Source: Promethearchaeota archaeon Loki_b32 (GTDB taxonomy: Archaea; Asgardarchaeota; Lokiarchaeia; Sigyniarchaeales; SOKP01). Taken from it: 64,000 bases of DNA. The stretch is from assembly GCA_005223125.1 (NCBI GenBank), contig NJBH01000008.1, forward strand, positions 1 through 64,000, in the 5' to 3' direction. Positions 1 through 64,000 of this stretch are shown here, in pieces. Under the pieces are notes generated by a model, which saw nothing but the letters and a program-made list of their open reading frames with translations, was not told where the DNA came from and made no database searches. The position numbers were made by a program, and so were the translations under genes. Numbering within the stretch: position 1 is the stretch's first letter; each line of letters begins with the position of its first letter.

Positions 1-55
1 TTTCTTTCGATGTAACGGATTTCTTTAATACGGTTAAATCGACTCTCACTTCTAT
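1..55. repeat. Dispersed ~55-bp repeat, copy A
   Basis: 16-55 matches 2471-2510 at 38/40 nt. Confidence 0.9.
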
Positions 56-85
56 GATTAATTCAATAATTTCATCGATGTTCAT
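1..85 (-). CDS. Partial ORF or gene remnant running off the window start (MNIDEIIELIIEVRVDLTVLKKSVTSKE...)
   Basis: ATG at 85, frame open to the edge; differences from the copy at 2471-2510 are synonymous in this frame. Confidence 0.35.
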   Translation of the reverse strand, partial: MNIDEIIELIIEVRVDLTVLKKSVTSKE

Positions 86-143
86 ATATTTTGGACTTTC
101 TTTTTCATTTTAATCTGATATAAAAATATTAAATAAAAAAATC

Positions 144-1553
144 TCATACAAAAAAACCAACAATTATGTTACCCCAATCAATTCCGTGATAATAAAGAAA
201 TCTCCAAGTTGCATCCCACATACTGTATTTAATCATATAAGATTCGTAAGGTTTTAGATCTCTTAAACTTTCGACACCAAATTTTTCTTCAAATGTCCCC
301 CAGCTAAAGAAATAAATTCTTTTTTTATTGAAATGGCTACATATTGTTATGTCGGTAATCATTTCATTCCATTCATATCCACTTTTAAAACTTCCTAACA
401 TTACTTCGCCATCATAATAACTAATTGTATCATACATTTCAAAATCGGTAAATCTTCTATATCCTCCACCGGCAGAAATTCTATAATGCATAAAGATTTC
501 CAAATCCCAATTTAATTTCAAATGATATATGTTACCAAAAGCCGTGTCTATATAACATCCAAATTCTAAATTTTTAACAATTCCTATGGTTTTATCGTCT
601 TTATGAACTTCATTGATTAATTTTTGATATCCAAGTGTCGCATTTTCAATCTCTTTGATAGAAGGAAACCTACTTACTAAAAATGGAATAACCTCATACC
701 ATTCTAATTCAAGGAATTTGTCTATCGTGCTCATATATGCCTCGGCGTCAATATAAAATCCTGACAAATTGTTAAAAAAATCCAATGTTCTTACATAATA
801 ATAGGTTTCAAGTACACTTTGATGGTTGTCAATATTAGGAAAATCCATATACCCAGCAAGACTAAGATAAATTTTGACTTCATTATCTATTAAATTTTGA
901 ATTTCATCCTTATGGGTTTGATTGAAATCATCTATGTTTACCGGAATTATAAGATCAATATCTAATTCATTAAATATATCAATAGTTTCTTGTTTTGAAG
1001 GTATATTGTCAACTTTACACCAAAAGGTATATTTTGGATTCGTTTTACTATTTATTTTGATTGAAAATTCGTAAAATAGAAACGGAACTCCTATAAATAA
1101 CCAAACAAGATAAAATCCGATGATCCTTTTTTTCCATTTTTTCTCTAGAAATGTACTAGATAAAGAAACTATAAAAGGAAGGCAATAGACAGGTTGGAGT
1201 AAAAAAGCCTCAGGATAGAAATGTTGGCTTAGAGTAAGAAAGAATAAATATTCCAAATAAATTAAAAGTAGAAAGTTGAATAAAAAACCTAATTTGAAAA
1301 ATTTTCTCTTTTTATTTTCTTTTACTGATTTTGTTGGAAGGCGGGAAACTCCCACCATAGTAATAAAAAGGAATCCCGTAGTAATAATGATGATTGGAGT
1401 GACAATGAATACGGGAATACCTGGAATAAAATTCAAGATTAAAGCAATAGTACAAAAACTCGAAAATAAAAGAAAAAACAATCTTGCAAATGCGATCTTT
1501 TTCCAATCTTTCTCTAAGTCATCATGTTTTGATTTAGTCAGGTTATTCGTCAT
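144..1553 (-). CDS. Membrane protein (about 5 N-terminal TM helices) with a soluble, possibly glycoside-hydrolase-like TIM-barrel domain
   Basis: Hydrophobic N-terminal segments; 'GFYIDAE' strand-acid motif; start moved to ATG 1553 (GAGGT SD-like upstream) because the track start at 1646 runs into the RNA element. Confidence 0.6.
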   Translation of the reverse strand: MTNNLTKSKHDDLEKDWKKIAFARLFFLLFSSFCTIALILNFIPGIPVFIVTPIIIITTGFLFITMVGVSRLPTKSVKENKKRKFFKLGFLFNFLLLIYLEYLFFLTLSQHFYPEAFLLQPVYCLPFIVSLSSTFLEKKWKKRIIGFYLVWLFIGVPFLFYEFSIKINSKTNPKYTFWCKVDNIPSKQETIDIFNELDIDLIIPVNIDDFNQTHKDEIQNLIDNEVKIYLSLAGYMDFPNIDNHQSVLETYYYVRTLDFFNNLSGFYIDAEAYMSTIDKFLELEWYEVIPFLVSRFPSIKEIENATLGYQKLINEVHKDDKTIGIVKNLEFGCYIDTAFGNIYHLKLNWDLEIFMHYRISAGGGYRRFTDFEMYDTISYYDGEVMLGSFKSGYEWNEMITDITICSHFNKKRIYFFSWGTFEEKFGVESLRDLKPYESYMIKYSMWDATWRFLYYHGIDWGNIIVGFFV

Positions 1554-1610
1554 TTTTCGAACCTCTATAGTATTTCTCAAATAATACATGAATTTTAAAC
1601 TTTTATAATT

Positions 1611-1730
1611 TAAAAGGTGGCTCCTGCCAACGAGACCTAAGTACAAGGTCGTAAATACAATAGGGGGAGGAGTAAATTAGAGCGTACCTACGTACACTAC
1701 CAAAAGACAAAAATCCAGGGTATAAGCAAT
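1611..1730 (-). ncRNA. Putative structured RNA element, copy 1
   Basis: Homologous to 56489-56614; 29-nt identical block 1693-1721; two hairpins with compensatory changes; mismatches become G-U pairs on the minus strand. Confidence 0.6.
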
Positions 1731-1737
1731 TTTGTCA

Positions 1738-1878
1738 TCAAGAAAATATTCTTCCACGCTTTTTCACCAATTCTTCCTTTCCATGAACTTTTTCATATGA
1801 CTGGTGTCCTCCCCCTTCAAAACCTGTTACAACAAGAGCTTCTAGCTCTTTATTCCTCTCCCACTCTGGATATTCGCT
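1738..1878 (-). pseudogene. Start-less 46-codon remnant resembling nitronate monooxygenase/FabK family
   Basis: Frame reads SEYPEWERNKELEALVVTGFEGGGHQSYEKVHG...; 'ALVVTGFEGGGH' resembles the GxEAGGH motif; bounded upstream by TAG. Confidence 0.45.
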
Positions 1879-1958
1879 CTAGAAGGAAATATGAACTATG
1901 TTTTATAATTAAAAAAAAAAGGAATTTAATGAATTTTCAATCACAATAGTTAAGCAAA

Positions 1959-2285
1959 TTATTCTGGTACTTCGAGTCCTAAAACAGCCATTGCTTCGGG
2001 AAGTGAGGACATTACTTCGATCTGATATTTATACCCTTCAATACTTTCAGCGAAAAATATAAGTTGCTTATTTGAAAGGGCTATATATTCTTTGAGTTTT
2101 CCTTTTTTAATTTCATCTGCAATTATAATCTTGTATCCTTCTTTGGTTGCAACAACTGCATTATTTAAGAGATTTTTAGCGAGGGATCTATCATCTGGAA
2201 ATTTTTTTAGGGCTTCTAAGAATACTTTTCCTGCTTTAGAGGCTTTCGCATGGGGAAGCCATACAGTAGTCATTACTATTACCAT
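1959..2285 (-). CDS. Small hypothetical protein (possible dimeric alpha/beta-barrel type)
   Basis: 108-aa ORF with GAGGT SD-like sequence upstream and natural composition. Confidence 0.75.
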   Translation of the reverse strand: MVIVMTTVWLPHAKASKAGKVFLEALKKFPDDRSLAKNLLNNAVVATKEGYKIIIADEIKKGKLKEYIALSNKQLIFFAESIEGYKYQIEVMSSLPEAMAVLGLEVPE

Positions 2286-2455
2286 AATTATAACCTCATC
2301 TTACTTTTCTACTTTTTTTTTTGGAATCGCATTAAATTAGATTTGATAAAAAGGTCAAATTAAGTTTTTGATTTATCCATATAAAAACTTTTCGCCCAGA
2401 CTATATAAAATAAATATTACTTATTCCGTTGATTACCCATTTAGTTATTCCTTTA

Positions 2456-2510
2456 TTTCTTTAAATGAGCCGGATTTCTTTAACACGGTTAAATCAACTC
2501 TCACTTCTAT
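2456..2510. repeat. Dispersed ~55-bp repeat, copy B
   Basis: 38/40 identity to 16-55. Confidence 0.9.
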
Positions 2511-2592
2511 TTGGTGTATTGAATATAAAAGTATTAAAATAATAAATAATAGAATATTTCTGATTGAAATAATTAATATCGAGTTGAACTTA

Positions 2593-3657
2593 ATGATTGA
2601 TGATGCTTATATAAAATTGAGAGAGTTTTTGGATCAATTTCCTTTAGGTTACCCAAAAACCTCATCGGGGGTTGAATTAAGGATTTTAAAAAGACTTTTT
2701 TCAGAGGAGGAAGCCAAAATCGCAGTATATCTGACTCCAATCCCAGAGGAAACTGTTAAAATCGCTAGTAAAATTGGGATGGAGGAAAAAAAACTGGAAA
2801 AAACCTTAGAATCGATGTCTAAAAAAGGATTGATTTTTCGATCTCGACGAGATAATAAAACGACCTTTAATTCTGTGCCGTTCATGATTGGATTATACGA
2901 ATATTCTGTAAAGAAAATAGATAAGGAACTTGCTAAGTATTATAAAGAATATTATGATATCGCGTATCAAAAAGAAATGGGTTTAAGCAATGTTCCTGGA
3001 TTTAAAGTAATCCCTATCGAAGAAGCAATTGAACCAAACACTACACTTTTTCCATATCATAAATTGAAAGAGAGCATCAGAAAAGCAAGAGTGATTTCTG
3101 TAACAGATTGCATTTGCCGCAAAGAAGCCAAATTAAACGGAGAAGGATGTGATTATCCTATTGAAACTTGTCTTAGTTTTGGGGTTGCTGCTGAATATTA
3201 TATTGAAAACGGTATTGGACGGGAAATATCTGCTGATGAAGCGATAAAAATCATTGAGGAAGCAGACAAAGCTGGTTTGGTACACGCAGGAGCTAATTCT
3301 AAACATTTATCAAATATATGTAATTGTTGTCCTTGCTGCTGCGCTTCAATGAAAGGAATTACTAAAAAAGGACTTGATAAACATAAGTTTATGAACGCCA
3401 TGTTTGAATCAATTATAGATGAAGAAACCTGTATTAATTGTGGAACCTGTGTTGAACGTTGCCCTGTTGGAGCAATAGAAATGGATGATATCACTGTTGT
3501 ATCAAGAAAAAAATGTCTTGGATGTGGTTTATGCGCTACAGCTTGCCCTGAAGAAGCAATAACTTTAGTATTGAGAGAAGATGGAGAGGAACCTTTTAAC
3601 AGATTCATGGAAATGGGATTAGCGATACTTGAGGGTAAAAGAAAAAATCTGAGTTAA
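2593..3657 (+). CDS. 4Fe-4S dicluster protein with N-terminal winged-helix region
   Basis: CICR, ICNCCPCCC, CINCGTCVERCP and CLGCGLCATACP motifs; start moved to ATG 2593. Confidence 0.85.
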   Translation: MIDDAYIKLREFLDQFPLGYPKTSSGVELRILKRLFSEEEAKIAVYLTPIPEETVKIASKIGMEEKKLEKTLESMSKKGLIFRSRRDNKTTFNSVPFMIGLYEYSVKKIDKELAKYYKEYYDIAYQKEMGLSNVPGFKVIPIEEAIEPNTTLFPYHKLKESIRKARVISVTDCICRKEAKLNGEGCDYPIETCLSFGVAAEYYIENGIGREISADEAIKIIEEADKAGLVHAGANSKHLSNICNCCPCCCASMKGITKKGLDKHKFMNAMFESIIDEETCINCGTCVERCPVGAIEMDDITVVSRKKCLGCGLCATACPEEAITLVLREDGEEPFNRFMEMGLAILEGKRKNLS

Positions 3658-3720
3658 TTTCGTTTGAAAATCAAAAAATACTTTGTTTTGAGATACATTT
3701 TAAAAATTGTAAGAAGTTGT

Positions 3721-3771
3721 TTTATTTCTTTAGAGGTGACGGATTTCTTTTAAATCTACTCTTAATTCTAT
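3721..3771. repeat. Dispersed repeat, degenerate copy C (8-nt deletion)
   Basis: cggatttcttt[8-nt gap]taaatctactcttaattctat aligns with copies A and B. Confidence 0.7.
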
Positions 3772-3854
3772 AAGGATTTACAACCGGTCTTCCCTTCTTT
3801 CTTTGAGTTCTATATTTTAAAAGATTTATATAGTTTGGGTTTATAGATATTATT

Positions 3855-4658
3855 ATGAAATTTATTGATCTTTCAATTCCTATTATAAATACAGATGAGA
3901 TGTTATTTGACATCCCAAAAACTCAACCTAAAATCATATATTCAACACATGAGGAAGGCGCGATAGAAATGAGTGGTTTATTCATGAAACTTAATCCTGA
4001 AAAACATTTACCTGATGGAAAAGGATGGGTGACCGAAATGATAACTTTAAATACTCATAGTGGAACCCATATGGATGCCCCTTGGCATTTTGCACCTATA
4101 CAAGATAAAGAAATTGGAAAAAGGAAAGCAATGACGATTGATGAATTCCCGTTAGAATGGGGTATCGGACCTCTAATTGTTTTGGATTGTACTGATTTTG
4201 AAGATGGTCATGTAATGACAGTTGAAGATATCGATAAGAAATTAGAGGATATTAATCACAAATTACAAATCGGAGATATTTTATGTATTCATACAAATGC
4301 TTCTAAATATGCTGGGACTAAAGAATATACAAGTCGAGGAGCGGGGGTAGGAAGAGAAGCAACTTTACATATCATTAGACAAGGCGTCCACGTTGTAGGG
4401 ATTGATGCATGGAGTTGGGATGCTCCATTTGTATTTACTTCGAATAAATGGAAAAAAATGGTAAAAGCTAAAAAACCAAACCCATCTATTATTTGGGAGG
4501 GTCATTTTGCAGGTATTGAATTAGGTTATTTTCAAATGGAAAAATTAACTAATTTAGATAAAGTTCCGCCTGTGGGAGCTACAATTTATTGTTTCCCTGT
4601 GAAGATTGCCCGAGCTAGTGCTGGATGGGTTCGTGCAGTAGCTACTATTCCCGATTAA
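3855..4658 (+). CDS. Cyclase / kynurenine formamidase family metallohydrolase
   Basis: HSGTHMDAPWHF motif, GIDAWS, EKLTNL. Confidence 0.9.
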   Translation: MKFIDLSIPIINTDEMLFDIPKTQPKIIYSTHEEGAIEMSGLFMKLNPEKHLPDGKGWVTEMITLNTHSGTHMDAPWHFAPIQDKEIGKRKAMTIDEFPLEWGIGPLIVLDCTDFEDGHVMTVEDIDKKLEDINHKLQIGDILCIHTNASKYAGTKEYTSRGAGVGREATLHIIRQGVHVVGIDAWSWDAPFVFTSNKWKKMVKAKKPNPSIIWEGHFAGIELGYFQMEKLTNLDKVPPVGATIYCFPVKIARASAGWVRAVATIPD

Positions 4659-4790
4659 AGGAGAGATTTTTTCATAGAATATACATATATGAAAAACAAT
4701 TAATAATAAGATAATCAATAATTATTACTATAAAGTAAATTATTGAACTTAAACAGAGTTTAACACTCTGAATAAATTTAATTTTGAGAA

Positions 4791-5249
4791 ATGGCAGTTT
4801 TAGAAATTGGAATTAACCTTGGAATGAAAAACTTAGTTGAGATTAAGTATTATTCATCTTCAGATAAAGTATTAGATCCCAACATACGAGCGAAATTTCT
4901 AAACGGATTAGAGAATTTCATTAACGAGGTTTATGGCGATGAAATTAACGTTATCTCTCTTTCGAGCTTTGAAATTGTCATTTATTATGAGATGGTTCAA
5001 TTATCAAAGAATAAAACAAATAAAGCTAAACCATTATTATCATATGCCATCATCGAAAGAGATACAAATCATAAGTTTGTAACCAAACATTTACAGAAGA
5101 TAATCTCGAAATTTCTAAAAAAGTTTGATACTAATGACTTAATTTCGAAAGAACCTAAATATTTTAAGAAATTTGAGCCTAAAATTGATAAAATTCTTGG
5201 AGATCTAAGATTCAAAATAGAGGATCGTATTAAATCCATTTTCAGATAG
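4791..5249 (+). CDS. Longin-like small protein
   Basis: Longin-like pattern (strand pair, 'DPNIRAKFLNGLENFINEV' helix, three strands, C-terminal 'FKKFEPKIDKIL' helix). Confidence 0.55.
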   Translation: MAVLEIGINLGMKNLVEIKYYSSSDKVLDPNIRAKFLNGLENFINEVYGDEINVISLSSFEIVIYYEMVQLSKNKTNKAKPLLSYAIIERDTNHKFVTKHLQKIISKFLKKFDTNDLISKEPKYFKKFEPKIDKILGDLRFKIEDRIKSIFR

Positions 5250-5286
5250 TAAATTTTCAAAAAAAATAAAATAAAAAAAATCAATT

Positions 5287-7500
5287 TTAATCTTCTTTGA
5301 AAATCTTTTCTATTAGTTTAGTGTTTTCTTCATCCTCAAAATGTTGGAGCGCACCCGTCCAATCTTTTAGCACATCTTTATATCTCTCTTCAAATTTTTG
5401 GACAAACTGTTTCAAAGGTGCTCTTACTTCTGAGCTCTGAGTTCCTTTTATGAATAATGCCCCAAAAATTTTGTCTCCATATTCAAGAAGTATAGAAATA
5501 TCTCCGTGGTCAATTTTTTTTAAAACCTCGGTAGATTTAGTCATTTCTTTAATAAACGAGGTGATTGCAGAGAACATTCCAGAAACTAAACCGGGATCTT
5601 GAATATCCTCACTTTTAAATGCATAATTGAAAACGCCTCTCCCATCATCATAAATGATATAGAGTCCTTGTTTTTCCACTTTCTCATATACATAACTCAA
5701 TTCAGGTTTCCAAATATCAACTAAATTTTTTAAAAATAGATATTTTAGTGTGAAGTAAAATCTTTTCTTTTCATTTTCATCTTTTGGTTTAATTTCTTGG
5801 AGTATCTTATCATTTTCGAGTGTTATTAACAGATTCTTTATTTCTTCTCGTTCTTTTTTAATATCGATGACAAGTTTACTTTTCTTTTTAGTTACTAAGT
5901 AAGAATCTCCTTCTTCAATATAATCTTCATATGATAAGAAATCACTAATGGTAGAAAATAGGGTTTTTTCTATGTACTTTTCGTCGATTGGAATATTTTT
6001 GCTTTTAAAATCCTTCTTTATATAATAGAAAATTAAACTCCAGAAAATAATGTTAAAAATGGCGCGTGTATATAAATAAGGATATGAAAGTATTTGTAGC
6101 AGACCAACCAAACTTGCGTCTATACCTGCGGTTCTTAATATAAAAAATTCAAATCCAAATACAGTGGTATAGGATAATTGGCCAGTTAACCAGTATTCTT
6201 CTATCCCAATTACGAAGAAAGAGATGATGATGGTGATTGGAAAATAGATTAAATAGCCAACTCTAAGATTCTTTACATATTTCAAAGTACGAGCGAGAAA
6301 TAAACCGACAATGAGAATTGACATTAAAATATTAATAAATCCTAAGATAATTAAAAATTCAAACAGAATAGCATTAGACAGAGTTGGATTTGTAGCTTCG
6401 AAATTTCCTTGATTAAGAATATTAGGATCACTAAGGAAATTTCCGTTAACAAAAATTGAGATTGCTCCAAATACTATGAGATATAATCCTATGGATAATA
6501 AAGCAAAAAAAATCAAATAACTAGAGTTTCTTAACTTGGATCTCCTTTTAAGATCTTTCTTTTTCCACCAATCAATTATTTTTACAAATATTAAGATTGA
6601 AAATGGCTCAAAAAGTTTAAGAAATAGTACAAAAATCACACTAGCCATGATAAAATATGCGAAAAAGTAGAAAATCACTAGTAATGTATCAAGTTGATTT
6701 CTGTATTGAATTATAAATAAAATGATTGATAAAATTGAAATTGGGGCTCCGACTGTATAAAGGCTTTTATATGATTGATCTCTGATATTTTCTCCAAAGT
6801 ATCTTCCTTTTAATGAAATTTGAGAACTATGTAATAATTCAATACTAAAAATAAATGTCGCAAGATAAACAAATAGAATCTCTAAAAACCATCCTAAAGA
6901 ACTCGTTAAAGAAACATTCTCAGTTCCTAAAAAATCACTAGAGATTTCAATTATTACTTGTAGTAGATAAAGAGATATTGGTAAGAGGACTATCATTAAC
7001 TTTAATATTTGTTTTTCTCTGGTCCAATCATTTCTGGTAAGATCGTCTCGAATTTTTCTATTTGGGCTGGTTTTTATTTGATATGTTGTTAATCTTAGAT
7101 TATCTTTTATAGAACCTTCATCTTTTCTTAAACGATTCCATGTTAGCAATATTGATATAAAAGGTGCTACGAAAAAGATAAACGGTAAAGTAACTAATGG
7201 ATAGGAGGCAAATTGGGTCAATAGTGAGCCAAAATGTGTGAAAAGGTATCCAATACCTAATAACATATTACCTTCTTCGCCTGGTTGTAATGCTAATTCT
7301 TTTGGGTCTTCACCAATTTGAAAAATAATAGGTAGAATCCAGTATACAATGTAAAAGATTAAGATTCCTAAATAGATTCGTAGATATAACCTTCCAATTA
7401 TTTTTTTTCGTATGAAGAAATATGGAATAACTAAAATCAATATGGGCAAAATATTCAGAAATATTGTAAGAAAAACTTCTATTACTTGCATTATTTTCAC
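5287..7500 (-). CDS. Polytopic membrane protein with C-terminal longin-like domain
   Basis: More than 10 hydrophobic segments, then 'GLYIIYDDGRGVF...DPGLVSGMFSAITSFIKEM...IDHGDISILLEYG'. Confidence 0.75.
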   Translation of the reverse strand: MKIMQVIEVFLTIFLNILPILILVIPYFFIRKKIIGRLYLRIYLGILIFYIVYWILPIIFQIGEDPKELALQPGEEGNMLLGIGYLFTHFGSLLTQFASYPLVTLPFIFFVAPFISILLTWNRLRKDEGSIKDNLRLTTYQIKTSPNRKIRDDLTRNDWTREKQILKLMIVLLPISLYLLQVIIEISSDFLGTENVSLTSSLGWFLEILFVYLATFIFSIELLHSSQISLKGRYFGENIRDQSYKSLYTVGAPISILSIILFIIQYRNQLDTLLVIFYFFAYFIMASVIFVLFLKLFEPFSILIFVKIIDWWKKKDLKRRSKLRNSSYLIFFALLSIGLYLIVFGAISIFVNGNFLSDPNILNQGNFEATNPTLSNAILFEFLIILGFINILMSILIVGLFLARTLKYVKNLRVGYLIYFPITIIISFFVIGIEEYWLTGQLSYTTVFGFEFFILRTAGIDASLVGLLQILSYPYLYTRAIFNIIFWSLIFYYIKKDFKSKNIPIDEKYIEKTLFSTISDFLSYEDYIEEGDSYLVTKKKSKLVIDIKKEREEIKNLLITLENDKILQEIKPKDENEKKRFYFTLKYLFLKNLVDIWKPELSYVYEKVEKQGLYIIYDDGRGVFNYAFKSEDIQDPGLVSGMFSAITSFIKEMTKSTEVLKKIDHGDISILLEYGDKIFGALFIKGTQSSEVRAPLKQFVQKFEERYKDVLKDWTGALQHFEDEENTKLIEKIFKED

Positions 7501-7590
7501 ATAAATGGGTTTTTTTAAATTAGTATTTAAGATAAAATTGCTATTTTACTTATAATAATTTAGGCATTTTTCAATATTTTTAATTTTAGT

Positions 7591-8688
7591 ATGACACTTG
7601 AAAACAAAATTGGATTAATTGTAGATGACGATTTTGCTTTAAAGCATAAGCCACCTTATCCACATCCTATCTTTTTTTCTTATGAAACTCCCTTAAGAAT
7701 TCAATCTATTATAGCTTATTTAGAAATAAAGAAAGTTTTTGAAGATAAGAGAGTTGATATAATGAGCCCTAAATCAATAGATGAGTCTGTTATTCAATTG
7801 GCCCATTCTAAATATTATATTGATTCTATTAAATATCTTTCAAGTCTAGAAAGTGCTCTATTAAATGAAGAGGTATTTCTTACAAAATATTCATTTGATT
7901 TAGCTAAAAAGGCAATAGGAGGATCGATCCGTGCAATTGAAGGGGTTATTAATAATAAAGTAAATCAATCATTCGCTCTTATAAGACCTCCAGGTCATCA
8001 TGCTTTACGAGAAAGTGGTTCTGGTCTCTGTATTTTTAATAATATAGCAACCTCCATTCTATACTTACGTGAAAGACTTAAATATAATAAAAAGATTGCC
8101 ATAATTGATATCGATAATCATTTTGGAGATGGTTTAGCACAGTATTTTTATGGAGATCCTAGTGTTCTTTATTTCTCTATTCATGAGTATGACTTTATTG
8201 AAGGAGATATTGGGTTTATTCATGAATTAGGAGAAGGGGAAGGTGTTGGCAAGAATATAAACTTTCCAATCCCAATGAATAGTGTTGATGATGATTTTTT
8301 AGAATTTATAGAAATTATTGAACCCATTTTGAAAGAATTTAATCCTAATATCATTATAATTGCTGCTGGTTTTGATATGTATTATACTGATCCTATAGGG
8401 AATTGCTTATTGACATCGATTTCATATTATAAATTTACTGAAAAAATATTGAAAATTGCTGAAGAAATATGTGAAGGTAAATTAAGTTTTATTCTTGAGG
8501 GGGGTTATAGCTTATTAGGTTTACCTGTTTGTGTTTATTCCGTTATTCAAGCTTTATTTAAAGAGAAATATGAAAGACCCCTTTTTGAATATCTAGACTT
8601 CTCACAGAATTCAAAAAAAAATGAAATAAAAAAAATTAGTTCTACTTTAAAAAATCTTTTAGCTAATTACTGGTCATCAATAGATTAA
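7591..8688 (+). CDS. Zn-dependent histone deacetylase-family protein (HDAC/AcuC/APAH)
   Basis: RPPGHHA, GLCIFNN, IDIDNHFGDG, AGFD, LEGGY motifs. Confidence 0.93.
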   Translation: MTLENKIGLIVDDDFALKHKPPYPHPIFFSYETPLRIQSIIAYLEIKKVFEDKRVDIMSPKSIDESVIQLAHSKYYIDSIKYLSSLESALLNEEVFLTKYSFDLAKKAIGGSIRAIEGVINNKVNQSFALIRPPGHHALRESGSGLCIFNNIATSILYLRERLKYNKKIAIIDIDNHFGDGLAQYFYGDPSVLYFSIHEYDFIEGDIGFIHELGEGEGVGKNINFPIPMNSVDDDFLEFIEIIEPILKEFNPNIIIIAAGFDMYYTDPIGNCLLTSISYYKFTEKILKIAEEICEGKLSFILEGGYSLLGLPVCVYSVIQALFKEKYERPLFEYLDFSQNSKKNEIKKISSTLKNLLANYWSSID

Positions 8689-8703
8689 CAAAATAGAAAA
8701 TAC

Positions 8704-9108
8704 TTACATTAAATCATTTAATTTTAGAGCAAACTCTTGAGTTGTGAAAAGAGCATCCCTAGGTCCTGCTTGAGGGTTAATATAACAAACTAGCGCACCA
8801 GTGCCTCCCATTGGGACCGGACATATAATGATATGGCCTTTTCCAGTAATATTAGTCCCTATTTTTCGCTCTTCTGTATTCTCCACAATCATGTATTTGA
8901 TTCCTTGAACCGTTAAACTACTAATTCCTTTTGCACCTAACTCTAGCTTCTGATTAAGCAATTCATTGATTAAATCTAAATCCGTTGCTATATTCCAATT
9001 TTCTGTTTGAGTTAATAAATTCCCATCTTTGCTTATTATAGCCACTCCAAAAATATTTTGTTCTTCATTTAATAAATCATCAATAATTGCTTCAATTTCG
9101 GCGGACAT
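8704..9108 (-). CDS. Profilin (Lokiarchaeota type)
   Basis: 'TQTENW', 'QGIKYMIVENTEERKIGTNITGKGH', 'NPQAGPRD' match my recollection of characterised Loki profilins; ATG 9108 preferred. Confidence 0.9.
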   Translation of the reverse strand: MSAEIEAIIDDLLNEEQNIFGVAIISKDGNLLTQTENWNIATDLDLINELLNQKLELGAKGISSLTVQGIKYMIVENTEERKIGTNITGKGHIIICPVPMGGTGALVCYINPQAGPRDALFTTQEFALKLNDLM

Positions 9109-9215
9109 TTCCACATCAAATATTTATTATTAAATTGTTATAATAACATAAATAAAATCAATCATAAATTTAAATATAATTTAAACATAAATTGAAAAAA
9201 GCACGGTGAAATTAA

Positions 9216-9758
9216 TTGGCATTTAGAATGTGGAGAAAAGCAATTCTTCTATCATTACGTGAAAAGAGAGTATTTGTAGTGTTTACATTAATTTATACAA
9301 CTTTAATCTTTTTAACGTCCTTTTTCATTCATTTAGGAATAGATGGTACTTTTGGAGAATTGGCATGGAATTTTGTATTAATCTTTTTTGGAACATCTCT
9401 GTTTCTTTCTTTGCTTTACGCTTGGATTTTAGTTTCGAGAAAAAGACGAGTATGGGCTACATTTAAATGTATAGGATATACCAATAAAAATATTTTAGTT
9501 TTGGTATCAGGAATGATCTTATTTACAACACTCGTAGGTTTTTTTATAGTAATCGAGGCATTATTTCATTATGCTGCTATTGTTGCTTACATTAACCAAA
9601 CAGGTGCAAACATTACTCCATTGATTTTAGTTGACTTAGTTCCTGTGGTTTTTACAAGTTTGATTTTTATAGGAGTTCAAATAATTGCATTTATTCTAGC
9701 CTACAGAAAGGTACTCAAAGTACGGCCAATAATAGCACTAAAAAAAGTAAGTGAGTAA
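9216..9758 (+). CDS. Minimal FtsX/MacB-like ABC permease
   Basis: 4 TM helices; 'RKRRVWATFKCIGYT' and 'KVRPIIALK' FtsX-domain signatures. Confidence 0.75.
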   Translation: MAFRMWRKAILLSLREKRVFVVFTLIYTTLIFLTSFFIHLGIDGTFGELAWNFVLIFFGTSLFLSLLYAWILVSRKRRVWATFKCIGYTNKNILVLVSGMILFTTLVGFFIVIEALFHYAAIVAYINQTGANITPLILVDLVPVVFTSLIFIGVQIIAFILAYRKVLKVRPIIALKKVSE

Positions 9759-9773
9759 GGAGGAAAGAGAAAA

Positions 9774-10460
9774 ATGTCAGAAAAAGATATCATGATTGAC
9801 GCTGTAGATGTTAATAAAGAATATAGAAGAGCTGGTGCTATAATACGAGCATTAGCCGATGTGAATTTAAAAATAAGATCTGGAGAATTTGTTATTATTC
9901 AAGGTCCTACAGGTTGTGGAAAATCTACACTACTTAACGTTCTCTCAGGATTAGATCTCCCAGATTCAGGGAGAATCATATTTGATGGAGAAAATATCGC
10001 CAGAGCAACCGAAGATAGATTAAGTAAACTCAGAAGACATAAAATTGGTTTTGTGTTCCAAGATTTTAATCTTGTTAATACATTAACAGGTATAGAAAAT
10101 GTAGAATCAGTTTTATGGCCAACAGTTTTACGCCAGAAAGAAATTGAAAATCGAGCAATAGCAGCATTAAGAGATGTTGATTTACTTGATCGTAAAGATC
10201 ATTTTCCTGTACAAATGTCAGGGGGAGAAAAACAAAGGTGTGCTATAGCTCGAGCAATAATCCATAGACCAAGAGTTATTTTAGCTGATGAGCCCACAGG
10301 TAACCTAGACCCTCAATCTGAAAAAGAAGTCATGGGTTTATTAAAGAAGATAAATAAAGAAATGGAAACTACTATTTTGGTAGTAACGCATAGAAATTTA
10401 TCTAGTTATGGAGATAAAACGATCAGGATGGATAGGGGTAAAATCGTTAAGATAACATAA
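9774..10460 (+). CDS. ABC ATPase, LolD/FtsE/MacB type
   Basis: GPTGCGKST, MSGGEKQR, LADEPTGNLD, VTH. Confidence 0.95.
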   Translation: MSEKDIMIDAVDVNKEYRRAGAIIRALADVNLKIRSGEFVIIQGPTGCGKSTLLNVLSGLDLPDSGRIIFDGENIARATEDRLSKLRRHKIGFVFQDFNLVNTLTGIENVESVLWPTVLRQKEIENRAIAALRDVDLLDRKDHFPVQMSGGEKQRCAIARAIIHRPRVILADEPTGNLDPQSEKEVMGLLKKINKEMETTILVVTHRNLSSYGDKTIRMDRGKIVKIT

Positions 10461-10665
10461 TATACACTTTATTTTTTATACCTTTTTTTAAATTTTTTTG
10501 AGATTATTAGATTACATATTATTTATTTATCAATTAAGATCTCAATATGAGTAATAGTAGTAAAGTTGGAGTTTGAAGTCAAAACAAAAGTATAAATATG
10601 CTATAGTTGTTGAATAGTAATATAGAAATTAAAATCATTTAATCATTTATGGTAAGGGGATAGAT

Positions 10666-11427
10666 ATGGGATGGGGTCGTGTAATTAAATCTGGAATAGT
10701 TGGAATGTTGCTTCTTATTCCAATGGCATATGTATCATTTAGGTTTCTGAACCTCACAGAGGGTGTCACAGGAGGATTAATCGCAAATATTGATGATGCT
10801 TTAGCTAGCTTAACTGAAGATCTTGGACCTTTGAGTTTATTAGTCAATTTTATCGCAGGAGCCGCAATTGGCGCACTACTAATATTCTTATTTCCCATAC
10901 ACTGGTGTTTATTTTATCGTCCAGACGATATAATGTTAATTATAGCAATTACTCTTCCTTGGATATTATGTTGTGTGATAACTAGTGCTATTTTTGCTCA
11001 TACTCCACGAGGAGGAGTACATACTAGTCTTGCCATAGGAATAGGATACGCTATTATTCTATCAGTTCTATATATTGTATTAGCTTTAGTATTGCCGCTT
11101 GGATCCACAATCTTGGATGGCTTATTAATGGGATTAACAGATATGCCGTACCTTTTAGCTGTTCTTACAGCTATCTTTGAAGGAACTTTAGTTGGAGCAG
11201 TTTTTGGCGCATTCGTAGGAAGTTTGAAATACAAGCCCAAGGGAGGTAAAAAAAAGAAAAAGAAAGTGAAGATCAAAGCTGAAACCACTGAAACTGGAGA
11301 ATTATTCCCTAGAGAAATTGCTGAGGAGAAAACGGTAAGTACTCCTACTTCTGATTTCTGTAAAAATTGTGGGGCTAGATTAACTGATGAAGATTTGTTT
11401 TGTATAAATTGTGGTGCTAAAAAATAG
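10666..11427 (+). CDS. Membrane protein with lysine run and C-terminal zinc ribbon
   Basis: About 5 TM helices; FCKNCG...FCINCG. Confidence 0.8.
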   Translation: MGWGRVIKSGIVGMLLLIPMAYVSFRFLNLTEGVTGGLIANIDDALASLTEDLGPLSLLVNFIAGAAIGALLIFLFPIHWCLFYRPDDIMLIIAITLPWILCCVITSAIFAHTPRGGVHTSLAIGIGYAIILSVLYIVLALVLPLGSTILDGLLMGLTDMPYLLAVLTAIFEGTLVGAVFGAFVGSLKYKPKGGKKKKKKVKIKAETTETGELFPREIAEEKTVSTPTSDFCKNCGARLTDEDLFCINCGAKK

Positions 11428-11569
11428 TTATCAATTATTTTTAAATTAAAAATATTATTTATTCTAATTCTTTTTTGTGAGTCTGCTCATAATTTCGGTA
11501 GAAAATATATTAATTATTAAATCATAGTATTTTATAACAGTATTAAAAATTCAATGTAAAAGGATAATT

Positions 11570-12574
11570 ATGTCAAGAGAGATAAAAGGTATCATAGTAA
11601 GTCGTTTAATCGTTTTGGTATCAATAATTCTAGTTCCAATCGCTATTTTTGTGATATATAACTTAGTTGATTTTAATCTATGGTATTCAAATGATCTAGT
11701 ACTTAAATTAGTGGTAATTAAACTTTTATGTCCTTTTATATTTAGTGTTTCATGGTTATTTTTTTTACTATTATTTATTACTCGTTTTGCTAATACTCTC
11801 GATGATTTTGATAGAACGATTAGTGTTGTTCCTTCAAGATTGAAATTCTTCTATGGGATAAATGCTATTTACATATTGTTGATTTTCATTCTTCCTATAA
11901 TTACCCCAATAATTTCTATTCTAATTTTTGCTTCAATGGCATGGAGATTAACCACTTTTAGAAAAAAAAGATGGGAGGAAGATACAAAAGTCTCAAAAAC
12001 TACATGGATTATGATGGGAATTGCAGCAATTATTCCGATTTTCTGTTCAGCTAGTGTTTTACCAGAATTTTTCGTGTTAGCAGATTTCTTATGGAACGAT
12101 CTATGGCTTCCGTTGCTTCCATATTTATTTAGTATCTCATATTCGTTATTTACTGCATTAGCTATTGGATCTTTTATATTATTATTATTGAATTCTGGGA
12201 TTAGTGAATATGAACAATTTTGGGTTGATTCTTCAAAAGAGGAGAGATTCTGGAATATTAAAATTCTTGAAATACTACTCTTTGGATTTTTTTTATTTTT
12301 AGATATCGGACAATATAGTGTGATTGATTTATTCTATATAATAGGATTTATTTTAATAATAATCACATCAATTGTTAATTTCTTTAAGGGAAAATCAAAA
12401 ATAAAAAGTTTTAAGAGTCATTTAATTGGTTATCTAATCGCAGCTGTATTTATAGGGTCAAATGTCCTTTTTTCCACTGGTGAACTTTCTGAGTTCTTAA
12501 GAGTCTGGAGTTTATTAATTTCAGCAATATTATACATTATCGTGTTTTTTTATACTTTCTTCCAAGCAGAATAA
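11570..12574 (+). CDS. Polytopic membrane protein, unknown function
   Basis: 334 aa, about 9 hydrophobic segments. Confidence 0.8.
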   Translation: MSREIKGIIVSRLIVLVSIILVPIAIFVIYNLVDFNLWYSNDLVLKLVVIKLLCPFIFSVSWLFFLLLFITRFANTLDDFDRTISVVPSRLKFFYGINAIYILLIFILPIITPIISILIFASMAWRLTTFRKKRWEEDTKVSKTTWIMMGIAAIIPIFCSASVLPEFFVLADFLWNDLWLPLLPYLFSISYSLFTALAIGSFILLLLNSGISEYEQFWVDSSKEERFWNIKILEILLFGFFLFLDIGQYSVIDLFYIIGFILIIITSIVNFFKGKSKIKSFKSHLIGYLIAAVFIGSNVLFSTGELSEFLRVWSLLISAILYIIVFFYTFFQAE

Positions 12575-12880
12575 ATTAAAAACTAAATATTATACCCAAT
12601 CAAGAAATAACGATTTCAATATCATTTTACAACCCAATTCTAAGATAATGATTCTTTTTTAATTGATATTATTAATGGAGAAAACTATTAGAAAATAGTG
12701 ATATTTAGTATTAAGATTTGAACATGTACATAATTTTAACTAATATAATTTTAGTTAACTATTGTAAAAGTGAAAATGTTTAAAGATTCTATTATATTAG
12801 AACAAAAATTATTAAAAAGTCAGATTTTGATTATAAGATTATACTCACTATAATAAGATTATAAAAAAAATGTGAGAAAT

Positions 12881-14971
12881 ATGAAAAATTTAAATACAAA
12901 AGCCATAATGGTCATTACAATTGTCCTTACTTCAGTATTTACTATGCCTATGATGGTTATGGGAGAGGAAAAGGATTACGATGATACAATTAATTTAGAC
13001 CAAGTAGAAGTTGGGATTTTTGATGGTTTTCGAGGAGGTTTTGGCGCAATTTTTGGTAATCATATGGGATATGGTGGTAAGATATTAGGAGCTATTTTTG
13101 AAACACTTTTTCTACAAGGATTAAATCTCACCAAACATGAGATGTTAGGTAATGTATTTGTCTTAAGTGCAAATCGAACTCATTATGAACGAGGAACATA
13201 TAACTTTGCTGATGAACATGATACTCAAGACATTTATTTTGCTCCTCATGAATATATGAATATGTCTGAGGTACAAGCATTTACTGGCATGACACCAATG
13301 GAGATGGGTCATGCATATTGTGTAGTGGAAAAAAATGGTGAATTTGAATATGAAATTGAGGTAGGAGCTGCAGTGACTCTAATTATATGGGATAATGACA
13401 AATCGTTTATTGAAGCTATAAATAAACTAATAAATTTTTTCAGAAAAATAATGATTCTTCAGTTTACTGGTGGACAAATTTCCCAAGAAATTATTAAAGA
13501 AGGAATTTCCTTACTTACTTGGTTTTTAATTCACATCAATGATATTTTTACGGGAGATGAATTATTCATTTTAAACCCAATTACATGGCAAAAGCTTAAT
13601 ATCAATCCTGGACCTGAGTTCAACATTACTAAGACATGGTATATTACTGGTAATGATATGAATTTAGATCCTAGTACTGATGAGGTTATTGAAACAGAAG
13701 TGTCAAATGGAGATTTGTTATTAGATTTTTGGAATGTTACAGCTCAGAATAGAAAAGATAATTATATGGAATGGCTTTTAACTCCAACTCAAGGAGAAGT
13801 TGCAGAAACATTATGGACTCAATTTTCCTTTGATTTAATTCAACTCTGGATTAAGAATTTTGAAATTCATATTGATGTTAACGCAATTCTTAGTGCAGCT
13901 ACTGGTGGCGATGATAGACCCTCAGAACTTATTATTGCAGATGCTTTTGACGGATGTAATATTGACTTCTTTTTATTTACACATCACTTAGCAGGAGCTT
14001 TCTTATATAATGATACAGATAATAATGATATTATTTCTGAAACTTATGACCCTATTCCGGTCGGTAATACTACTGTTGATGTTCCCCATAGTACTGAACT
14101 TACTCATAGGTTAATTTTAGGTACTGTGGATCAATTTCAATTCGAAAAACCGGAAATTAACCCTAGCAATAAAAGTATTTCATGGGGAATCAATATCTTA
14201 GATGTTAATATTTCAGCTGTTCCTTTAGGAGTTGATTTGAATTCTTATTTAGATGCCCCACAGGAAAGACTCGATTATATTCACTTTGGGTTTACTTTTG
14301 AACCAAAAGTCAATAAAACATTAGGTGCTGCACATGGATTAGTTAAATTAAATCAATTTTTTGCTCCTTGGAATGATCCTGATAATCCTTATGCAAATTC
14401 ACAAATTTCTGGCTTAGATCTCGCAATTATATATGTATCTACTGTTCTACACTTTCAGCTTGATGTTGGAACTCAGGGAGATATTCCTGATGCTCCAACA
14501 GCGCTTTTAAGCGAAGAACATTATAAAAGCACTAAGCACAAATTAATGGTTGGAGATTATATTGGTCGAGCTGCTCAAGATGAGCTCGAATTTGTTGATA
14601 TTGCTGGTCCTGACTATGAGTATGGTAATGAAACTGATAGAGAAACTGCTCCGGCTAGTACAAGCATTATTCCAACTGCGGTATGGGAAATGGAGCATGA
14701 AAGGCATGATACATATGAAATTGCTGGTGGTGAAGAAGTCAATACTTTTTCTTCAGATATCAGAGTACAAATTGAATTAAGCGTTATGGTATACGCGGTT
14801 TGTTACCCTCAATTTGAGGATGGCTCCGGCGTCTGGCATGACCCTACGTTCTCAGTTTTTATGACTTTTGAAGGAGAAGAATTTTGGGCAATAGTTGTCT
14901 TAATCGCTGGAGTTGGTTTAGTAGGTGTTGCTACTATTTTGATAAAGAGAAGAAAGGACAGAAGATTCTAA
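12881..14971 (+). CDS. Large secreted cell-surface protein with C-terminal membrane anchor
   Basis: N-terminal signal peptide; acidic body with N-x-S/T sequons; C-terminal 'HDPTF' + TM + KRRKDRRF. Confidence 0.8.
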   Translation: MKNLNTKAIMVITIVLTSVFTMPMMVMGEEKDYDDTINLDQVEVGIFDGFRGGFGAIFGNHMGYGGKILGAIFETLFLQGLNLTKHEMLGNVFVLSANRTHYERGTYNFADEHDTQDIYFAPHEYMNMSEVQAFTGMTPMEMGHAYCVVEKNGEFEYEIEVGAAVTLIIWDNDKSFIEAINKLINFFRKIMILQFTGGQISQEIIKEGISLLTWFLIHINDIFTGDELFILNPITWQKLNINPGPEFNITKTWYITGNDMNLDPSTDEVIETEVSNGDLLLDFWNVTAQNRKDNYMEWLLTPTQGEVAETLWTQFSFDLIQLWIKNFEIHIDVNAILSAATGGDDRPSELIIADAFDGCNIDFFLFTHHLAGAFLYNDTDNNDIISETYDPIPVGNTTVDVPHSTELTHRLILGTVDQFQFEKPEINPSNKSISWGINILDVNISAVPLGVDLNSYLDAPQERLDYIHFGFTFEPKVNKTLGAAHGLVKLNQFFAPWNDPDNPYANSQISGLDLAIIYVSTVLHFQLDVGTQGDIPDAPTALLSEEHYKSTKHKLMVGDYIGRAAQDELEFVDIAGPDYEYGNETDRETAPASTSIIPTAVWEMEHERHDTYEIAGGEEVNTFSSDIRVQIELSVMVYAVCYPQFEDGSGVWHDPTFSVFMTFEGEEFWAIVVLIAGVGLVGVATILIKRRKDRRF

Positions 14972-15143
14972 ATTCAAATTTTTTTTAATTTTTTTTTCAA
15001 TTTTTTTGATTATCTATGACAAATTTAATTATTTTTAGCTAGAAACAAGGATTTTCAGTTACTAATTTTAACAAAGTTTTAAATTTTGATTAATCAAAGT
15101 GATATAAGGAAACAAAATTAATTTTACATTTTGTGAGAGAAAG

Positions 15144-16934
15144 ATGACATTAAAAATGCAAAAACCCTTCTACGTTGATGAGAATAAGCGATGGTTTAGT
15201 AAATGGTGGCCAGAAAACGTTCCTTATAACACTACATTCGAAGAAAAAACGTTAAATGAATTATTAGATGAACAGGTCGAGAAATTTGCTAATGATAACT
15301 TTATTTGGTTTTTAGATGCTTGGATTACATATAAACAATTTCAAGATTATGTGAAGTCATTTGCCACAGCATTAGCTAATTTAGGGATCAAAAAGGGTGA
15401 TGTTATAACATTATATCTTCCTAATTGTCCACAGTATATTGTTGCATATTATGCTATTACTAGAATTGGAGCAATTGCTAGTGGAATTAATCCTACTTAT
15501 CAGCCGGTAGAAGTTCTTCACCAATTTGATATAATTAAACCAAAAATGCTTATTGTGTTAGATGCTTTATATGAATCATCAATAAAACCAATTATTCAAG
15601 AATCAACAATAGAGATTGTTGTTTATACAAATCTTGTAGATTTAGCAGAAATTAAAGGGGTAAAAAAAGCTATTGGTAAATTCGTTAAAAAAATACCCAC
15701 AGGAAAAGTTGATTTTCAAGGTGCTCTTAAATTTAATGAACTTTTAAAAACAAAAGCGGAAGTTCCAAAAGTTACTTTTGATGTAAAAGAACATCCAGCA
15801 ACATATATTATGACTGGTGGAACAACAGGCTTACCTAAAGCAGCTGTATTAACTCATTTTAATGTAGTTTCTAATGCTAAGCAATGTAAGCTATGGCTAG
15901 GCGGCGAGAAACCCGGAATTGGAAACATAGGGATTTTACCTTTATTTCATAGTTTTGCACATACAATTGTAATGAATATTAGCTTAACTATTGGTGGTTG
16001 GATAATGCTTTTTCCAACTCCTCCATCTCAAGCGGAATTGTGTGAGCATATCGAGAGATTACCATGTAAAGAAGGATTAATTTACGCGGGGACTGAAATT
16101 TTATTTAAAAGGTTGGCAGTACTTAAAAATATTAAAAGAAGATTTCCTGGAGTTATGGGAAAATTAATTTTGTGTATTTCAAGTGCTGGTCCATTACATG
16201 AACCCGTTCGAGATACTTTTGTTAAAAATACAGGAGGGAGAATTGTTGAAGGTTATGGTTTATCAGAAGCAGGTCCTGCTGTAAGCGCAGGAAATTTATT
16301 TGGTGAGAGTCCAATTGGAAGTATTGGAATGCCATTTACTGGAACAGAATGGGGTATATGGCCTACTGATGATTTTAATAAGGGACCAATTTGTATGGGA
16401 AATCCTGAAGATAAAAATTTTGGAATTGAGCACACTGGTGAGATATGTGTCAGTGGGCCTCAAATAATGTTAGAATATTTAGATAAACCGGATGAAACAG
16501 AGACAACCATTATAGAATATGAGGGAAAATTATGGCTTTTAACTGGAGACATTGGTTTTATGAGTCAAGATGGAACTATAGAAATTAGAGATAGGAAAAA
16601 ACAACTTATAAAATGTAAGGGTTATTCAGTTTTTCCTAAGGAAGTTGAAGAATTATTAATGAAACATCCTGATATTGGAGAAGCCGCTGTTGCTGGCCTT
16701 CCCGATGAAGAGTGTGGAGAAATAATAAAAGCATGGGTTTCAATTGAGGAAGATTGCGATTGCTCTCCTCAAAAGATAAAAGAATGGGCACAGAATAACA
16801 TGGCACATTATAAAGTACCCCACAGCATTGCAATTATAGGTGAACTTCCAAAAAATTTAATTGGGAAAGTCCAACGGAGACTATTGCAGGAGGCAGATCC
16901 TATATGGAAAAAGAAGTATAGAAAAAGTAAATAA
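15144..16934 (+). CDS. Long-chain acyl-CoA ligase (AMP-forming)
   Basis: TGGTTGLPK, EGYGLSE, TGDIG, DRKK, LPKNLIGK. Confidence 0.93.
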   Translation: MTLKMQKPFYVDENKRWFSKWWPENVPYNTTFEEKTLNELLDEQVEKFANDNFIWFLDAWITYKQFQDYVKSFATALANLGIKKGDVITLYLPNCPQYIVAYYAITRIGAIASGINPTYQPVEVLHQFDIIKPKMLIVLDALYESSIKPIIQESTIEIVVYTNLVDLAEIKGVKKAIGKFVKKIPTGKVDFQGALKFNELLKTKAEVPKVTFDVKEHPATYIMTGGTTGLPKAAVLTHFNVVSNAKQCKLWLGGEKPGIGNIGILPLFHSFAHTIVMNISLTIGGWIMLFPTPPSQAELCEHIERLPCKEGLIYAGTEILFKRLAVLKNIKRRFPGVMGKLILCISSAGPLHEPVRDTFVKNTGGRIVEGYGLSEAGPAVSAGNLFGESPIGSIGMPFTGTEWGIWPTDDFNKGPICMGNPEDKNFGIEHTGEICVSGPQIMLEYLDKPDETETTIIEYEGKLWLLTGDIGFMSQDGTIEIRDRKKQLIKCKGYSVFPKEVEELLMKHPDIGEAAVAGLPDEECGEIIKAWVSIEEDCDCSPQKIKEWAQNNMAHYKVPHSIAIIGELPKNLIGKVQRRLLQEADPIWKKKYRKSK

Positions 16935-17213
16935 TAACTTTTTAAAACTTTTGATCTTTTAATCAGATTCGTAAGTTAATTATTTTCTATTTTATAAATG
17001 TAGAATATAGTTAAATTACTTGATACGACCTATTTTAAAGAAAGCGAAATTTAATAATTCAATATATCTCAAAATATCATAATTTTTGATAGAAAGTTAA
17101 ATAAAGCTAGTTATTCTATTATAGTAAAATAATAACTTTTATTAAGAAATCATTGATTTTTTAATATTATAATACTAGATAAAATTTAATATAAATAAAA
17201 GAGTATTTTAACA

Positions 17214-18155
17214 ATGTCTGAAAAATCTGAAATTGAAAAGCTATTAATAGAGGGTGCGAAATCAGAAGGTTCAGAAATTTCAGACTCCGAACTTAAATTA
17301 ATAGATAAGGTTATTCAAGACTATGCGCCCGAAATAGCTTATTTATATCAATTTCGAGAGGATGAATCAGAAGAGCAACAGATAAAAACAGGACGACTTC
17401 ATGAAAATCGTATCTTAGGTATTATCTTAAAATTTTATTTAGAAGGAAAGAAAAAAATAACAACTGGGGAAGTTGAGGAAGAATATAAACGATATTTCAA
17501 AGAAATAGCTCGTTCTACAATTTCCACATATTTAAATATGCTTAAGAACGAATCTACTTTATATAAGGAACGAGATGGGAGAGTTGTATATTACATTTTT
17601 TATAAAGATCCGCCAATAGGGATTAAACCATTTTGGTTTACTCGAATTTTTTGTATAGTCCCAGCTTATTTTGATAGAGCAATAATTTTTTCTAAATTAT
17701 ATATTAATGCGAAGAAATATGTACAGCAATATAATAGTATTTATGGTGACGGAAATAAAGAGCTCATATTTCGAAATTTCAAATTTATTATTGGGTTAAT
17801 AGTCTTAAATATATTTAAAAATCGAAGTTCAAAATGCGTACTTTGTCAATTTAGTAAGAGAGAAGTTTATAATAAATTAGAAGAATTAATTGGGGTTGCA
17901 GTTAAAGATAGATCAGATGTATTACCAGAAGAGCTTTTGGAAGATGTAATTAAAAAATACTCGGAAATTCCAACGTTTGATGGTATTGATATCAAAAGAG
18001 AAGAAATTGAAAATGACATCACAAGAGAAATTCTACGGTGCGCTGAGATGTATAAAAAAGATTTAGATTTTCAGATTATGGTTTCAATTAGAAGAAAAGA
18101 TTTGAGATTAAAACAAAAATTAGCTTTGGAAGATCAAGAAATAGATTCAATTTAA
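17214..18155 (+). CDS. Winged-helix (ArsR-like) domain protein
   Basis: 'EIARSTISTYLNMLK...ERDGRVVYY' helix plus wing. Confidence 0.65.
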   Translation: MSEKSEIEKLLIEGAKSEGSEISDSELKLIDKVIQDYAPEIAYLYQFREDESEEQQIKTGRLHENRILGIILKFYLEGKKKITTGEVEEEYKRYFKEIARSTISTYLNMLKNESTLYKERDGRVVYYIFYKDPPIGIKPFWFTRIFCIVPAYFDRAIIFSKLYINAKKYVQQYNSIYGDGNKELIFRNFKFIIGLIVLNIFKNRSSKCVLCQFSKREVYNKLEELIGVAVKDRSDVLPEELLEDVIKKYSEIPTFDGIDIKREEIENDITREILRCAEMYKKDLDFQIMVSIRRKDLRLKQKLALEDQEIDSI

Positions 18156-18225
18156 ACATTAATTAAAATCTTTCTTATTTAGTTTAAAATTAAATCTATT
18201 CTATTAAGATTAAAAATCTTCTTTT

Positions 18226-18756
18226 TTAAAGTAAGCTAGATTTTTGCATCATCAATCGAGCTAATGCTTCGAAAGTTTCTTCCACATTCTCACCTGTTTT
18301 CGCACTGCTTTCAATAAATCCATCCACAGGTCTTGATTTTGCGATATTAATACCTTCATCTCCTGTAACTTCACGTTCGTCAACAAGATCAGCCTTACCT
18401 CCAACAACAATAACGGGGAAATGATCCTCGGCCCTAAGTTCTTTTCTTATTACGACTAGCCAATCATCTATATGGGCGAGTGAACTATAGTTTGTAACAT
18501 CATACATGAATAAAGCTCCATTAGCCCCCCGAACATAGGTTGGTAATAAAAATCTAAACCGTTCTTCGCCACCAAAATCCCAAATTTGGAGTTTTATTTT
18601 TTTCCCATTGATTTCTAAGCTTTTAACTTCGAAATCAACACCAATAGTCATTTTAGAATCTGACTTAAATAAATTTGTTAAGAATCTCTGAGTTAGTGTA
18701 GTTTTACCGCAACCAGCATCTCCGAAAATCACAATTTTATACGTTGCATCATACAC
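18226..18756 (-). CDS. Rab-like small GTPase
   Basis: GDAGCGKT, TIGVDF, KLQIWDFGGEERF, YVRGA, GKAD, SAK. Confidence 0.95.
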   Translation of the reverse strand: MYDATYKIVIFGDAGCGKTTLTQRFLTNLFKSDSKMTIGVDFEVKSLEINGKKIKLQIWDFGGEERFRFLLPTYVRGANGALFMYDVTNYSSLAHIDDWLVVIRKELRAEDHFPVIVVGGKADLVDEREVTGDEGINIAKSRPVDGFIESSAKTGENVEETFEALARLMMQKSSLL

Positions 18757-19047
18757 TTTACGTATTTACCTCCCTCTATTTAAGAATATTATGATTGGTA
18801 ATGTCTTTGCGTATTTTTGTTTCATTTAAAGAGATTTCTTGTTTTTTTGATTTAATCACTATTAAGATTTCTATAATTAATATCTTTTTCTATATATTTA
18901 AAATATTTTGAAGTGATATATTAAAAAGATTATAATATAGGTTTAAAATTTTATGTCATTATAATTTATAGATTTGTTAATGAAAATGATGTATTTAACC
19001 ATATTTAATATTTTTATTTTTATTTTTATTTAACTAATTTACATATT

Positions 19048-20346
19048 ATGGTAAGAAAATTGGATTGGTCGAAATATTTTAAAATTGAACAGCATAAGAT
19101 TGAAACATTTATTAAGACCTTTGGAGCTAAAAAAATTTATGCAATGGGATTAATGCCCATAAGAGGTCCAAAAGGCTTTAGAAAGTTAGACTATGAATTC
19201 GCTGAAAAGGGTTTAAATGTTGTTGAAATCATGAATAAACTTGAAGAAGCTCATTTTAATACTCTTGGAATTGTAATCAAAGATACAGATGGCGCTTGTA
19301 CTTGGGATACAAAAGTAGGCTGGAATCCAACGAATAGAGATATTTTGGGTGAATTCTGTGATGAAGGGAAAGATATGTCCATAAAAATAATGGTATCTTT
19401 TACAAGTATGAATGACGCATTCCAAGGTTATTTACACCCGAAAAGAGTGAGTGTCCATGGAAAGAATGGTGAAAATTTTGGGAAAAAATACGTGAAAGGA
19501 GATATTTCTACACATGAAGCTTATGAAATGAGAGTTGACTTACCTAATGGAATATCTTATAATGATTATAAAAGAAAAATCCCATTCTTAACTGAGAAAA
19601 AAGATGAAAAATTTGGTAAGGCCAGGGGTACAAGAGGAACTGGTTATATCCCAACAGAAAGTTTTATGTGTCCAAATAGTGCTCATATAAATTATTTAAT
19701 TGATCTTATTAAAGAAGTAGTAAAAAATTATCCTATAAAAGCTTTTACTGCAGATTATATTAGATACGATGGCCATTTTACAGATTTATGTGCATGTCAT
19801 CGCTGCCTAAAAAAATTTAAAGTAAAATATGGAGATAAAGCCAAAATTTTAAAAGGTAAAGATTGGATTGAATTTAAAACAGATACCATCGCAGAGTATG
19901 CTCAAAGAGTTCAAGAAACTGTTAAAAATATTGATAATAATTGTTTGACAGGTTGGTATAGTCAAGTAGGCCCAAAGAAACTTGTTACCCTAAAAAGACA
20001 TGGTCAGGATTGGACTAAATTATCCTCCATTTTAGATATTTCAGTTCCGATGGAATATCCATACTTGGCTGGAACAAGGGATGACGGAATTTATTGGGGT
20101 TTAATAGGTAATCTTTTTTACTGGTATTTTATTAGAAATATGAAAAGAAGGGCACACGAATATAGAAATCCAGTTTTGGGACTGACAAATTCTGTTGAAT
20201 GTAATGTAAAAGAAATGTTAAAACAAATGCGAGGTTTTGATTTTGGTTTAGGAATTGCTGTGTTTAAATACTTCGGAACTTCAAATGAACAATGGAAAGC
20301 ATTGAAAGAATACGCTGAAAAGGAAATCGGTTTAGAAAATTTATAA
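19048..20346 (+). CDS. Glycoside hydrolase-like TIM-barrel protein
   Basis: 'RDILGEF', 'MCPNS', 'DYIRY', 'CACHRCLKKFK', 'PMEY' pattern of GHL10/GH42-like proteins. Confidence 0.6.
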   Translation: MVRKLDWSKYFKIEQHKIETFIKTFGAKKIYAMGLMPIRGPKGFRKLDYEFAEKGLNVVEIMNKLEEAHFNTLGIVIKDTDGACTWDTKVGWNPTNRDILGEFCDEGKDMSIKIMVSFTSMNDAFQGYLHPKRVSVHGKNGENFGKKYVKGDISTHEAYEMRVDLPNGISYNDYKRKIPFLTEKKDEKFGKARGTRGTGYIPTESFMCPNSAHINYLIDLIKEVVKNYPIKAFTADYIRYDGHFTDLCACHRCLKKFKVKYGDKAKILKGKDWIEFKTDTIAEYAQRVQETVKNIDNNCLTGWYSQVGPKKLVTLKRHGQDWTKLSSILDISVPMEYPYLAGTRDDGIYWGLIGNLFYWYFIRNMKRRAHEYRNPVLGLTNSVECNVKEMLKQMRGFDFGLGIAVFKYFGTSNEQWKALKEYAEKEIGLENL

Positions 20347-20536
20347 TTTAGTTAATTATTCATTCAGGAACCTTTGCTGATACTGTTATCCCCGCCCCTA
20401 TCTCAACCAGAAAGCGTCTACTCATGTAATAAATCACTTTAGAAGATTTTTTAGGATGATATTTTCTCATCAAAAAGTTTTATTAATTGCTATAAAATTA
20501 TAATGTAACCTAAATATAAAGAATAAATTTGAAAAA

Positions 20537-21631
20537 ATGTATGAAATAGAGGAGACCGTTTACAAACGTTTTAAGCAGAAAAATAATATGTTATTTAGGA
20601 GATTGTGGGATAAGACTTTACCGACTTACCATCAAATGATTGATACAAATCTCGAGAAACATATTGAATCAAAAAAAGATGGTTATTCAAGGATAGATTT
20701 TGCTTTAGTAGCGGCAGGCTGGACTGTATATGAAAGATTTCCCTATGCTTTCACATGGGAAAGGAAAGATCTGATGGATATTGGTTATGGAGTAAATTGG
20801 ATGAAATCTAAACACGTAATAGAGAATAGACAAAAATTTACAAATTATATAAAGAAAGCAGCAAAATTCTATGGAACTTCTTTGGTAGGAATCGCAGGTA
20901 TTAATGAAAAATGGATTTATAAAACAGGATTTATGAGACCTGATGATGTTAGTGAAGCTGAAGCAAAACAAGACGTTCGTGGAGGAACAGCTGCAGATTC
21001 GATTTATGATCAACCAATAGAATTACCCGATGGAATAAATAAAGTGATAGTGATGGGAGTAGAAATGGATGAAGAAGCAATTTCGACAGCTCCAGCTCAA
21101 CCAGCAGCTGCAGCTTCAGCAATTGCATATTCAAAAATGGCATTCATTATCTCTTGTTTAGGTGAATTTATTAGAAATTTAGGATATAGGGCTATTCAAT
21201 GCGGTAATGATACAGCCCTTAGTATACCATTAGCAATTGATGCTGGACTAGGTGCTTTAGGTAGGAATGGACTACTCCTTACTCCTGAATTAGGCCCAAG
21301 AGTACGAATATGTAAGATCTTTACTGATTTACCATTAATTTCGGACAAACCAAATCGGAGATTTATTGAAAAAATTAAAAATTATTGTAAGAGCTGTTCT
21401 AGATGTGCTGAAGCCTGTGAAAATGATGCAATTACAAAAGATGAGAATCCCTCATTTAATCCAACTTCGATTTCTAATAATCCAGGAGTTAAGAAATATT
21501 ATGTTGATGTGGAAAAATGTTTTGAGTTTTGGATTGAAAATTCCAGTGATTGTGGAAATTGTATTATGGCATGTCCTTTTTCTAAAATTAAAGATATTTT
21601 ATCTCCATTAGAATTTTGGAACAAAACTTAA
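20537..21631 (+). CDS. Reductive dehalogenase-like cobalamin/Fe-S protein
   Basis: SIPLAIDAGLGALGRNG, GPRVRICKIFTDLPL, CKSCSRCAEAC, CGNCIMACP. Confidence 0.85.
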   Translation: MYEIEETVYKRFKQKNNMLFRRLWDKTLPTYHQMIDTNLEKHIESKKDGYSRIDFALVAAGWTVYERFPYAFTWERKDLMDIGYGVNWMKSKHVIENRQKFTNYIKKAAKFYGTSLVGIAGINEKWIYKTGFMRPDDVSEAEAKQDVRGGTAADSIYDQPIELPDGINKVIVMGVEMDEEAISTAPAQPAAAASAIAYSKMAFIISCLGEFIRNLGYRAIQCGNDTALSIPLAIDAGLGALGRNGLLLTPELGPRVRICKIFTDLPLISDKPNRRFIEKIKNYCKSCSRCAEACENDAITKDENPSFNPTSISNNPGVKKYYVDVEKCFEFWIENSSDCGNCIMACPFSKIKDILSPLEFWNKT

Positions 21632-21693
21632 ACATCAAGTTAAATTATTAGAAATTCAAGTATAAATCAATTAATTTAGAATGATGTTTTATA

Positions 21694-22737
21694 ATGGAGA
21701 AAATTAAAGTAGGTATAATTGGCTCTGGCTTTATTGCTGAATATCATTATTATGCGTATAAATTATTACCGAATGTAGAAATTGTCGGAATAGCAGCTTC
21801 TTCTGTAGAGAAGGCAAGAAGTTTTATGAAAAGGTTTGATATTCCGGGGAAACCTTATGGAAATTATAAAGATTTATTGAAGATGGAATGCGATGCCATA
21901 TCTGTATGTCTTCCTAATTTTTTGCATAAAGATGTCACTATTGATACTTTGAATTCTGGATCTCATGCTCTCGTCGAAAAACCATTGGCTAGAAATGTAG
22001 AAGAGGGAAAGGAAATGTTAGATGCTGAAAAGTCATCTAACCGAAAAATCTTTTATTGTGAAAATACCATGTATGCTCCATCATTTAGCAAGGTGAAAGA
22101 AATTGTTGATGAGGGTGCTCTTGGTAAGATATATATGGGGAGAGGAAGGGAACAACATTCTGGTCCTCATTCTGAGTGGTTTTATAAGAAAGATAAAGCT
22201 GGAGGGGGTGCTTTAATTGATTTAGGGATTCACGATATAGCATGTCTTGTATGGTATCTCGGATGTGATGTTTCAGAAGTATTTTGTCAAACAAAGACAA
22301 GTATTCCTAAGAGGGAAAAGTTTGGTAAGTGTGAAGTTGAAGATAACGCAGTTGGGATATTATATTTTGAAAATGATGCTCAGGTCGTTATTGAGGAATC
22401 TTGGACTGCTCCGGGAGGGCATGATATGAGGTTCGAACTATTTGGTACTGAGGGGCAAATTAAGGCAGCACCAACATTTAGTAATTTAATTAGTGTTTAT
22501 AGTGAAAAAGGTTATGGATATGCAGTTGAGAAAGCATCAACAACTAAAGGATGGACATTTCCTGTCCCAGAAGAATCATGGTCATTCGGATATCCTCAAG
22601 AAATAAATCATTTTATTGATTGTATAATTAACAATAAAGCTTCATTAACTGATGGTAATTATGGTCAAAAAATTCTTCAAATAGTAGAAGCAATGTATAA
22701 AAGTGCTGAAACTAAAAAAATCGAAGAAGTATCTTAA
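21694..22737 (+). CDS. Gfo/Idh/MocA oxidoreductase
   Basis: GSGFIA, EKP, GGGALIDLGIH. Confidence 0.93.
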   Translation: MEKIKVGIIGSGFIAEYHYYAYKLLPNVEIVGIAASSVEKARSFMKRFDIPGKPYGNYKDLLKMECDAISVCLPNFLHKDVTIDTLNSGSHALVEKPLARNVEEGKEMLDAEKSSNRKIFYCENTMYAPSFSKVKEIVDEGALGKIYMGRGREQHSGPHSEWFYKKDKAGGGALIDLGIHDIACLVWYLGCDVSEVFCQTKTSIPKREKFGKCEVEDNAVGILYFENDAQVVIEESWTAPGGHDMRFELFGTEGQIKAAPTFSNLISVYSEKGYGYAVEKASTTKGWTFPVPEESWSFGYPQEINHFIDCIINNKASLTDGNYGQKILQIVEAMYKSAETKKIEEVS

Positions 22738-22803
22738 TAATCAAACCTAAAGTGCTATTTTTTTTTAAAAGAAGAAAGGAAAAGAAAACTAAGATCAGGC
22801 TAT

Positions 22804-23148
22804 TTAATATTGTTTATATTCGCCTTTATACCAAGAACGTTGAGTTTTTCTAAGGTTATCGGGCATATCCTCATATGGTGATATGTCTTCTACAAGTTCA
22901 CATTCAACACCATAGCGTATGTTTGTTTTAAGGTGAACATACCCTGTTTTTGATATACCATTAGCCGTCCTAAGTGCCGTACGACGAGCTATTAATGATG
23001 CGCCTTTTATGTAAAAATATCTCCATTTATCTTCATTAACTAGTTCAATGAAAATTCCTTCATTCATATCTGCGTCAGACTTGATTGGTACAAATTGGCC
23101 AGAATCATCATTCCATTTCAACATAAAATTGTCTTTTTTTTCTGTCAT
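22804..23148 (-). CDS. Hypothetical protein, possibly a divergent single gelsolin-like domain
   Basis: 'KWRYFYIKGASLIARRTALRTANGI' resembles the gelsolin strand-loop-long-helix segment. Confidence 0.4.
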   Translation of the reverse strand: MTEKKDNFMLKWNDDSGQFVPIKSDADMNEGIFIELVNEDKWRYFYIKGASLIARRTALRTANGISKTGYVHLKTNIRYGVECELVEDISPYEDMPDNLRKTQRSWYKGEYKQY

Positions 23149-23255
23149 TGTTTTCCCAATGTCCGATTTTTAGGTATTAAGAAATTAAATTAAATTCTTT
23201 CTTAAAAAATTTTAACATTTTTATGAATTTAATATAAAATTAATATTATTTAATC

Positions 23256-24461
23256 TTATTTTAATGATTTAATATATTCTACTATCGAATCAAGTTTATT
23301 TTTAGAAGCTAAAAGTAGTTCATGGGGAAATTCTACACTTCTAGAATATATATCAGAGACTACTGGAAAACAATTATCATTACTTTTCTCTCCCCCCCAA
23401 TTTGCATTAGAATAATCAATTCCTTTCCTTAGTACAATATTTTTAAAACAATCTAACCTATGCAAAGGGGGATAACAATCGTCTGTTGGTATTTTTTTTT
23501 TATTTAACTTACTATAAAATTCTTTTTTAGTTATCCCAGCAAATTTATTTGGATTAAAAACAATTGGATATACATAATAACCACATTCTTCAGTTCCGGG
23601 TGTTAATTTCATAACTTGAATACCATCAATTTCATTTAATTTATTCCCAAAATATTGAGCATTTTTATTCCTTAAATTATGTTGTTCAGGGAACTTTTCT
23701 AATTGTTTTCGAAGCAATGCTGCATGAAGTTCACCCAATCTGTAATTAGATCCATATGAATAATGAGCATAAGAATATGCATTCTTTTTTCTCCCGCAAT
23801 CAATATAAGAATAAATTATATCAGCTAAATCATTAGAATTACAAATAATCGCACCACCTTCACCACTTGTTATAACTTTGGAAGCCTGGAAGCTAAAAGC
23901 TCCAGCATCTCCCCAATTGCCTACTCGTTTCCCTTTATATCTTGAACCATGAGCGTGAGCACAATCTTCAATAATATACAGATCATTATCAATAGCAATT
24001 TCTTTTAATTTATCTAATTCAACGGGATTTCCACCTAAATGCACTGGGATGATTGCTTTAGTTCTTTCTGTTATTAGCGATTCAATTTTATTCACATCCA
24101 TCACAAGAGTTTCTGGGTCAATATCACAAAAGATTGGTACAGCATTAGTTGCGATAACTGCAGAAGCCGATGCTACAAATGTATAATCTGAGACAATTAC
24201 TTCATCACCTAATCCGATCTCTAAAGCCATTAATGCTGATTCAATAGCTACGGTTCCATTACATACAGCAATACAATATTTTGCTTCCTGAAGCTTAGCG
24301 AATTCTTTTTGGAATTTCCAAAGGTTTTCACCATGATGGCCTCCTGGAAAACCACACCACCAATTACCTGATTTTATCACATCTGATAAAGCGTTTATTT
24401 CATTATTATCATAAATAGGCCATTGGGGAAAATTGTTTTTTGTATTTTGTTTAAATGACAT
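23256..24461 (-). CDS. DegT/DnrJ/EryC1/StrS sugar aminotransferase
   Basis: NGT, IEDCAHAHG, FSFQASK, GEGG, GSNYRL. Confidence 0.93.
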   Translation of the reverse strand: MSFKQNTKNNFPQWPIYDNNEINALSDVIKSGNWWCGFPGGHHGENLWKFQKEFAKLQEAKYCIAVCNGTVAIESALMALEIGLGDEVIVSDYTFVASASAVIATNAVPIFCDIDPETLVMDVNKIESLITERTKAIIPVHLGGNPVELDKLKEIAIDNDLYIIEDCAHAHGSRYKGKRVGNWGDAGAFSFQASKVITSGEGGAIICNSNDLADIIYSYIDCGRKKNAYSYAHYSYGSNYRLGELHAALLRKQLEKFPEQHNLRNKNAQYFGNKLNEIDGIQVMKLTPGTEECGYYVYPIVFNPNKFAGITKKEFYSKLNKKKIPTDDCYPPLHRLDCFKNIVLRKGIDYSNANWGGEKSNDNCFPVVSDIYSRSVEFPHELLLASKNKLDSIVEYIKSLK

Positions 24462-24586
24462 AATTCAATAAAACCCTAATTCATATACATAAATTTTATG
24501 AGTTATTTTAGATATATTTATCAAAACAGATAAAAGTATCATTCAACTTAGAAATAAAAGGATTAGAATTTAATCTGATTTTGAAA

Positions 24587-26296
24587 ATGAAAGTTATAGA
24601 TAAAAGGTCATTAGCGGAGATTCTAGAGGATTACATTTCAGAACTTACCTTAGAAGAATTAGAATCATTAATAGAAATACCTCCTCCTGAGTTTAATTAT
24701 ACTTATGCGTTTCCTTGTTTTAAACTTTCGAAATTTCAAAAAAAAGCACCAAATTTAATAGCTCAAGAATTAAAAGATAAAATTAAGATCCCCGAGTTTA
24801 TCGAGAGCCTTACTGTAGATGGTCCATATTTAAACTTTATAATTAATTCAAAAACAATTCTCCAAAATATTTTTGAATTAAAAAATGATTACGGAAGGTC
24901 AAGAGAAATCTCGGGAAATCCTAACAAATTAAGAATAGTAATAGAATATCCCTCTCCTAATACTAACAAACCACTTCATTTTGGACATGTAAGGAATATG
25001 GTATTGGGTAAATCTCTATCAAATTTATTAGAATATAAAAAACACGACGTATTTCAAGTTAACTTAAATAATAATCGTGGAATTCATATATGTAAAAGTA
25101 TGCTTGCATATAAGAAGTGGGGACATAATAAAAAACCAGACAAGAAAAGTGATCATTTTGTTGGGGATTACTATGTTCTTTACGGTGAAAAAGCTAAGGA
25201 TAATGACGATTTAGATAAAGAAGCTCATGAATTATTAAAATTATGGGAAAAAGGGGATCAAGATACTAGAGATTTATGGAATAAAATGAATAAATGGGCA
25301 ATCGAGGGATTTAAAATAACTTATAATAAGTTTGGAATTAAATTTCATGAAGAGTACTTTGAATCTGAATTATATTTAAAAGGAAAAAAGAAAATTTTTG
25401 AGGGATTAAAAAAGGGACTATTTGAAGAAACAGAGGATGGGGCTATTATAGCAAGATTAAAAGGGAAATATAATCTTGAGGATAAAATTTTGATCAGAAG
25501 TGATGGAACATCTATTTACATAACTCAAGACATATATTTAGCATATAAAAAGAAAGAAGATTTTAACTATGATAGATCGATTTATATTGTAGGAGATCCA
25601 CAGATTCAGCATTTTAAATGGCTCTTTGCTATATTGGATATGTTGGGTTTCAAAGAAGATAATTATCACCTCTCATATGGAATGATTAGTTTACCTAGTG
25701 GTAAAATGAAAAGTAGAGAAGGTATTGTTGTTGATGCTGATGATGTAATTGAAGAAGTTGAAAATCTTGCACATAAGGAGGTAAATAAAAGGTATCCTGA
25801 ATTGGATAATGAGGAAAAGAAAAAAAGAGCAGAAATAATAGGTTTGGCTGCTGTGATATTTTACCTTCTAAAATATAATCCCGTAAAAGGTTTTGTATTT
25901 AAACCTGATGAGAGTATATCTTTTGAGGGTGAAACAGGTCCTTACATTCAATATTGTTATGCAAGGATTGTGTCAATCATTTCAAAGTCAGAAAAAAAAA
26001 TAACCAAAGATATCAATTGGGATTTACTTTCTCATGAAAAAGAGAAATTTTTAATAAAACAATTAGTTTATTTTCCTGAAATTATTGATGCATCCGAAAA
26101 GACATATAATATCCATTTAATCCCACAATATCTTCTTAATTTATGTCAAGCCTTCAATTCATTTTATACATTTTGTCAGGTAATATCTGATAATAAAGAT
26201 TTGGAAAAAGCAAGATTATTACTAATACATTGTGTACAAATCGTCATTAAAACGGGATTAAATATCTTAGGAATTGAAACATTAGATAAAATGTAA
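24587..26296 (+). CDS. argS: Arginyl-tRNA synthetase
   Basis: SPNTNKPLHFGHVRN, RSDGTSIY, KMKSREG, GPYIQY, C-terminal Met. Confidence 0.97.
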   Translation: MKVIDKRSLAEILEDYISELTLEELESLIEIPPPEFNYTYAFPCFKLSKFQKKAPNLIAQELKDKIKIPEFIESLTVDGPYLNFIINSKTILQNIFELKNDYGRSREISGNPNKLRIVIEYPSPNTNKPLHFGHVRNMVLGKSLSNLLEYKKHDVFQVNLNNNRGIHICKSMLAYKKWGHNKKPDKKSDHFVGDYYVLYGEKAKDNDDLDKEAHELLKLWEKGDQDTRDLWNKMNKWAIEGFKITYNKFGIKFHEEYFESELYLKGKKKIFEGLKKGLFEETEDGAIIARLKGKYNLEDKILIRSDGTSIYITQDIYLAYKKKEDFNYDRSIYIVGDPQIQHFKWLFAILDMLGFKEDNYHLSYGMISLPSGKMKSREGIVVDADDVIEEVENLAHKEVNKRYPELDNEEKKKRAEIIGLAAVIFYLLKYNPVKGFVFKPDESISFEGETGPYIQYCYARIVSIISKSEKKITKDINWDLLSHEKEKFLIKQLVYFPEIIDASEKTYNIHLIPQYLLNLCQAFNSFYTFCQVISDNKDLEKARLLLIHCVQIVIKTGLNILGIETLDKM

Positions 26297-26326
26297 GATA
26301 TTTAATTAAAAAGGAGAAAGCAAGAA

Positions 26327-27232
26327 ATGAAATTTTTCGATTTTGGTGAAAAAATTGAACAAGATACTCAATTCGTAATTTTTGGTATACCTTGGGATTA
26401 TTTAACTTCAATTGACTTACCCAATTCATCGATCGCTCCTGAGAAAATTAGAAATGTGACAAATGATATTGGATGGACAACAGAATTAGGAGACCATATC
26501 ACAAAATTTAAAGTTGTTGATGTTGGAGATGTTCCAATTGAAAAGGCTAATATCGAAACAAACATCAGAACCATCAAAAAATTTATTAATGATTTTTATA
26601 AAAAAAATCAAAATATAATTCCAATAATGATAGGTGGAGATCATTTCTGCTCCTATCCAGTCATAAAAGCTATTGGAGACAATTTTGAAAAGAAAAATGA
26701 ATTTGGTATACTTATATTTGATTCTCATTTAGATTTTTATCAAGAATTGGATAAAAGTGTTTATTCACATGCGACAGTTTCTCATAGAATTTATGATTTT
26801 GAATATATAAATAATAAAAATCTTCTTGTTGTCGGAACAAGAGATGTAGATATCCCAGAATTAGAATTAGCAGAATCCGAAAATATTGAATATATTAGTG
26901 CTTATCATTTAATTGAAGGATTAGAAAATTATATAGAAAAGATTATAGGTTTTTTTAAAAAGTCAAGCATCAAATATCTTTACGTTTCTATCGATATCGA
27001 TGCTTTAGATCCTTCTATTGCTCCAGGTACTGGTTTTGCGATTCCAGGAGGTTTTTCTTATAGAGAATTATGGAAAATTTTAAAGGAAATATCTAAAAAT
27101 TTTGAAATAATTGGGTTTGATTTGGTTGAAGTTGCACCTAATTTAGATTTAGATAACAAAATGACATGTAATTTAGCAGCAAAAGTGATTATAGAACTTA
27201 TTTCATTTATTTCAAATAGAAAAATTCAATGA
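26327..27232 (+). CDS. speB: Agmatinase / ureohydrolase
   Basis: GGDH, DSHLD, SIDIDALDPSIAPGTG, DLVEVAP. Confidence 0.85.
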   Translation: MKFFDFGEKIEQDTQFVIFGIPWDYLTSIDLPNSSIAPEKIRNVTNDIGWTTELGDHITKFKVVDVGDVPIEKANIETNIRTIKKFINDFYKKNQNIIPIMIGGDHFCSYPVIKAIGDNFEKKNEFGILIFDSHLDFYQELDKSVYSHATVSHRIYDFEYINNKNLLVVGTRDVDIPELELAESENIEYISAYHLIEGLENYIEKIIGFFKKSSIKYLYVSIDIDALDPSIAPGTGFAIPGGFSYRELWKILKEISKNFEIIGFDLVEVAPNLDLDNKMTCNLAAKVIIELISFISNRKIQ

Positions 27233-27237
27233 TTTAA

Positions 27238-28185
27238 ATGCCAGAAAAAGATTTTAAAGAAATATTAAGAAACGTAGAACAATTCAAAATCAGTAATAAT
27301 ACAGATATTATTGAATTGATCAATTCTTTAAAAAATACGGGATTTAATGCAAAAAGATTAGCAGTAGCATGTGAAATTTATAATGAAATGATAAACAATA
27401 AGGATTGTGTAAAATTCTTTGGATTGGCGGGAGCTCTTGTTCCAGTAGGATTACAAAGAATTATCCACGATTTTTTAAAGGAGGGTTTCATTGATGTTTT
27501 AGTAACTACAGGAGCTAATTTAACACATGATCTCGCAGAAGCTTTAGGATATCATCATCTACAAGGAAATATTGAGATTGATGATAAAGATTTACATAGT
27601 GAGGATATTAATAGGATTTATGACGTATTCATGCCAAATAAGGTATATGAGGGAATTGAAGATTTTATTTCAAAATTAGAAATATCAGATTATCAAATGC
27701 CCGTAAGTTCTTTTCTAAATTGTCTTGGAAATAGTCTTCCTCAAAATTCTCATTCCATTCTTAGAGTATGTGCTGAGAAAGAGATACCAATTTTCTGTCC
27801 TGCCTTTACTGATTCAGGCTTAGCAATGCAGCTTGGTTTTCATCACCAAAATTTGAACCTGAATCATTTTAAAGATATGTTAGAAATGATAAATTTAGCA
27901 TGGGATACTAAAAATGCAGGTATATGTATTGTAGGAGGAGGAGTTCCTAAAAATTTTATAATGCAATCATTACAATTTTGCCCAAATTCTGCGACTTATG
28001 CCATACAAATTACTATGGATCGCCCAGAACCCGGAGGATTAAGTGGAGCTAGCTTGAAAGAGGCAATTTCATGGGGTAAAATAAATGAAAGAGCAAAATA
28101 TTCTACGGTAATCTCTGATGCAACTATTGCTTTACCTTTAATTTTTTGGTATTTAAAGAAAATGCAAGAAAAAAAAAAAAATTAA
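27238..28185 (+). CDS. dys: Deoxyhypusine synthase
   Basis: TTGANLTHD, GGGVPKN, GGLSGA, EAISWGK (catalytic Lys), DAT. Confidence 0.92.
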   Translation: MPEKDFKEILRNVEQFKISNNTDIIELINSLKNTGFNAKRLAVACEIYNEMINNKDCVKFFGLAGALVPVGLQRIIHDFLKEGFIDVLVTTGANLTHDLAEALGYHHLQGNIEIDDKDLHSEDINRIYDVFMPNKVYEGIEDFISKLEISDYQMPVSSFLNCLGNSLPQNSHSILRVCAEKEIPIFCPAFTDSGLAMQLGFHHQNLNLNHFKDMLEMINLAWDTKNAGICIVGGGVPKNFIMQSLQFCPNSATYAIQITMDRPEPGGLSGASLKEAISWGKINERAKYSTVISDATIALPLIFWYLKKMQEKKKN

Positions 28186-28213
28186 AAAAATTTTCATAAG
28201 GATCCTCAATTTT

Positions 28214-28675
28214 TTAAAATATTCTTTTTAATTTTTGGTCCACAGTTTCAGTATCAGTACCAAAAATTATATCAAGATGTTGCTTAAATTTTTTAAATTG
28301 AGAAACTTCTGATAAATTTTTTCCGGTATTTAATGATTTAAATTCTTTAGACATTTGTTTCAATAAAGGTCGAATAATTTTGCGAATATATTTTTCAACT
28401 CTTTTTTCTCTATCTAAAATAACGTACGATATTAAAAGTTCTGGTTCAAAACTGTCTTCAGAATTAATTTTATCTTCAGTAAATGCTATAAGAAATTTCT
28501 TACCTTCAAAATATTCAACCAGGTCTTTTGAAAACGTAGATTGAGCAAAATTCAAAATTGCAGTAAGTAATCCACTTCTTAAATCAGTATCAATTTTTCC
28601 TTTTGTAGACTTATGGTAACTCTTCTTTACCAATGTAAATCCTCTGAATAATAAGCCAGCTTCTCGAACAACCAT
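28214..28675 (-). CDS. Longin-like small protein
   Basis: 'DTDLRSGLLTAILNFA' helix and 'FKKFKQHLDIIF' C-terminal helix; similar layout to 4791-5249. Confidence 0.6.
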   Translation of the reverse strand: MVVREAGLLFRGFTLVKKSYHKSTKGKIDTDLRSGLLTAILNFAQSTFSKDLVEYFEGKKFLIAFTEDKINSEDSFEPELLISYVILDREKRVEKYIRKIIRPLLKQMSKEFKSLNTGKNLSEVSQFKKFKQHLDIIFGTDTETVDQKLKRIF

Positions 28676-28850
28676 TATAAAGAATTTAACATAAAATTTT
28701 GAGATTTTGAGTATAATCTTCTAAAAATGCATCTAGTATTATATTTTAAATATACCAATTTTTAATAATAAATCCTTTGATTCTCTTACAAGTTTATTTT
28801 AATTTCGGATATTTAATTAAAAATATTATTTATCCAATATTTCTAAAGGT

Positions 28851-30038
28851 ATGATTCCCAAAGAAAAAATTAAATTATGCGCTGAAAATATTACGAAAAG
28901 TGTAAACATAAAAAAAGAAGGCGAATTTATTCTTATAAAAGGTGCTATCTACTCTCAAGAGCTCTTAGAGGAAATAGGTTTAAGTGTTCTTAGAAAGGGA
29001 GGAGTTCCACATATTACCTCCGTAAGTGATTATTATGAGGAGTCAATGTGGCAAGATGATCAAATTAAAGTGAAAACCTTACAAGAACCCCCTTTACATT
29101 ATCTAGAAATGATTAAAAAAATCGACGCTTACATAGTAATTGAGTACCCCGAAGATCCTTTAATTCGTAATAAAGCACCAGAAGAAAAACTTAAAGCTTA
29201 TCAAAAATCAGTTGCTCCCATACGAGAAATATTATATGGGTTCAAGAAAGAGTATGCCCCTGGAAAAAAATGGTGTTATGCTGCTTGGCCATCAAAGAAA
29301 GCAGCAGATTTCTATAATATTAATTATGATTTATTTGAAAAATTCATTGTTGATGGTATGAGCATTCCATCAGAAGAATTAACTAATATTACTAAGAATT
29401 TAGGAAAGTTTTTCGAAAATGCTAAAAAAGTATACGTGAAAGATAGTATTGGTACAGATTTTTGGGTTTCAATAGAAAATCGAGCTAAATTTCTTGATGA
29501 TGGATTACTTTCTGAAGAACAAATTGCGTTAGGAGACTTAGGATGTAATTTACCTGCTGGTGAGGTGTATTTTCCTCCGAATGAAAAACAAGGCGAAGGC
29601 AAGATTTTTTGTCCAATAACAGTTGAGAGATATTCGAATAAAATCTTGAAAAATATAGAACTTAGTTTTCAGGATGGTAAATTATTGATGGATAAGGTAT
29701 CGGCTGATAATGATTTAGATATCTTAATCGAGGCTTTTAAACAAAGTGAAAAAATAGATAGAGAAAATAATGTACCAGAATTAAGAACTTATAACGTTTG
29801 TGAACTAGGTATTGGGTGTAATCCTTTAATAACTAAATCAATTGGATACATTCTTACAGATGAAAAAATTAATGGAAGTGTTCACCTTGCCTTTGGATTT
29901 AATATATCTTTTGGAGGAACCTCAACATCTCAAATGCATTGGGATTTTGTTACTGAACCAAAGGCTAACATAACAGTAGAATATATGGATGGCACTAAAA
30001 AAGAGATAATGGAGAATGGAAAATTAATTGATGAATAA
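28851..30038 (+). CDS. Aminopeptidase, M29 family
   Basis: NLPAGEVY, ELGIG, DEK...HLAFG, HWD. Confidence 0.92.
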   Translation: MIPKEKIKLCAENITKSVNIKKEGEFILIKGAIYSQELLEEIGLSVLRKGGVPHITSVSDYYEESMWQDDQIKVKTLQEPPLHYLEMIKKIDAYIVIEYPEDPLIRNKAPEEKLKAYQKSVAPIREILYGFKKEYAPGKKWCYAAWPSKKAADFYNINYDLFEKFIVDGMSIPSEELTNITKNLGKFFENAKKVYVKDSIGTDFWVSIENRAKFLDDGLLSEEQIALGDLGCNLPAGEVYFPPNEKQGEGKIFCPITVERYSNKILKNIELSFQDGKLLMDKVSADNDLDILIEAFKQSEKIDRENNVPELRTYNVCELGIGCNPLITKSIGYILTDEKINGSVHLAFGFNISFGGTSTSQMHWDFVTEPKANITVEYMDGTKKEIMENGKLIDE

Positions 30039-30044
30039 CTAGCA

Positions 30045-30545
30045 TTATTTTCTTACTTTATGATTTCTGTCTGAAAAAAATTCTTCTAGAAATTGAATAA
30101 TTTTATCTAAAACTCTTTTTTTAAATGTAATACGATCTGTTTTAAAATTGTATTCGAGAATAGAGGTCTCCTTTTCAGTTGAGATGCATATGAATACAAG
30201 TCCTACTGGTTTTTCTGGCGTCCCTCCAGTTGGACCAGCAATACCGCTAATTGCAATTCCTATATCAACATTAGAAAGAACTCTTATATTGCTAGCTAGT
30301 TCTTTAACAACATTTTCTGATACTGCACCAAATTTCTCAATAGTTATCGGATCTACATTTAGTAGATCTATTTTTGCTTGATTGCTATAACAAACAATTC
30401 CTCTTTCGAAGACTTTTGATGCTCCAGAAATATTAGTAAACATATGCGATATAAAACCACCTGTACAGCTTTCAGCAATAGAAATCTTTAAATTTTGCTC
30501 AGAAAAATCCTTAATTAGTTTTTCTATTCTTTTTAAAATATCCAT
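30045..30545 (-). CDS. pncC: NMN deamidase (CinA C-terminal/PncC)
   Basis: AESCTGG, GAVS, SGIAGP, KPVGLV. Confidence 0.92.
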   Translation of the reverse strand: MDILKRIEKLIKDFSEQNLKISIAESCTGGFISHMFTNISGASKVFERGIVCYSNQAKIDLLNVDPITIEKFGAVSENVVKELASNIRVLSNVDIGIAISGIAGPTGGTPEKPVGLVFICISTEKETSILEYNFKTDRITFKKRVLDKIIQFLEEFFSDRNHKVRK

Positions 30546-30553
30546 GATTTCAA

Positions 30554-31009
30554 TTACCTTTGAATTTCAAATTTTTTCCCACATGATCCACAAAATACTG
30601 CTCCCTCATTTAAAGTATTACCGCAATGGGGACAATGCCATTTTATTGTAGATTTTTCAGATGGAGCTAATTCTTTATAAATTTCTGGTTCTTTATCTCC
30701 AAATGGTTTATATTCTAAGTTCTTTTCGATAGTTTTTTTAAAACATCTAGGGCAACATTGCTTTTTCTGTAATCCAAAATAGAGAAGATATGGATTAATT
30801 ATCATAAAACCCCACATGAAATAGATAAAAAGAAAAATCTCTGAATAAATTGAGAAAGATATGATTGTGATTACCGTGAATGCAGCCATCATTATTATAG
30901 CGAAAATTCCAAATATTTTAATATTGAATTTAGGTCTTGAGGGATACACATTCATTTTGCAGTTTTTACAAAAATTCATATCATTTGGATCTTGAACCAT
31001 ATTTATCAA
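30554..31009 (-). CDS. Membrane zinc-ribbon protein (LITAF-like layout plus C-terminal double zinc ribbon)
   Basis: CKNC - hydrophobic hairpin - CPRC, then CPHCG...CGSCG. Confidence 0.7.
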   Translation of the reverse strand: MINMVQDPNDMNFCKNCKMNVYPSRPKFNIKIFGIFAIIMMAAFTVITIISFSIYSEIFLFIYFMWGFMIINPYLLYFGLQKKQCCPRCFKKTIEKNLEYKPFGDKEPEIYKELAPSEKSTIKWHCPHCGNTLNEGAVFCGSCGKKFEIQR

Positions 31010-31150
31010 TGTAAATATTTAATACCGGATGTTATTATTAATATAAAATAATAATAAATAAAAACAAATAAAAAAAATAATATTGTATACTTTTGATAAA
31101 TAATACATCAATAACAGAATTTAACAAATAAATTTGATAGAGTGATTTAA

Positions 31151-31690
31151 ATGGGAAAAAAAGACGCGGCTAAAGGGTTCGTATTTAAAATAACAGTAAT
31201 AGGGAATGGAGCTGTTGGGAAGACCTCCTTAATCAAAAAATATACTCAAGGTAGTTTTCAAAAGGATTATATTAAAACATTAGGAGCCCAATTTTCAAAA
31301 TACGATGAAGAAATTGAGGGAGATAATTGTAAGTTGTTTTTTTGGGACATTGCAGGACAAGATGAGTTTAATTTTATGCGGCCTACTTTTTATAAAGGTA
31401 GCAAGGCTGCAATCATAGTATTCTCACATACTGATGAAGATAGTTTTAAGACTATATTAGATTGGCATGAAGATATTAAAAAGTATACTGGAGAACTCCC
31501 TATTGTTTTGTTTGGGAATAAAACCGATTTAGTTGATGAAAAAGATTTAGATGATGAGAAAATAAATGAAATTGTAGAAAATAGAAATTTTCTTGGCTAT
31601 TATAAAACATCAGCAAAAACAGGACAAGGAGTTTTCGAAGCATTTCAGGCAATTATTAAAGAATTATACAACAAATTTAAAGAAGAATAG
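31151..31690 (+). CDS. Rab/Ras-like small GTPase
   Basis: GNGAVGKT, WDIAGQ, NKTD, TSAK. Confidence 0.95.
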   Translation: MGKKDAAKGFVFKITVIGNGAVGKTSLIKKYTQGSFQKDYIKTLGAQFSKYDEEIEGDNCKLFFWDIAGQDEFNFMRPTFYKGSKAAIIVFSHTDEDSFKTILDWHEDIKKYTGELPIVLFGNKTDLVDEKDLDDEKINEIVENRNFLGYYKTSAKTGQGVFEAFQAIIKELYNKFKEE

Positions 31691-31693
31691 AAA

Positions 31694-31993
31694 ATGTATG
31701 ATGATATCAATCAAGGATATCCAAAAATTTTATATTTCTCTTCAAATCATTGTGCGCCATGCAAACCAGTTGAAGAAATGTTAAAAAAAATAAATATTTC
31801 TTTGTTTGGAAAGAAATTAAGAATTGAAAAAATATCAATTGACTTAGAAGAAAATCGACAATTTACTCTAGAACATCGTGTCACTTCAGTTCCCACATTA
31901 ATTATAGCAGATAAAAGACTATCAGTAAATATAGAGGAAGAAGAAATTATAGATGCGATTCTTTATGCGTTTATATCTTCAGTTAAAATATAA
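31694..31993 (+). CDS. Thioredoxin-like protein
   Basis: CAPC motif, cis-Pro 'SVPT'. Confidence 0.85.
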   Translation: MYDDINQGYPKILYFSSNHCAPCKPVEEMLKKINISLFGKKLRIEKISIDLEENRQFTLEHRVTSVPTLIIADKRLSVNIEEEEIIDAILYAFISSVKI

Positions 31994-32046
31994 TTATTAA
32001 GTAAAGATAAAAAAAAAGATAAAAAAACAAAAATAAGTGAAATTTA

Positions 32047-32526
32047 ATGGATAGGCAATTACTCTCTAAAATTCTCGCCCAGATGAGAAGAAATTTAAAG
32101 GAAGGTAAAGATATTGGAGATATGAAAGTTGGCGCTCTATTAGCTTTAGGTCACCAACTAGAAGCAATTTTTTACTATTTAGGCCATGAGTTAGGATCTA
32201 CCTTAAAAGTAAAGCCAGTTAAAGATATATCTCAAGTTCCAGATGAACTAAAACGAATTATTGCTGAATTCAATCTTGGATCAGCTGAGATAACTGAAAG
32301 TACAGAAGAAATAATACAACTTAAACTTAAAGATCATTCTTCTATAAAAGATTTAATTAAAAAAGGAATTAAAACATCAGGAAGCTTTTGTTCATTTGAA
32401 GCAGGACTATTGGCAGGTGTACTTGAAAAATTGAGTGATCGTCATTGCTTTGCTCAAGAACTCGGATGTAGTTTACAAACAGGGCAGAATTACTGCGAAT
32501 TTATGCTCGTATTCCAAAAAGATTAA
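32047..32526 (+). CDS. V4R-domain protein
   Basis: 'YYLGHELG', 'CSFEAGLLAGVL', 'ELGCSLQTGQNYCEF'. Confidence 0.85.
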   Translation: MDRQLLSKILAQMRRNLKEGKDIGDMKVGALLALGHQLEAIFYYLGHELGSTLKVKPVKDISQVPDELKRIIAEFNLGSAEITESTEEIIQLKLKDHSSIKDLIKKGIKTSGSFCSFEAGLLAGVLEKLSDRHCFAQELGCSLQTGQNYCEFMLVFQKD

Positions 32527-32757
32527 TTACATTTATTATTTTTTGTTAATACTTTTTTTAGGAAAATTTTTTACTCTAATCAAAGTTTAATTTTTAATTA
32601 TAAAGTGTTATTAGAAAATTATTAATAAGTATAAATTATATTTTGAATATAAAAAAATTGTAAGTTTTTTATTACTATTTTTTATATTAAAAACTATTGA
32701 TTTAAATTTAATTTTAATTGCTTAATTGAACTGAATATTTAAAAAGGGTTTAATAGG

Positions 32758-33285
32758 ATGGAACCAAAGTATATTATTAAAATCTGCCTCCTTGGAGATG
32801 CCAATGTTGGGAAGACCTCACTAGTTTATAGATTTATTGAGAATAAATTTAGAGAAAATTATAAAAGTACGCTTGGTGTAAACCTTCTAAAGAAGGATAT
32901 GGATATAGCACAATATGGTGAAGTTTCTGCTCAAATCTGGGATCTTGGAGGACAAGAATCATTTAAATCTCTCAGGAAGTTATATTTAGAAGGAGCAAAT
33001 GGAGCATTATTGGTTTATGATATGACTAGCAAAAAGACTTTTGAAAAACTTGATGATTGGGTACAAGATTTCAAGGAAGCTAGAGTTGAAGCTCCAATAA
33101 TCTTAATAGGAAACAAATCTGATTTGAAAAAACAAATTAAGATAACTGAAAGTGATTCAAAAGAGTATGCAAATTCAAATAATTTAGGAATGATTATTAC
33201 TTCTGCTAAAACTGGTCAAAATGTTGAAGAAGCATTTATAGAATTGACGAAAAGAATCCTAGATCAGATTTCAGATAAGTCCTAA
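32758..33285 (+). CDS. Rab/Ras-like small GTPase
   Basis: GDANVGKT, STLGV, WDLGGQ, NKSD, TSAK. Confidence 0.95.
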   Translation: MEPKYIIKICLLGDANVGKTSLVYRFIENKFRENYKSTLGVNLLKKDMDIAQYGEVSAQIWDLGGQESFKSLRKLYLEGANGALLVYDMTSKKTFEKLDDWVQDFKEARVEAPIILIGNKSDLKKQIKITESDSKEYANSNNLGMIITSAKTGQNVEEAFIELTKRILDQISDKS

Positions 33286-33507
33286 AAAAAAATAGGTAAA
33301 TTCTTTTCTTTCATTAATTTTTAAGAGTCAATTATTATCAACTGATTTTAATAACTATCAAAATTTGGGGATTTAAGCGTTATTCTTTTTTAAATCTACC
33401 ACCTTTATAAAGGAAGATTTATTTAAATAAAAATAACAAAAAAACGTAGTTATTAAGAATATTATAATTTTACAAATTTCAAATCATAATTATCACATAA
33501 TAAAATC

Positions 33508-34182
33508 ATGCCAGAAAAAGAATTTGATGACGAATTAGATGAACGGGATGAAGAGGAAGAAGAGGGGAAAGAAGGGGAATATGATTATGAAACAGATTTA
33601 GATTATAAAATTGAAAACGTAGTAGCAACAGTTGTAGTAGAGATAACAGAAAAAATTGATTTAAATATAATAGCAAGACGTCATGCAGAAGTTGAATATA
33701 ACCCCGAACGTTTTCCTGGTCTAGTAATGCGAATTGAAAAACCACGCGCTACAATATTGATATTTTCTACGGGAAAAATGGTAGTAACTGGTCTCAGACA
33801 TGCATCAGAAGCAGATCGAGTTGTTGATAAAGTAGTAAAAAATATTAAAAAGGCTGGAATAAAAGTCTCTAATCCCGAAATTACAATTCAAAATATTGTT
33901 GCCTCAGGTGATCTCCACACAAATATAGATCTTAATATGGCCGCCATCGTGATGGAATATGCTATGTATGAACCCGAAGTATTTCCTGGACTTATATATA
34001 GAATGCAAGAACCTAAGACAGTTTTCTTAATATTTAGTACAGGACGTATTGTTTGTACTGGAGCTAAAAGAAAAGAAATTGTACGAGAGGCTGTCTTAAA
34101 TTTAAACAAGCAAGTTCGAGAGTTGGGTGTAGCCAAAAAAGATATGGCAGATTCAGATTACCAAGATATAACTTTTATCTAA
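33508..34182 (+). CDS. tbp: TATA-binding protein with acidic N-terminal extension
   Basis: Two TBP repeats: IENVVA...YNPERFPGL...LIFSTGK and IQNIVA...YEPEVFPGL...LIFSTGR. Confidence 0.97.
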   Translation: MPEKEFDDELDERDEEEEEGKEGEYDYETDLDYKIENVVATVVVEITEKIDLNIIARRHAEVEYNPERFPGLVMRIEKPRATILIFSTGKMVVTGLRHASEADRVVDKVVKNIKKAGIKVSNPEITIQNIVASGDLHTNIDLNMAAIVMEYAMYEPEVFPGLIYRMQEPKTVFLIFSTGRIVCTGAKRKEIVREAVLNLNKQVRELGVAKKDMADSDYQDITFI

Positions 34183-34252
34183 ACTAATTCTTATCTTTTT
34201 ATATTTTGTCAATCACTTAGCCTTAAAAGAAAAGAATCTTTGAAAAATAGTT

Positions 34253-34591
34253 TTAAATTGTTCTCTTCTCGTTTATTGCATCAATAGAATTAATATATTC
34301 CTTATATAACACATCTATTAATTGGTATTCTTTAGCTTTGTTAAACGCTAATAGAAACAATTGATTGAGGGTTATAGTGTTATTTATTTCATAGATATCA
34401 TCACTTAGGCCTATTTTATCACTATGTTGATCAAGAAAATTGCATAAGATATATCGATTTTCATTTCTCAAGTTGATTTTATTCAATGCACCAAACATTC
34501 TTAGAATTAATGGCGTTTGAAATCTAATTTTATTATGATGCAATGATTGAAACATCCTTAAATATTTATTTCGTTTTAAGGAAACCGACAT
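34253..34591 (-). CDS. Hypothetical protein
   Basis: 112-aa ORF, no motif recognised. Confidence 0.6.
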   Translation of the reverse strand: MSVSLKRNKYLRMFQSLHHNKIRFQTPLILRMFGALNKINLRNENRYILCNFLDQHSDKIGLSDDIYEINNTITLNQLFLLAFNKAKEYQLIDVLYKEYINSIDAINEKRTI

Positions 34592-34646
34592 AAATATAGA
34601 ATTTAATCAATCATTATTCAAAGAAAGTGTTACTGAGGTATTACAC

Positions 34647-34931
34647 TTAGTATTCAAACATGTAATCAAATCCTTTAAATTTATATGTGGGTTGTGTAAA
34701 TTCATGTTCAACCTTTTCAACCTGAGCATGCTTAGGTCCATGTTTAGAAAAGCCTAAAAGTTCTAGTAATTTATCTTGAGATCCTTCTGCCTCGATGTAA
34801 ACAGATCCATCGGGCATATTCTTAACATATCCTGTTAAACCTAATCTTCTCGCAACTTTTCGTGTAGTATAGCGAAAAAAAACTCCTTGTACGATTCCAT
34901 AAACTTTAATTTTTATGTTAGCGTCTTTCAT
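34647..34931 (-). CDS. acyP: Acylphosphatase
   Basis: GIVQGVFFR, GYVKNMPDGSV. Confidence 0.95.
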   Translation of the reverse strand: MKDANIKIKVYGIVQGVFFRYTTRKVARRLGLTGYVKNMPDGSVYIEAEGSQDKLLELLGFSKHGPKHAQVEKVEHEFTQPTYKFKGFDYMFEY

Positions 34932-35563
34932 ACTCTCAAAAAATAAAAATCTTTCTTAGAGTCGTATCCAACAACTTCATTTCTTATAAGTGTTTCAAGT
35001 ACACTAAAAAACCATCGCTTACTTGTTTTTATTACTTTTTCAAAATCTTCGATGGTTGCAGTATCTTTTATCGCTAATAAGAATAAGAATTTACTTTTCA
35101 CTGATAGATGATTTGATTTAGTTATAAAATCGAATTTTACTTCAAAATCATATTCTCTTGTCTTTAAATATACCACTTCGTTACTCAATTTTGTTATAAC
35201 TTGTTCTGTTGTTCGGAAAGCATCGAGACTGATATGAAACATGGCTTCTAAATTTTCTTTTAGTTTCTCTTCATCTGATAATTTATCAATTTCTTTATTA
35301 AATTTTTCAAGAATTTCTAAATAATCATTACCATCATCAAATCTGTTTAAACCTAAAACAATTATTATTTCTTTATTTTCGTTATAATAAGAAACCGAGT
35401 TCCAATTTTTTTCTTTTGTAATAATATAAGATTCGGTAAAATTATGTGATATTGTAATTTGTTGAACTACTGGATTTGGGATTTCCAGATCTTCCGGGTA
35501 TTTTAAATAAATCATACCTCCTTCAACCTCATCCCAACGAATTAAAAAAATCCCATTTGGCAT
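34928..35563 (-). CDS. uDENN/longin-like domain + coiled coil + winged-helix protein
   Basis: 'GIFLIRWDEVEGGMIYLKYPE' N-terminus; C-terminal wHTH-like 'VLETLIRNEVVGYD'. Confidence 0.55.
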   Translation of the reverse strand: MPNGIFLIRWDEVEGGMIYLKYPEDLEIPNPVVQQITISHNFTESYIITKEKNWNSVSYYNENKEIIIVLGLNRFDDGNDYLEILEKFNKEIDKLSDEEKLKENLEAMFHISLDAFRTTEQVITKLSNEVVYLKTREYDFEVKFDFITKSNHLSVKSKFLFLLAIKDTATIEDFEKVIKTSKRWFFSVLETLIRNEVVGYDSKKDFYFLRV

Positions 35564-35769
35564 TGGATCTAAATCAGTATCTAATTTGAATCTTAATAAT
35601 AAAATAACTGTTAATTATTAAAAATTTAATTCTTCTTTACTTAATTGATCAATTATGATATCGTAATATATATATTTGACCGCAAGCTGATAAATTTCAA
35701 CCATATTTACAGAGATTTAACTAAAAAAATAAATAATACAATATTGATCTATCACATAGAGGATTTGAT

Positions 35770-36045
35770 ATGGTTGTTTATTATGTATACATTTTAGAAG
35801 TTCTCACAAAAAATGGAAGAAAAATGTATTACACGGGATATACTAACAACCTCTATAGGAGATGGCATGAACACCGAAATGGAACAGGTGCTAAATTTTG
35901 TCGAGGTAAAAAGGATATTAAGCTAAAATATTTTGAAACTTATCAAAATAGAAAAGAAGCAATGAGGAGAGAATTGCAAATAAAGTCTTTTTCAAGGCAA
36001 CAGAAGAGAGAATTAATAAAGAGTATAACAATTGACGTAAACTAG
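35770..36045 (+). CDS. GIY-YIG nuclease (UPF0213-like)
   Basis: YVYIL, YTGYT, RRWHEH, AMRRELQIK. Confidence 0.9.
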   Translation: MVVYYVYILEVLTKNGRKMYYTGYTNNLYRRWHEHRNGTGAKFCRGKKDIKLKYFETYQNRKEAMRRELQIKSFSRQQKRELIKSITIDVN

Positions 36046-36867
36046 TTGATACTATTATTGGTTAACCAAAATTTTTTAATTTGTTTAGTAGGACTACCGG
36101 CTTCAGGGAAAAGCACTTTTGCCAATATATTAAAAAATGATCTCGAAAAAAGATTTAATAATTTGGAGGTAAAAATCATTGATCCAGATAAAATAAGACA
36201 GGATTTGACTCCAAATCAATTTAATCATAAAAAAGAACACATCATAAAAAAAGAAAATCTAAAAAAAATAAGGAGAGAATTAGAAAAAGGACATATTGTA
36301 ATTAGTGATGATTTAAATTACTACTCTAGTATGAGACATAGTTTAAAAGATATTACAGATAGTCTTAATTTATACTTTTTTATTGTTCATATAGCGACCC
36401 CTATTGAAATATGTCTGAAATGGAATGAAATTCGAGGTAAACCAATCCCAAATTTAGTTATAAACAAAGTTAAAGAGAGATTTGATGAGTTTAATAAGTA
36501 TAATTGGGATATAGCGGACGTTGTATACGACCTCTCACAAATAGCAGATTTACATGAGGTAATTGAGGAATTTTTAGTATATATTCAAAAAAAAATTGAT
36601 AATTTTAAATATAAATTAAAATTGGGAGATAGGAAAACTAACCTTTCAAACTTAGACAATGAAAATCTAGATAAAATTACAAGGATCTATGTAAGCACCC
36701 TTTTACACAATTCCTCATTTTTACCCTTGAAAAAGAGAATTATAAGATTAAGAAAAATTTATGTGAAAGAAAATAAAAATAAAGCACTTAAAGAATCAGA
36801 AATCTCAAATTCATTTAAAAATTATTTAGAAACAAATTTAAACATAAAAATTACTGAAAATCTTTAA
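36046..36867 (+). CDS. pstK: O-phosphoseryl-tRNA(Sec) kinase / KTI12-like kinase
   Basis: GLPASGKST, DPDKIR, DDLNYYSSMR, 'WNEIRGKPIP...FDE...WD'; exact start uncertain. Confidence 0.75.
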   Translation: MILLLVNQNFLICLVGLPASGKSTFANILKNDLEKRFNNLEVKIIDPDKIRQDLTPNQFNHKKEHIIKKENLKKIRRELEKGHIVISDDLNYYSSMRHSLKDITDSLNLYFFIVHIATPIEICLKWNEIRGKPIPNLVINKVKERFDEFNKYNWDIADVVYDLSQIADLHEVIEEFLVYIQKKIDNFKYKLKLGDRKTNLSNLDNENLDKITRIYVSTLLHNSSFLPLKKRIIRLRKIYVKENKNKALKESEISNSFKNYLETNLNIKITENL

Positions 36868-36943
36868 TAATCAATTTATTATAAAAATTAAAGAAAAAGA
36901 AAATAAACCATTATTACTTTTTTTAATAATAATCTTCTCATAA

Positions 36944-39229
<2,286 letters not shown>

Positions 39230-39347
39230 CTATAATCTTTTTTTAGTTTTTTATATGTATTTTACTTATATATTTTTAGATTAATTTTGTAAAATTTTAT
39301 TAAAAACATTACCTAATTATCATTATTCACACAATTAAAGAGTATAT

Positions 39348-40553
39348 ATGATGATTGAAATTAAAATTGATTGGGATGGTCACATAAGGAAATATCAAGC
39401 AGCGATGGAAGATTTAAATTTAGATTTCTGTGTTCTTACTCGAGTAAAGTCTATAACCTATCTGACAGGATGTTTTGTTCCGTGGAAAAGCTATTTTTTT
39501 CTCCCAAAAGAGGGAATGGGAGAACCAGAATTATTTACGGTGCTCTTAGATGTGGAAAGAATCAGAGCAGAAGGCCATATGAAAAATATTAGTGGATGGG
39601 GTCCTCTCAAGGGATTCTATATAGAAAAGAAACTACAAAAAGCAGCTAAAAAAGCAGGGGTATATAATCCTAAAGGGTCTGCTCCCAAAATAGGGGTAGA
39701 ATTGGGATTAGATATTTGCGTAACTGGTCAGATGCTCTCATATACTGAAGCAGAATTGTTAAAGAACGTGTTTCCAGGATGTGAACTTGTTGATTTTAAT
39801 GATAAAACTGAAAGAATACAATTTATTAAAGAACCAGAAGAGATTGCTATGCTACGTAAAGCCAGTGAAATTACTGATATTGGACAACAGGTAGTGAAAA
39901 ATTCACTCTCGGAACGTCCCCAAGGAAAAGTATTCACAGAAAATGAAATAGCAGGAATTGGTACTTTAGCTATGAGAATAGCAGGCAGCAATTATGAATG
40001 GACTTTCACAGGAAATCAAGAAATCGGTTCAGGTTATCGAGCAAGCTGGACATTTAATGGATGCACACCAGCTACAAATAAAAAGGTAAAAGAAGGAGAA
40101 TCTTTACTTGTAGACTTGCATGCCGAATATGGATGTTATCTTGGAGATTTAAGTCATAATTATATTCTTGGAACATGTCCGTCTGAGCTTAAGAAATTCA
40201 ATGAAGTATATGAGCAATTATGCTATGCTCTAATTGACAATATGTATTTAGGAAATACATTCGATAATTGTTATCAAGAAGTACATAAAGTAGCTGAAAA
40301 AGCAGGATATCCTAATGATCTTTTTTTCGGTTTGGGACACGCTATAGGCATCATAGGAAATGAATCTTCGCCAGTTGTAGTCCCTGGTAAGGATTGGGGT
40401 CATTTAACATTCGAGGAAAATATGGTGGAAATTGCAGCAATAGTATTTAATCGCCCAGGACTTGGAGGACTTCGACTTGAGTCACCTACTCTTGTTACAA
40501 GTAAAGGTGCTGAAGTACTTCCCAAAACACCATTTGAAGTTGATTATTTATAG
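39348..40553 (+). CDS. Xaa-Pro peptidase / M24 family protein
   Basis: IKEPEEI, VDL...GDLS, GLGHAIG, GGLRLE. Confidence 0.85.
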   Translation: MMIEIKIDWDGHIRKYQAAMEDLNLDFCVLTRVKSITYLTGCFVPWKSYFFLPKEGMGEPELFTVLLDVERIRAEGHMKNISGWGPLKGFYIEKKLQKAAKKAGVYNPKGSAPKIGVELGLDICVTGQMLSYTEAELLKNVFPGCELVDFNDKTERIQFIKEPEEIAMLRKASEITDIGQQVVKNSLSERPQGKVFTENEIAGIGTLAMRIAGSNYEWTFTGNQEIGSGYRASWTFNGCTPATNKKVKEGESLLVDLHAEYGCYLGDLSHNYILGTCPSELKKFNEVYEQLCYALIDNMYLGNTFDNCYQEVHKVAEKAGYPNDLFFGLGHAIGIIGNESSPVVVPGKDWGHLTFEENMVEIAAIVFNRPGLGGLRLESPTLVTSKGAEVLPKTPFEVDYL

Positions 40554-40618
40554 ATTTGTTAACTATATCATTGGAATAATTATATTTAATTTATTTTAAC
40601 AAAAAATTTCTATTTACT

Positions 40619-41761
40619 ATGGAAATCTCCAATTATCAAAAAGAAAGATTAACCAATATTTTAAAGAAATTAATTCAAATCCCTACTGAGAATCCCCCTG
40701 GAAAGACTGAAGAAGTGGTTAACTTCTTAATAAATGAAGTTTTCAGAGAAGAAGAGGGTTTTCATAATGAAGTTATTACTCATATGAAGGACGGTGTAGA
40801 ACTACATAATTTAGTAACTAAAATTGGATCTGGAAAGAAGAAAATAGTGTTATCAGGACATTTTGATGTGGTACCTGTTGGTGATCAAACTAAATGGAAT
40901 CATCCACCTTTTTCTGCTAAAATGGTAGATGGAAAAATATACGGACGAGGTTCTGCCGATATGAAAGGAGGGATAACCTCTCTAATAGGAGTAATGAAAG
41001 TATTGAACTCAGATCCCTATTTTAAGGAAAATTATGAATTAATTTTTCTTGGTACTGCCGATGAAGAAGCAGGTATGACTGGTTCTGAATTACTATCGAA
41101 GATGGGGTTTATTAACAATGCTGATTTAATAATTATAGCTGAACCAACTAATTTAAACATTGGAGTTGCTGGAAAGGGTTTATTATGGGCGACTATACAG
41201 GTTACTGGGAAATCAGCTCATGGATCTATGCCTGATAAGGGACATAATGCTATTGAGGGAGTACTTAAAATTATTCCTCAAATATATAATTGCTTAGAAG
41301 ATAAATCTAATAAAACTTTAGGAAGATCTACTATAAATATAGGTAAAATCTATGGAGGTACTAAAATAAATATCGTCCCTGATTATGCTGAATTAGAAAT
41401 AGATTTTAGATTAATCCCAGAACAAGAACATGAAAAGGTAATAAGCAATTTAAGAAAAATTGAATTAAATCCTTATTCTATTAATGTTAAAATTACAAAC
41501 TCATTGCAATCTTTATTAACTGATGTAAATCATCCTTTCATCCAAAATTTAACAAATATAACTAATTCAGAATTTATTGGTGTATCTTATGCAACTGATG
41601 CATGCAAATATGTTAATCCAACAAATTTTATTCCCTTTGTTATATTTGGTCCTGGAGATCCAAATATTGTTCATAAACCAAATGAGTGGATTCAATTAGA
41701 ACAGGTTTTTCACGCAACAGAGTTCTTAATTGATGCCCTAACAAAGACTTATCTAAAATAG
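40619..41761 (+). CDS. M20 metallopeptidase (ArgE/DapE family)
   Basis: GHFDVVP, GRGSADMKGG, DEE, HKPNE. Confidence 0.93.
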   Translation: MEISNYQKERLTNILKKLIQIPTENPPGKTEEVVNFLINEVFREEEGFHNEVITHMKDGVELHNLVTKIGSGKKKIVLSGHFDVVPVGDQTKWNHPPFSAKMVDGKIYGRGSADMKGGITSLIGVMKVLNSDPYFKENYELIFLGTADEEAGMTGSELLSKMGFINNADLIIIAEPTNLNIGVAGKGLLWATIQVTGKSAHGSMPDKGHNAIEGVLKIIPQIYNCLEDKSNKTLGRSTINIGKIYGGTKINIVPDYAELEIDFRLIPEQEHEKVISNLRKIELNPYSINVKITNSLQSLLTDVNHPFIQNLTNITNSEFIGVSYATDACKYVNPTNFIPFVIFGPGDPNIVHKPNEWIQLEQVFHATEFLIDALTKTYLK

Positions 41762-41771
41762 AATTATCTTT

Positions 41772-42923
41772 TTATATTTTATGAATAAATTTTTCAATCC
41801 TATTCATAGCTTCTTTAATTTTTTCAATTTCAGTTGCATAGGATATCCTTATCATATGATCAGAAAATGAACCAAAAACTCCGCCAGGAACGACAGCAAC
41901 TGCTTGTTCTTTCATAAGTTTTTGTGAAAATTCTTTACCAGTTAAATTAAAATTTTTTGTTGAAGGCATAACATAAAAAGCACCATGTGGTTTTACTAGA
42001 TCAAAACCAATCTCCTTTAACCTAATGTAAACTAAATTTCGTCTTTTATCAAAACTCTGATAAATTTCTTCGAAAAAATTAATACCCATTTTTAATGCTT
42101 CAATAAATCCATATTGGGCAGCATGATTTGTTCCTGCAACTGTGTATTGATGAAATTTTTCCATTAAGTCTATGATTTCTTTTGAAGCAACTGCATAACC
42201 AATTCTAAATCCAGTAGCAGAAAATGACTTTGACATAGCATTCACAGTTATAGTTCTTTCAAACATACCATTTAACGAAGCTGGACTTACATGTTTTAAT
42301 CCATCGTAAATATAATTTTCATAAACTTCATCAGTGATTAAGTATAGATCATTTTCAATAATGATTTCAACAATCTTTTTCAATTCAGTTTGATTTAGAA
42401 CATGACCAGTTGGATTATTTGGAGAATTAATTAAAATTGCCTTAGTCTTACTTGTAATAGAATTTCTAATTTTTTCAATATTGGGGCTAAAATTTTTGTT
42501 TCTTTCAACTTCTACTACCTTTACTCCAAAAAATAATGCACAATAGAAGTAAGACAGAAAATTTGGTGAAGAAATTATTAGTTCATCTCCAGGATTAAAA
42601 ATTGTTGCAAATGCTAGAGTAATTGCCTGACTACCTCCATTAGTCACAATAATATTATCTCTCCAATTGGCATTAATCTTATTAAAAGTGTTGACTTTTT
42701 TCTCTAACAATTCTAATAACTCTGGAACCCCTCTAGTAGGAGCGTACATAGTAATTTTGTTTTTTAATGCGTTAATATTTCCTTGTATTGCCGGTTCAGG
42801 AGTTGTAAAATCTGGTTGGCCAATCCCTAGGCTAATAACATCTGAACGACCTAAGGCAAGATCAAATAACTCTCTAATAGCTGATTTTGGAGCTTTAGAT
42901 ACTCTTTGAGAAGGTTCCCTCAT
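41772..42923 (-). CDS. PLP-dependent aminotransferase class I/II
   Basis: NSPNNPTG, DEVY, SKSFSATGFRIG. Confidence 0.95.
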   Translation of the reverse strand: MREPSQRVSKAPKSAIRELFDLALGRSDVISLGIGQPDFTTPEPAIQGNINALKNKITMYAPTRGVPELLELLEKKVNTFNKINANWRDNIIVTNGGSQAITLAFATIFNPGDELIISSPNFLSYFYCALFFGVKVVEVERNKNFSPNIEKIRNSITSKTKAILINSPNNPTGHVLNQTELKKIVEIIIENDLYLITDEVYENYIYDGLKHVSPASLNGMFERTITVNAMSKSFSATGFRIGYAVASKEIIDLMEKFHQYTVAGTNHAAQYGFIEALKMGINFFEEIYQSFDKRRNLVYIRLKEIGFDLVKPHGAFYVMPSTKNFNLTGKEFSQKLMKEQAVAVVPGGVFGSFSDHMIRISYATEIEKIKEAMNRIEKFIHKI

Positions 42924-43011
42924 GATTTATTCTCTTAATTTAAATATTTAAAAAAATCAGTTGGTTTATATTATGATACAAAAGAGAGTTATTTCAGACT
43001 ATTAAAATTTT

Positions 43012-43569
43012 TTAAATATTTACACCATGATTACTTAGGATTTGATTTACTAAAAGAGAAAAAGCTTCTTCAATATTTTCTCCTAGTCTTGCGCTCGTCT
43101 CAATAAAATCGCTGGCCTTAATTTTCGTAGCCAATTCTTTTCCCCTTTCTGTAGGTACTGCTATTTGATCTTTTAAATCAGTTTTATTGCCAATTAATAT
43201 ATATGCGCATTTCTTTTTTACATGTTTTTTATAATCTTTTAACCACTTATTATTGATACTTTCTAAGGTATTATACCGAGTGACATCATAAACTAGAAGA
43301 GCTCCTTGGCACCCCTGAAAGTACATACTCCTAACTACCCGATATTTCTCTTGACCAGCAAGATCCCACATGATTAATCTAACTCTTGCATTATCTAAGT
43401 TAACATCTTTACGTACTATATTAGCTCCTAATGTAGGTTTATAGTCTTCTTGAAATGAACCTTCTACAAATTGATTTATTAATGATGTTTTGCCTACTGC
43501 GGCATCTCCAATAATCACAATCTTAAAAACAAATTCTCGTAATTCTCTAGCTTTTTCTTCTATTGTCAT
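43012..43569 (-). CDS. Rab/Ras-like small GTPase
   Basis: GDAAVGKT, PTLG, WDLAGQ, NKTD, ETSA. Confidence 0.95.
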   Translation of the reverse strand: MTIEEKARELREFVFKIVIIGDAAVGKTSLINQFVEGSFQEDYKPTLGANIVRKDVNLDNARVRLIMWDLAGQEKYRVVRSMYFQGCQGALLVYDVTRYNTLESINNKWLKDYKKHVKKKCAYILIGNKTDLKDQIAVPTERGKELATKIKASDFIETSARLGENIEEAFSLLVNQILSNHGVNI

Positions 43570-43678
43570 TCTGCAATTTATTATTTTGTTGTATGTCTAT
43601 TTAAAACTTTATTCTAGTTTTTATAAGATCTTCTTTTGTTATTATGGAAGGATTTCTATTATTATCTTCGTTGTTATA

Positions 43679-44245
43679 TTATTTAAAACTTCTTTTAATT
43701 CTTAATTTAACAACAAAATTATTATGTTCAGGGTTATTTACATCTATTTTTTTCATTTCATAAATAACCATATCTTCTGATGGCAATGATTTCTGTAATG
43801 AATGAACTAAGAACCCTTCAAATAAATCACAGGGAACTCCAATTTCAGAACAAAATATGCATTTGTTTATGCGAACCACTATTTCATTTTCATTATTTTC
43901 TATAATTTCGACCTTCCAATCTGTACTAATTGAAGCATTAATTTCATCAATTATTTCTTCAAAACTTATTCCAAATGGAAATAAGTAAAAGGAAAATTTT
44001 TTTCCGATCTCAAAAAGAAGGATAGAAGAATCATATAACAAACAATTTTGAGCAGAAATGATTTTCTTAAAAGAAAAGAAATCTATGGAGTCATTAGGAT
44101 TTTCATCTCTTATATCCTTTATAGACATCATTTCTGCTTCTCTTAAAATAGATTTCATACCATCATAATCAAGGATATCATGGTATGCTTGGAGAAGTGC
44201 AACAACAACCTTATTTTTTACAGTTCCTTTATAATCTCCAATCAT
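43679..44245 (-). CDS. V4R/H-NOX-fold protein
   Basis: 'LLFEIGKKF', 'KCIFC...PCDLFEGFL'. Confidence 0.65.
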   Translation of the reverse strand: MIGDYKGTVKNKVVVALLQAYHDILDYDGMKSILREAEMMSIKDIRDENPNDSIDFFSFKKIISAQNCLLYDSSILLFEIGKKFSFYLFPFGISFEEIIDEINASISTDWKVEIIENNENEIVVRINKCIFCSEIGVPCDLFEGFLVHSLQKSLPSEDMVIYEMKKIDVNNPEHNNFVVKLRIKRSFK

Positions 44246-44294
44246 TTCTGTTGAATTTGATAACTTACTTTTCTAATTTATTTAATTTTTTTTA

Positions 44295-44855
44295 TTAATC
44301 TAATACGAATTTAACTCCACTTTTTTTTAATATATGCAAAACCAACTTTTTAAATGCCATTTCAACATTTTCTCCATATTTAGCACTTGTTTCAATAAAC
44401 TCAGTTGCGTTAATCTTTTGAGATAATAATTTCCCTTCTTCGGATGATACTTTGATTGAATCTTTTAAATCTAGTTTGTTACCAATCAAAATATAGACTC
44501 CATCGGGTTTACCAAATTTTATAAAATCCTCAAGCCATTTTGATGTTATATTCTCAAATGTTGAATAACGCGTTTTATCGTAAATAAATAATGCACCTGA
44601 GCAACCCTGAAAAAACATCTTGCGTGTTAACTCATATTTAGCTTGACCGGCGATATCCCACAAAAGTAGACGAATATCAGAATTTATCTCTTCCAATTTT
44701 ATATCCTTTGTGACAATATTAACTCCAAGTGTTGGTTGGTAATTCTCATTAAATGAATCAGTGATATATTTATCAATTAAGGAGGTTTTCCCTACTGCGG
44801 GATCTCCTAATAATGCTAACTTTAATGCCCATTGTCTCTTCTTATCATCTCCCAT
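44295..44855 (-). CDS. Rab/Ras-like small GTPase
   Basis: GDPAVGKT, PTLGV, WDIAGQ, NKLD, ETSAK. Confidence 0.95.
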   Translation of the reverse strand: MGDDKKRQWALKLALLGDPAVGKTSLIDKYITDSFNENYQPTLGVNIVTKDIKLEEINSDIRLLLWDIAGQAKYELTRKMFFQGCSGALFIYDKTRYSTFENITSKWLEDFIKFGKPDGVYILIGNKLDLKDSIKVSSEEGKLLSQKINATEFIETSAKYGENVEMAFKKLVLHILKKSGVKFVLD

Positions 44856-44872
44856 CTATGATCAACCCATTC

Positions 44873-45301
44873 TTATATGTTTAAAAGTGATAAATTAAAT
44901 TGAGGATCGTTAGCACGATATAATTTTTGATCAATCTCATAAATGCTTACTTCTCCAGTTACAGAGACTATAGTTGGTTTGCTTAAATGTCCTCCAATCA
45001 GGCTATAATCACCTCTTCCTAAGGAAACATGCAAGTGAATTATTGGTTCTCCATCTTTATAAGCAATATTCCCTATACATGAAATCAATTCTACGTTTTC
45101 ATTAAACGTTTTCATTTTGTATTTGTTAGAATCAATCATATAAAAACCAATTGTAAATGTCTTTAGTGCCCCAATACATTTGATAAATCCAGACTTAATG
45201 TTATATTTTTTTATCATTTCGATGATAGAATCTACTAAATCCTCATTAGGTTCAACTTTTCCAACAATAACTCGTGAAATTTTAGTTTCAAGACTTTTCA
45301 A
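44873..45301 (-). CDS. PPC/DUF296 domain protein
   Basis: IGAL, ELISCIGNI, HLH, GGHL, TGEV. Confidence 0.9.
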   Translation of the reverse strand: MKSLETKISRVIVGKVEPNEDLVDSIIEMIKKYNIKSGFIKCIGALKTFTIGFYMIDSNKYKMKTFNENVELISCIGNIAYKDGEPIIHLHVSLGRGDYSLIGGHLSKPTIVSVTGEVSIYEIDQKLYRANDPQFNLSLLNI

Positions 45302-45338
45302 TTAATCACCATACTTACTCCTATTAACTTAAGTAATA

Positions 45339-45890
45339 TTATAATATAATCTCTGATTTCCTTAATACACTATATACTAATTTTTTAAACGCATCTTCCA
45401 CATTTTCTCCGTATTTTGCGCTCGTCTCAAGAAAATCGCTCGCATTTATTCTCTCAGCAAATTCTCGTCCTTTCTCAGTCGATACAACTCTTGATTCATT
45501 TAAATCAATTTTATTTCCAATCAAAATACAAGAAAGTTCTTCTTCTGAATACTCTTTTAAATCTTTTAACCATTTAGATTCAATATTGGTAAATGTGTCA
45601 TCTCTGGTCGTATCATATACAAGTAGGGCCCCTACAACTCCTTGAAAGAACATTTTTCTGGAAAGATCATATTTTTCTTGACCCGCAATATCCCAAAGAA
45701 CCAACCGAATTTGAGCATTTATTTCTTCAATCTCTAATTCTTTAACAACAATGTTTACACCTAAAGTAGGCTTGTAATCCTCCTTAAAACGGTGGTGGGT
45801 ATATATGTCAACAAGAGAAGTTTTTCCGACAGCTGCGTCGCCTAATAAAACAAGCTTAAAAACGATAAATTTTTCTTTTTCCCCAGACAT
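45339..45890 (-). CDS. Rab/Ras-like small GTPase
   Basis: GDAAVGKT, PTLGV, WDIAGQ, NKID, ETSAK. Confidence 0.95.
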   Translation of the reverse strand: MSGEKEKFIVFKLVLLGDAAVGKTSLVDIYTHHRFKEDYKPTLGVNIVVKELEIEEINAQIRLVLWDIAGQEKYDLSRKMFFQGVVGALLVYDTTRDDTFTNIESKWLKDLKEYSEEELSCILIGNKIDLNESRVVSTEKGREFAERINASDFLETSAKYGENVEDAFKKLVYSVLRKSEIIL

Positions 45891-45983
45891 TGTTGTTTTT
45901 ATAATCCTTTTTAGTTTTTTATAGATAAGATAATTTCATATTTTTTATAGTTGAGCTAAAGAATCTATTTTTATGAGTGTGCT

Positions 45984-46014
45984 ACAAATTATAATTTCAC
46001 AAATTATAATTTCA
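45984..46014. promoter_or_regulatory. Tandem 15-bp repeat of a palindromic motif in a divergent promoter
   Basis: (acaaattataatttc)x2, each containing the palindrome aaattataattt. Confidence 0.4.
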
Positions 46015-46084
46015 TCTTAAATTCGAAAAATTATTTATAGTGAACTTTTATAACCATTATTAGTAGATTAGAATAAGAAATATT

Positions 46085-47044
46085 ATGCCAGAGAAAGTTA
46101 TAATATCAGGAGTAGAATTATTATTATCTGAACCAGCTCAAGTAGATATGAAATGGGTTGGAAATGATGATTTAATTAATCAATTAAAAGCTTCATGGAT
46201 GCTTGTTGATAAGGATGATCTTCCCCTAAATCCTCGTATTCTAGGAAAGCCTGGAGTTGGCAAAACAACACTTGCTTATGCTACTGGAAGACGATTAGAA
46301 AAAGACGTATACATCTTTCAGTGCACTATGGATACTCGCCCAGAAGATCTTCTTATTAGTCCTGTGATTGCCTCAAACAATAAAATAGCCTATGTTGCGA
46401 GCTCTTTGGTGTCAGCCATGATAAAAGGAGGAGTATGTCTATTAGATGAGGGAAATAGAATGAGTGAAAAAAGTTGGGCTTCTTTAGCACCATTAATGGA
46501 TAAAAGGCGTTATGTTGAGAGTATTATTACGGGTATTAGGATATACGCTCATCCTGAATTTCGGTTATGTGTAACAATGAATGCAGATAGTAGTACATAT
46601 GAAATTCCAGAATATATACAATCTCGTTTACAACCTAAAATTTATATAGACTTTCCAAATAAAGTTGATGAATTAAAGATTTTAAACTACAATTTACCAT
46701 TTGCTTCAGATGAAATATTAGAATATTGTGTAGATTTCCTCCAGAATGCTCATATTTATGACGAACCTTATACTGTGAGAGATGGGATTAATATTTTAAG
46801 ATATTATACAAAATCAAGGTTGATGAAGAAAGAAGATCAAGATAAAATAGAAAAGAAAACGTTTGAGAATATGGTTATTCAAGTATTAGAAGAAGCTGCT
46901 TTAAAATATTTACCTGGAAATTACGAAGAGTTTTTGAAAAAACAGAATGATTCAATCTCTTTGAAAATATTTAAAGATTTTGATGAAGTGAATGATTATT
47001 ATGATAAATTTGTGAAAAAAGATGAACAAGACTCAAATGGATGA
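46085..47044 (+). CDS. MoxR-like AAA+ ATPase
   Basis: GKPGVGKT, LLDEGNR, HPEFRL, SRL. Confidence 0.9.
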   Translation: MPEKVIISGVELLLSEPAQVDMKWVGNDDLINQLKASWMLVDKDDLPLNPRILGKPGVGKTTLAYATGRRLEKDVYIFQCTMDTRPEDLLISPVIASNNKIAYVASSLVSAMIKGGVCLLDEGNRMSEKSWASLAPLMDKRRYVESIITGIRIYAHPEFRLCVTMNADSSTYEIPEYIQSRLQPKIYIDFPNKVDELKILNYNLPFASDEILEYCVDFLQNAHIYDEPYTVRDGINILRYYTKSRLMKKEDQDKIEKKTFENMVIQVLEEAALKYLPGNYEEFLKKQNDSISLKIFKDFDEVNDYYDKFVKKDEQDSNG

Positions 47045-49028
47045 TAATCCCTTTATAAAATTTGAAAATTTATATGTTATTCCTACTTTTCATTCGCGTA
47101 TAGAATTTGCAAAATTGGTTCGTACAGCTTTATTTAAAGTTTTTCCTGATGTAATTGCTGTAGAATTACCAAATAACATACAAGATGAAGTTATAGAAGC
47201 TATTGGGAGATTACCTTTTTTATCTTTAATTGGATATGCTGATACATTAAATCCAAAAAAGTTAAATTTTATACCTGTAGATCCAGGTGATTCTATAATG
47301 GAAAGTATAAGAATTGGGCTTGAGTACGATATTCCAATCGAATTTATTGATCTATCTGTTTCTGAATATTTGCCTCCAAGCTTCAAACTTCCAGATGATT
47401 ATGCTATTAATCAAATTGGGCTTCATAAGTTTTATAAACAGATTTCAAAATACTTTAAAAACGAGTTTAAAGATAATAAAGCTAAACTTAAGGATAAGGT
47501 TAATTTGGAGGATTTTCTTAAAAATCAAGAAAATGTAGATAATAAATATAATTTCATTGAAAAAGATATTCTTAGAGAGAAATACATGGCAGCTCACCTA
47601 TTAAAATTAATGTCATTATATCATAGAGTTTTACTAATTATCGGCATGGCTCATTGGGAAAACGTGAAATATTATATAGAAAATCCAGAAAAAATTGAAG
47701 AAGTAGAATTGGAGTTAATTCCTCATAAATATGTAAAAATTTACAACATAAGAGGTTCTGATGCTAGATTTATTTTAAGAGAGTTACCATATCATACATA
47801 TAAATGGTTAAGATTTAGAAATGAGTTTTCAAAAGGAAAATTAGAAAGCATAGAAACTCCAGAAGAGCTTTATGATATTTTAAATTCATACAACAAGATT
47901 GAACATATTAGAAAGATCTTAATCAATGCCAAATACGATTATGAAGAGGAATTTAAAGAATTTGTAGATCTCCATAAATTAAAAACTTTATTTCAATATT
48001 CAAGAAACCTCTCATTATCAGACCGGAGATTATTGCCAAACTTATATCAACTATTAATTGCCTCAAAAAATATTGTTGATGATGATTATGCTTGGAAAGT
48101 TATGGAAAAAGCTACCAAATATCCCTATGATGATGAGAGCGATAATTATGAAACGTTGAAAATGGGCTTAGAAGGCGGTTATGATCCAAGTGGTCGCTAT
48201 ATAAAACTACGTAGACATCATCCTTATACCTATGGAAAAGAAAAAGAGGTTCCATTAAAAGAGAAGCCTGAAGAAAAATACCCTGGAGAGTGGAGAGATA
48301 AATGGGAAGAAGGTAAAGATTATACAGTTTCCTGGCCTCCTGAAGATATTCTAGAAGAAGACTACTTTGCCTTTATAAGAAAAAAAACTATTAAGAATTT
48401 AAAAAACCAGAGAATTAAAATAGAGGAATTCAAGTCCAGCTTAATGGATGGGATCGCGATTAAAGAAACTATTAGGAATTGGGCGTTCAAGAAAAAGATT
48501 TACGTACAAAATATTCAACAAATTCAAGGTAAAATCGATACTATTGTTGTAATATTTGATACCGATGAGGGAGAAGTTGAAAAGTATCCTTATAAATTAA
48601 CTTGGTGGGCAGAACATGACAGAGAAAGTGATATGGCTTTCTATTCAACCAATCCTGGCGATTATATTATTGGACCAGGTATTACACACGTAGAAGTTGG
48701 GGGATTACTATCTATCTTTCCAGCATTATTCTTACGATCTATTTTCGATCCCTATATGGAATACGAATTTAAAGATACTAATAATAAGGCGGAGCGTCTT
48801 CTCAAGGCAGCCATTATTTATTCAAAAGAACGATATATAGCATATGTAGCATCAAAACCCCCTCGTAAGTATTTTTATTCACGGGCGGCTATAAAGAATC
48901 GCGAATTAATATATATTCCAATAGATAATTTTAGTAAAGAATCTCTGAAAACAATTAAACATATTCATATCCTAGCAGGTAGGGATAAAAGAAAAATTGC
49001 TCATAACTATATCTTCTTAAATGAATAG
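47037..49028 (+). CDS. Large MoxR-associated protein (TraB/ChaN-like N-terminal region)
   Basis: 'PTFH...PDVIAVELP', 'REKYMA', 'IIGMAHW'; overlaps the AAA gene stop. Confidence 0.7.
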   Translation: MDDNPFIKFENLYVIPTFHSRIEFAKLVRTALFKVFPDVIAVELPNNIQDEVIEAIGRLPFLSLIGYADTLNPKKLNFIPVDPGDSIMESIRIGLEYDIPIEFIDLSVSEYLPPSFKLPDDYAINQIGLHKFYKQISKYFKNEFKDNKAKLKDKVNLEDFLKNQENVDNKYNFIEKDILREKYMAAHLLKLMSLYHRVLLIIGMAHWENVKYYIENPEKIEEVELELIPHKYVKIYNIRGSDARFILRELPYHTYKWLRFRNEFSKGKLESIETPEELYDILNSYNKIEHIRKILINAKYDYEEEFKEFVDLHKLKTLFQYSRNLSLSDRRLLPNLYQLLIASKNIVDDDYAWKVMEKATKYPYDDESDNYETLKMGLEGGYDPSGRYIKLRRHHPYTYGKEKEVPLKEKPEEKYPGEWRDKWEEGKDYTVSWPPEDILEEDYFAFIRKKTIKNLKNQRIKIEEFKSSLMDGIAIKETIRNWAFKKKIYVQNIQQIQGKIDTIVVIFDTDEGEVEKYPYKLTWWAEHDRESDMAFYSTNPGDYIIGPGITHVEVGGLLSIFPALFLRSIFDPYMEYEFKDTNNKAERLLKAAIIYSKERYIAYVASKPPRKYFYSRAAIKNRELIYIPIDNFSKESLKTIKHIHILAGRDKRKIAHNYIFLNE

Positions 49029-49082
49029 CAAATGAAAATACCGTTAAATTTTTAAAATCTTTTTACTATAATTTAAATATAA

Positions 49083-49236
49083 CGTGGATGTGGATGCTAT
49101 GAATAAAAATACTAAATTCTTAGGTTTTACACAAAATATGATTAAGATCATATCCACGATTATTATTATCTAAATTCATTTATTTGTGAAGTGAATTCTC
49201 GTAGCTTTTACTCCACATCCTACTTCATGAATAAAT
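49083..49236 (+). promoter_or_regulatory. Putative attenuator / structured leader of ileS
   Basis: Alternative helices 49083-92/49149-58, 49086-94/49212-20, 49096-102/49199-205, 49173-81/49189-97, 49178-92/49222-36. Confidence 0.65.
49099..49173 (+). CDS. Ile-rich leader peptide MNKNTKFLGFTQNMIKIISTIIII
   Basis: ATG...TAA, 24 codons; 7 of the last 10 are Ile (ATT, ATC, ATA); ends 161 nt before ileS. Confidence 0.75.
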   Translation: MNKNTKFLGFTQNMIKIISTIIII

Positions 49237-49334
49237 TAACTGAAATTGCGATATAAACTAATTGTGTTAAATAATTTTATTTTTAACATTTTTAAGTTAA
49301 ATAATTTAATGAACATAAAAAAATCTCAAGTAAG

Positions 49335-52196
49335 GTGTTAAATATTTCATATATTGAAAAAGAAAAAGAACTTATACAATTTTGGAAATATAATAATATA
49401 TTTGAAAAAAGTGTAGAGCAAAGACCAAAGAATAATCCATATATATTTTATGATGGACCACCTTTTGCAACGGGATTGCCCCATTACGGTCATATATTAA
49501 GTTTTGTAACAAAGGATGTATTTCCGAGATATTGGACAATGAAAAATCACCGTTGTGAGAGAAGATGGGGTTGGGATTGTCATGGTTTGCCAATCGAAAG
49601 TATCTGTGAAAGAGAACTAAATTTAAAGCAGAAAAATGAAATATACGAAATGGGTATTGCTGATTTCAATGAATTTTGTCGATCAAAAGTGCTTTGGTAT
49701 ACAACTGAATGGAAAAAAACTGTTGAACGAATGGGTAAGTGGATAGAGTTTGATAATTCTTATAAAACCATGGATAATACATATATGGAAACTGTGTGGT
49801 ATATTTTTAAGAAAATATACACCAAGGGGTTCGTGTATAGGGGAAAAAAAATACTGTTCTATTGTCCACGATGTGAAACTCCACTTTCTAATTTCGAGAT
49901 TTCGATGGATAATAGCTATAAAGATATTAGTGAACATTCTATAACAGCAAAATTCAAATTGATAGAAGAGCCAATGACATTTTTTCTTGCTTGGACCACA
50001 ACGCCTTGGACGTTAATTGGAAATGTAGCTTTAGCTGTAGATAGCGAGCGAGATTATGTTAAAATAAAATTTGATGATGAATATTTAATATTGATAAAAA
50101 ATCAATTAGATACAATCAAAAAAGACTATGAAATTGTTGATGAATTTAAAGGAAATGACCTAATTAATAAAGAATATGAACCATTATATCACATTTCTCC
50201 TGATACCACTAAAAAAGGGCACTTTGTTATTGATGGGGGTGATGAGGTATTATCTGATGAAGGAACAGGAATAATACACATAGCAATTTATGGGGAATTT
50301 GATTATGAAATGATAAAGAAACATGATTTAACTATAATTCAACATATTGATGAACATGGCAATCTGGCTCAGGGTCCGAGAGATTGGATTGGATTGTGGT
50401 TTAAAGATGTAAATGAAAAAGTCTTAGAGGATTTGCACCAACGGAACCTTTTATTTAGTTCAGAAGATTACACTCATTCTTATCCATTCTGTTATAGATG
50501 TGATACTCCCTTAATTTATAATGCTCTTGATGCTTGGTTTATAGATATTCAACGAATAAAACCAATGCTTCTGGAAACTAATGAAAGAATCAACTGGTAT
50601 CCTAAAGAGATTTCAAGAAGATATGAAAGTATAGTTAATACCGCTCCTGATTGGTGTATTTCAAGAAATAGATTTTGGGCTACTGCTATGCCTATTTGGG
50701 AATGTGAAGAATGTAAAAAAATTAAAGTCATTGGATCTATTAAAGAATTACAGGAAAATGCGGTTGAAGAGGTTCCTGATGATTTAGATCTTCATAGACA
50801 TATTGTTGATAAGATATATCTTAAATGTTCTAATTGCAGCAAAGTAATGAAGCGTGTACCTGAAGTATTTGACTGCTGGTTGGAATCAGGATCAATGCCT
50901 TATGCGGCAAAACATTACCCATTTGAAAATGTGGAATGGTTTAAGCATAATTTTCCAAGTGATTTTGTGTCTGAGTATGTCCCACAAGTTAGGGCGTGGT
51001 TTTACTACATGCATGCAATAGCCGTCCTGCTATTTAATGAAATCCCATTTAAAAATGTCGTTGTAAATGGCAATATACTCGCTGAAGATGGAACTAAGAT
51101 GTCAAAGTCTAAAAGAAATTTCCCCGATCCAAACCTAATGATTGAGAAATATGGAGCTGATGCTTTAAGAATATATCTTTTATCATCCCAATTGATGAGG
51201 GCACAAGATTTAAATTTTAAAGAGGAAATTGTAAAACAAGTTTACCGACGATTCAATTTATTGCTAATTAATGTTCTAAAATTCTATTCATTGAATGATA
51301 TTGATAACGTTATTATGGATATAACGCGTTCAGATAATATTTTAGATAAATGGATTGTCAGTTTATTGAATAGCCTTATACAGGACATTACGCAACTTAT
51401 GGATGATTATGACACAGCAGAAGTAAGTAGATTATTCTTCAACTTCATCGAGGATCTCTCCACATGGTATATTAAAAACAGCAGGAATCGATTTAAAAGT
51501 GAGAATATAAATGAAAAATTATCAGCGATGAACACATTGTCCTATATACTTTATAATTTATCAAAACTCTTAGCTCCTTTAACTCCATTTATATCAGAAA
51601 TAATATACCAGAAATTGATAGAGAAAGGGATTGCAAATTTTAAATCCGTCCATTTAGAGTTTTGGCCCGAGTTTGATGAGAAGTTGATTGATAGCGAAGT
51701 TCTAAAAAATATGGAACTAACAAGAGAAGTAGTAAAAAGATCCTTAGAATTAAGAGAGAATTCTAAAATTCCAGTTAGGCAGGTTCTAAATAAGGTTACA
51801 ATAAAAGGAGTAAATCTTGAAAAGAAATATTTAGATGTTATAGCAGAAGCTATAAATGTGAGAAATGTAAATATTGAAAAGGGAGAAGAGGTTGAATTTC
51901 TAGTAGAATTAGACACAATTATTACGCCAGAGTTGAAGTTAGAAGGAATTGCTAGAAACTTAATAAGACATCTGAATAATTATCGAAAAAAACTGAATCT
52001 ATCAACGAAAAATCGAATTAATTTATATTTAAAAACAAATGATAAAGATATTTCAGAAGCCCTTGAAAAACATAAGGAGAAAATAAAGAAGATGATACAA
52101 GCTGAAACAATCATTCAAAATATGGAAGGGAAGGAACATATAAAGAAGTTCAAAATTGAAAATAAAGTCGTTGAGGCATATATTGAGGTAAAATAA
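49335..52196 (+). CDS. ileS: Isoleucyl-tRNA synthetase (archaeal/eukaryote-like IleRS2 type)
   Basis: DGPPFATGLPHYGH, GWDCHGLP, AWTTTPWT, WCISRNRFW, KMSKS. Confidence 0.96.
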   Translation: MLNISYIEKEKELIQFWKYNNIFEKSVEQRPKNNPYIFYDGPPFATGLPHYGHILSFVTKDVFPRYWTMKNHRCERRWGWDCHGLPIESICERELNLKQKNEIYEMGIADFNEFCRSKVLWYTTEWKKTVERMGKWIEFDNSYKTMDNTYMETVWYIFKKIYTKGFVYRGKKILFYCPRCETPLSNFEISMDNSYKDISEHSITAKFKLIEEPMTFFLAWTTTPWTLIGNVALAVDSERDYVKIKFDDEYLILIKNQLDTIKKDYEIVDEFKGNDLINKEYEPLYHISPDTTKKGHFVIDGGDEVLSDEGTGIIHIAIYGEFDYEMIKKHDLTIIQHIDEHGNLAQGPRDWIGLWFKDVNEKVLEDLHQRNLLFSSEDYTHSYPFCYRCDTPLIYNALDAWFIDIQRIKPMLLETNERINWYPKEISRRYESIVNTAPDWCISRNRFWATAMPIWECEECKKIKVIGSIKELQENAVEEVPDDLDLHRHIVDKIYLKCSNCSKVMKRVPEVFDCWLESGSMPYAAKHYPFENVEWFKHNFPSDFVSEYVPQVRAWFYYMHAIAVLLFNEIPFKNVVVNGNILAEDGTKMSKSKRNFPDPNLMIEKYGADALRIYLLSSQLMRAQDLNFKEEIVKQVYRRFNLLLINVLKFYSLNDIDNVIMDITRSDNILDKWIVSLLNSLIQDITQLMDDYDTAEVSRLFFNFIEDLSTWYIKNSRNRFKSENINEKLSAMNTLSYILYNLSKLLAPLTPFISEIIYQKLIEKGIANFKSVHLEFWPEFDEKLIDSEVLKNMELTREVVKRSLELRENSKIPVRQVLNKVTIKGVNLEKKYLDVIAEAINVRNVNIEKGEEVEFLVELDTIITPELKLEGIARNLIRHLNNYRKKLNLSTKNRINLYLKTNDKDISEALEKHKEKIKKMIQAETIIQNMEGKEHIKKFKIENKVVEAYIEVK

Positions 52197-52276
52197 TTGA
52201 CTTATAATTAAAAAAAAGAAGGAAGATCCTAAAATCTTCCGTAAAATTCTTATTTTTACTTAGTATTTATTATTTT

Positions 52277-53704
52277 ATGCTTAAAATCTATAACACTATG
52301 ACTCGGCAAAAGGAAGTTTTTAAGACTATAGAAGAAGGTCGAGTTAGAATTTATACCTGTGGGCAGACAGTATATGATGATGTGCATATCGGTAATGCAA
52401 GAACTTATAGCTCATGGGACGTAGTTATTAGATACTTACGATACAAAGGTTATAACGTATTTCATGTTCAAAATTTCACGGATGTGGGTCATTTAACAGA
52501 TGATGCAGATCAAGGAGAAGATAAAATCGAAAAAAGAGCAAGAGAACAAAAAGTTAATCCTTGGGAACTAGTTGATAGACAAATTCAAGAATATTGGCAA
52601 GTTATTGATGATTTAAATATTCAAAGACCGAACATATCTCCAAGAGCAACAGCGCTTATTCCAGACATGATTGAGATTATTCAAATTTTGGTAGAAAAAG
52701 GCTATGCTTATGAAGTAGAAGGTAATGTGTATTATGATACTAGTAAATTTAAGGACTATGGAAAACTTGCTAAGTTAAAACTCGATGAAGAAAAAGCACA
52801 AGCACGCGTGGCTCAAGATCCCTTAAAAAAGAATTATTTTGATTTTGCTTTATGGTTAAACGCACGGAAAGGAGATCAGATCCATACTATGAGATGGAAT
52901 TCTCCGTGGGGTGAAGGATATCCTGGATGGCATCTTGAATGTTCGGTCATGGGCATGAAATATTTAGGAGAGACATTAGATATTCATTGTGGAGGAATCG
53001 ATCATATTCCTACTCACCATCCAAATGAAATTGCTCAATCTGAAGCGGCTACTGGAAAAAAGTTTGTTAATTGGTGGATGCATGCTGAATTTATAACTCT
53101 AAATGGTATGAAAATGAGTAAGAGCCTTGGTAACTATGTTACTGCCCGTGAATTAATTGATGAACATGGAGGTCTTGTTATGAGGATGGGCTTAGTTTCT
53201 GGACATTATCGATCTGCTGTAGATTGGAATCCACAAGTTATTGAAAATGCCAAGAGTAATATCGAAAAAATTAGAAATTGTTTAAATGCAATTGACCAAA
53301 CCTCTGGAGGAAGCGAAGAAACACTTAAAGGGTCAATAAAAAATGTGAAAAATGATTTTGAGGAAGCTATGGATGATGATTTTAATACTCCAAAAGCTTT
53401 TGGAACAATTCATGAATTCATTAAAAAAATAAATAGTTCATTAGATAATAAACAAGAAATATTCTTAGAAGCAAAAGAAACTTTACTCGAACTTCTTGGA
53501 ATTCTGGGTCTTGACTTCACCAAGAAAGAAGAAAGTGGGGAAATTAAATTAAATGAATTGATGGATCTTATTATAAATATCCGTAACAAGGCAAGAAAAG
53601 AGAAAAATTACGAGATAAGTGATGAAATAAGAGAAAAATTAACAAAAGCGGGAATTCAACTTGAAGATACCCCCAATGGAACACGATGGAACATTACTTC
53701 ATAA
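52277..53704 (+). CDS. cysS: Cysteinyl-tRNA synthetase (class I)
   Basis: CGQTVYD, HIGNAR, PGWHLECS, GGID, HHPNE, KMSKSLGN. Confidence 0.97.
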   Translation: MLKIYNTMTRQKEVFKTIEEGRVRIYTCGQTVYDDVHIGNARTYSSWDVVIRYLRYKGYNVFHVQNFTDVGHLTDDADQGEDKIEKRAREQKVNPWELVDRQIQEYWQVIDDLNIQRPNISPRATALIPDMIEIIQILVEKGYAYEVEGNVYYDTSKFKDYGKLAKLKLDEEKAQARVAQDPLKKNYFDFALWLNARKGDQIHTMRWNSPWGEGYPGWHLECSVMGMKYLGETLDIHCGGIDHIPTHHPNEIAQSEAATGKKFVNWWMHAEFITLNGMKMSKSLGNYVTARELIDEHGGLVMRMGLVSGHYRSAVDWNPQVIENAKSNIEKIRNCLNAIDQTSGGSEETLKGSIKNVKNDFEEAMDDDFNTPKAFGTIHEFIKKINSSLDNKQEIFLEAKETLLELLGILGLDFTKKEESGEIKLNELMDLIINIRNKARKEKNYEISDEIREKLTKAGIQLEDTPNGTRWNITS

Positions 53705-53754
53705 ATTTTATTTTTAGAAAATAAAGTCTTCTCAAAACTAAAAAAAAAAAGGAT

Positions 53755-54183
53755 TTAAGTAGGAGGTAAAAACTCCCATTTATTATAATGGTCAGAATTA
53801 CCTCCCTTCTCAAGAAATTCAATATACCTTTTTAGCCCCACCAATAGTAAATCAGAACTTTTTTTAAATATTTTAAAGAGTTCTTTATCATTAAATTCAG
53901 TCCATAAAGTAACTACTGTTGCTTTTTTTTTAGGAATTAAAACATACCCCATTGAATTCATATTACTCTTTTCCATAAACCAGGTAGTACTTTTATTTTT
54001 GTCATATTTAGCGTTAACAATTTTCATGGCTCCAAAATCAGTCTCTAATAGTGTATTTTCATCTTCGAAGGTTATTGCACTCACAGTTGGATTCCATTTT
54101 GGAGTAATAACTCCATCTTTTATGATATTATAAATCTTTTCGGGAGAAGATTCAATTTCGATTTTTTTTTCTAATTTTTGCAA
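53755..54183 (-). CDS. SRPBCC / polyketide-cyclase fold protein
   Basis: 'IEIESSPEKIYNII...PKWNP', C-terminal 'LVGLKRYIE' helix. Confidence 0.75.
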   Translation of the reverse strand: MQKLEKKIEIESSPEKIYNIIKDGVITPKWNPTVSAITFEDENTLLETDFGAMKIVNAKYDKNKSTTWFMEKSNMNSMGYVLIPKKKATVVTLWTEFNDKELFKIFKKSSDLLLVGLKRYIEFLEKGGNSDHYNKWEFLPPT

Positions 54184-54367
54184 AAATTCACCTCATTCTG
54201 AAAATTTACATTTTAATATTATGATAATCTCTTATATATACGTTTGTGTGTTTGTCAAAATTTAGGATTCAGACCTTATTAAAACTCAAAAGCAATTAGA
54301 TGGACAAGTCTGGTTTCTTAAAAAAAAACTAAAGAAAAAAATAAGCTAAAAATAATAAAAAAATGAA

Positions 54368-56098
54368 TTATTCGATTGTTTTTAGCAATTCTTCGATTTC
54401 TGCCTGAATTTCTTCAGGTTTCCTTGCTGTTTGACCCGCAATAGCAAGCTGCCTTTCTATAATAGGTCTGTGAAGTGTGTTCATAGCGCAGAACGGAATC
54501 TCTCTTACTTTGCTGGGGTCTTCCGGATCGATGACTCCGTAGTGGACAAGACAGCGACACACTCTTTCGAGGTCGAAGTTGTAAGCATCTTGAAAATGCA
54601 TGCTAGATATCATTAAATTGCGATCATTAAAAAATTTCCCCGCAGATTTTAAGTTTGGAGCCATTACTAAACGAGCAAATGCTTGATATGTTTTACTTGT
54701 AAGAATTTTTTGTGGACTTTTAATATATCTTGCTGCTCCAGCAAAGAAATATGCCTTCATAATTTGCCGATAACCAAAACTGGTAATATCATCAACAAAG
54801 TTTCCAATTTTGGAAGCAAGCTGCCCAAAATCATCTAGGTTGATGCCTTTCAATAATCCAGTAGGTTTTGGGACTTCTTGTTTTTCAACCATATCCCAAG
54901 TTTGATTAGACCATCGAATCAATCCTTCAGCGTCAAAAAAGTTTTCGATGGGCTCCCACTCATCCTTATCATTAATAACGCATATCGTGGCGAATCCACA
55001 ATCTGCGTGGCTCGTCATACTGAAGGGTGGCATATCGTCAAACCAGGCTAGCAATTTTGTAAACTTCGCTGTGAATGCAATAGGGTAAAACTTGGTAACT
55101 GAACCATTTGTATATTTATTAATTGCGTCTTTTAAATCAGAAGTAGTATATCTAATATCCATTAATTCTTCGAAGCTAATACGTCCGGTTAATGAAACTG
55201 GTTGGAAGATAACACCTGATACGACATCACAATTATTTTTAGCAAAATTCAAAATGTTTCCAATTTCATGATCATTTACACCTTTAGCGATAACTGGGAC
55301 TAGCATAATGCCATAAAATCCAATCTTTCGAGCATTTTCAATAACTTTCTTTTTAAGAGGCCATAAGTTAACTCCTCTGATCTTTTTCCATGCTTCTGGG
55401 TCATCAGTAGCATCAAATTGCAGGTATAACGCATCCATTCCAGCATCTATGCATTTTTTCATAAATTCTTGTGATTTCCCAAATCGAACACCGTTGGTGG
55501 TTACCATGATTTCTGTAAAACCCAATTCATGTCCTTTTCGAATAATTTCTGGGAGATCATCTCTAACTGTAGGTTCTCCTCCAGATAGCTGGAGTAAAAC
55601 TGCGGGAATAGGTTCCATGGATCTGAAATGTTCCATAATTCGGATGAGTTCTTCGAATGTAGGTTCTACTACATAACCTTTTGCGCTTGCATTGGCAAAA
55701 CAAATAGGGCAAGCCAGATTACAGCGATTTGTGATATCAATTAAACAAATATTTGGAGCGCTTTTATGATTGGAGCATAAACCACAGTCATATGGACACC
55801 CCTTATTTACTTCTTTAATACCAGAAGATGTATATTCGGGTTGAGTAGAATTATTTACTGTTGAACCAATGTCGTCTGTAATAGTCTGTTGCCATTTATA
55901 TTCTTCGGGATTGATTGATAGTTTATCTTTGAATTCTCCATGGGCCTTACAGGTTTTTCGCATCATCACGCAATTAGTTTCAGGGTCTACGTAAATTTCA
56001 GCCGCGAGATGTTTCATACATTCAGGACAAATACTCGTAGTTGTTCGAATAATCTCAACATCTTTCCTTTGAGCAGATTGTGTTTCAAGTTCTGTCAT
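54368..56098 (-). CDS. tes: Radical SAM tetraether lipid synthase (Tes/GDGT-MAS, MJ0619 family)
   Basis: N-terminal CPEC...KTCKAHG, CPYDCGLC..H, CNLACPIC, GGEPT, C-terminal MHFQDAYNFD..RCLVHY..IPFC. Confidence 0.85.
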   Translation of the reverse strand: MTELETQSAQRKDVEIIRTTTSICPECMKHLAAEIYVDPETNCVMMRKTCKAHGEFKDKLSINPEEYKWQQTITDDIGSTVNNSTQPEYTSSGIKEVNKGCPYDCGLCSNHKSAPNICLIDITNRCNLACPICFANASAKGYVVEPTFEELIRIMEHFRSMEPIPAVLLQLSGGEPTVRDDLPEIIRKGHELGFTEIMVTTNGVRFGKSQEFMKKCIDAGMDALYLQFDATDDPEAWKKIRGVNLWPLKKKVIENARKIGFYGIMLVPVIAKGVNDHEIGNILNFAKNNCDVVSGVIFQPVSLTGRISFEELMDIRYTTSDLKDAINKYTNGSVTKFYPIAFTAKFTKLLAWFDDMPPFSMTSHADCGFATICVINDKDEWEPIENFFDAEGLIRWSNQTWDMVEKQEVPKPTGLLKGINLDDFGQLASKIGNFVDDITSFGYRQIMKAYFFAGAARYIKSPQKILTSKTYQAFARLVMAPNLKSAGKFFNDRNLMISSMHFQDAYNFDLERVCRCLVHYGVIDPEDPSKVREIPFCAMNTLHRPIIERQLAIAGQTARKPEEIQAEIEELLKTIE

Positions 56099-56488
56099 AT
56101 GAATCAATATCTTTTATCAATTTTTTAATTAGATAAATGTTTTATTGAATAATTATTTTGCTAATTAACCTTTCAAATCATTTAAATATTTTAATAATAT
56201 CTATAGTATTATCGATATTATTAAAAAAAACTCCTTATTTTAATAAAAATGATAATAATTTTTCTTATTTAATATAATTAAATAAATAAGATTACCATTA
56301 ACTTTAAATATGAAATTCTAATCAGCACTAAGAATGATTTTTGCATTAATATTTTATTTTTAACAAATCATCTTAATGAAATTTCAACGAAATAATTAAT
56401 TGAACCTTTTAATTATTTTACTAACTTTTTCAGGTTTTGATCTCTTGAATTTCTATACTAAAAATTGAAAATCTCAGAGCTAAGGACA

Positions 56489-56614
56489 TAAAAGGTGACT
56501 CCTGCCCTACGAGACGCAAAAAAGCGTCAAAACAAAATAGGGGGAGGAGGGCGAAATCAGAGTGTAAAAATTTACACTACCAAAAGACAAAAATCCAGGG
56601 TGTAGGCAGGAGTC
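56489..56614 (-). ncRNA. Putative structured RNA element, copy 2 (intact)
   Basis: 13-bp closing stem 56497-510/56602-614 with one bulge; hairpins 56513-28 and 56561-78; homologous to 1611-1730. Confidence 0.7.
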
Positions 56615-56868
56615 TTGTTATTTTTAGTTAATCTCCTTCGGTTTTTCTCTATTTTGTTTTATTTTTTATTTAATTAATTTTAGATTTTAAATATTTTGTG
56701 TGTTTCTTTATTGGTTTATCAGATTTAAATTCTTATCTTAACATTATTATATCATTAAGAGTTTATAAATAAAATCATTATAGTATGTAGGCATTGATAT
56801 GTATCTTTTATAGTTAAAAGAAAAGCTAAGATAAAAAAGATAATGATTATTCAATTAATGTAAATAGA

Positions 56869-57282
56869 ATGCATGGATCAATCATGTCGAGTAAAATTAA
56901 GGAACAAGCTGTAGGAAGACTGGAACCAGAATTTAAAATTGATGTTGGAACAATAATTTGGGTTGTTATAGGTTTTATTATATCCTGGGTAAACATGAAG
57001 ATCATTCTGGATTCTATGGAGATCTGGTCTTATCTTACCATAATTTTTACTACAATCATTCCTACAGTGATTATTGCATTAAAGAATAGATTTTGGGGGT
57101 ACGGTTATTTGATTGGATTTATGATTGCAGGAATTCCATTCTCTTTTTTTGATCCTCCTTATGGTGATTTATTTATTGGATGGTACACATTTGCTACTTC
57201 TTTTTTTATTTTCATTATTTTATGGCTTATCTTCTGGAAGACTTGGAGATCACTCTCATCAATTAAACAAGTGAATGTATAA
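56869..57282 (+). CDS. Small membrane protein (about 4 TM)
   Basis: Hydrophobic segments; the start may be the second Met. Confidence 0.75.
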   Translation: MHGSIMSSKIKEQAVGRLEPEFKIDVGTIIWVVIGFIISWVNMKIILDSMEIWSYLTIIFTTIIPTVIIALKNRFWGYGYLIGFMIAGIPFSFFDPPYGDLFIGWYTFATSFFIFIILWLIFWKTWRSLSSIKQVNV

Positions 57283-57323
57283 AAAAAGGATTAATGTAAA
57301 AAATCTAATTTGTTAGTATTTTC

Positions 57324-57530
57324 CTATGCTATCACTAATTGTTTGCACTTAATACAAAGTTTTCCTTCAAGTTTAGCCTTTTTTGCACATTCTAAACAAT
57401 AAGGTGTTTTGCATGTGGGGCATGTATAAGTTTCACCTTGAATTGGTCCTTTATGAAAAAGACAAAAGTTATCTCTTATATTAAAGGATGGAGGCAATAC
57501 TGGTGGAGGAGGTACTTTTTTATCATTCAT
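57324..57530 (-). CDS. Small RING-like zinc-finger protein with polyproline N-terminus
   Basis: PPPPVLPP; CLFH...CPTC...CLEC...CIKC (8 potential ligands). Confidence 0.7.
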   Translation of the reverse strand: MNDKKVPPPPVLPPSFNIRDNFCLFHKGPIQGETYTCPTCKTPYCLECAKKAKLEGKLCIKCKQLVIA

Positions 57531-57614
57531 AAGCTCATAAAAATTACTATTATCTTAAATGTGTTTAATTCTTTTATAGAAATAAAAAACAAGTTATTAA
57601 TTGAAGAGTTTATT

Positions 57615-58088
57615 TTATTCCTTTAGAGTAGGGATATCTTCGATTACAACACTAATGACATTTGCAACAGAGAGGAATTTATCCTTAATTTTTTCTACTG
57701 TTAATTCACCAGAATCAACCAGATCTCCAATAAGGTAAGTCTCATAGAAGCATTTTTCCATTTCATAACATAATCCCGTAGTATGTAATATCTCTTTGCT
57801 TAAATTTAGTTCATTTAATACGTTAGATATCCCTTTGACCAGATCTGGAGAAAATTCTTTTAATTTTACAAGAATTTTTTTGATATTTTCCTTTTTAGTT
57901 GGAAAACAGCTTATTTTAACAACATCTTCACGAGAAATGAAAATTAATAAATAATAAGGCGAATTCAATATTTCTTCCTTAATTTCTGAAGGAAAAATGG
58001 GATTTTTATTAAGTTCATTATTGTCTATAATAAGTCCTATAGAAATTTTATTTTTTTGAGCAATATTGTCTGTTTCCATAATAATCAA
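57615..58088 (-). CDS. Hypothetical protein with ACT-like C-terminal domain
   Basis: Strand-helix-strand-strand-helix-strand pattern, 'ILHTTGLC'. Confidence 0.55.
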   Translation of the reverse strand: MIIMETDNIAQKNKISIGLIIDNNELNKNPIFPSEIKEEILNSPYYLLIFISREDVVKISCFPTKKENIKKILVKLKEFSPDLVKGISNVLNELNLSKEILHTTGLCYEMEKCFYETYLIGDLVDSGELTVEKIKDKFLSVANVISVVIEDIPTLKE

Positions 58089-58340
58089 AAACCTTAAGGT
58101 AATTAAAGGTTATATTTGAGTAAGGATATATAAAGTTTTTTGCTTTTTTATTTTTTTTCTTTTTCACTCTTTATTTAGTTTGATTTTTATGAACATATGA
58201 ATTCATTTCTTTTGTTTATTTCTAATGACAATATAATAATTAACTATCATTTTCCCATAATACGAAGATATTATTTGTATTTTATATTTAAATCTAATTT
58301 TCATTACTTAATCTCCACTCAAATAATCAAAATTGATAAA

Positions 58341-58826
58341 ATGGATTTTCAAGAATTTGGGAAAAAATTTGGATTCGAAATTGAAAAATATAGTTCTCAA
58401 GAATGTAGGTTTCATGCAATTTATTTCATTGATTATGAAACAGGTGCGTTATTTGTAAGTAATAGATATTCTAATGATTTAAGTTTTTTAAGAGAAGATC
58501 TAATCTGTAGTTTTCTGAATGCAATTAATCTGTTCATTAATGAAGTAAATGACGGAGCCAACGAGGAGATTCAAGAGATTAATTTTAAAGGAACCCGAAT
58601 TTTATATGAACGAGAAGGAAGGCTTTTAGCGATTGGAATTACTAAAAAAACAAATTTACAAATGGAACGAGGAATTCTTCGTGAAATTGTAGAAGATTTT
58701 TATATCAGATTTAAGAATTTTATAAATAATTTTAACGGAGAAGTAGATCCCTCAGTACTAAATTATAAAAAAAGATTGGAAAGTATGAATTTAAACTCTT
58801 TGTTCAAATTTAATATTCGAATTTAA
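58341..58826 (+). CDS. Longin-like protein
   Basis: 'AIYFIDYETGALF', 'EDLICSFLNAINLFINEV', 'IQEINFKGTRILYE', 'FYIRF'; start moved to ATG 58341. Confidence 0.7.
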   Translation: MDFQEFGKKFGFEIEKYSSQECRFHAIYFIDYETGALFVSNRYSNDLSFLREDLICSFLNAINLFINEVNDGANEEIQEINFKGTRILYEREGRLLAIGITKKTNLQMERGILREIVEDFYIRFKNFINNFNGEVDPSVLNYKKRLESMNLNSLFKFNIRI

Positions 58827-58831
58827 AATAG

Positions 58832-60208
58832 TTAAGTAGAATCTTTGTTATTATCTTCTTTTTTGATTTTTTCAACTTTAGATTCGAATTTTTTAACAAT
58901 AGTTTTTGCTTCAGTTTTAATATCGATTCGATGAGCATCAATTTCGCCTTGTTCTTCAATTTTTTTTGCTTGTTTTTCTACAGTACTTAATATTTTTTCG
59001 CTAGTTCCTTCAATATCAGGATGTAATTCCTTTCTTTGAGCAGCACTTTCCTTTTGTCTATCGATCATGAAAGCTTTTTCCCCTACAGATTTTTCTATTT
59101 TTTCCGCTGTACCCTCAATGTCGGGATGTAATCCAACTCGTTGAGCTATGCTTTCTTTTTGCTTATCAATCAAAAAAGCTTTTTCACTTACAGATTTTTC
59201 TATTTTTTCCGCTGTACTCTCAATATCAGGATGTAATCCAACTCGTTGAGCGGTAATTTCTTTTTGACGATCAATCAAGAAAGCTTTTTCTCCCAAAGAT
59301 TTCTCTATCTTTTCTCCTGTGCTTTCAATGTCTGGGTGTATTTCTAATCGTTGTGCCTCCTTTTCTTTTTGCCGATCAATCATAAAAGCTTTCTCTCCCA
59401 CAGATTTTTCAATTTTATCACTTACTCCTTCTATATCAGGTTGCATGCTAAATCTTTGTTCATCAATCTCTCTTTGTTTTTCAACCCGAAATGCCTTTTC
59501 TCCGACTGATTTTTCTATTTTCTCTCCAACGCCTTCTAAATCAGGATGAATTCCAGTTCGTTGTTCATCGAGTTCTCGTAATTTTTCAACCCGAAAGGCT
59601 TTTTCTCCAATAGATTTTTCTATTTTCTCTCCAACGCCTTCTAAATCAGGATGAATAGCAGTACGTTGTTCATCGAGTTCTCGTAATTTTTCAACCCGAA
59701 AGGCTTTTTCTCCAATATATTTTTCTATTTTCTCTCCAACACCTTCTAAATCAGGATGAATTTCAATTCTTTGTTCATCTAATTCCCTTCTCTTTTCTAT
59801 GTGGAAAGCTTTCTCTTCTACAGATTTTTCTATTTTTTCTGCTGTACTCTCAATATCAGGATGTAATCCAACTCGTTGCTCGTCAAGTTCTCGTTGTTTT
59901 TCTATTCTAAAAGCTTTTTCCCCAACAGATTTTTCTATCTTTTCAGCAGTACCTTCAATATCAGGAATTAAATCTTTTAATTGAGCTATAGTTTCTTTCT
60001 GACGATCAACCATGAATGCTTTTTCATCAATCAAATCTGATATTTTTTCTTTTCCCTCTTCGAATGATTTTCTCCTATCATCTTCAATGCTTTTTAAATA
60101 AGCTTCTCTTTCTTCTTTTTCTTTCTTATAGAGATCGTCAACTAGTCTCTTTTGTTGTTCAATTTCTTCACGAGATAAAGGTTTTTCATTTTCACCCAAA
60201 ATTCTCAC
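58832..60208 (-). CDS. Charged helical protein with about 10 tandem 35-aa repeats
   Basis: Consensus HPD(I/L)E(G/S)xxEKIEKSVGEKAFxI(D/E)KQRExxxQRxxx. Confidence 0.9.
   Translation of the reverse strand: MRILGENEKPLSREEIEQQKRLVDDLYKKEKEEREAYLKSIEDDRRKSFEEGKEKISDLIDEKAFMVDRQKETIAQLKDLIPDIEGTAEKIEKSVGEKAFRIEKQRELDEQRVGLHPDIESTAEKIEKSVEEKAFHIEKRRELDEQRIEIHPDLEGVGEKIEKYIGEKAFRVEKLRELDEQRTAIHPDLEGVGEKIEKSIGEKAFRVEKLRELDEQRTGIHPDLEGVGEKIEKSVGEKAFRVEKQREIDEQRFSMQPDIEGVSDKIEKSVGEKAFMIDRQKEKEAQRLEIHPDIESTGEKIEKSLGEKAFLIDRQKEITAQRVGLHPDIESTAEKIEKSVSEKAFLIDKQKESIAQRVGLHPDIEGTAEKIEKSVGEKAFMIDRQKESAAQRKELHPDIEGTSEKILSTVEKQAKKIEEQGEIDAHRIDIKTEAKTIVKKFESKVEKIKKEDNNKDST
58990..60040 (-). repeat. Intragenic 105-bp tandem repeat array
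   Basis: 105-nt period, e.g. tcaggatg recurring near 59541, 59646, 59751, 59856. Confidence 0.9.
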
Positions 60209-60345
60209 TTTCTAATATTATTGAAATTTTTTTAAATATAATAACATACTTCGTATTTAATAATTTTTATGTTTACCCTATAAAAAAGTTTTTAACTAAA
60301 AGGAATACCAGATGATTCAACACAAAAAATTAGATATTTCAGAAT

Positions 60346-61095
60346 TTATTTAATAGGAATGGGCTTTAAAGAATCATCGGGGATGTGTTCCATGAGGGAT
60401 AACATTGCTAATTTCATTGTAAGCATTTCCATAACTTCCAATTCCAGTTTCTTTGATTTTTCAGAATCTAATGTTAAGTTATACTTAGTAATTGAATTTT
60501 CAAATTCCTTCTTTAAATCTTCTCTTAACTCATCTTGATTTTCTAAATTAATATTGTTTGTATTGAGCCATATGTCTATCTCTTGTTTAATTTTGATATC
60601 AACATCATTAGAAGAATTATATATTACTTCTATTTCTTTGAGATTTTCTTGATTACTGATATACGCTTGATCTTGGTACATTGGTTTGAGTAATAGTCCA
60701 AGGTTTACGATTAAAGGTTGAATTTGAAGTTTTTCTAGTGAATCTGCTAAAAACTGAAAAACTTGATCTTTTTGTATTATTTTGGAATAGTTAATATATT
60801 CTTGGACAAAATGCATGATTGAATTTCTTACTAATAAATCATCAAAATCAAAGATAGATTCAGGTTTAATCTCCAGAGTTTTATTAATACAAGTGTATAA
60901 TGAGTTCATAAATGGTGTTATATCTTTGAACATTGCAAATTTATTTACAAAGCTTAAGATATCACCTAAGATTTCGAGTTTATTCTCGTCTGGTTCTGTG
61001 TTATAATAATGATTAATATCCCTTTCCAAATTGAAATTCTCATCTGGAATTGACAAGAGTTCCTTTAACTCAGAATATAAAGAACTTAAATCCAC
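60346..61095 (-). CDS. Hypothetical helical protein
   Basis: 249-aa ORF, no motif recognised. Confidence 0.7.
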   Translation of the reverse strand: MDLSSLYSELKELLSIPDENFNLERDINHYYNTEPDENKLEILGDILSFVNKFAMFKDITPFMNSLYTCINKTLEIKPESIFDFDDLLVRNSIMHFVQEYINYSKIIQKDQVFQFLADSLEKLQIQPLIVNLGLLLKPMYQDQAYISNQENLKEIEVIYNSSNDVDIKIKQEIDIWLNTNNINLENQDELREDLKKEFENSITKYNLTLDSEKSKKLELEVMEMLTMKLAMLSLMEHIPDDSLKPIPIK

Positions 61096-61165
61096 AATAA
61101 TTTATTTGTTAAATATCTTTAAAAAAATTTATTTAATTTAAGAAATAGACACAAAAATTCTTTTT

Positions 61166-62503
61166 TTAAAATGCTGTAGTAATCAATGCCTTTGTGCCAT
61201 GTCTTTGAGCTTCTTGGAGAATTTTCATTGCTTCCTCAAATGATAAAGGTGTTAAATCAATTGCACTAATACCACTTAATTTAAGTTGAGCAGTAATAGT
61301 TTCAGCTAGATTATTGCAAGCACCTGAAAAATATACGTTTCTCCTACCAAATTCATTTCTAAGTCCTTTTCCAACTTCGTCTATAGCGCAATAACCTGCT
61401 ACTAAACCTTTAGTAAAACCTTCTGATTTCAATTGATTGATGAGATCATCATCATGTCCCTTTCCCATAACTATAAACCACCCCCCTTTAAACTTTTCCG
61501 GATAATCAAAAGCTAACATTTGTAAAATTGTTAATGGATTGTTTTGACATCCTTCTCTACACAATAAATCTTTCCCTTTCACAATTTTAACATTTTCAGG
61601 AAATTTTTGAAGCAAATCCCAATCATATACTTCTTTAAACTCTTCTAAATCCTTTCCAATGACTTTTATTTTACTTAAATCTCCTTCTCCAAGCCCTCGT
61701 TCATACGCTATTTTTAAATGGGGTATTTTATCAATTTTTAAGCCAAATATTCTTGCTCCTACTACGTCAACTGCTAAAGTATCTCTCCCGCCAATTAAAA
61801 TATTAAAAGGAATCACTAGTTTATCTTCCCATGCTGTAGGAGGATAATGTCCATGAATAGTTCCTTCAGTCCCATCAATAAGAGTAATATCTGGTTTTAT
61901 TACTTCATAAACATCTACTAATTTTGAATGCAAGTTAAAATTATGGTCTTTTCCACGATCAGCATGTTGAGGAAAACCCCATTGATTTTTAATACCTAAT
62001 GTAACCACTGCCATGGAATGAGTTTTTAGTTTTGGGATATTAATATATGTTATCGAATCTCTGTTTTCCATTATCTTTACCACCGTTTTGGGCAATCTGT
62101 AAGTCATCAAATTATATCCCTTCGGATCTTCTTTAGCTGAAAGTTTACTTTTAAATTCAAAGGTTTCTGTATCTTCTTCGTCTAAGTATATAATTTTTGC
62201 TCCAGTCTTTTCACATACATCTTTATAACCATTTAAAGTAAAAACCATCCGAGTAAAATTCGCTTGTGTAGAATTTTCCATAACACTTATATCCGCACCG
62301 ATTGATTTGAGATATTTAATTACCGCTTCTAACACGATTGGAGATGTATATGTATGTTTCTTGAAATCGATGCCATTTACTTTTATATATACTTCATTAG
62401 AACTTTTAAGAATTGGTAGTCCTGTTTTTTCAAGGTAATTAAAAAACTCTTTAACTGCTTTATCTATCGATTCTGTGGTATCTGTAATAAAAACTTTTGA
62501 CAT
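61166..62503 (-). CDS. DUF362-domain Fe-S protein
   Basis: NIPKLKTH, TLGIKN, LIDG, DTLAVD, CREGC...GYC...GAC. Confidence 0.85.
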   Translation of the reverse strand: MSKVFITDTTESIDKAVKEFFNYLEKTGLPILKSSNEVYIKVNGIDFKKHTYTSPIVLEAVIKYLKSIGADISVMENSTQANFTRMVFTLNGYKDVCEKTGAKIIYLDEEDTETFEFKSKLSAKEDPKGYNLMTYRLPKTVVKIMENRDSITYINIPKLKTHSMAVVTLGIKNQWGFPQHADRGKDHNFNLHSKLVDVYEVIKPDITLIDGTEGTIHGHYPPTAWEDKLVIPFNILIGGRDTLAVDVVGARIFGLKIDKIPHLKIAYERGLGEGDLSKIKVIGKDLEEFKEVYDWDLLQKFPENVKIVKGKDLLCREGCQNNPLTILQMLAFDYPEKFKGGWFIVMGKGHDDDLINQLKSEGFTKGLVAGYCAIDEVGKGLRNEFGRRNVYFSGACNNLAETITAQLKLSGISAIDLTPLSFEEAMKILQEAQRHGTKALITTAF

Positions 62504-62663
62504 AAAATATCACCAATTTTTATTAATAGTGAGAAGTAGAAAAAGATTATGAAACTTTCTTTTGGTCTTTATATTTTGAAATAAAAAGGTTTTTAAGTCT
62601 TGACATATATCAAATAAAATATATATCGAAGTATGAGATATTCCAAAAAATAAGGGAATATAG

Positions 62664-63227
62664 ATGGCAGAAAAAATTGCTGAGAAATTTGAAAATGCTA
62701 TGAAAGCAGGATTTATTAGTTCCCTTATATTAATTGTTCTTGAAAAAAATCCTTCTTACGGTTATAAAATTGGTAAAGAAATTGAAAAACGTACTTTAGG
62801 GATATGGGATCCACCATCATCGACTATTTATACAGTACTAAAAGGTATGACGAAAAAGCAATTGATAACATTTAAAGAACAGCAAATTGAAGAAGGAAGG
62901 AATAGGAAAATTTATGAAATTACTCAAAAAGGTAAAGCAACCTTGAAGTTAATGCTTGAAAAGCATAAAGTTATTGAAGAATCATTTGAAACACTAAAAA
63001 CTGCAATGTTAGGTGATGAAAAGGGAGTTTTACCAAAGGGGTATCATAAAATCAGTCCATTAAGACTTATATTAACTAGACTAGATGAAAAATCAGTTGA
63101 AGAACAATTAGAATTTCTCGAACTCCAAAAATTGATAATTTCTCGAGATAGGAAGAAATTAGGAGAGCAATTTCAAAGAATTGAAGAAAGAATAGACAAA
63201 TTAAAAGAAAAATTAAAAAGTAAATAA
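62664..63227 (+). CDS. PadR family transcriptional regulator
   Basis: YGYKI, STIYTVL, RKIYEITQKG. Confidence 0.92.
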   Translation: MAEKIAEKFENAMKAGFISSLILIVLEKNPSYGYKIGKEIEKRTLGIWDPPSSTIYTVLKGMTKKQLITFKEQQIEEGRNRKIYEITQKGKATLKLMLEKHKVIEESFETLKTAMLGDEKGVLPKGYHKISPLRLILTRLDEKSVEEQLEFLELQKLIISRDRKKLGEQFQRIEERIDKLKEKLKSK

Positions 63228-63230
63228 AAA

Positions 63231-64000
63231 ATGAGCCATAATATAATTGAAGTACAAAATCTCACTAAAATTTATGAACAAGGGAATGTATTAGCCGTTG
63301 ATGATGTGAGTTTTAATATAAAGAAAGGTGAGATATTTGCTTTATTAGGTCCAAATGGTGCTGGCAAAACTACGACTATAAGTGTACTTGCTACATTATT
63401 ATCTTCTACAAAGGGTAAAGCATTTGTAAATGATTACGATGTTAATAAAGATCCTGATAAAGTTAGAAAAAGCATAGGTATTGTTTTTCAAGAACCCTCC
63501 TTAGATGGTGAGATGAAAGGATGGGAGAATTTAGAATTACATTCAATTCTTTATGGGATGCCTAAAAAAGAGAGACAAGCTAAAATACAAGAAGTATTAA
63601 AATTAGTTGATCTTGATGATAGGGCAAATACCTTTGTAAAGAATTTTTCAGGTGGGATGAAAAGGCGTTTAGAAATCGCTCGTGGATTAATCCATGAACC
63701 AAAAGTTCTATTTTTAGATGAGCCTACTTTGGGATTAGATCCTCAAACACGCAGAAAGATATGGGATAAGATTAAAGAATTGAATAAAGGAAACTCAAAA
63801 ATTACAATCTTAATTACTACACATTACATGGAGGAGGCAGATGAGCTCGCAGATAGAATTTGTATTATGGACCATGGCAAAATTATTGCTATGGATACAT
63901 CTGAAAATCTTAAAAAGCAATTATCTGGAGATGTTATTGATATTCTATTTGAAAATGTTGAGGAAAGGTTTAGAGTTCCAATAATTATTAACCAAATAAA
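63231..64000 (+). CDS. DrrA-type ABC exporter ATPase (truncated by the window end; absent from the ORF track)
   Basis: MSHNIIEVQNLTKIY..., GPNGAGKTT, FSGGMKRRLEIARGL, FLDEPTLGLDP, TTHYMEEAD. Confidence 0.93.
   Translation, partial: MSHNIIEVQNLTKIYEQGNVLAVDDVSFNIKKGEIFALLGPNGAGKTTTISVLATLLSSTKGKAFVNDYDVNKDPDKVRKSIGIVFQEPSLDGEMKGWENLELHSILYGMPKKERQAKIQEVLKLVDLDDRANTFVKNFSGGMKRRLEIARGLIHEPKVLFLDEPTLGLDPQTRRKIWDKIKELNKGNSKITILITTHYMEEADELADRICIMDHGKIIAMDTSENLKKQLSGDVIDILFENVEERFRVPIIINQI

Follow-up and report, generated by a model that had tools for sequence, protein, structure and literature searches.

The window analysed here, a 64,000-nt stretch of the genome of Promethearchaeota archaeon Loki_b32, carries a 24-codon open reading frame that ends 170 nt before the synthetase gene ileS, with cysS behind ileS (Table 1). 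Seven of the last ten codons of this leader encode Ile, including all of the final four, and in a survey of the small ORFs of the genome only two, the leader included, had seven Ile in their last ten codons. The start codon of ileS is probably the ATT at 49344, 6 nt past its Shine-Dalgarno (SD) site. Further upstream, an AAA ATPase gene overlaps that of a 668-aa protein with a weak TraB-family match only (46085-49028), and this pair precedes the leader in many orthologs, not in all. On the minus strand, at 44295-45890, a small PPC-domain-like gene lies between two Rab-like small GTPase genes, all assigned by motif.

Table 1. Features of the leader region and of related leaders. Positions without prefix refer to the window.
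Feature	Position	Strand	Remarks
Likely promoter, BRE-like ACCG/CCGAAA then T-rich TATA-like box	49040-49056	+	38-leader alignment
Second TATA-like stretch	49070-49079	+	T49078 invariant, A49079 at least 90%
Segment A, leader SD and switching strand, partner of B or D	49083-49094	+	49086-93 invariant in 38/38
Segment A', contains leader ATG	49096-49102	+	Partner of X in the A:D state; a weaker and variable pairing
Leader ORF, 24 codons	49099-49173	+	Open in 38/38 orthologs
Segment B, in the Ile codons, protector helix with A	49148-49158	+	96% of alignment cells paired; 2 pairs changed on both sides
Hairpin E, right after the stop	49173-49197	+	Formed in the A:D state; competes with C:D'
Segment C, U-rich 5' arm of hairpin H (C:D')	49178-49193	+	92% of cells paired; 7/14 pairs changed on both sides
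Segment X, loop of H, partner of A'	49199-49205	+	Pairing inspected in 38 orthologs
Segment D, loop of H into stem top, partner of A	49212-49223	+	98% of cells paired; 6/11 pairs never vary
Segment D', 3' arm of hairpin H	49221-49236	+	Alignment folding and pair counts
T-tracts, possible termination site	49275-49293	+	Indistinguishable from background
ileS	49334-52196	+	TIGR00392 above cut-off; region begins with GGTG SD, 49334-37
Second-family Ile leaders	L167:3855-3941 (Ca. L. ossiferum); L124:1077-1166; L125:1171-1260	minus (L167)	Wiring before native ileS
Ca. L. ossiferum biosynthetic leaders	L168:1213-1323; L173:1250-1363; L173:3431-3526		Each with a strong hairpin after it

The leader was compared among orthologs, defined as 38 distinct leaders from two Lokiarchaeia genera that precede the same, DPANN-like type of ileS. 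All the leaders recovered before this ileS type in Lokiarchaeia retain the element. The leader frame is open in every one (20-25 codons), the other two frames contain stops in every one, and the median number of Ile in the last ten codons is 6.5. In this genome, segment A complements the anti-SD read from the genome's own 16S end, at a spacing that equals the genome-wide peak, and the duplex of -7.4 kcal/mol ranks in about the top 10% of genes. The hallmarks of a leader-peptide attenuator, namely a short conserved ORF that has its own ribosome-binding site and repeated cognate codons, are thus all found before ileS. The Ser codon within segment B is TCC in 36 of the 38 leaders, and TCC makes up 6.8% of the Ser codons of the genome, a bias that points to selection on the RNA. 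A strict pattern search detected the element in 27 of 53 genomes of the same genus and in 7 of 42 of the second genus; candidate matches outside these two genera resembled unrelated coding sequence and were discarded.

An earlier note on this DNA had described five pairings around the leader, and all are exact on the plus strand in coordinates, length and number of G-U pairs. Two can be extended, the 10-bp A:B helix to 11 bp (49093:49148) and the 15-bp C:D' stem to 16 bp (49193:49221). The folding comparison proposed with them also turned out in their favour, given that 49079-49240 folds at -33.9 kcal/mol (z -4.34) and none of 200 shuffled sequences folds as well; the minus strand of the region gives z -2.89. 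Three helices of about -14 kcal/mol are present here, two of them sharing one strand. Three helices of -9 kcal/mol or better occurred in 0 of 300 shuffles, and a competing strong pair in 1 of 300. The idea that the helices exclude each other holds for segment A, which is shared by B and D, and for hairpin E against C:D', but the 15-bp stem has no bases in common with the 9-bp core of A:D. The two cross, and become exclusive only through the extension 49084-85:49222-23 and through pairing within the loop. The weakest helices in the orthologs are 49096-102:49199-205 (77% of cells paired) and the hairpin 49173-97 (87%). An Rfam search gave only chance-level matches (E 2-4) to unrelated families, and no match to the T-box.

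Unconstrained folding of the alignment returns A:B plus C:D'. The covariation asked for in the earlier note is found in both helices, with 9 of 24 pairs changed on both sides, a number that none of 500 shuffles reaches. In this state 93.5% of the cells are paired, against 38-48% in slid controls; both the shuffles and the slid controls are uncorrected for relatedness. The alternative state is 89% paired across the alignment; its A:D helix is 98% paired and its core almost invariant, so that covariation says nothing about this core within the 38-leader family. In the second genus, positions 49084-85, 49156, 49191-92 and 49222-23 change jointly, and these changes keep A:B, the A:D extension and C:D' paired, except for one A:B pair; in one clade both members of the extension pairs 49084:49223 and 49085:49222 have changed. 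This is probably one evolutionary event, and as such it supports, without proving, a competition of A and C for one set of bases. As the orthologs come from two genera, several of the compensatory changes each reflect one inherited event. An AAUAAA-like signal in D' was also considered and is not conserved in the alignment.

Folding models suggest how a ribosome could move the RNA between the two states. With no ribosome, A:B dominates in transcripts ending at the leader stop in 35 of the 38 leaders, and when A:B is fixed, hairpin C:D' forms in 36, leaving D in the loop. When the footprint of a ribosome masks the Ile codons, A:D is obtained in 37. The energy gap between the states has a median of 2.2 kcal/mol. 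The free full-length RNA at equilibrium favours A:D in 25 leaders, and a ribosome placed at the stop favours it in 31, from which it follows that the OFF state must be a kinetic one that needs fast ribosome release. Alternative helices, one of them over the regulatory codons, that are switched by the position of the ribosome are thus supported computationally, by covariation and by masked folding. The polarity is our inference: A:D is taken as ON, and A:B with C:D' as OFF, because the synthetase should rise when charged tRNA is short.

Both TATA-like boxes of the earlier note are present. Archaeal promoters keep a characteristic distance to the transcription start, and applied to the likely promoter, in which four T columns are invariant and the C and A columns nearly so among the 38 leaders, this spacing predicts a start near 49077-49079. 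The second TATA-like stretch is more likely to be the AT-rich melting region and start site than a TATA box; a promoter model built from upstream regions and tRNA genes of the genome itself had too high an AT content to separate the two. The covariation of segment A with B, and its complementarity to the near-invariant D, make a start at 49099, which would leave A out, unlikely.

The ileS gene behind the leader appears to have a history of its own. A tree built from the first 300 residues and rooted at its midpoint groups the leader-bearing type in a single, fully supported clade that lies among DPANN sequences and is remote from the native enzyme of Lokiarchaeia. Horizontal acquisition of a DPANN-like type would account for this position. 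Several relatives have both types of ileS, and the Ile leader precedes only the DPANN-like one; the genus of the present genome also has a native ileS of 1048 aa, and no Ile leader was seen upstream of it. A native copy was not found in the present genome, which is 95.5% complete.

A second family of Ile leaders was found before native ileS in three genomes, those of the cultured Ca. Lokiarchaeum ossiferum and of two members of a related genus. Its sequence is different and its A:B/A:D wiring is the same. Segment A is found where the ORF starts, B within its Ile codons, and D 38-39 nt past the stop; A:B folds first and A:D upon masking, with D in or across the hairpin loop in the A:B state. 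Among the three genomes A and D differ on both sides. The Ile leader of Ca. L. ossiferum, at 5,439,654-5,439,740 on the minus strand of its genome, has no SD and may be leaderless. The second-family leader is absent from the 4.32-Mb genome of a sister genus of Ca. L. ossiferum, which we take to be P. syntrophicum.

Leaders for other amino acids occur as well. In the present genome, a Leu-rich leader of 28 codons, behind which lies a hairpin whose loop is U-rich, precedes leuS (on contig C37), and a 16-codon leader with four Trp codons precedes trpB2 (C61:57501). Inspection of this genome by eye revealed no cognate leader for a valS-like gene, a second leuS and 11 other synthetase genes. In Ca. 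L. ossiferum, leaders rich in Leu, in Ile and in mixed branched-chain residues are found upstream of two HMGL-family genes and of the gene that comes next. The cognate codons of two of these can pair with an SD-like sequence, hinting at a translational output there.

As the earlier note had remarked, no GC-rich hairpin with an adjacent U-run is present. Hairpin H is followed by A-rich sequence with no adjoining U-run, and no conserved terminator feature was seen after it in the 38 orthologs. The note had further suggested that the output is archaeal rather than intrinsic, possibly by exposure of the T-tracts to the terminator aCPSF1. The lack of a bacterial intrinsic terminator is confirmed, and aCPSF1 is encoded in the genome (TIGR03675 above cut-off). 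A role for the T-tracts themselves was not borne out: they do exist, but an ortholog has 0-4 U4 runs downstream of the switch (mode 2), against a mean of 1.9-2.1 per 100 nt in ordinary intergenic DNA of this genome, and such runs are missing in 3 of the 38 orthologs, the first run lying 8-54 nt past the hairpin elsewhere. The predicted accessibility of the T-tracts is 0.36 versus 0.30 between the states, a slight difference in the direction that the note expected. U-tracts are more open in the A:B state in 12 of 35 cases and less open in 3 of 35, a small effect at a tract density equal to background. Exposure of T-tracts to aCPSF1 is thus no more than possible.

Studies of aCPSF1 have shown that it is a genome-wide archaeal terminator, that the U-rich RNA it requires must be no farther than about 36 nt from the growing end (PMC13675443, PMC11616081) and close to the exit channel (PMC11616081), and that a Lokiarchaeota ortholog is functional in Methanococcus (PMC13675443). 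If a single effector acts here, aCPSF1 would be the most likely one. The spacer between the hairpin and ileS is long (68-112 nt), variable and poorly conserved, which fits transcriptional control. Moreover, no conserved helix over the ileS ribosome site in one state, as expected of a translational attenuator, was seen, and a transcriptional output is most likely because there is no conserved pairing with that site.

We consider it highly probable, from the conserved wiring and the modelled folds, that a ribosome-read, Ile-sensing switch precedes ileS. The reading as a whole, in which an attenuator senses charged tRNA-Ile and acts on the transcription of ileS, and then probably of cysS behind it, is modestly favoured. 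Transcription would begin near 49079, and a ribosome would load at segment A, whose SD character is evident from its sequence. When Ile-tRNA is plentiful, the ribosome would finish and depart, A:B would pair and H would then form with D in its loop, giving the OFF state; here the folding is computed and the polarity assumed. When Ile-tRNA is scarce, a ribosome stalled on the Ile codons would cover B, and the free A would capture D as it emerges. In the computed folds, A:D then invades the top of H and shuts the leader's own ribosome site, giving the ON state. The OFF fold would stop transcription in the A/U-rich spacer before ileS, via aCPSF1/FttA or by hairpin-aided release where the DNA is U-rich. 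Dependence of this termination on aCPSF1 is a tentative component of the transcriptional reading.

The same Ile switch could instead act on translation, with H blocking, or A:D permitting, loading or re-initiation at a weak ileS start. The aligned start codon is ATG in 18 orthologs, ATT in 16 and ATA in 3, so that 19 of the 38 begin with ATT or ATA, and D is anti-SD-like, able in this genome to pair at 10 of 11 bases with the ribosome site of ileS. Leader folds of leuA/cimA in L. ossiferum pair cognate codons with a downstream purine-rich, SD-like sequence, and these single-sequence folds suggest that related leaders may act on translation. However, D binds the ileS site no better than it does other SD-bearing genes (median percentile 0.48), the accessibility of the ileS SD barely depends on the state (0.33 versus 0.36), and the spacer measures 68-112 nt in the present family and more than 180 nt in the second; we regard a translational output as unlikely. 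Slightly less likely still is that the switch governs cleavage or decay of the finished mRNA, by a fold that exposes a nuclease site or an unprotected 5' end. Segment A at the predicted 5' end, two states close in energy and interconvertible through A':X, and a terminator that is not visible would all agree with this, but the 5' end is paired in both states and no conserved single-stranded motif other than D was seen.

It is also conceivable, though rather improbable, that the stalled ribosome itself antiterminates in the manner of tnaC, protecting the U-rich sequence that follows the stop against aCPSF1, while the helices do no more than restrict the leader to a single round of translation or set the pace of the polymerase; since the A:D core and H have no bases in common, they might then form a pseudoknot. 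The leader SD is closed in both folds, 49175-49188 is pyrimidine- or U-rich across the alignment, and the ribosome has already been proposed to exclude FttA sterically (PMC11616081). Such a scheme leaves unexplained the strong covariation of H and the position of D within the hairpin loop in both families. Least probable of all is that there is no switch, and that a leaderless transcript starts at 49099, or a separate small RNA or peptide gene lies here, with an ileS promoter near the T-tract at 49275-85. A TATA-like box does lie about 25 nt upstream of the ATG, and the downstream T-tract is similar to that upstream. Nevertheless, A covaries with B, D stays complementary to A, the Ile codons fit the gene behind them in two ileS lineages that are unrelated, and in the present genome the Leu leader likewise stands before leuS and the Trp leader before trpB2.

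Among known systems, hisL, ilvL, thrL and pheM, the last before pheST, are the classical leader-peptide attenuators of enterobacteria. Those of the trpL type likewise combine a short leader, terminal cognate codons and competing helices (PMC8708949). The pheST operon is an attenuated synthetase operon (PMC1262725), and the target of its leader, like that of the Loki leader, is a synthetase. The Loki leader, whose host is archaeal, has no hairpin-plus-U-run terminator, the first U4 run being 8-54 nt away or absent. In addition, whereas trpL and pheM follow the order 1:2, 2:3, 3:4 with the stall on segment 1, the stall in the Loki leader would cover the 3' partner B, and the segment freed would be the upstream A, the leader's own ribosome site, and not the next downstream segment. 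On these two counts, intrinsic terminator and segment order, the ileS leader is outside the classical class. In the Rho-dependent attenuators Salmonella mgtL-mgtA and corL-corA, and E. coli tnaC, translation of a leader refolds the RNA and a separate factor terminates (PMC12360218). If aCPSF1 is the effector, the closest working model by analogy would be the factor-dependent mgtL/corL type, with a different signal and a different factor, since archaea use the nuclease aCPSF1/FttA on U-rich RNA.

The actinobacterial LEU element and the terminator-less Cys leaders also combine a cognate-codon leader and an alternative or pseudoknotted fold with the lack of an intrinsic terminator (PMC1262725). 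The codon run of the LEU element pairs with the SD of the main gene, whereas that of the Loki leader pairs with the leader's own SD. The T-box riboswitches of ileS share the target gene and the signal, uncharged tRNA-Ile, but the Loki leader would sense it through a translated ORF and has no Rfam match to them. A Trp minigene may precede trpY in Methanothermobacter. It was stated in 2021 that no transcription attenuation or antitermination mechanism was known in archaea (PMC8448881), and no later report of such attenuation in Asgard or other archaea was found in searches of the open literature. The leader looks like the bacterial amino-acid gauges that are read by a ribosome, and the same open literature yielded no published archaeal counterpart. 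It might even be an archaeal ribosome-controlled attenuator in which the stalled ribosome frees the leader SD as an antiterminator and the OFF fold leads to the CPSF73-family nuclease aCPSF1, one of a wider amino-acid-sensing system of Lokiarchaeia; this full picture is doubtful.

A conserved, covarying attenuator would imply that transcription and translation in Asgard archaea are coupled tightly enough for regulation. The leader would also offer a natural substrate for the competition between ribosome and aCPSF1/FttA on nascent RNA, a hypothesis put forward in PMC11616081. As the same architecture occurs in a cultured species, Ca. L. ossiferum, it is testable there.

Several further observations were made around ileS and other synthetase genes. 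An Ile codon (ATT, 49344-49346) as the start of ileS could be a further layer of control or a mere habit of the lineage; genome-wide, the enrichment of such starts following SD motifs is weak at best (ATA 1.4-fold, ATT 1.0). In two Nanoarchaeia (L086:1363 and L106:1367), an Ile-rich ORF of 10-11 codons lies about 135 nt before the same ileS type. These ORFs have no segments A and D and may represent an independent DPANN leader. Several DPANN genomes (L072, L075, L079, L080 and L082) have a tRNA-like gene shortly upstream of ileS, and in Patescibacteria relatives (L093, L094 and L096) T-box-like leaders were recognised by eye before the same ileS type. In the present genome, a GC-richer, structured non-coding stretch before the second leuS (contig C11, about 11650-11870) is, judged by eye, possibly RNase P RNA. 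Contig C68, whose serS- and lysS-like genes have a bacterial look, is possibly an assembly contaminant. On contig C48, ARAGORN called a tRNA with a TTA, stop-reading anticodon, which may be a mis-called selenocysteine or intron-bearing tRNA.

Follow-up and report, generated by a model that had tools for sequence, protein, structure and literature searches.

An uncatalogued structured RNA family of Lokiarchaeia with a near-invariant U-box and a predicted complementary leader

The 64-kb stretch of Loki_b32 DNA analysed here (the window) carries on its minus strand an RNA element without a catalogue entry, and there is very little doubt that this element represents a real structured RNA family. 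As its neighbours vary in both identity and orientation, we consider a stand-alone gene for a trans-acting RNA, rather than a riboswitch of the adjacent tes gene or a MITE, to be the probable reading. The first-pass annotation of the window had proposed a minus-strand structured RNA under selection, from a family that it did not recognize. This proposal holds: the element displays covariation, conservation above that of coding genes and coverage by contigs from an RNA library, and Rfam 15 yielded no covariance-model match, at gathering or loose thresholds, for the window and eight divergent loci. The same annotation had described the element as present twice; the genome contains seven copies, two of them truncated, and only two of the seven lie within the window.

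Distribution and core fold of the RNA family

BLAST searches detected the element in 24 of 24 genomes of the genus, and the search of Asgard genomes with a covariance model, which the first-pass annotation had suggested, was positive for 123 of the 131 genomes of the Lokiarchaeia family, with 1–18 copies per genome and a gene context that varies in neighbour identity and orientation. Divergent homologues were recovered from a sister family with a retrained model, including matches outside the training set in G032 (E = 2e-9) and G039 (E = 7e-7); these retain the terminal stem, the box AU4GUCU5GG, hairpin P2, the motif UGAU(U)U(C/A), hairpin P3 and the pyrimidine tail. Two of the genomes with homologues consist of a single contig each: G032, at 4.4 Mb with two 16S matches, and G055, at 6.0 Mb with three. 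Model searches did not find the RNA in five genomes from two other families of the same order and yielded no convincing homologue in 123 other Asgard genomes; phylum-wide matches beyond the order, with E-values of 8e-5 to 7e-3, lacked the family architecture and were rejected. Records labelled Hod-, Odin- and Hermodarchaeota match contigs of family-f1 genomes where checked (L160, L185, L187) and, therefore, are not evidence of wider spread. Model matches in an IMG/VR contig of 225 kb (L266:1-135, E = 4e-9) and in a Patescibacteria-labelled record (L223, E = 3e-21 and 1e-10) are probably Lokiarchaeial DNA, either misbinned or proviral.

The element did not qualify for any known family tested, and we describe it as a new one that may work in the manner of Sm/Hfq-bound small RNAs. 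The 5S rRNA, SRP RNA and RNase P RNA were each located elsewhere in the genome, and the alignments contain no conserved C/D boxes, 3' ACA box or K-turn that would identify a C/D or H/ACA guide RNA. A small peptide gene starting at the ATG before P1 was likewise rejected because the frame is not kept: this ATG is spread over three frames (70/49/28) and is missing in 55 of 202 copies. Within the partial coverage of the literature search, neither this family nor any other structured RNA class specific to an Asgard lineage came up. In G000, the SRP RNA gene and another copy of the RNA are located 2.7 kb apart (G000:C64:37341-37643 and 40339-40474).

The core, as read from folding and covariation, consists of three helices (all coordinates below refer to the minus strand unless noted otherwise). 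The closing stem P1, formed by a 5' arm at 56602..56614 and a 3' arm at 56497..56510, comprises 13 bp with one bulge and encloses a loop that contains the U-box, P2 (56561..56578, immediately 3' of the U-box), the pyrimidine linker and P3 (56513..56528, missing in one genus). The closing stem had been noticed in the first-pass annotation, as had the 5' block shared by the two copies in the window, both hairpins with their compensatory changes and a 29-nt identical block, and each of these features was found where it had been placed. On the minus strand, the 56.5-kb copy folds with a z-score of -5.67, and none of 200 shuffles was as good. Absence of transcription together with absence of covariation in a larger alignment had been named as grounds for abandoning the RNA interpretation; in the model-fitted alignment of 42 diverse sequences, 92.9% of cells are paired and all 22 pairs show double-sided changes, and in that of 66 sequences the corresponding values are 95.0% and 19 of 22 pairs. 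In P1, 10 out of 10 modelled pairs are changed on both sides. The observed pairing was reached by none of 500 shuffles, and slid controls gave 34–49%. Fitted alignments lean towards the model, and the counter-check was independent folding of 30 divergent copies, which recovered the fold in most of them from entirely different stem sequences; some of these copies have extra hairpins or have lost P3, and the U-box is retained. In copies L021, L120-L122 and L138, the additional hairpins are inside the pyrimidine linker, which thus tolerates insertions. Among 14 syntenic tes-locus orthologues from as many species, identity reaches 95.4% in the core, compared to 83.6% in tes, 75.6% in the divergent membrane gene and 54–60% in the spacers. 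The helices weakly favour the minus strand (57 G-U versus 35 A-C counts); the best evidence for this strand is the wobble pattern of the predicted leader against the U-box, described below.

The two copies in the window had been treated as equivalents, which they are not. The paralogue at 1611..1730 (-) has lost the 5' arm of P1 and the upstream motif (anti-box), and its orthologue in G132 has additional deletions that affect the box and hairpin P2, all of which indicates that this copy is decaying; as the 5' arm of the closing stem is gone, it folds poorly (z-score of -1.47). The orphan gene that adjoins it (144-1553, minus strand) is present in one of 53 other genomes of the genus.

Genomic context and expression

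The main copy is situated upstream of a tes-like radical SAM gene (54368-56107, minus strand), whose product matches the tetraether lipid synthase model NF045702 with 439.6 bits, against a cut-off of 450; a Tes-like paralogue of about 44% identity is encoded on contig C24. On the other side lie genes for a small membrane protein (56869-57282, plus strand) and a 157-aa protein of no known family (57615-58088, minus strand); for both, synteny with the RNA extends to about 60 loci across genera. Three loci are stable across the genus, namely those at tes, at a Hel308-like helicase gene and at a dehydrogenase gene, and the others are sporadic; no partner gene is conserved across loci. Several of the sporadic copies (L043, L054, L069, L070) are directly followed by a gene for an 82-aa protein of no known family.

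The first-pass annotation had left open whether the element is a small RNA family or a cis-element, and the former fits better. A cis-acting attenuator or riboswitch, in which pairing between leader and box would switch termination and thereby control read-through into the downstream gene (tes in the present case), might be suspected from the terminator-like tracts with alternative pairings, from the fact that tes is linked to the RNA at about 60 loci across genera and from the orientation of the downstream gene, which shares the strand of the RNA for 126 of 185 copies. We regard it as very unlikely: the remaining 59 copies face a convergent gene, and include an entire orthologue group as well as a syntenic sister-family copy that is antisense to both of its neighbours; apart from tes, the neighbours are functionally unrelated, and the RNA is not consistently 5' of related same-strand genes. 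Moreover, tes has a conserved upstream block of its own (56120-56260, 61–86% conserved), which is immediately upstream of the gene, is probably the tes promoter or leader and is separated from the RNA by a gap of about 200 nt that is only 22–42% conserved. A non-autonomous mobile element, either MITE-like or an orphan transposon guide RNA, with some copies domesticated, is similarly hard to credit. It would account for the copy number of 1–18, for the truncated copies and for the situation in G128, where recent dispersed duplicates, tandem pairs and direct-repeat copies around accessory genes are found. It would also be in line with the invariant loop matching upstream DNA and the variable loop matching the flank, which recall bridge RNAs. 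Against it, the identity of 88–95% between G128 duplicates at unrelated loci begins at the TATA box (70–125 nt upstream) and stops at the tail. The unit that was duplicated thus extends from the promoter to the tail, reaches 70–125 nt past P1 on one side and has no terminal inverted repeat; in addition, the closing stem differs in sequence from copy to copy, unlike a transposase site that would be kept, and the main copy is conserved above coding genes. No cognate transposase or nuclease gene was found beside any copy, and IS110 and reverse transcriptase genes were not detected in this genome; TnpB was not found in the two genomes richest in copies and is here encoded on other contigs. Flanks were also inspected for target-site duplications, as had been proposed, and none was seen by eye around the G128 duplicates; the empty-site search for the first copy in the window returned the locus in one relative only, where the element is present as well. 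Within G128, near-identical copies in direct repeat (L346, L347, L348; C22 and C37) flank accessory genes in a gene-cassette-like manner, tandem pairs spaced by 288–291 bp occur on C14 as a duplicated unit of 870 bp, and one reverse transcriptase fragment is located about 6 kb from two copies.

For the stand-alone gene, we infer a transcript of about 250 nt that would start near 56740 on the minus strand, as judged from the spacing to the TATA box, and end at the tail near 56489. In the marine-sediment RNA-seq library X2, short contigs of several paralogues are confined to 56530-56598, with a summed depth of 44 on this segment against about 2 on tes, the spacers being uncovered. Depth here is a sum across organisms, the run was picked up by means of this very stretch, and DNA carry-over is possible; these contigs, which cannot show strand or transcript ends, are a hint of expression only. 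Runs X1 and X3 were set aside as they may be DNA.

U-box, linker and predicted leader

The most conserved part of the RNA is the U-box (56580..56600), a near-invariant GGAU5GUCU4GG that resembles an Sm site and at the same time forms a double U4-tract. It accounts for 14 invariant columns among 46 aligned sequences and is retained in nine further genera despite fully rewritten helices; in the sister family, the order of the tracts is 4+5 rather than 5+4. The later set of loci was selected by exact box matches, which inflates box invariance in that set, and the 46-sequence alignment and the copies from divergent genera are the fairer samples. There is no covariation within the U-box, which P2 directly adjoins, and pairing with the leader or into a weak, invariant G-U-rich hairpin is possible. 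Pairing targets for the U-box in rRNA, SRP RNA or RNase P RNA were no better than those of shuffles.

On the 3' side of P2, box 2 and a pyrimidine tract (UGAUUUC plus CCCUCCUC, 56544..56559) make up an anti-Shine-Dalgarno-like segment that differs among paralogue types, followed by a U-rich linker predicted to pair with the leader (56529..56540). The pyrimidine arm complements Shine-Dalgarno motifs, and such motifs are in use in this genome. In the sister family, the anti-Shine-Dalgarno tract forms part of a hairpin, and several paralogue types lack it; many paralogue linkers match neither Shine-Dalgarno motifs nor the 16S decoding strand well; no targets of linker-type pairing were found in SRP, RNase P or 23S RNA. 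A pyrimidine/U tail at 56489..56496, conserved in the alignments, is the probable 3' end, and it is here that recent duplicates diverge.

Absent from the first-pass description are a putative TATA box about 150 nt upstream of the core and a predicted 5' leader complementary to both the U-box and the linker. An unseeded EM motif search of the upstream regions returned, as its top motif, AAGRYRRRRATT, which is the wobble complement of the U-box. This anti-box (56727..56740) could form 12–13 bp with the U-box, and its degeneracy is that of wobble pairing: only purines alternate at positions facing U and only pyrimidines at those facing G, and the positions facing C and A do not vary. A U-box helix of at least 12 nt is possible in 43% of upstream regions compared to 1.5–6% of controls, and 44% of copies, as opposed to 2% of controls, score at least 11 bits with a matrix trained on these same copies; as the copies are related, these and the other leader-pairing percentages are not independent counts. 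Only about half of the copies have a clear anti-box, at a distance from the U-box that ranges from about 40 to 170 nt, and for the sister family its presence is not established. It is not a general promoter element, given that it shows no enrichment before protein genes. Among 52 dereplicated upstream regions, TATA-like matches peak at positions -30 to -26 from the anti-box (33, versus 2–14 in other bins), and because of this clustering the anti-box is placed at the predicted 5' end of the primary transcript. The peak appears only on anchoring at the anti-box, and no TATA box was found at a fixed distance from P1. In the main copy, the putative TATA box (TTTATAAA, 56762..56769) coincides with a conservation peak of 77–88%; its sequence is palindromic, so that it could also serve the divergent gene.

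Between the anti-box and P1, the leader is AU-rich and weakly conserved (56615..56726), its length being about 25–150 nt among copies, and contains an anti-linker (56649..56660) that is a perfect 12-nt complement of the linker at 56529-56540. Complements of the linker of at least 10 nt are present in the copy's own leader in 21% of 192 related copies, compared with 0.5% further upstream or downstream and 2–5% in the leaders of other copies, and the anti-linker covaries with the linker between loci. The 56.5-kb copy possesses both the anti-box and the anti-linker.

Proposed function and comparison with known RNAs

The fullest model we can offer, tentatively and at somewhat less than even probability, is that of a leader-masked, Sm/Lsm-bound, trans-acting antisense regulator of translation. 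During transcription, the A-rich 5' end would pair with the U-box as the latter emerges and the anti-linker with the second U-tract, both leader helices crossing P1. Such masking would conceal from aCPSF1, a nuclease that reads U-tracts, two strong termination signals within the RNA and allow the full RNA to be made; the leader is read as a mask on the reasoning that an RNA which retains a terminator-like box must hide it during synthesis. A pair of U4-tracts is the smallest site that aCPSF1 binds, and tracts of this kind are read by its Lokiarchaeal orthologue (PMC8716108). Once the leader has been trimmed or displaced, the U-box would receive a U-binding protein, for which an Sm/Lsm ring is the likeliest candidate. 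The pyrimidine linker could then base-pair with purine-rich translation signals, whether Shine-Dalgarno motifs or the decoding strand of 16S rRNA, and this pairing arm would differ between paralogues, in the style of Sm/Hfq-chaperoned antisense RNAs. Archaeal Sm rings bind U-rich RNA (PMC3710371), and three Lsm genes are encoded in this genome (3–4 per genome in the order); the co-occurrence of Lsm paralogues is not discriminating, as Lsm is equally present in families in which the RNA was not found.

The pairing arm could alternatively be directed at the ribosome itself, with box 2 and the linker pairing with the 3' strand of 16S helix 44 (h44) at the decoding site. For the 56.5-kb copy, 14 of 15 positions pair; the h44 site is the single best match in 16S plus 23S rRNA for 34% of linkers versus 3.8% of shuffles (17% versus 2.4% after dereplication), linkers of two other genera, which differ in sequence, match this site as well, and UGAUUUC is maintained in the sister family. 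Nevertheless, the site was picked out by eye, its purine-rich strand matches any anti-Shine-Dalgarno-like tract, the rRNA strand is invariant and so offers no covariation, and the preference comes from only about three independent linker types, most dereplicated types having none. We regard such a ribosome-directed RNA, which would either assist ribosome assembly as a chaperone or silence ribosomes in these slow-growing cells, as unlikely. Two 16S-like 3' ends were observed: one near 148750 of G000:C48 has a normal anti-Shine-Dalgarno sequence, and the other, near 32800 of C68, is divergent and lacks it; the latter contig carries 23S and 5S genes and might represent a second rRNA type, a relic or contamination. 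It is also conceivable, if decidedly unlikely, that the double U4-tract is a decoy that titrates aCPSF1 and tunes read-through genome-wide, the leader being an on/off mask. Both families hold exactly two tracts of at least four U (5+4 and 4+5), as does the published minimal site, and the aCPSF1 gene is present in the genome. Recognition of U-tracts is loose, however, and would not explain the invariance of the flanking GGA, GUC and GG, and the variable linker is left without a role; we know of no nuclease-decoy RNA of this type.

Returning to the Sm/Lsm-bound regulator, the Loki RNA shares with the Sm-class snRNAs (U1, U2, U4, U5 and U7) a putatively single-stranded AU4-5G tract beside a stem-loop, a multi-copy gene organization and a second single strand that potentially guides pairing. 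The Sm site consensus is PuAU4-6GPu (PMC3710371), to which GAU5GU here and UAU4GU in the sister family are near matches, one base off in that they end in GU rather than in G followed by a purine. The Loki box further differs in its second U-tract, its position within a P1-closed loop and the predicted masking by the leader, and the RNA has no Rfam similarity to snRNAs. Whether these RNAs constitute dedicated Loki-type Sm-core RNPs, with a near-canonical Sm site, an Lsm ring, a self-masking leader and exchangeable guide arms, is rather doubtful; if they do, the snRNP design would have a counterpart in archaea that is independent of introns. Archaeal Sm-like proteins are poorly characterized (PMC9887622), and a near-universal RNA with an invariant Sm-like box provides a concrete substrate for the question of whether Asgard Lsm proteins form snRNP-like cores. 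The leader, in turn, suggests a testable answer to how an archaeal RNA may retain internal U-tracts without being terminated.

Antisense small RNAs bound by archaeal Lsm or bacterial Hfq, a comparison set that includes the C-rich anti-Shine-Dalgarno RNAs RsaE/RoxS, have in common with it a U-rich site, a pyrimidine-rich arm and, probably, intergenic stand-alone genes, but the Loki RNA is conserved far more deeply (two families) and possesses an invariant box of 15–20 nt, a closed three-helix fold and a predicted complementary leader. Y RNAs and vault RNAs, which are about 100–120 nt long with paired ends, pyrimidine-rich loops and a U tail, resemble it in all these respects; in contrast to them, the Loki RNA has a terminal stem of non-conserved sequence and no Rfam match, and the Y RNA assignment was rejected as no TROVE/Ro60 gene was found in the genome, which is 95.5% complete. 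The dispersed recent copies and flank-complementary loops recall IS110 bridge RNAs, TnpB omega RNAs and MITEs, from which the Loki RNA is set apart by its promoter-to-tail unit, strong conservation in place and the lack of an adjoining enzyme gene. The Dictyostelium Class I RNAs, a lineage-restricted multi-gene family with a conserved structure, a conserved motif and an upstream element (PMC7919456), display the same family traits, a eukaryotic analogy in which no sequence relation is expected.
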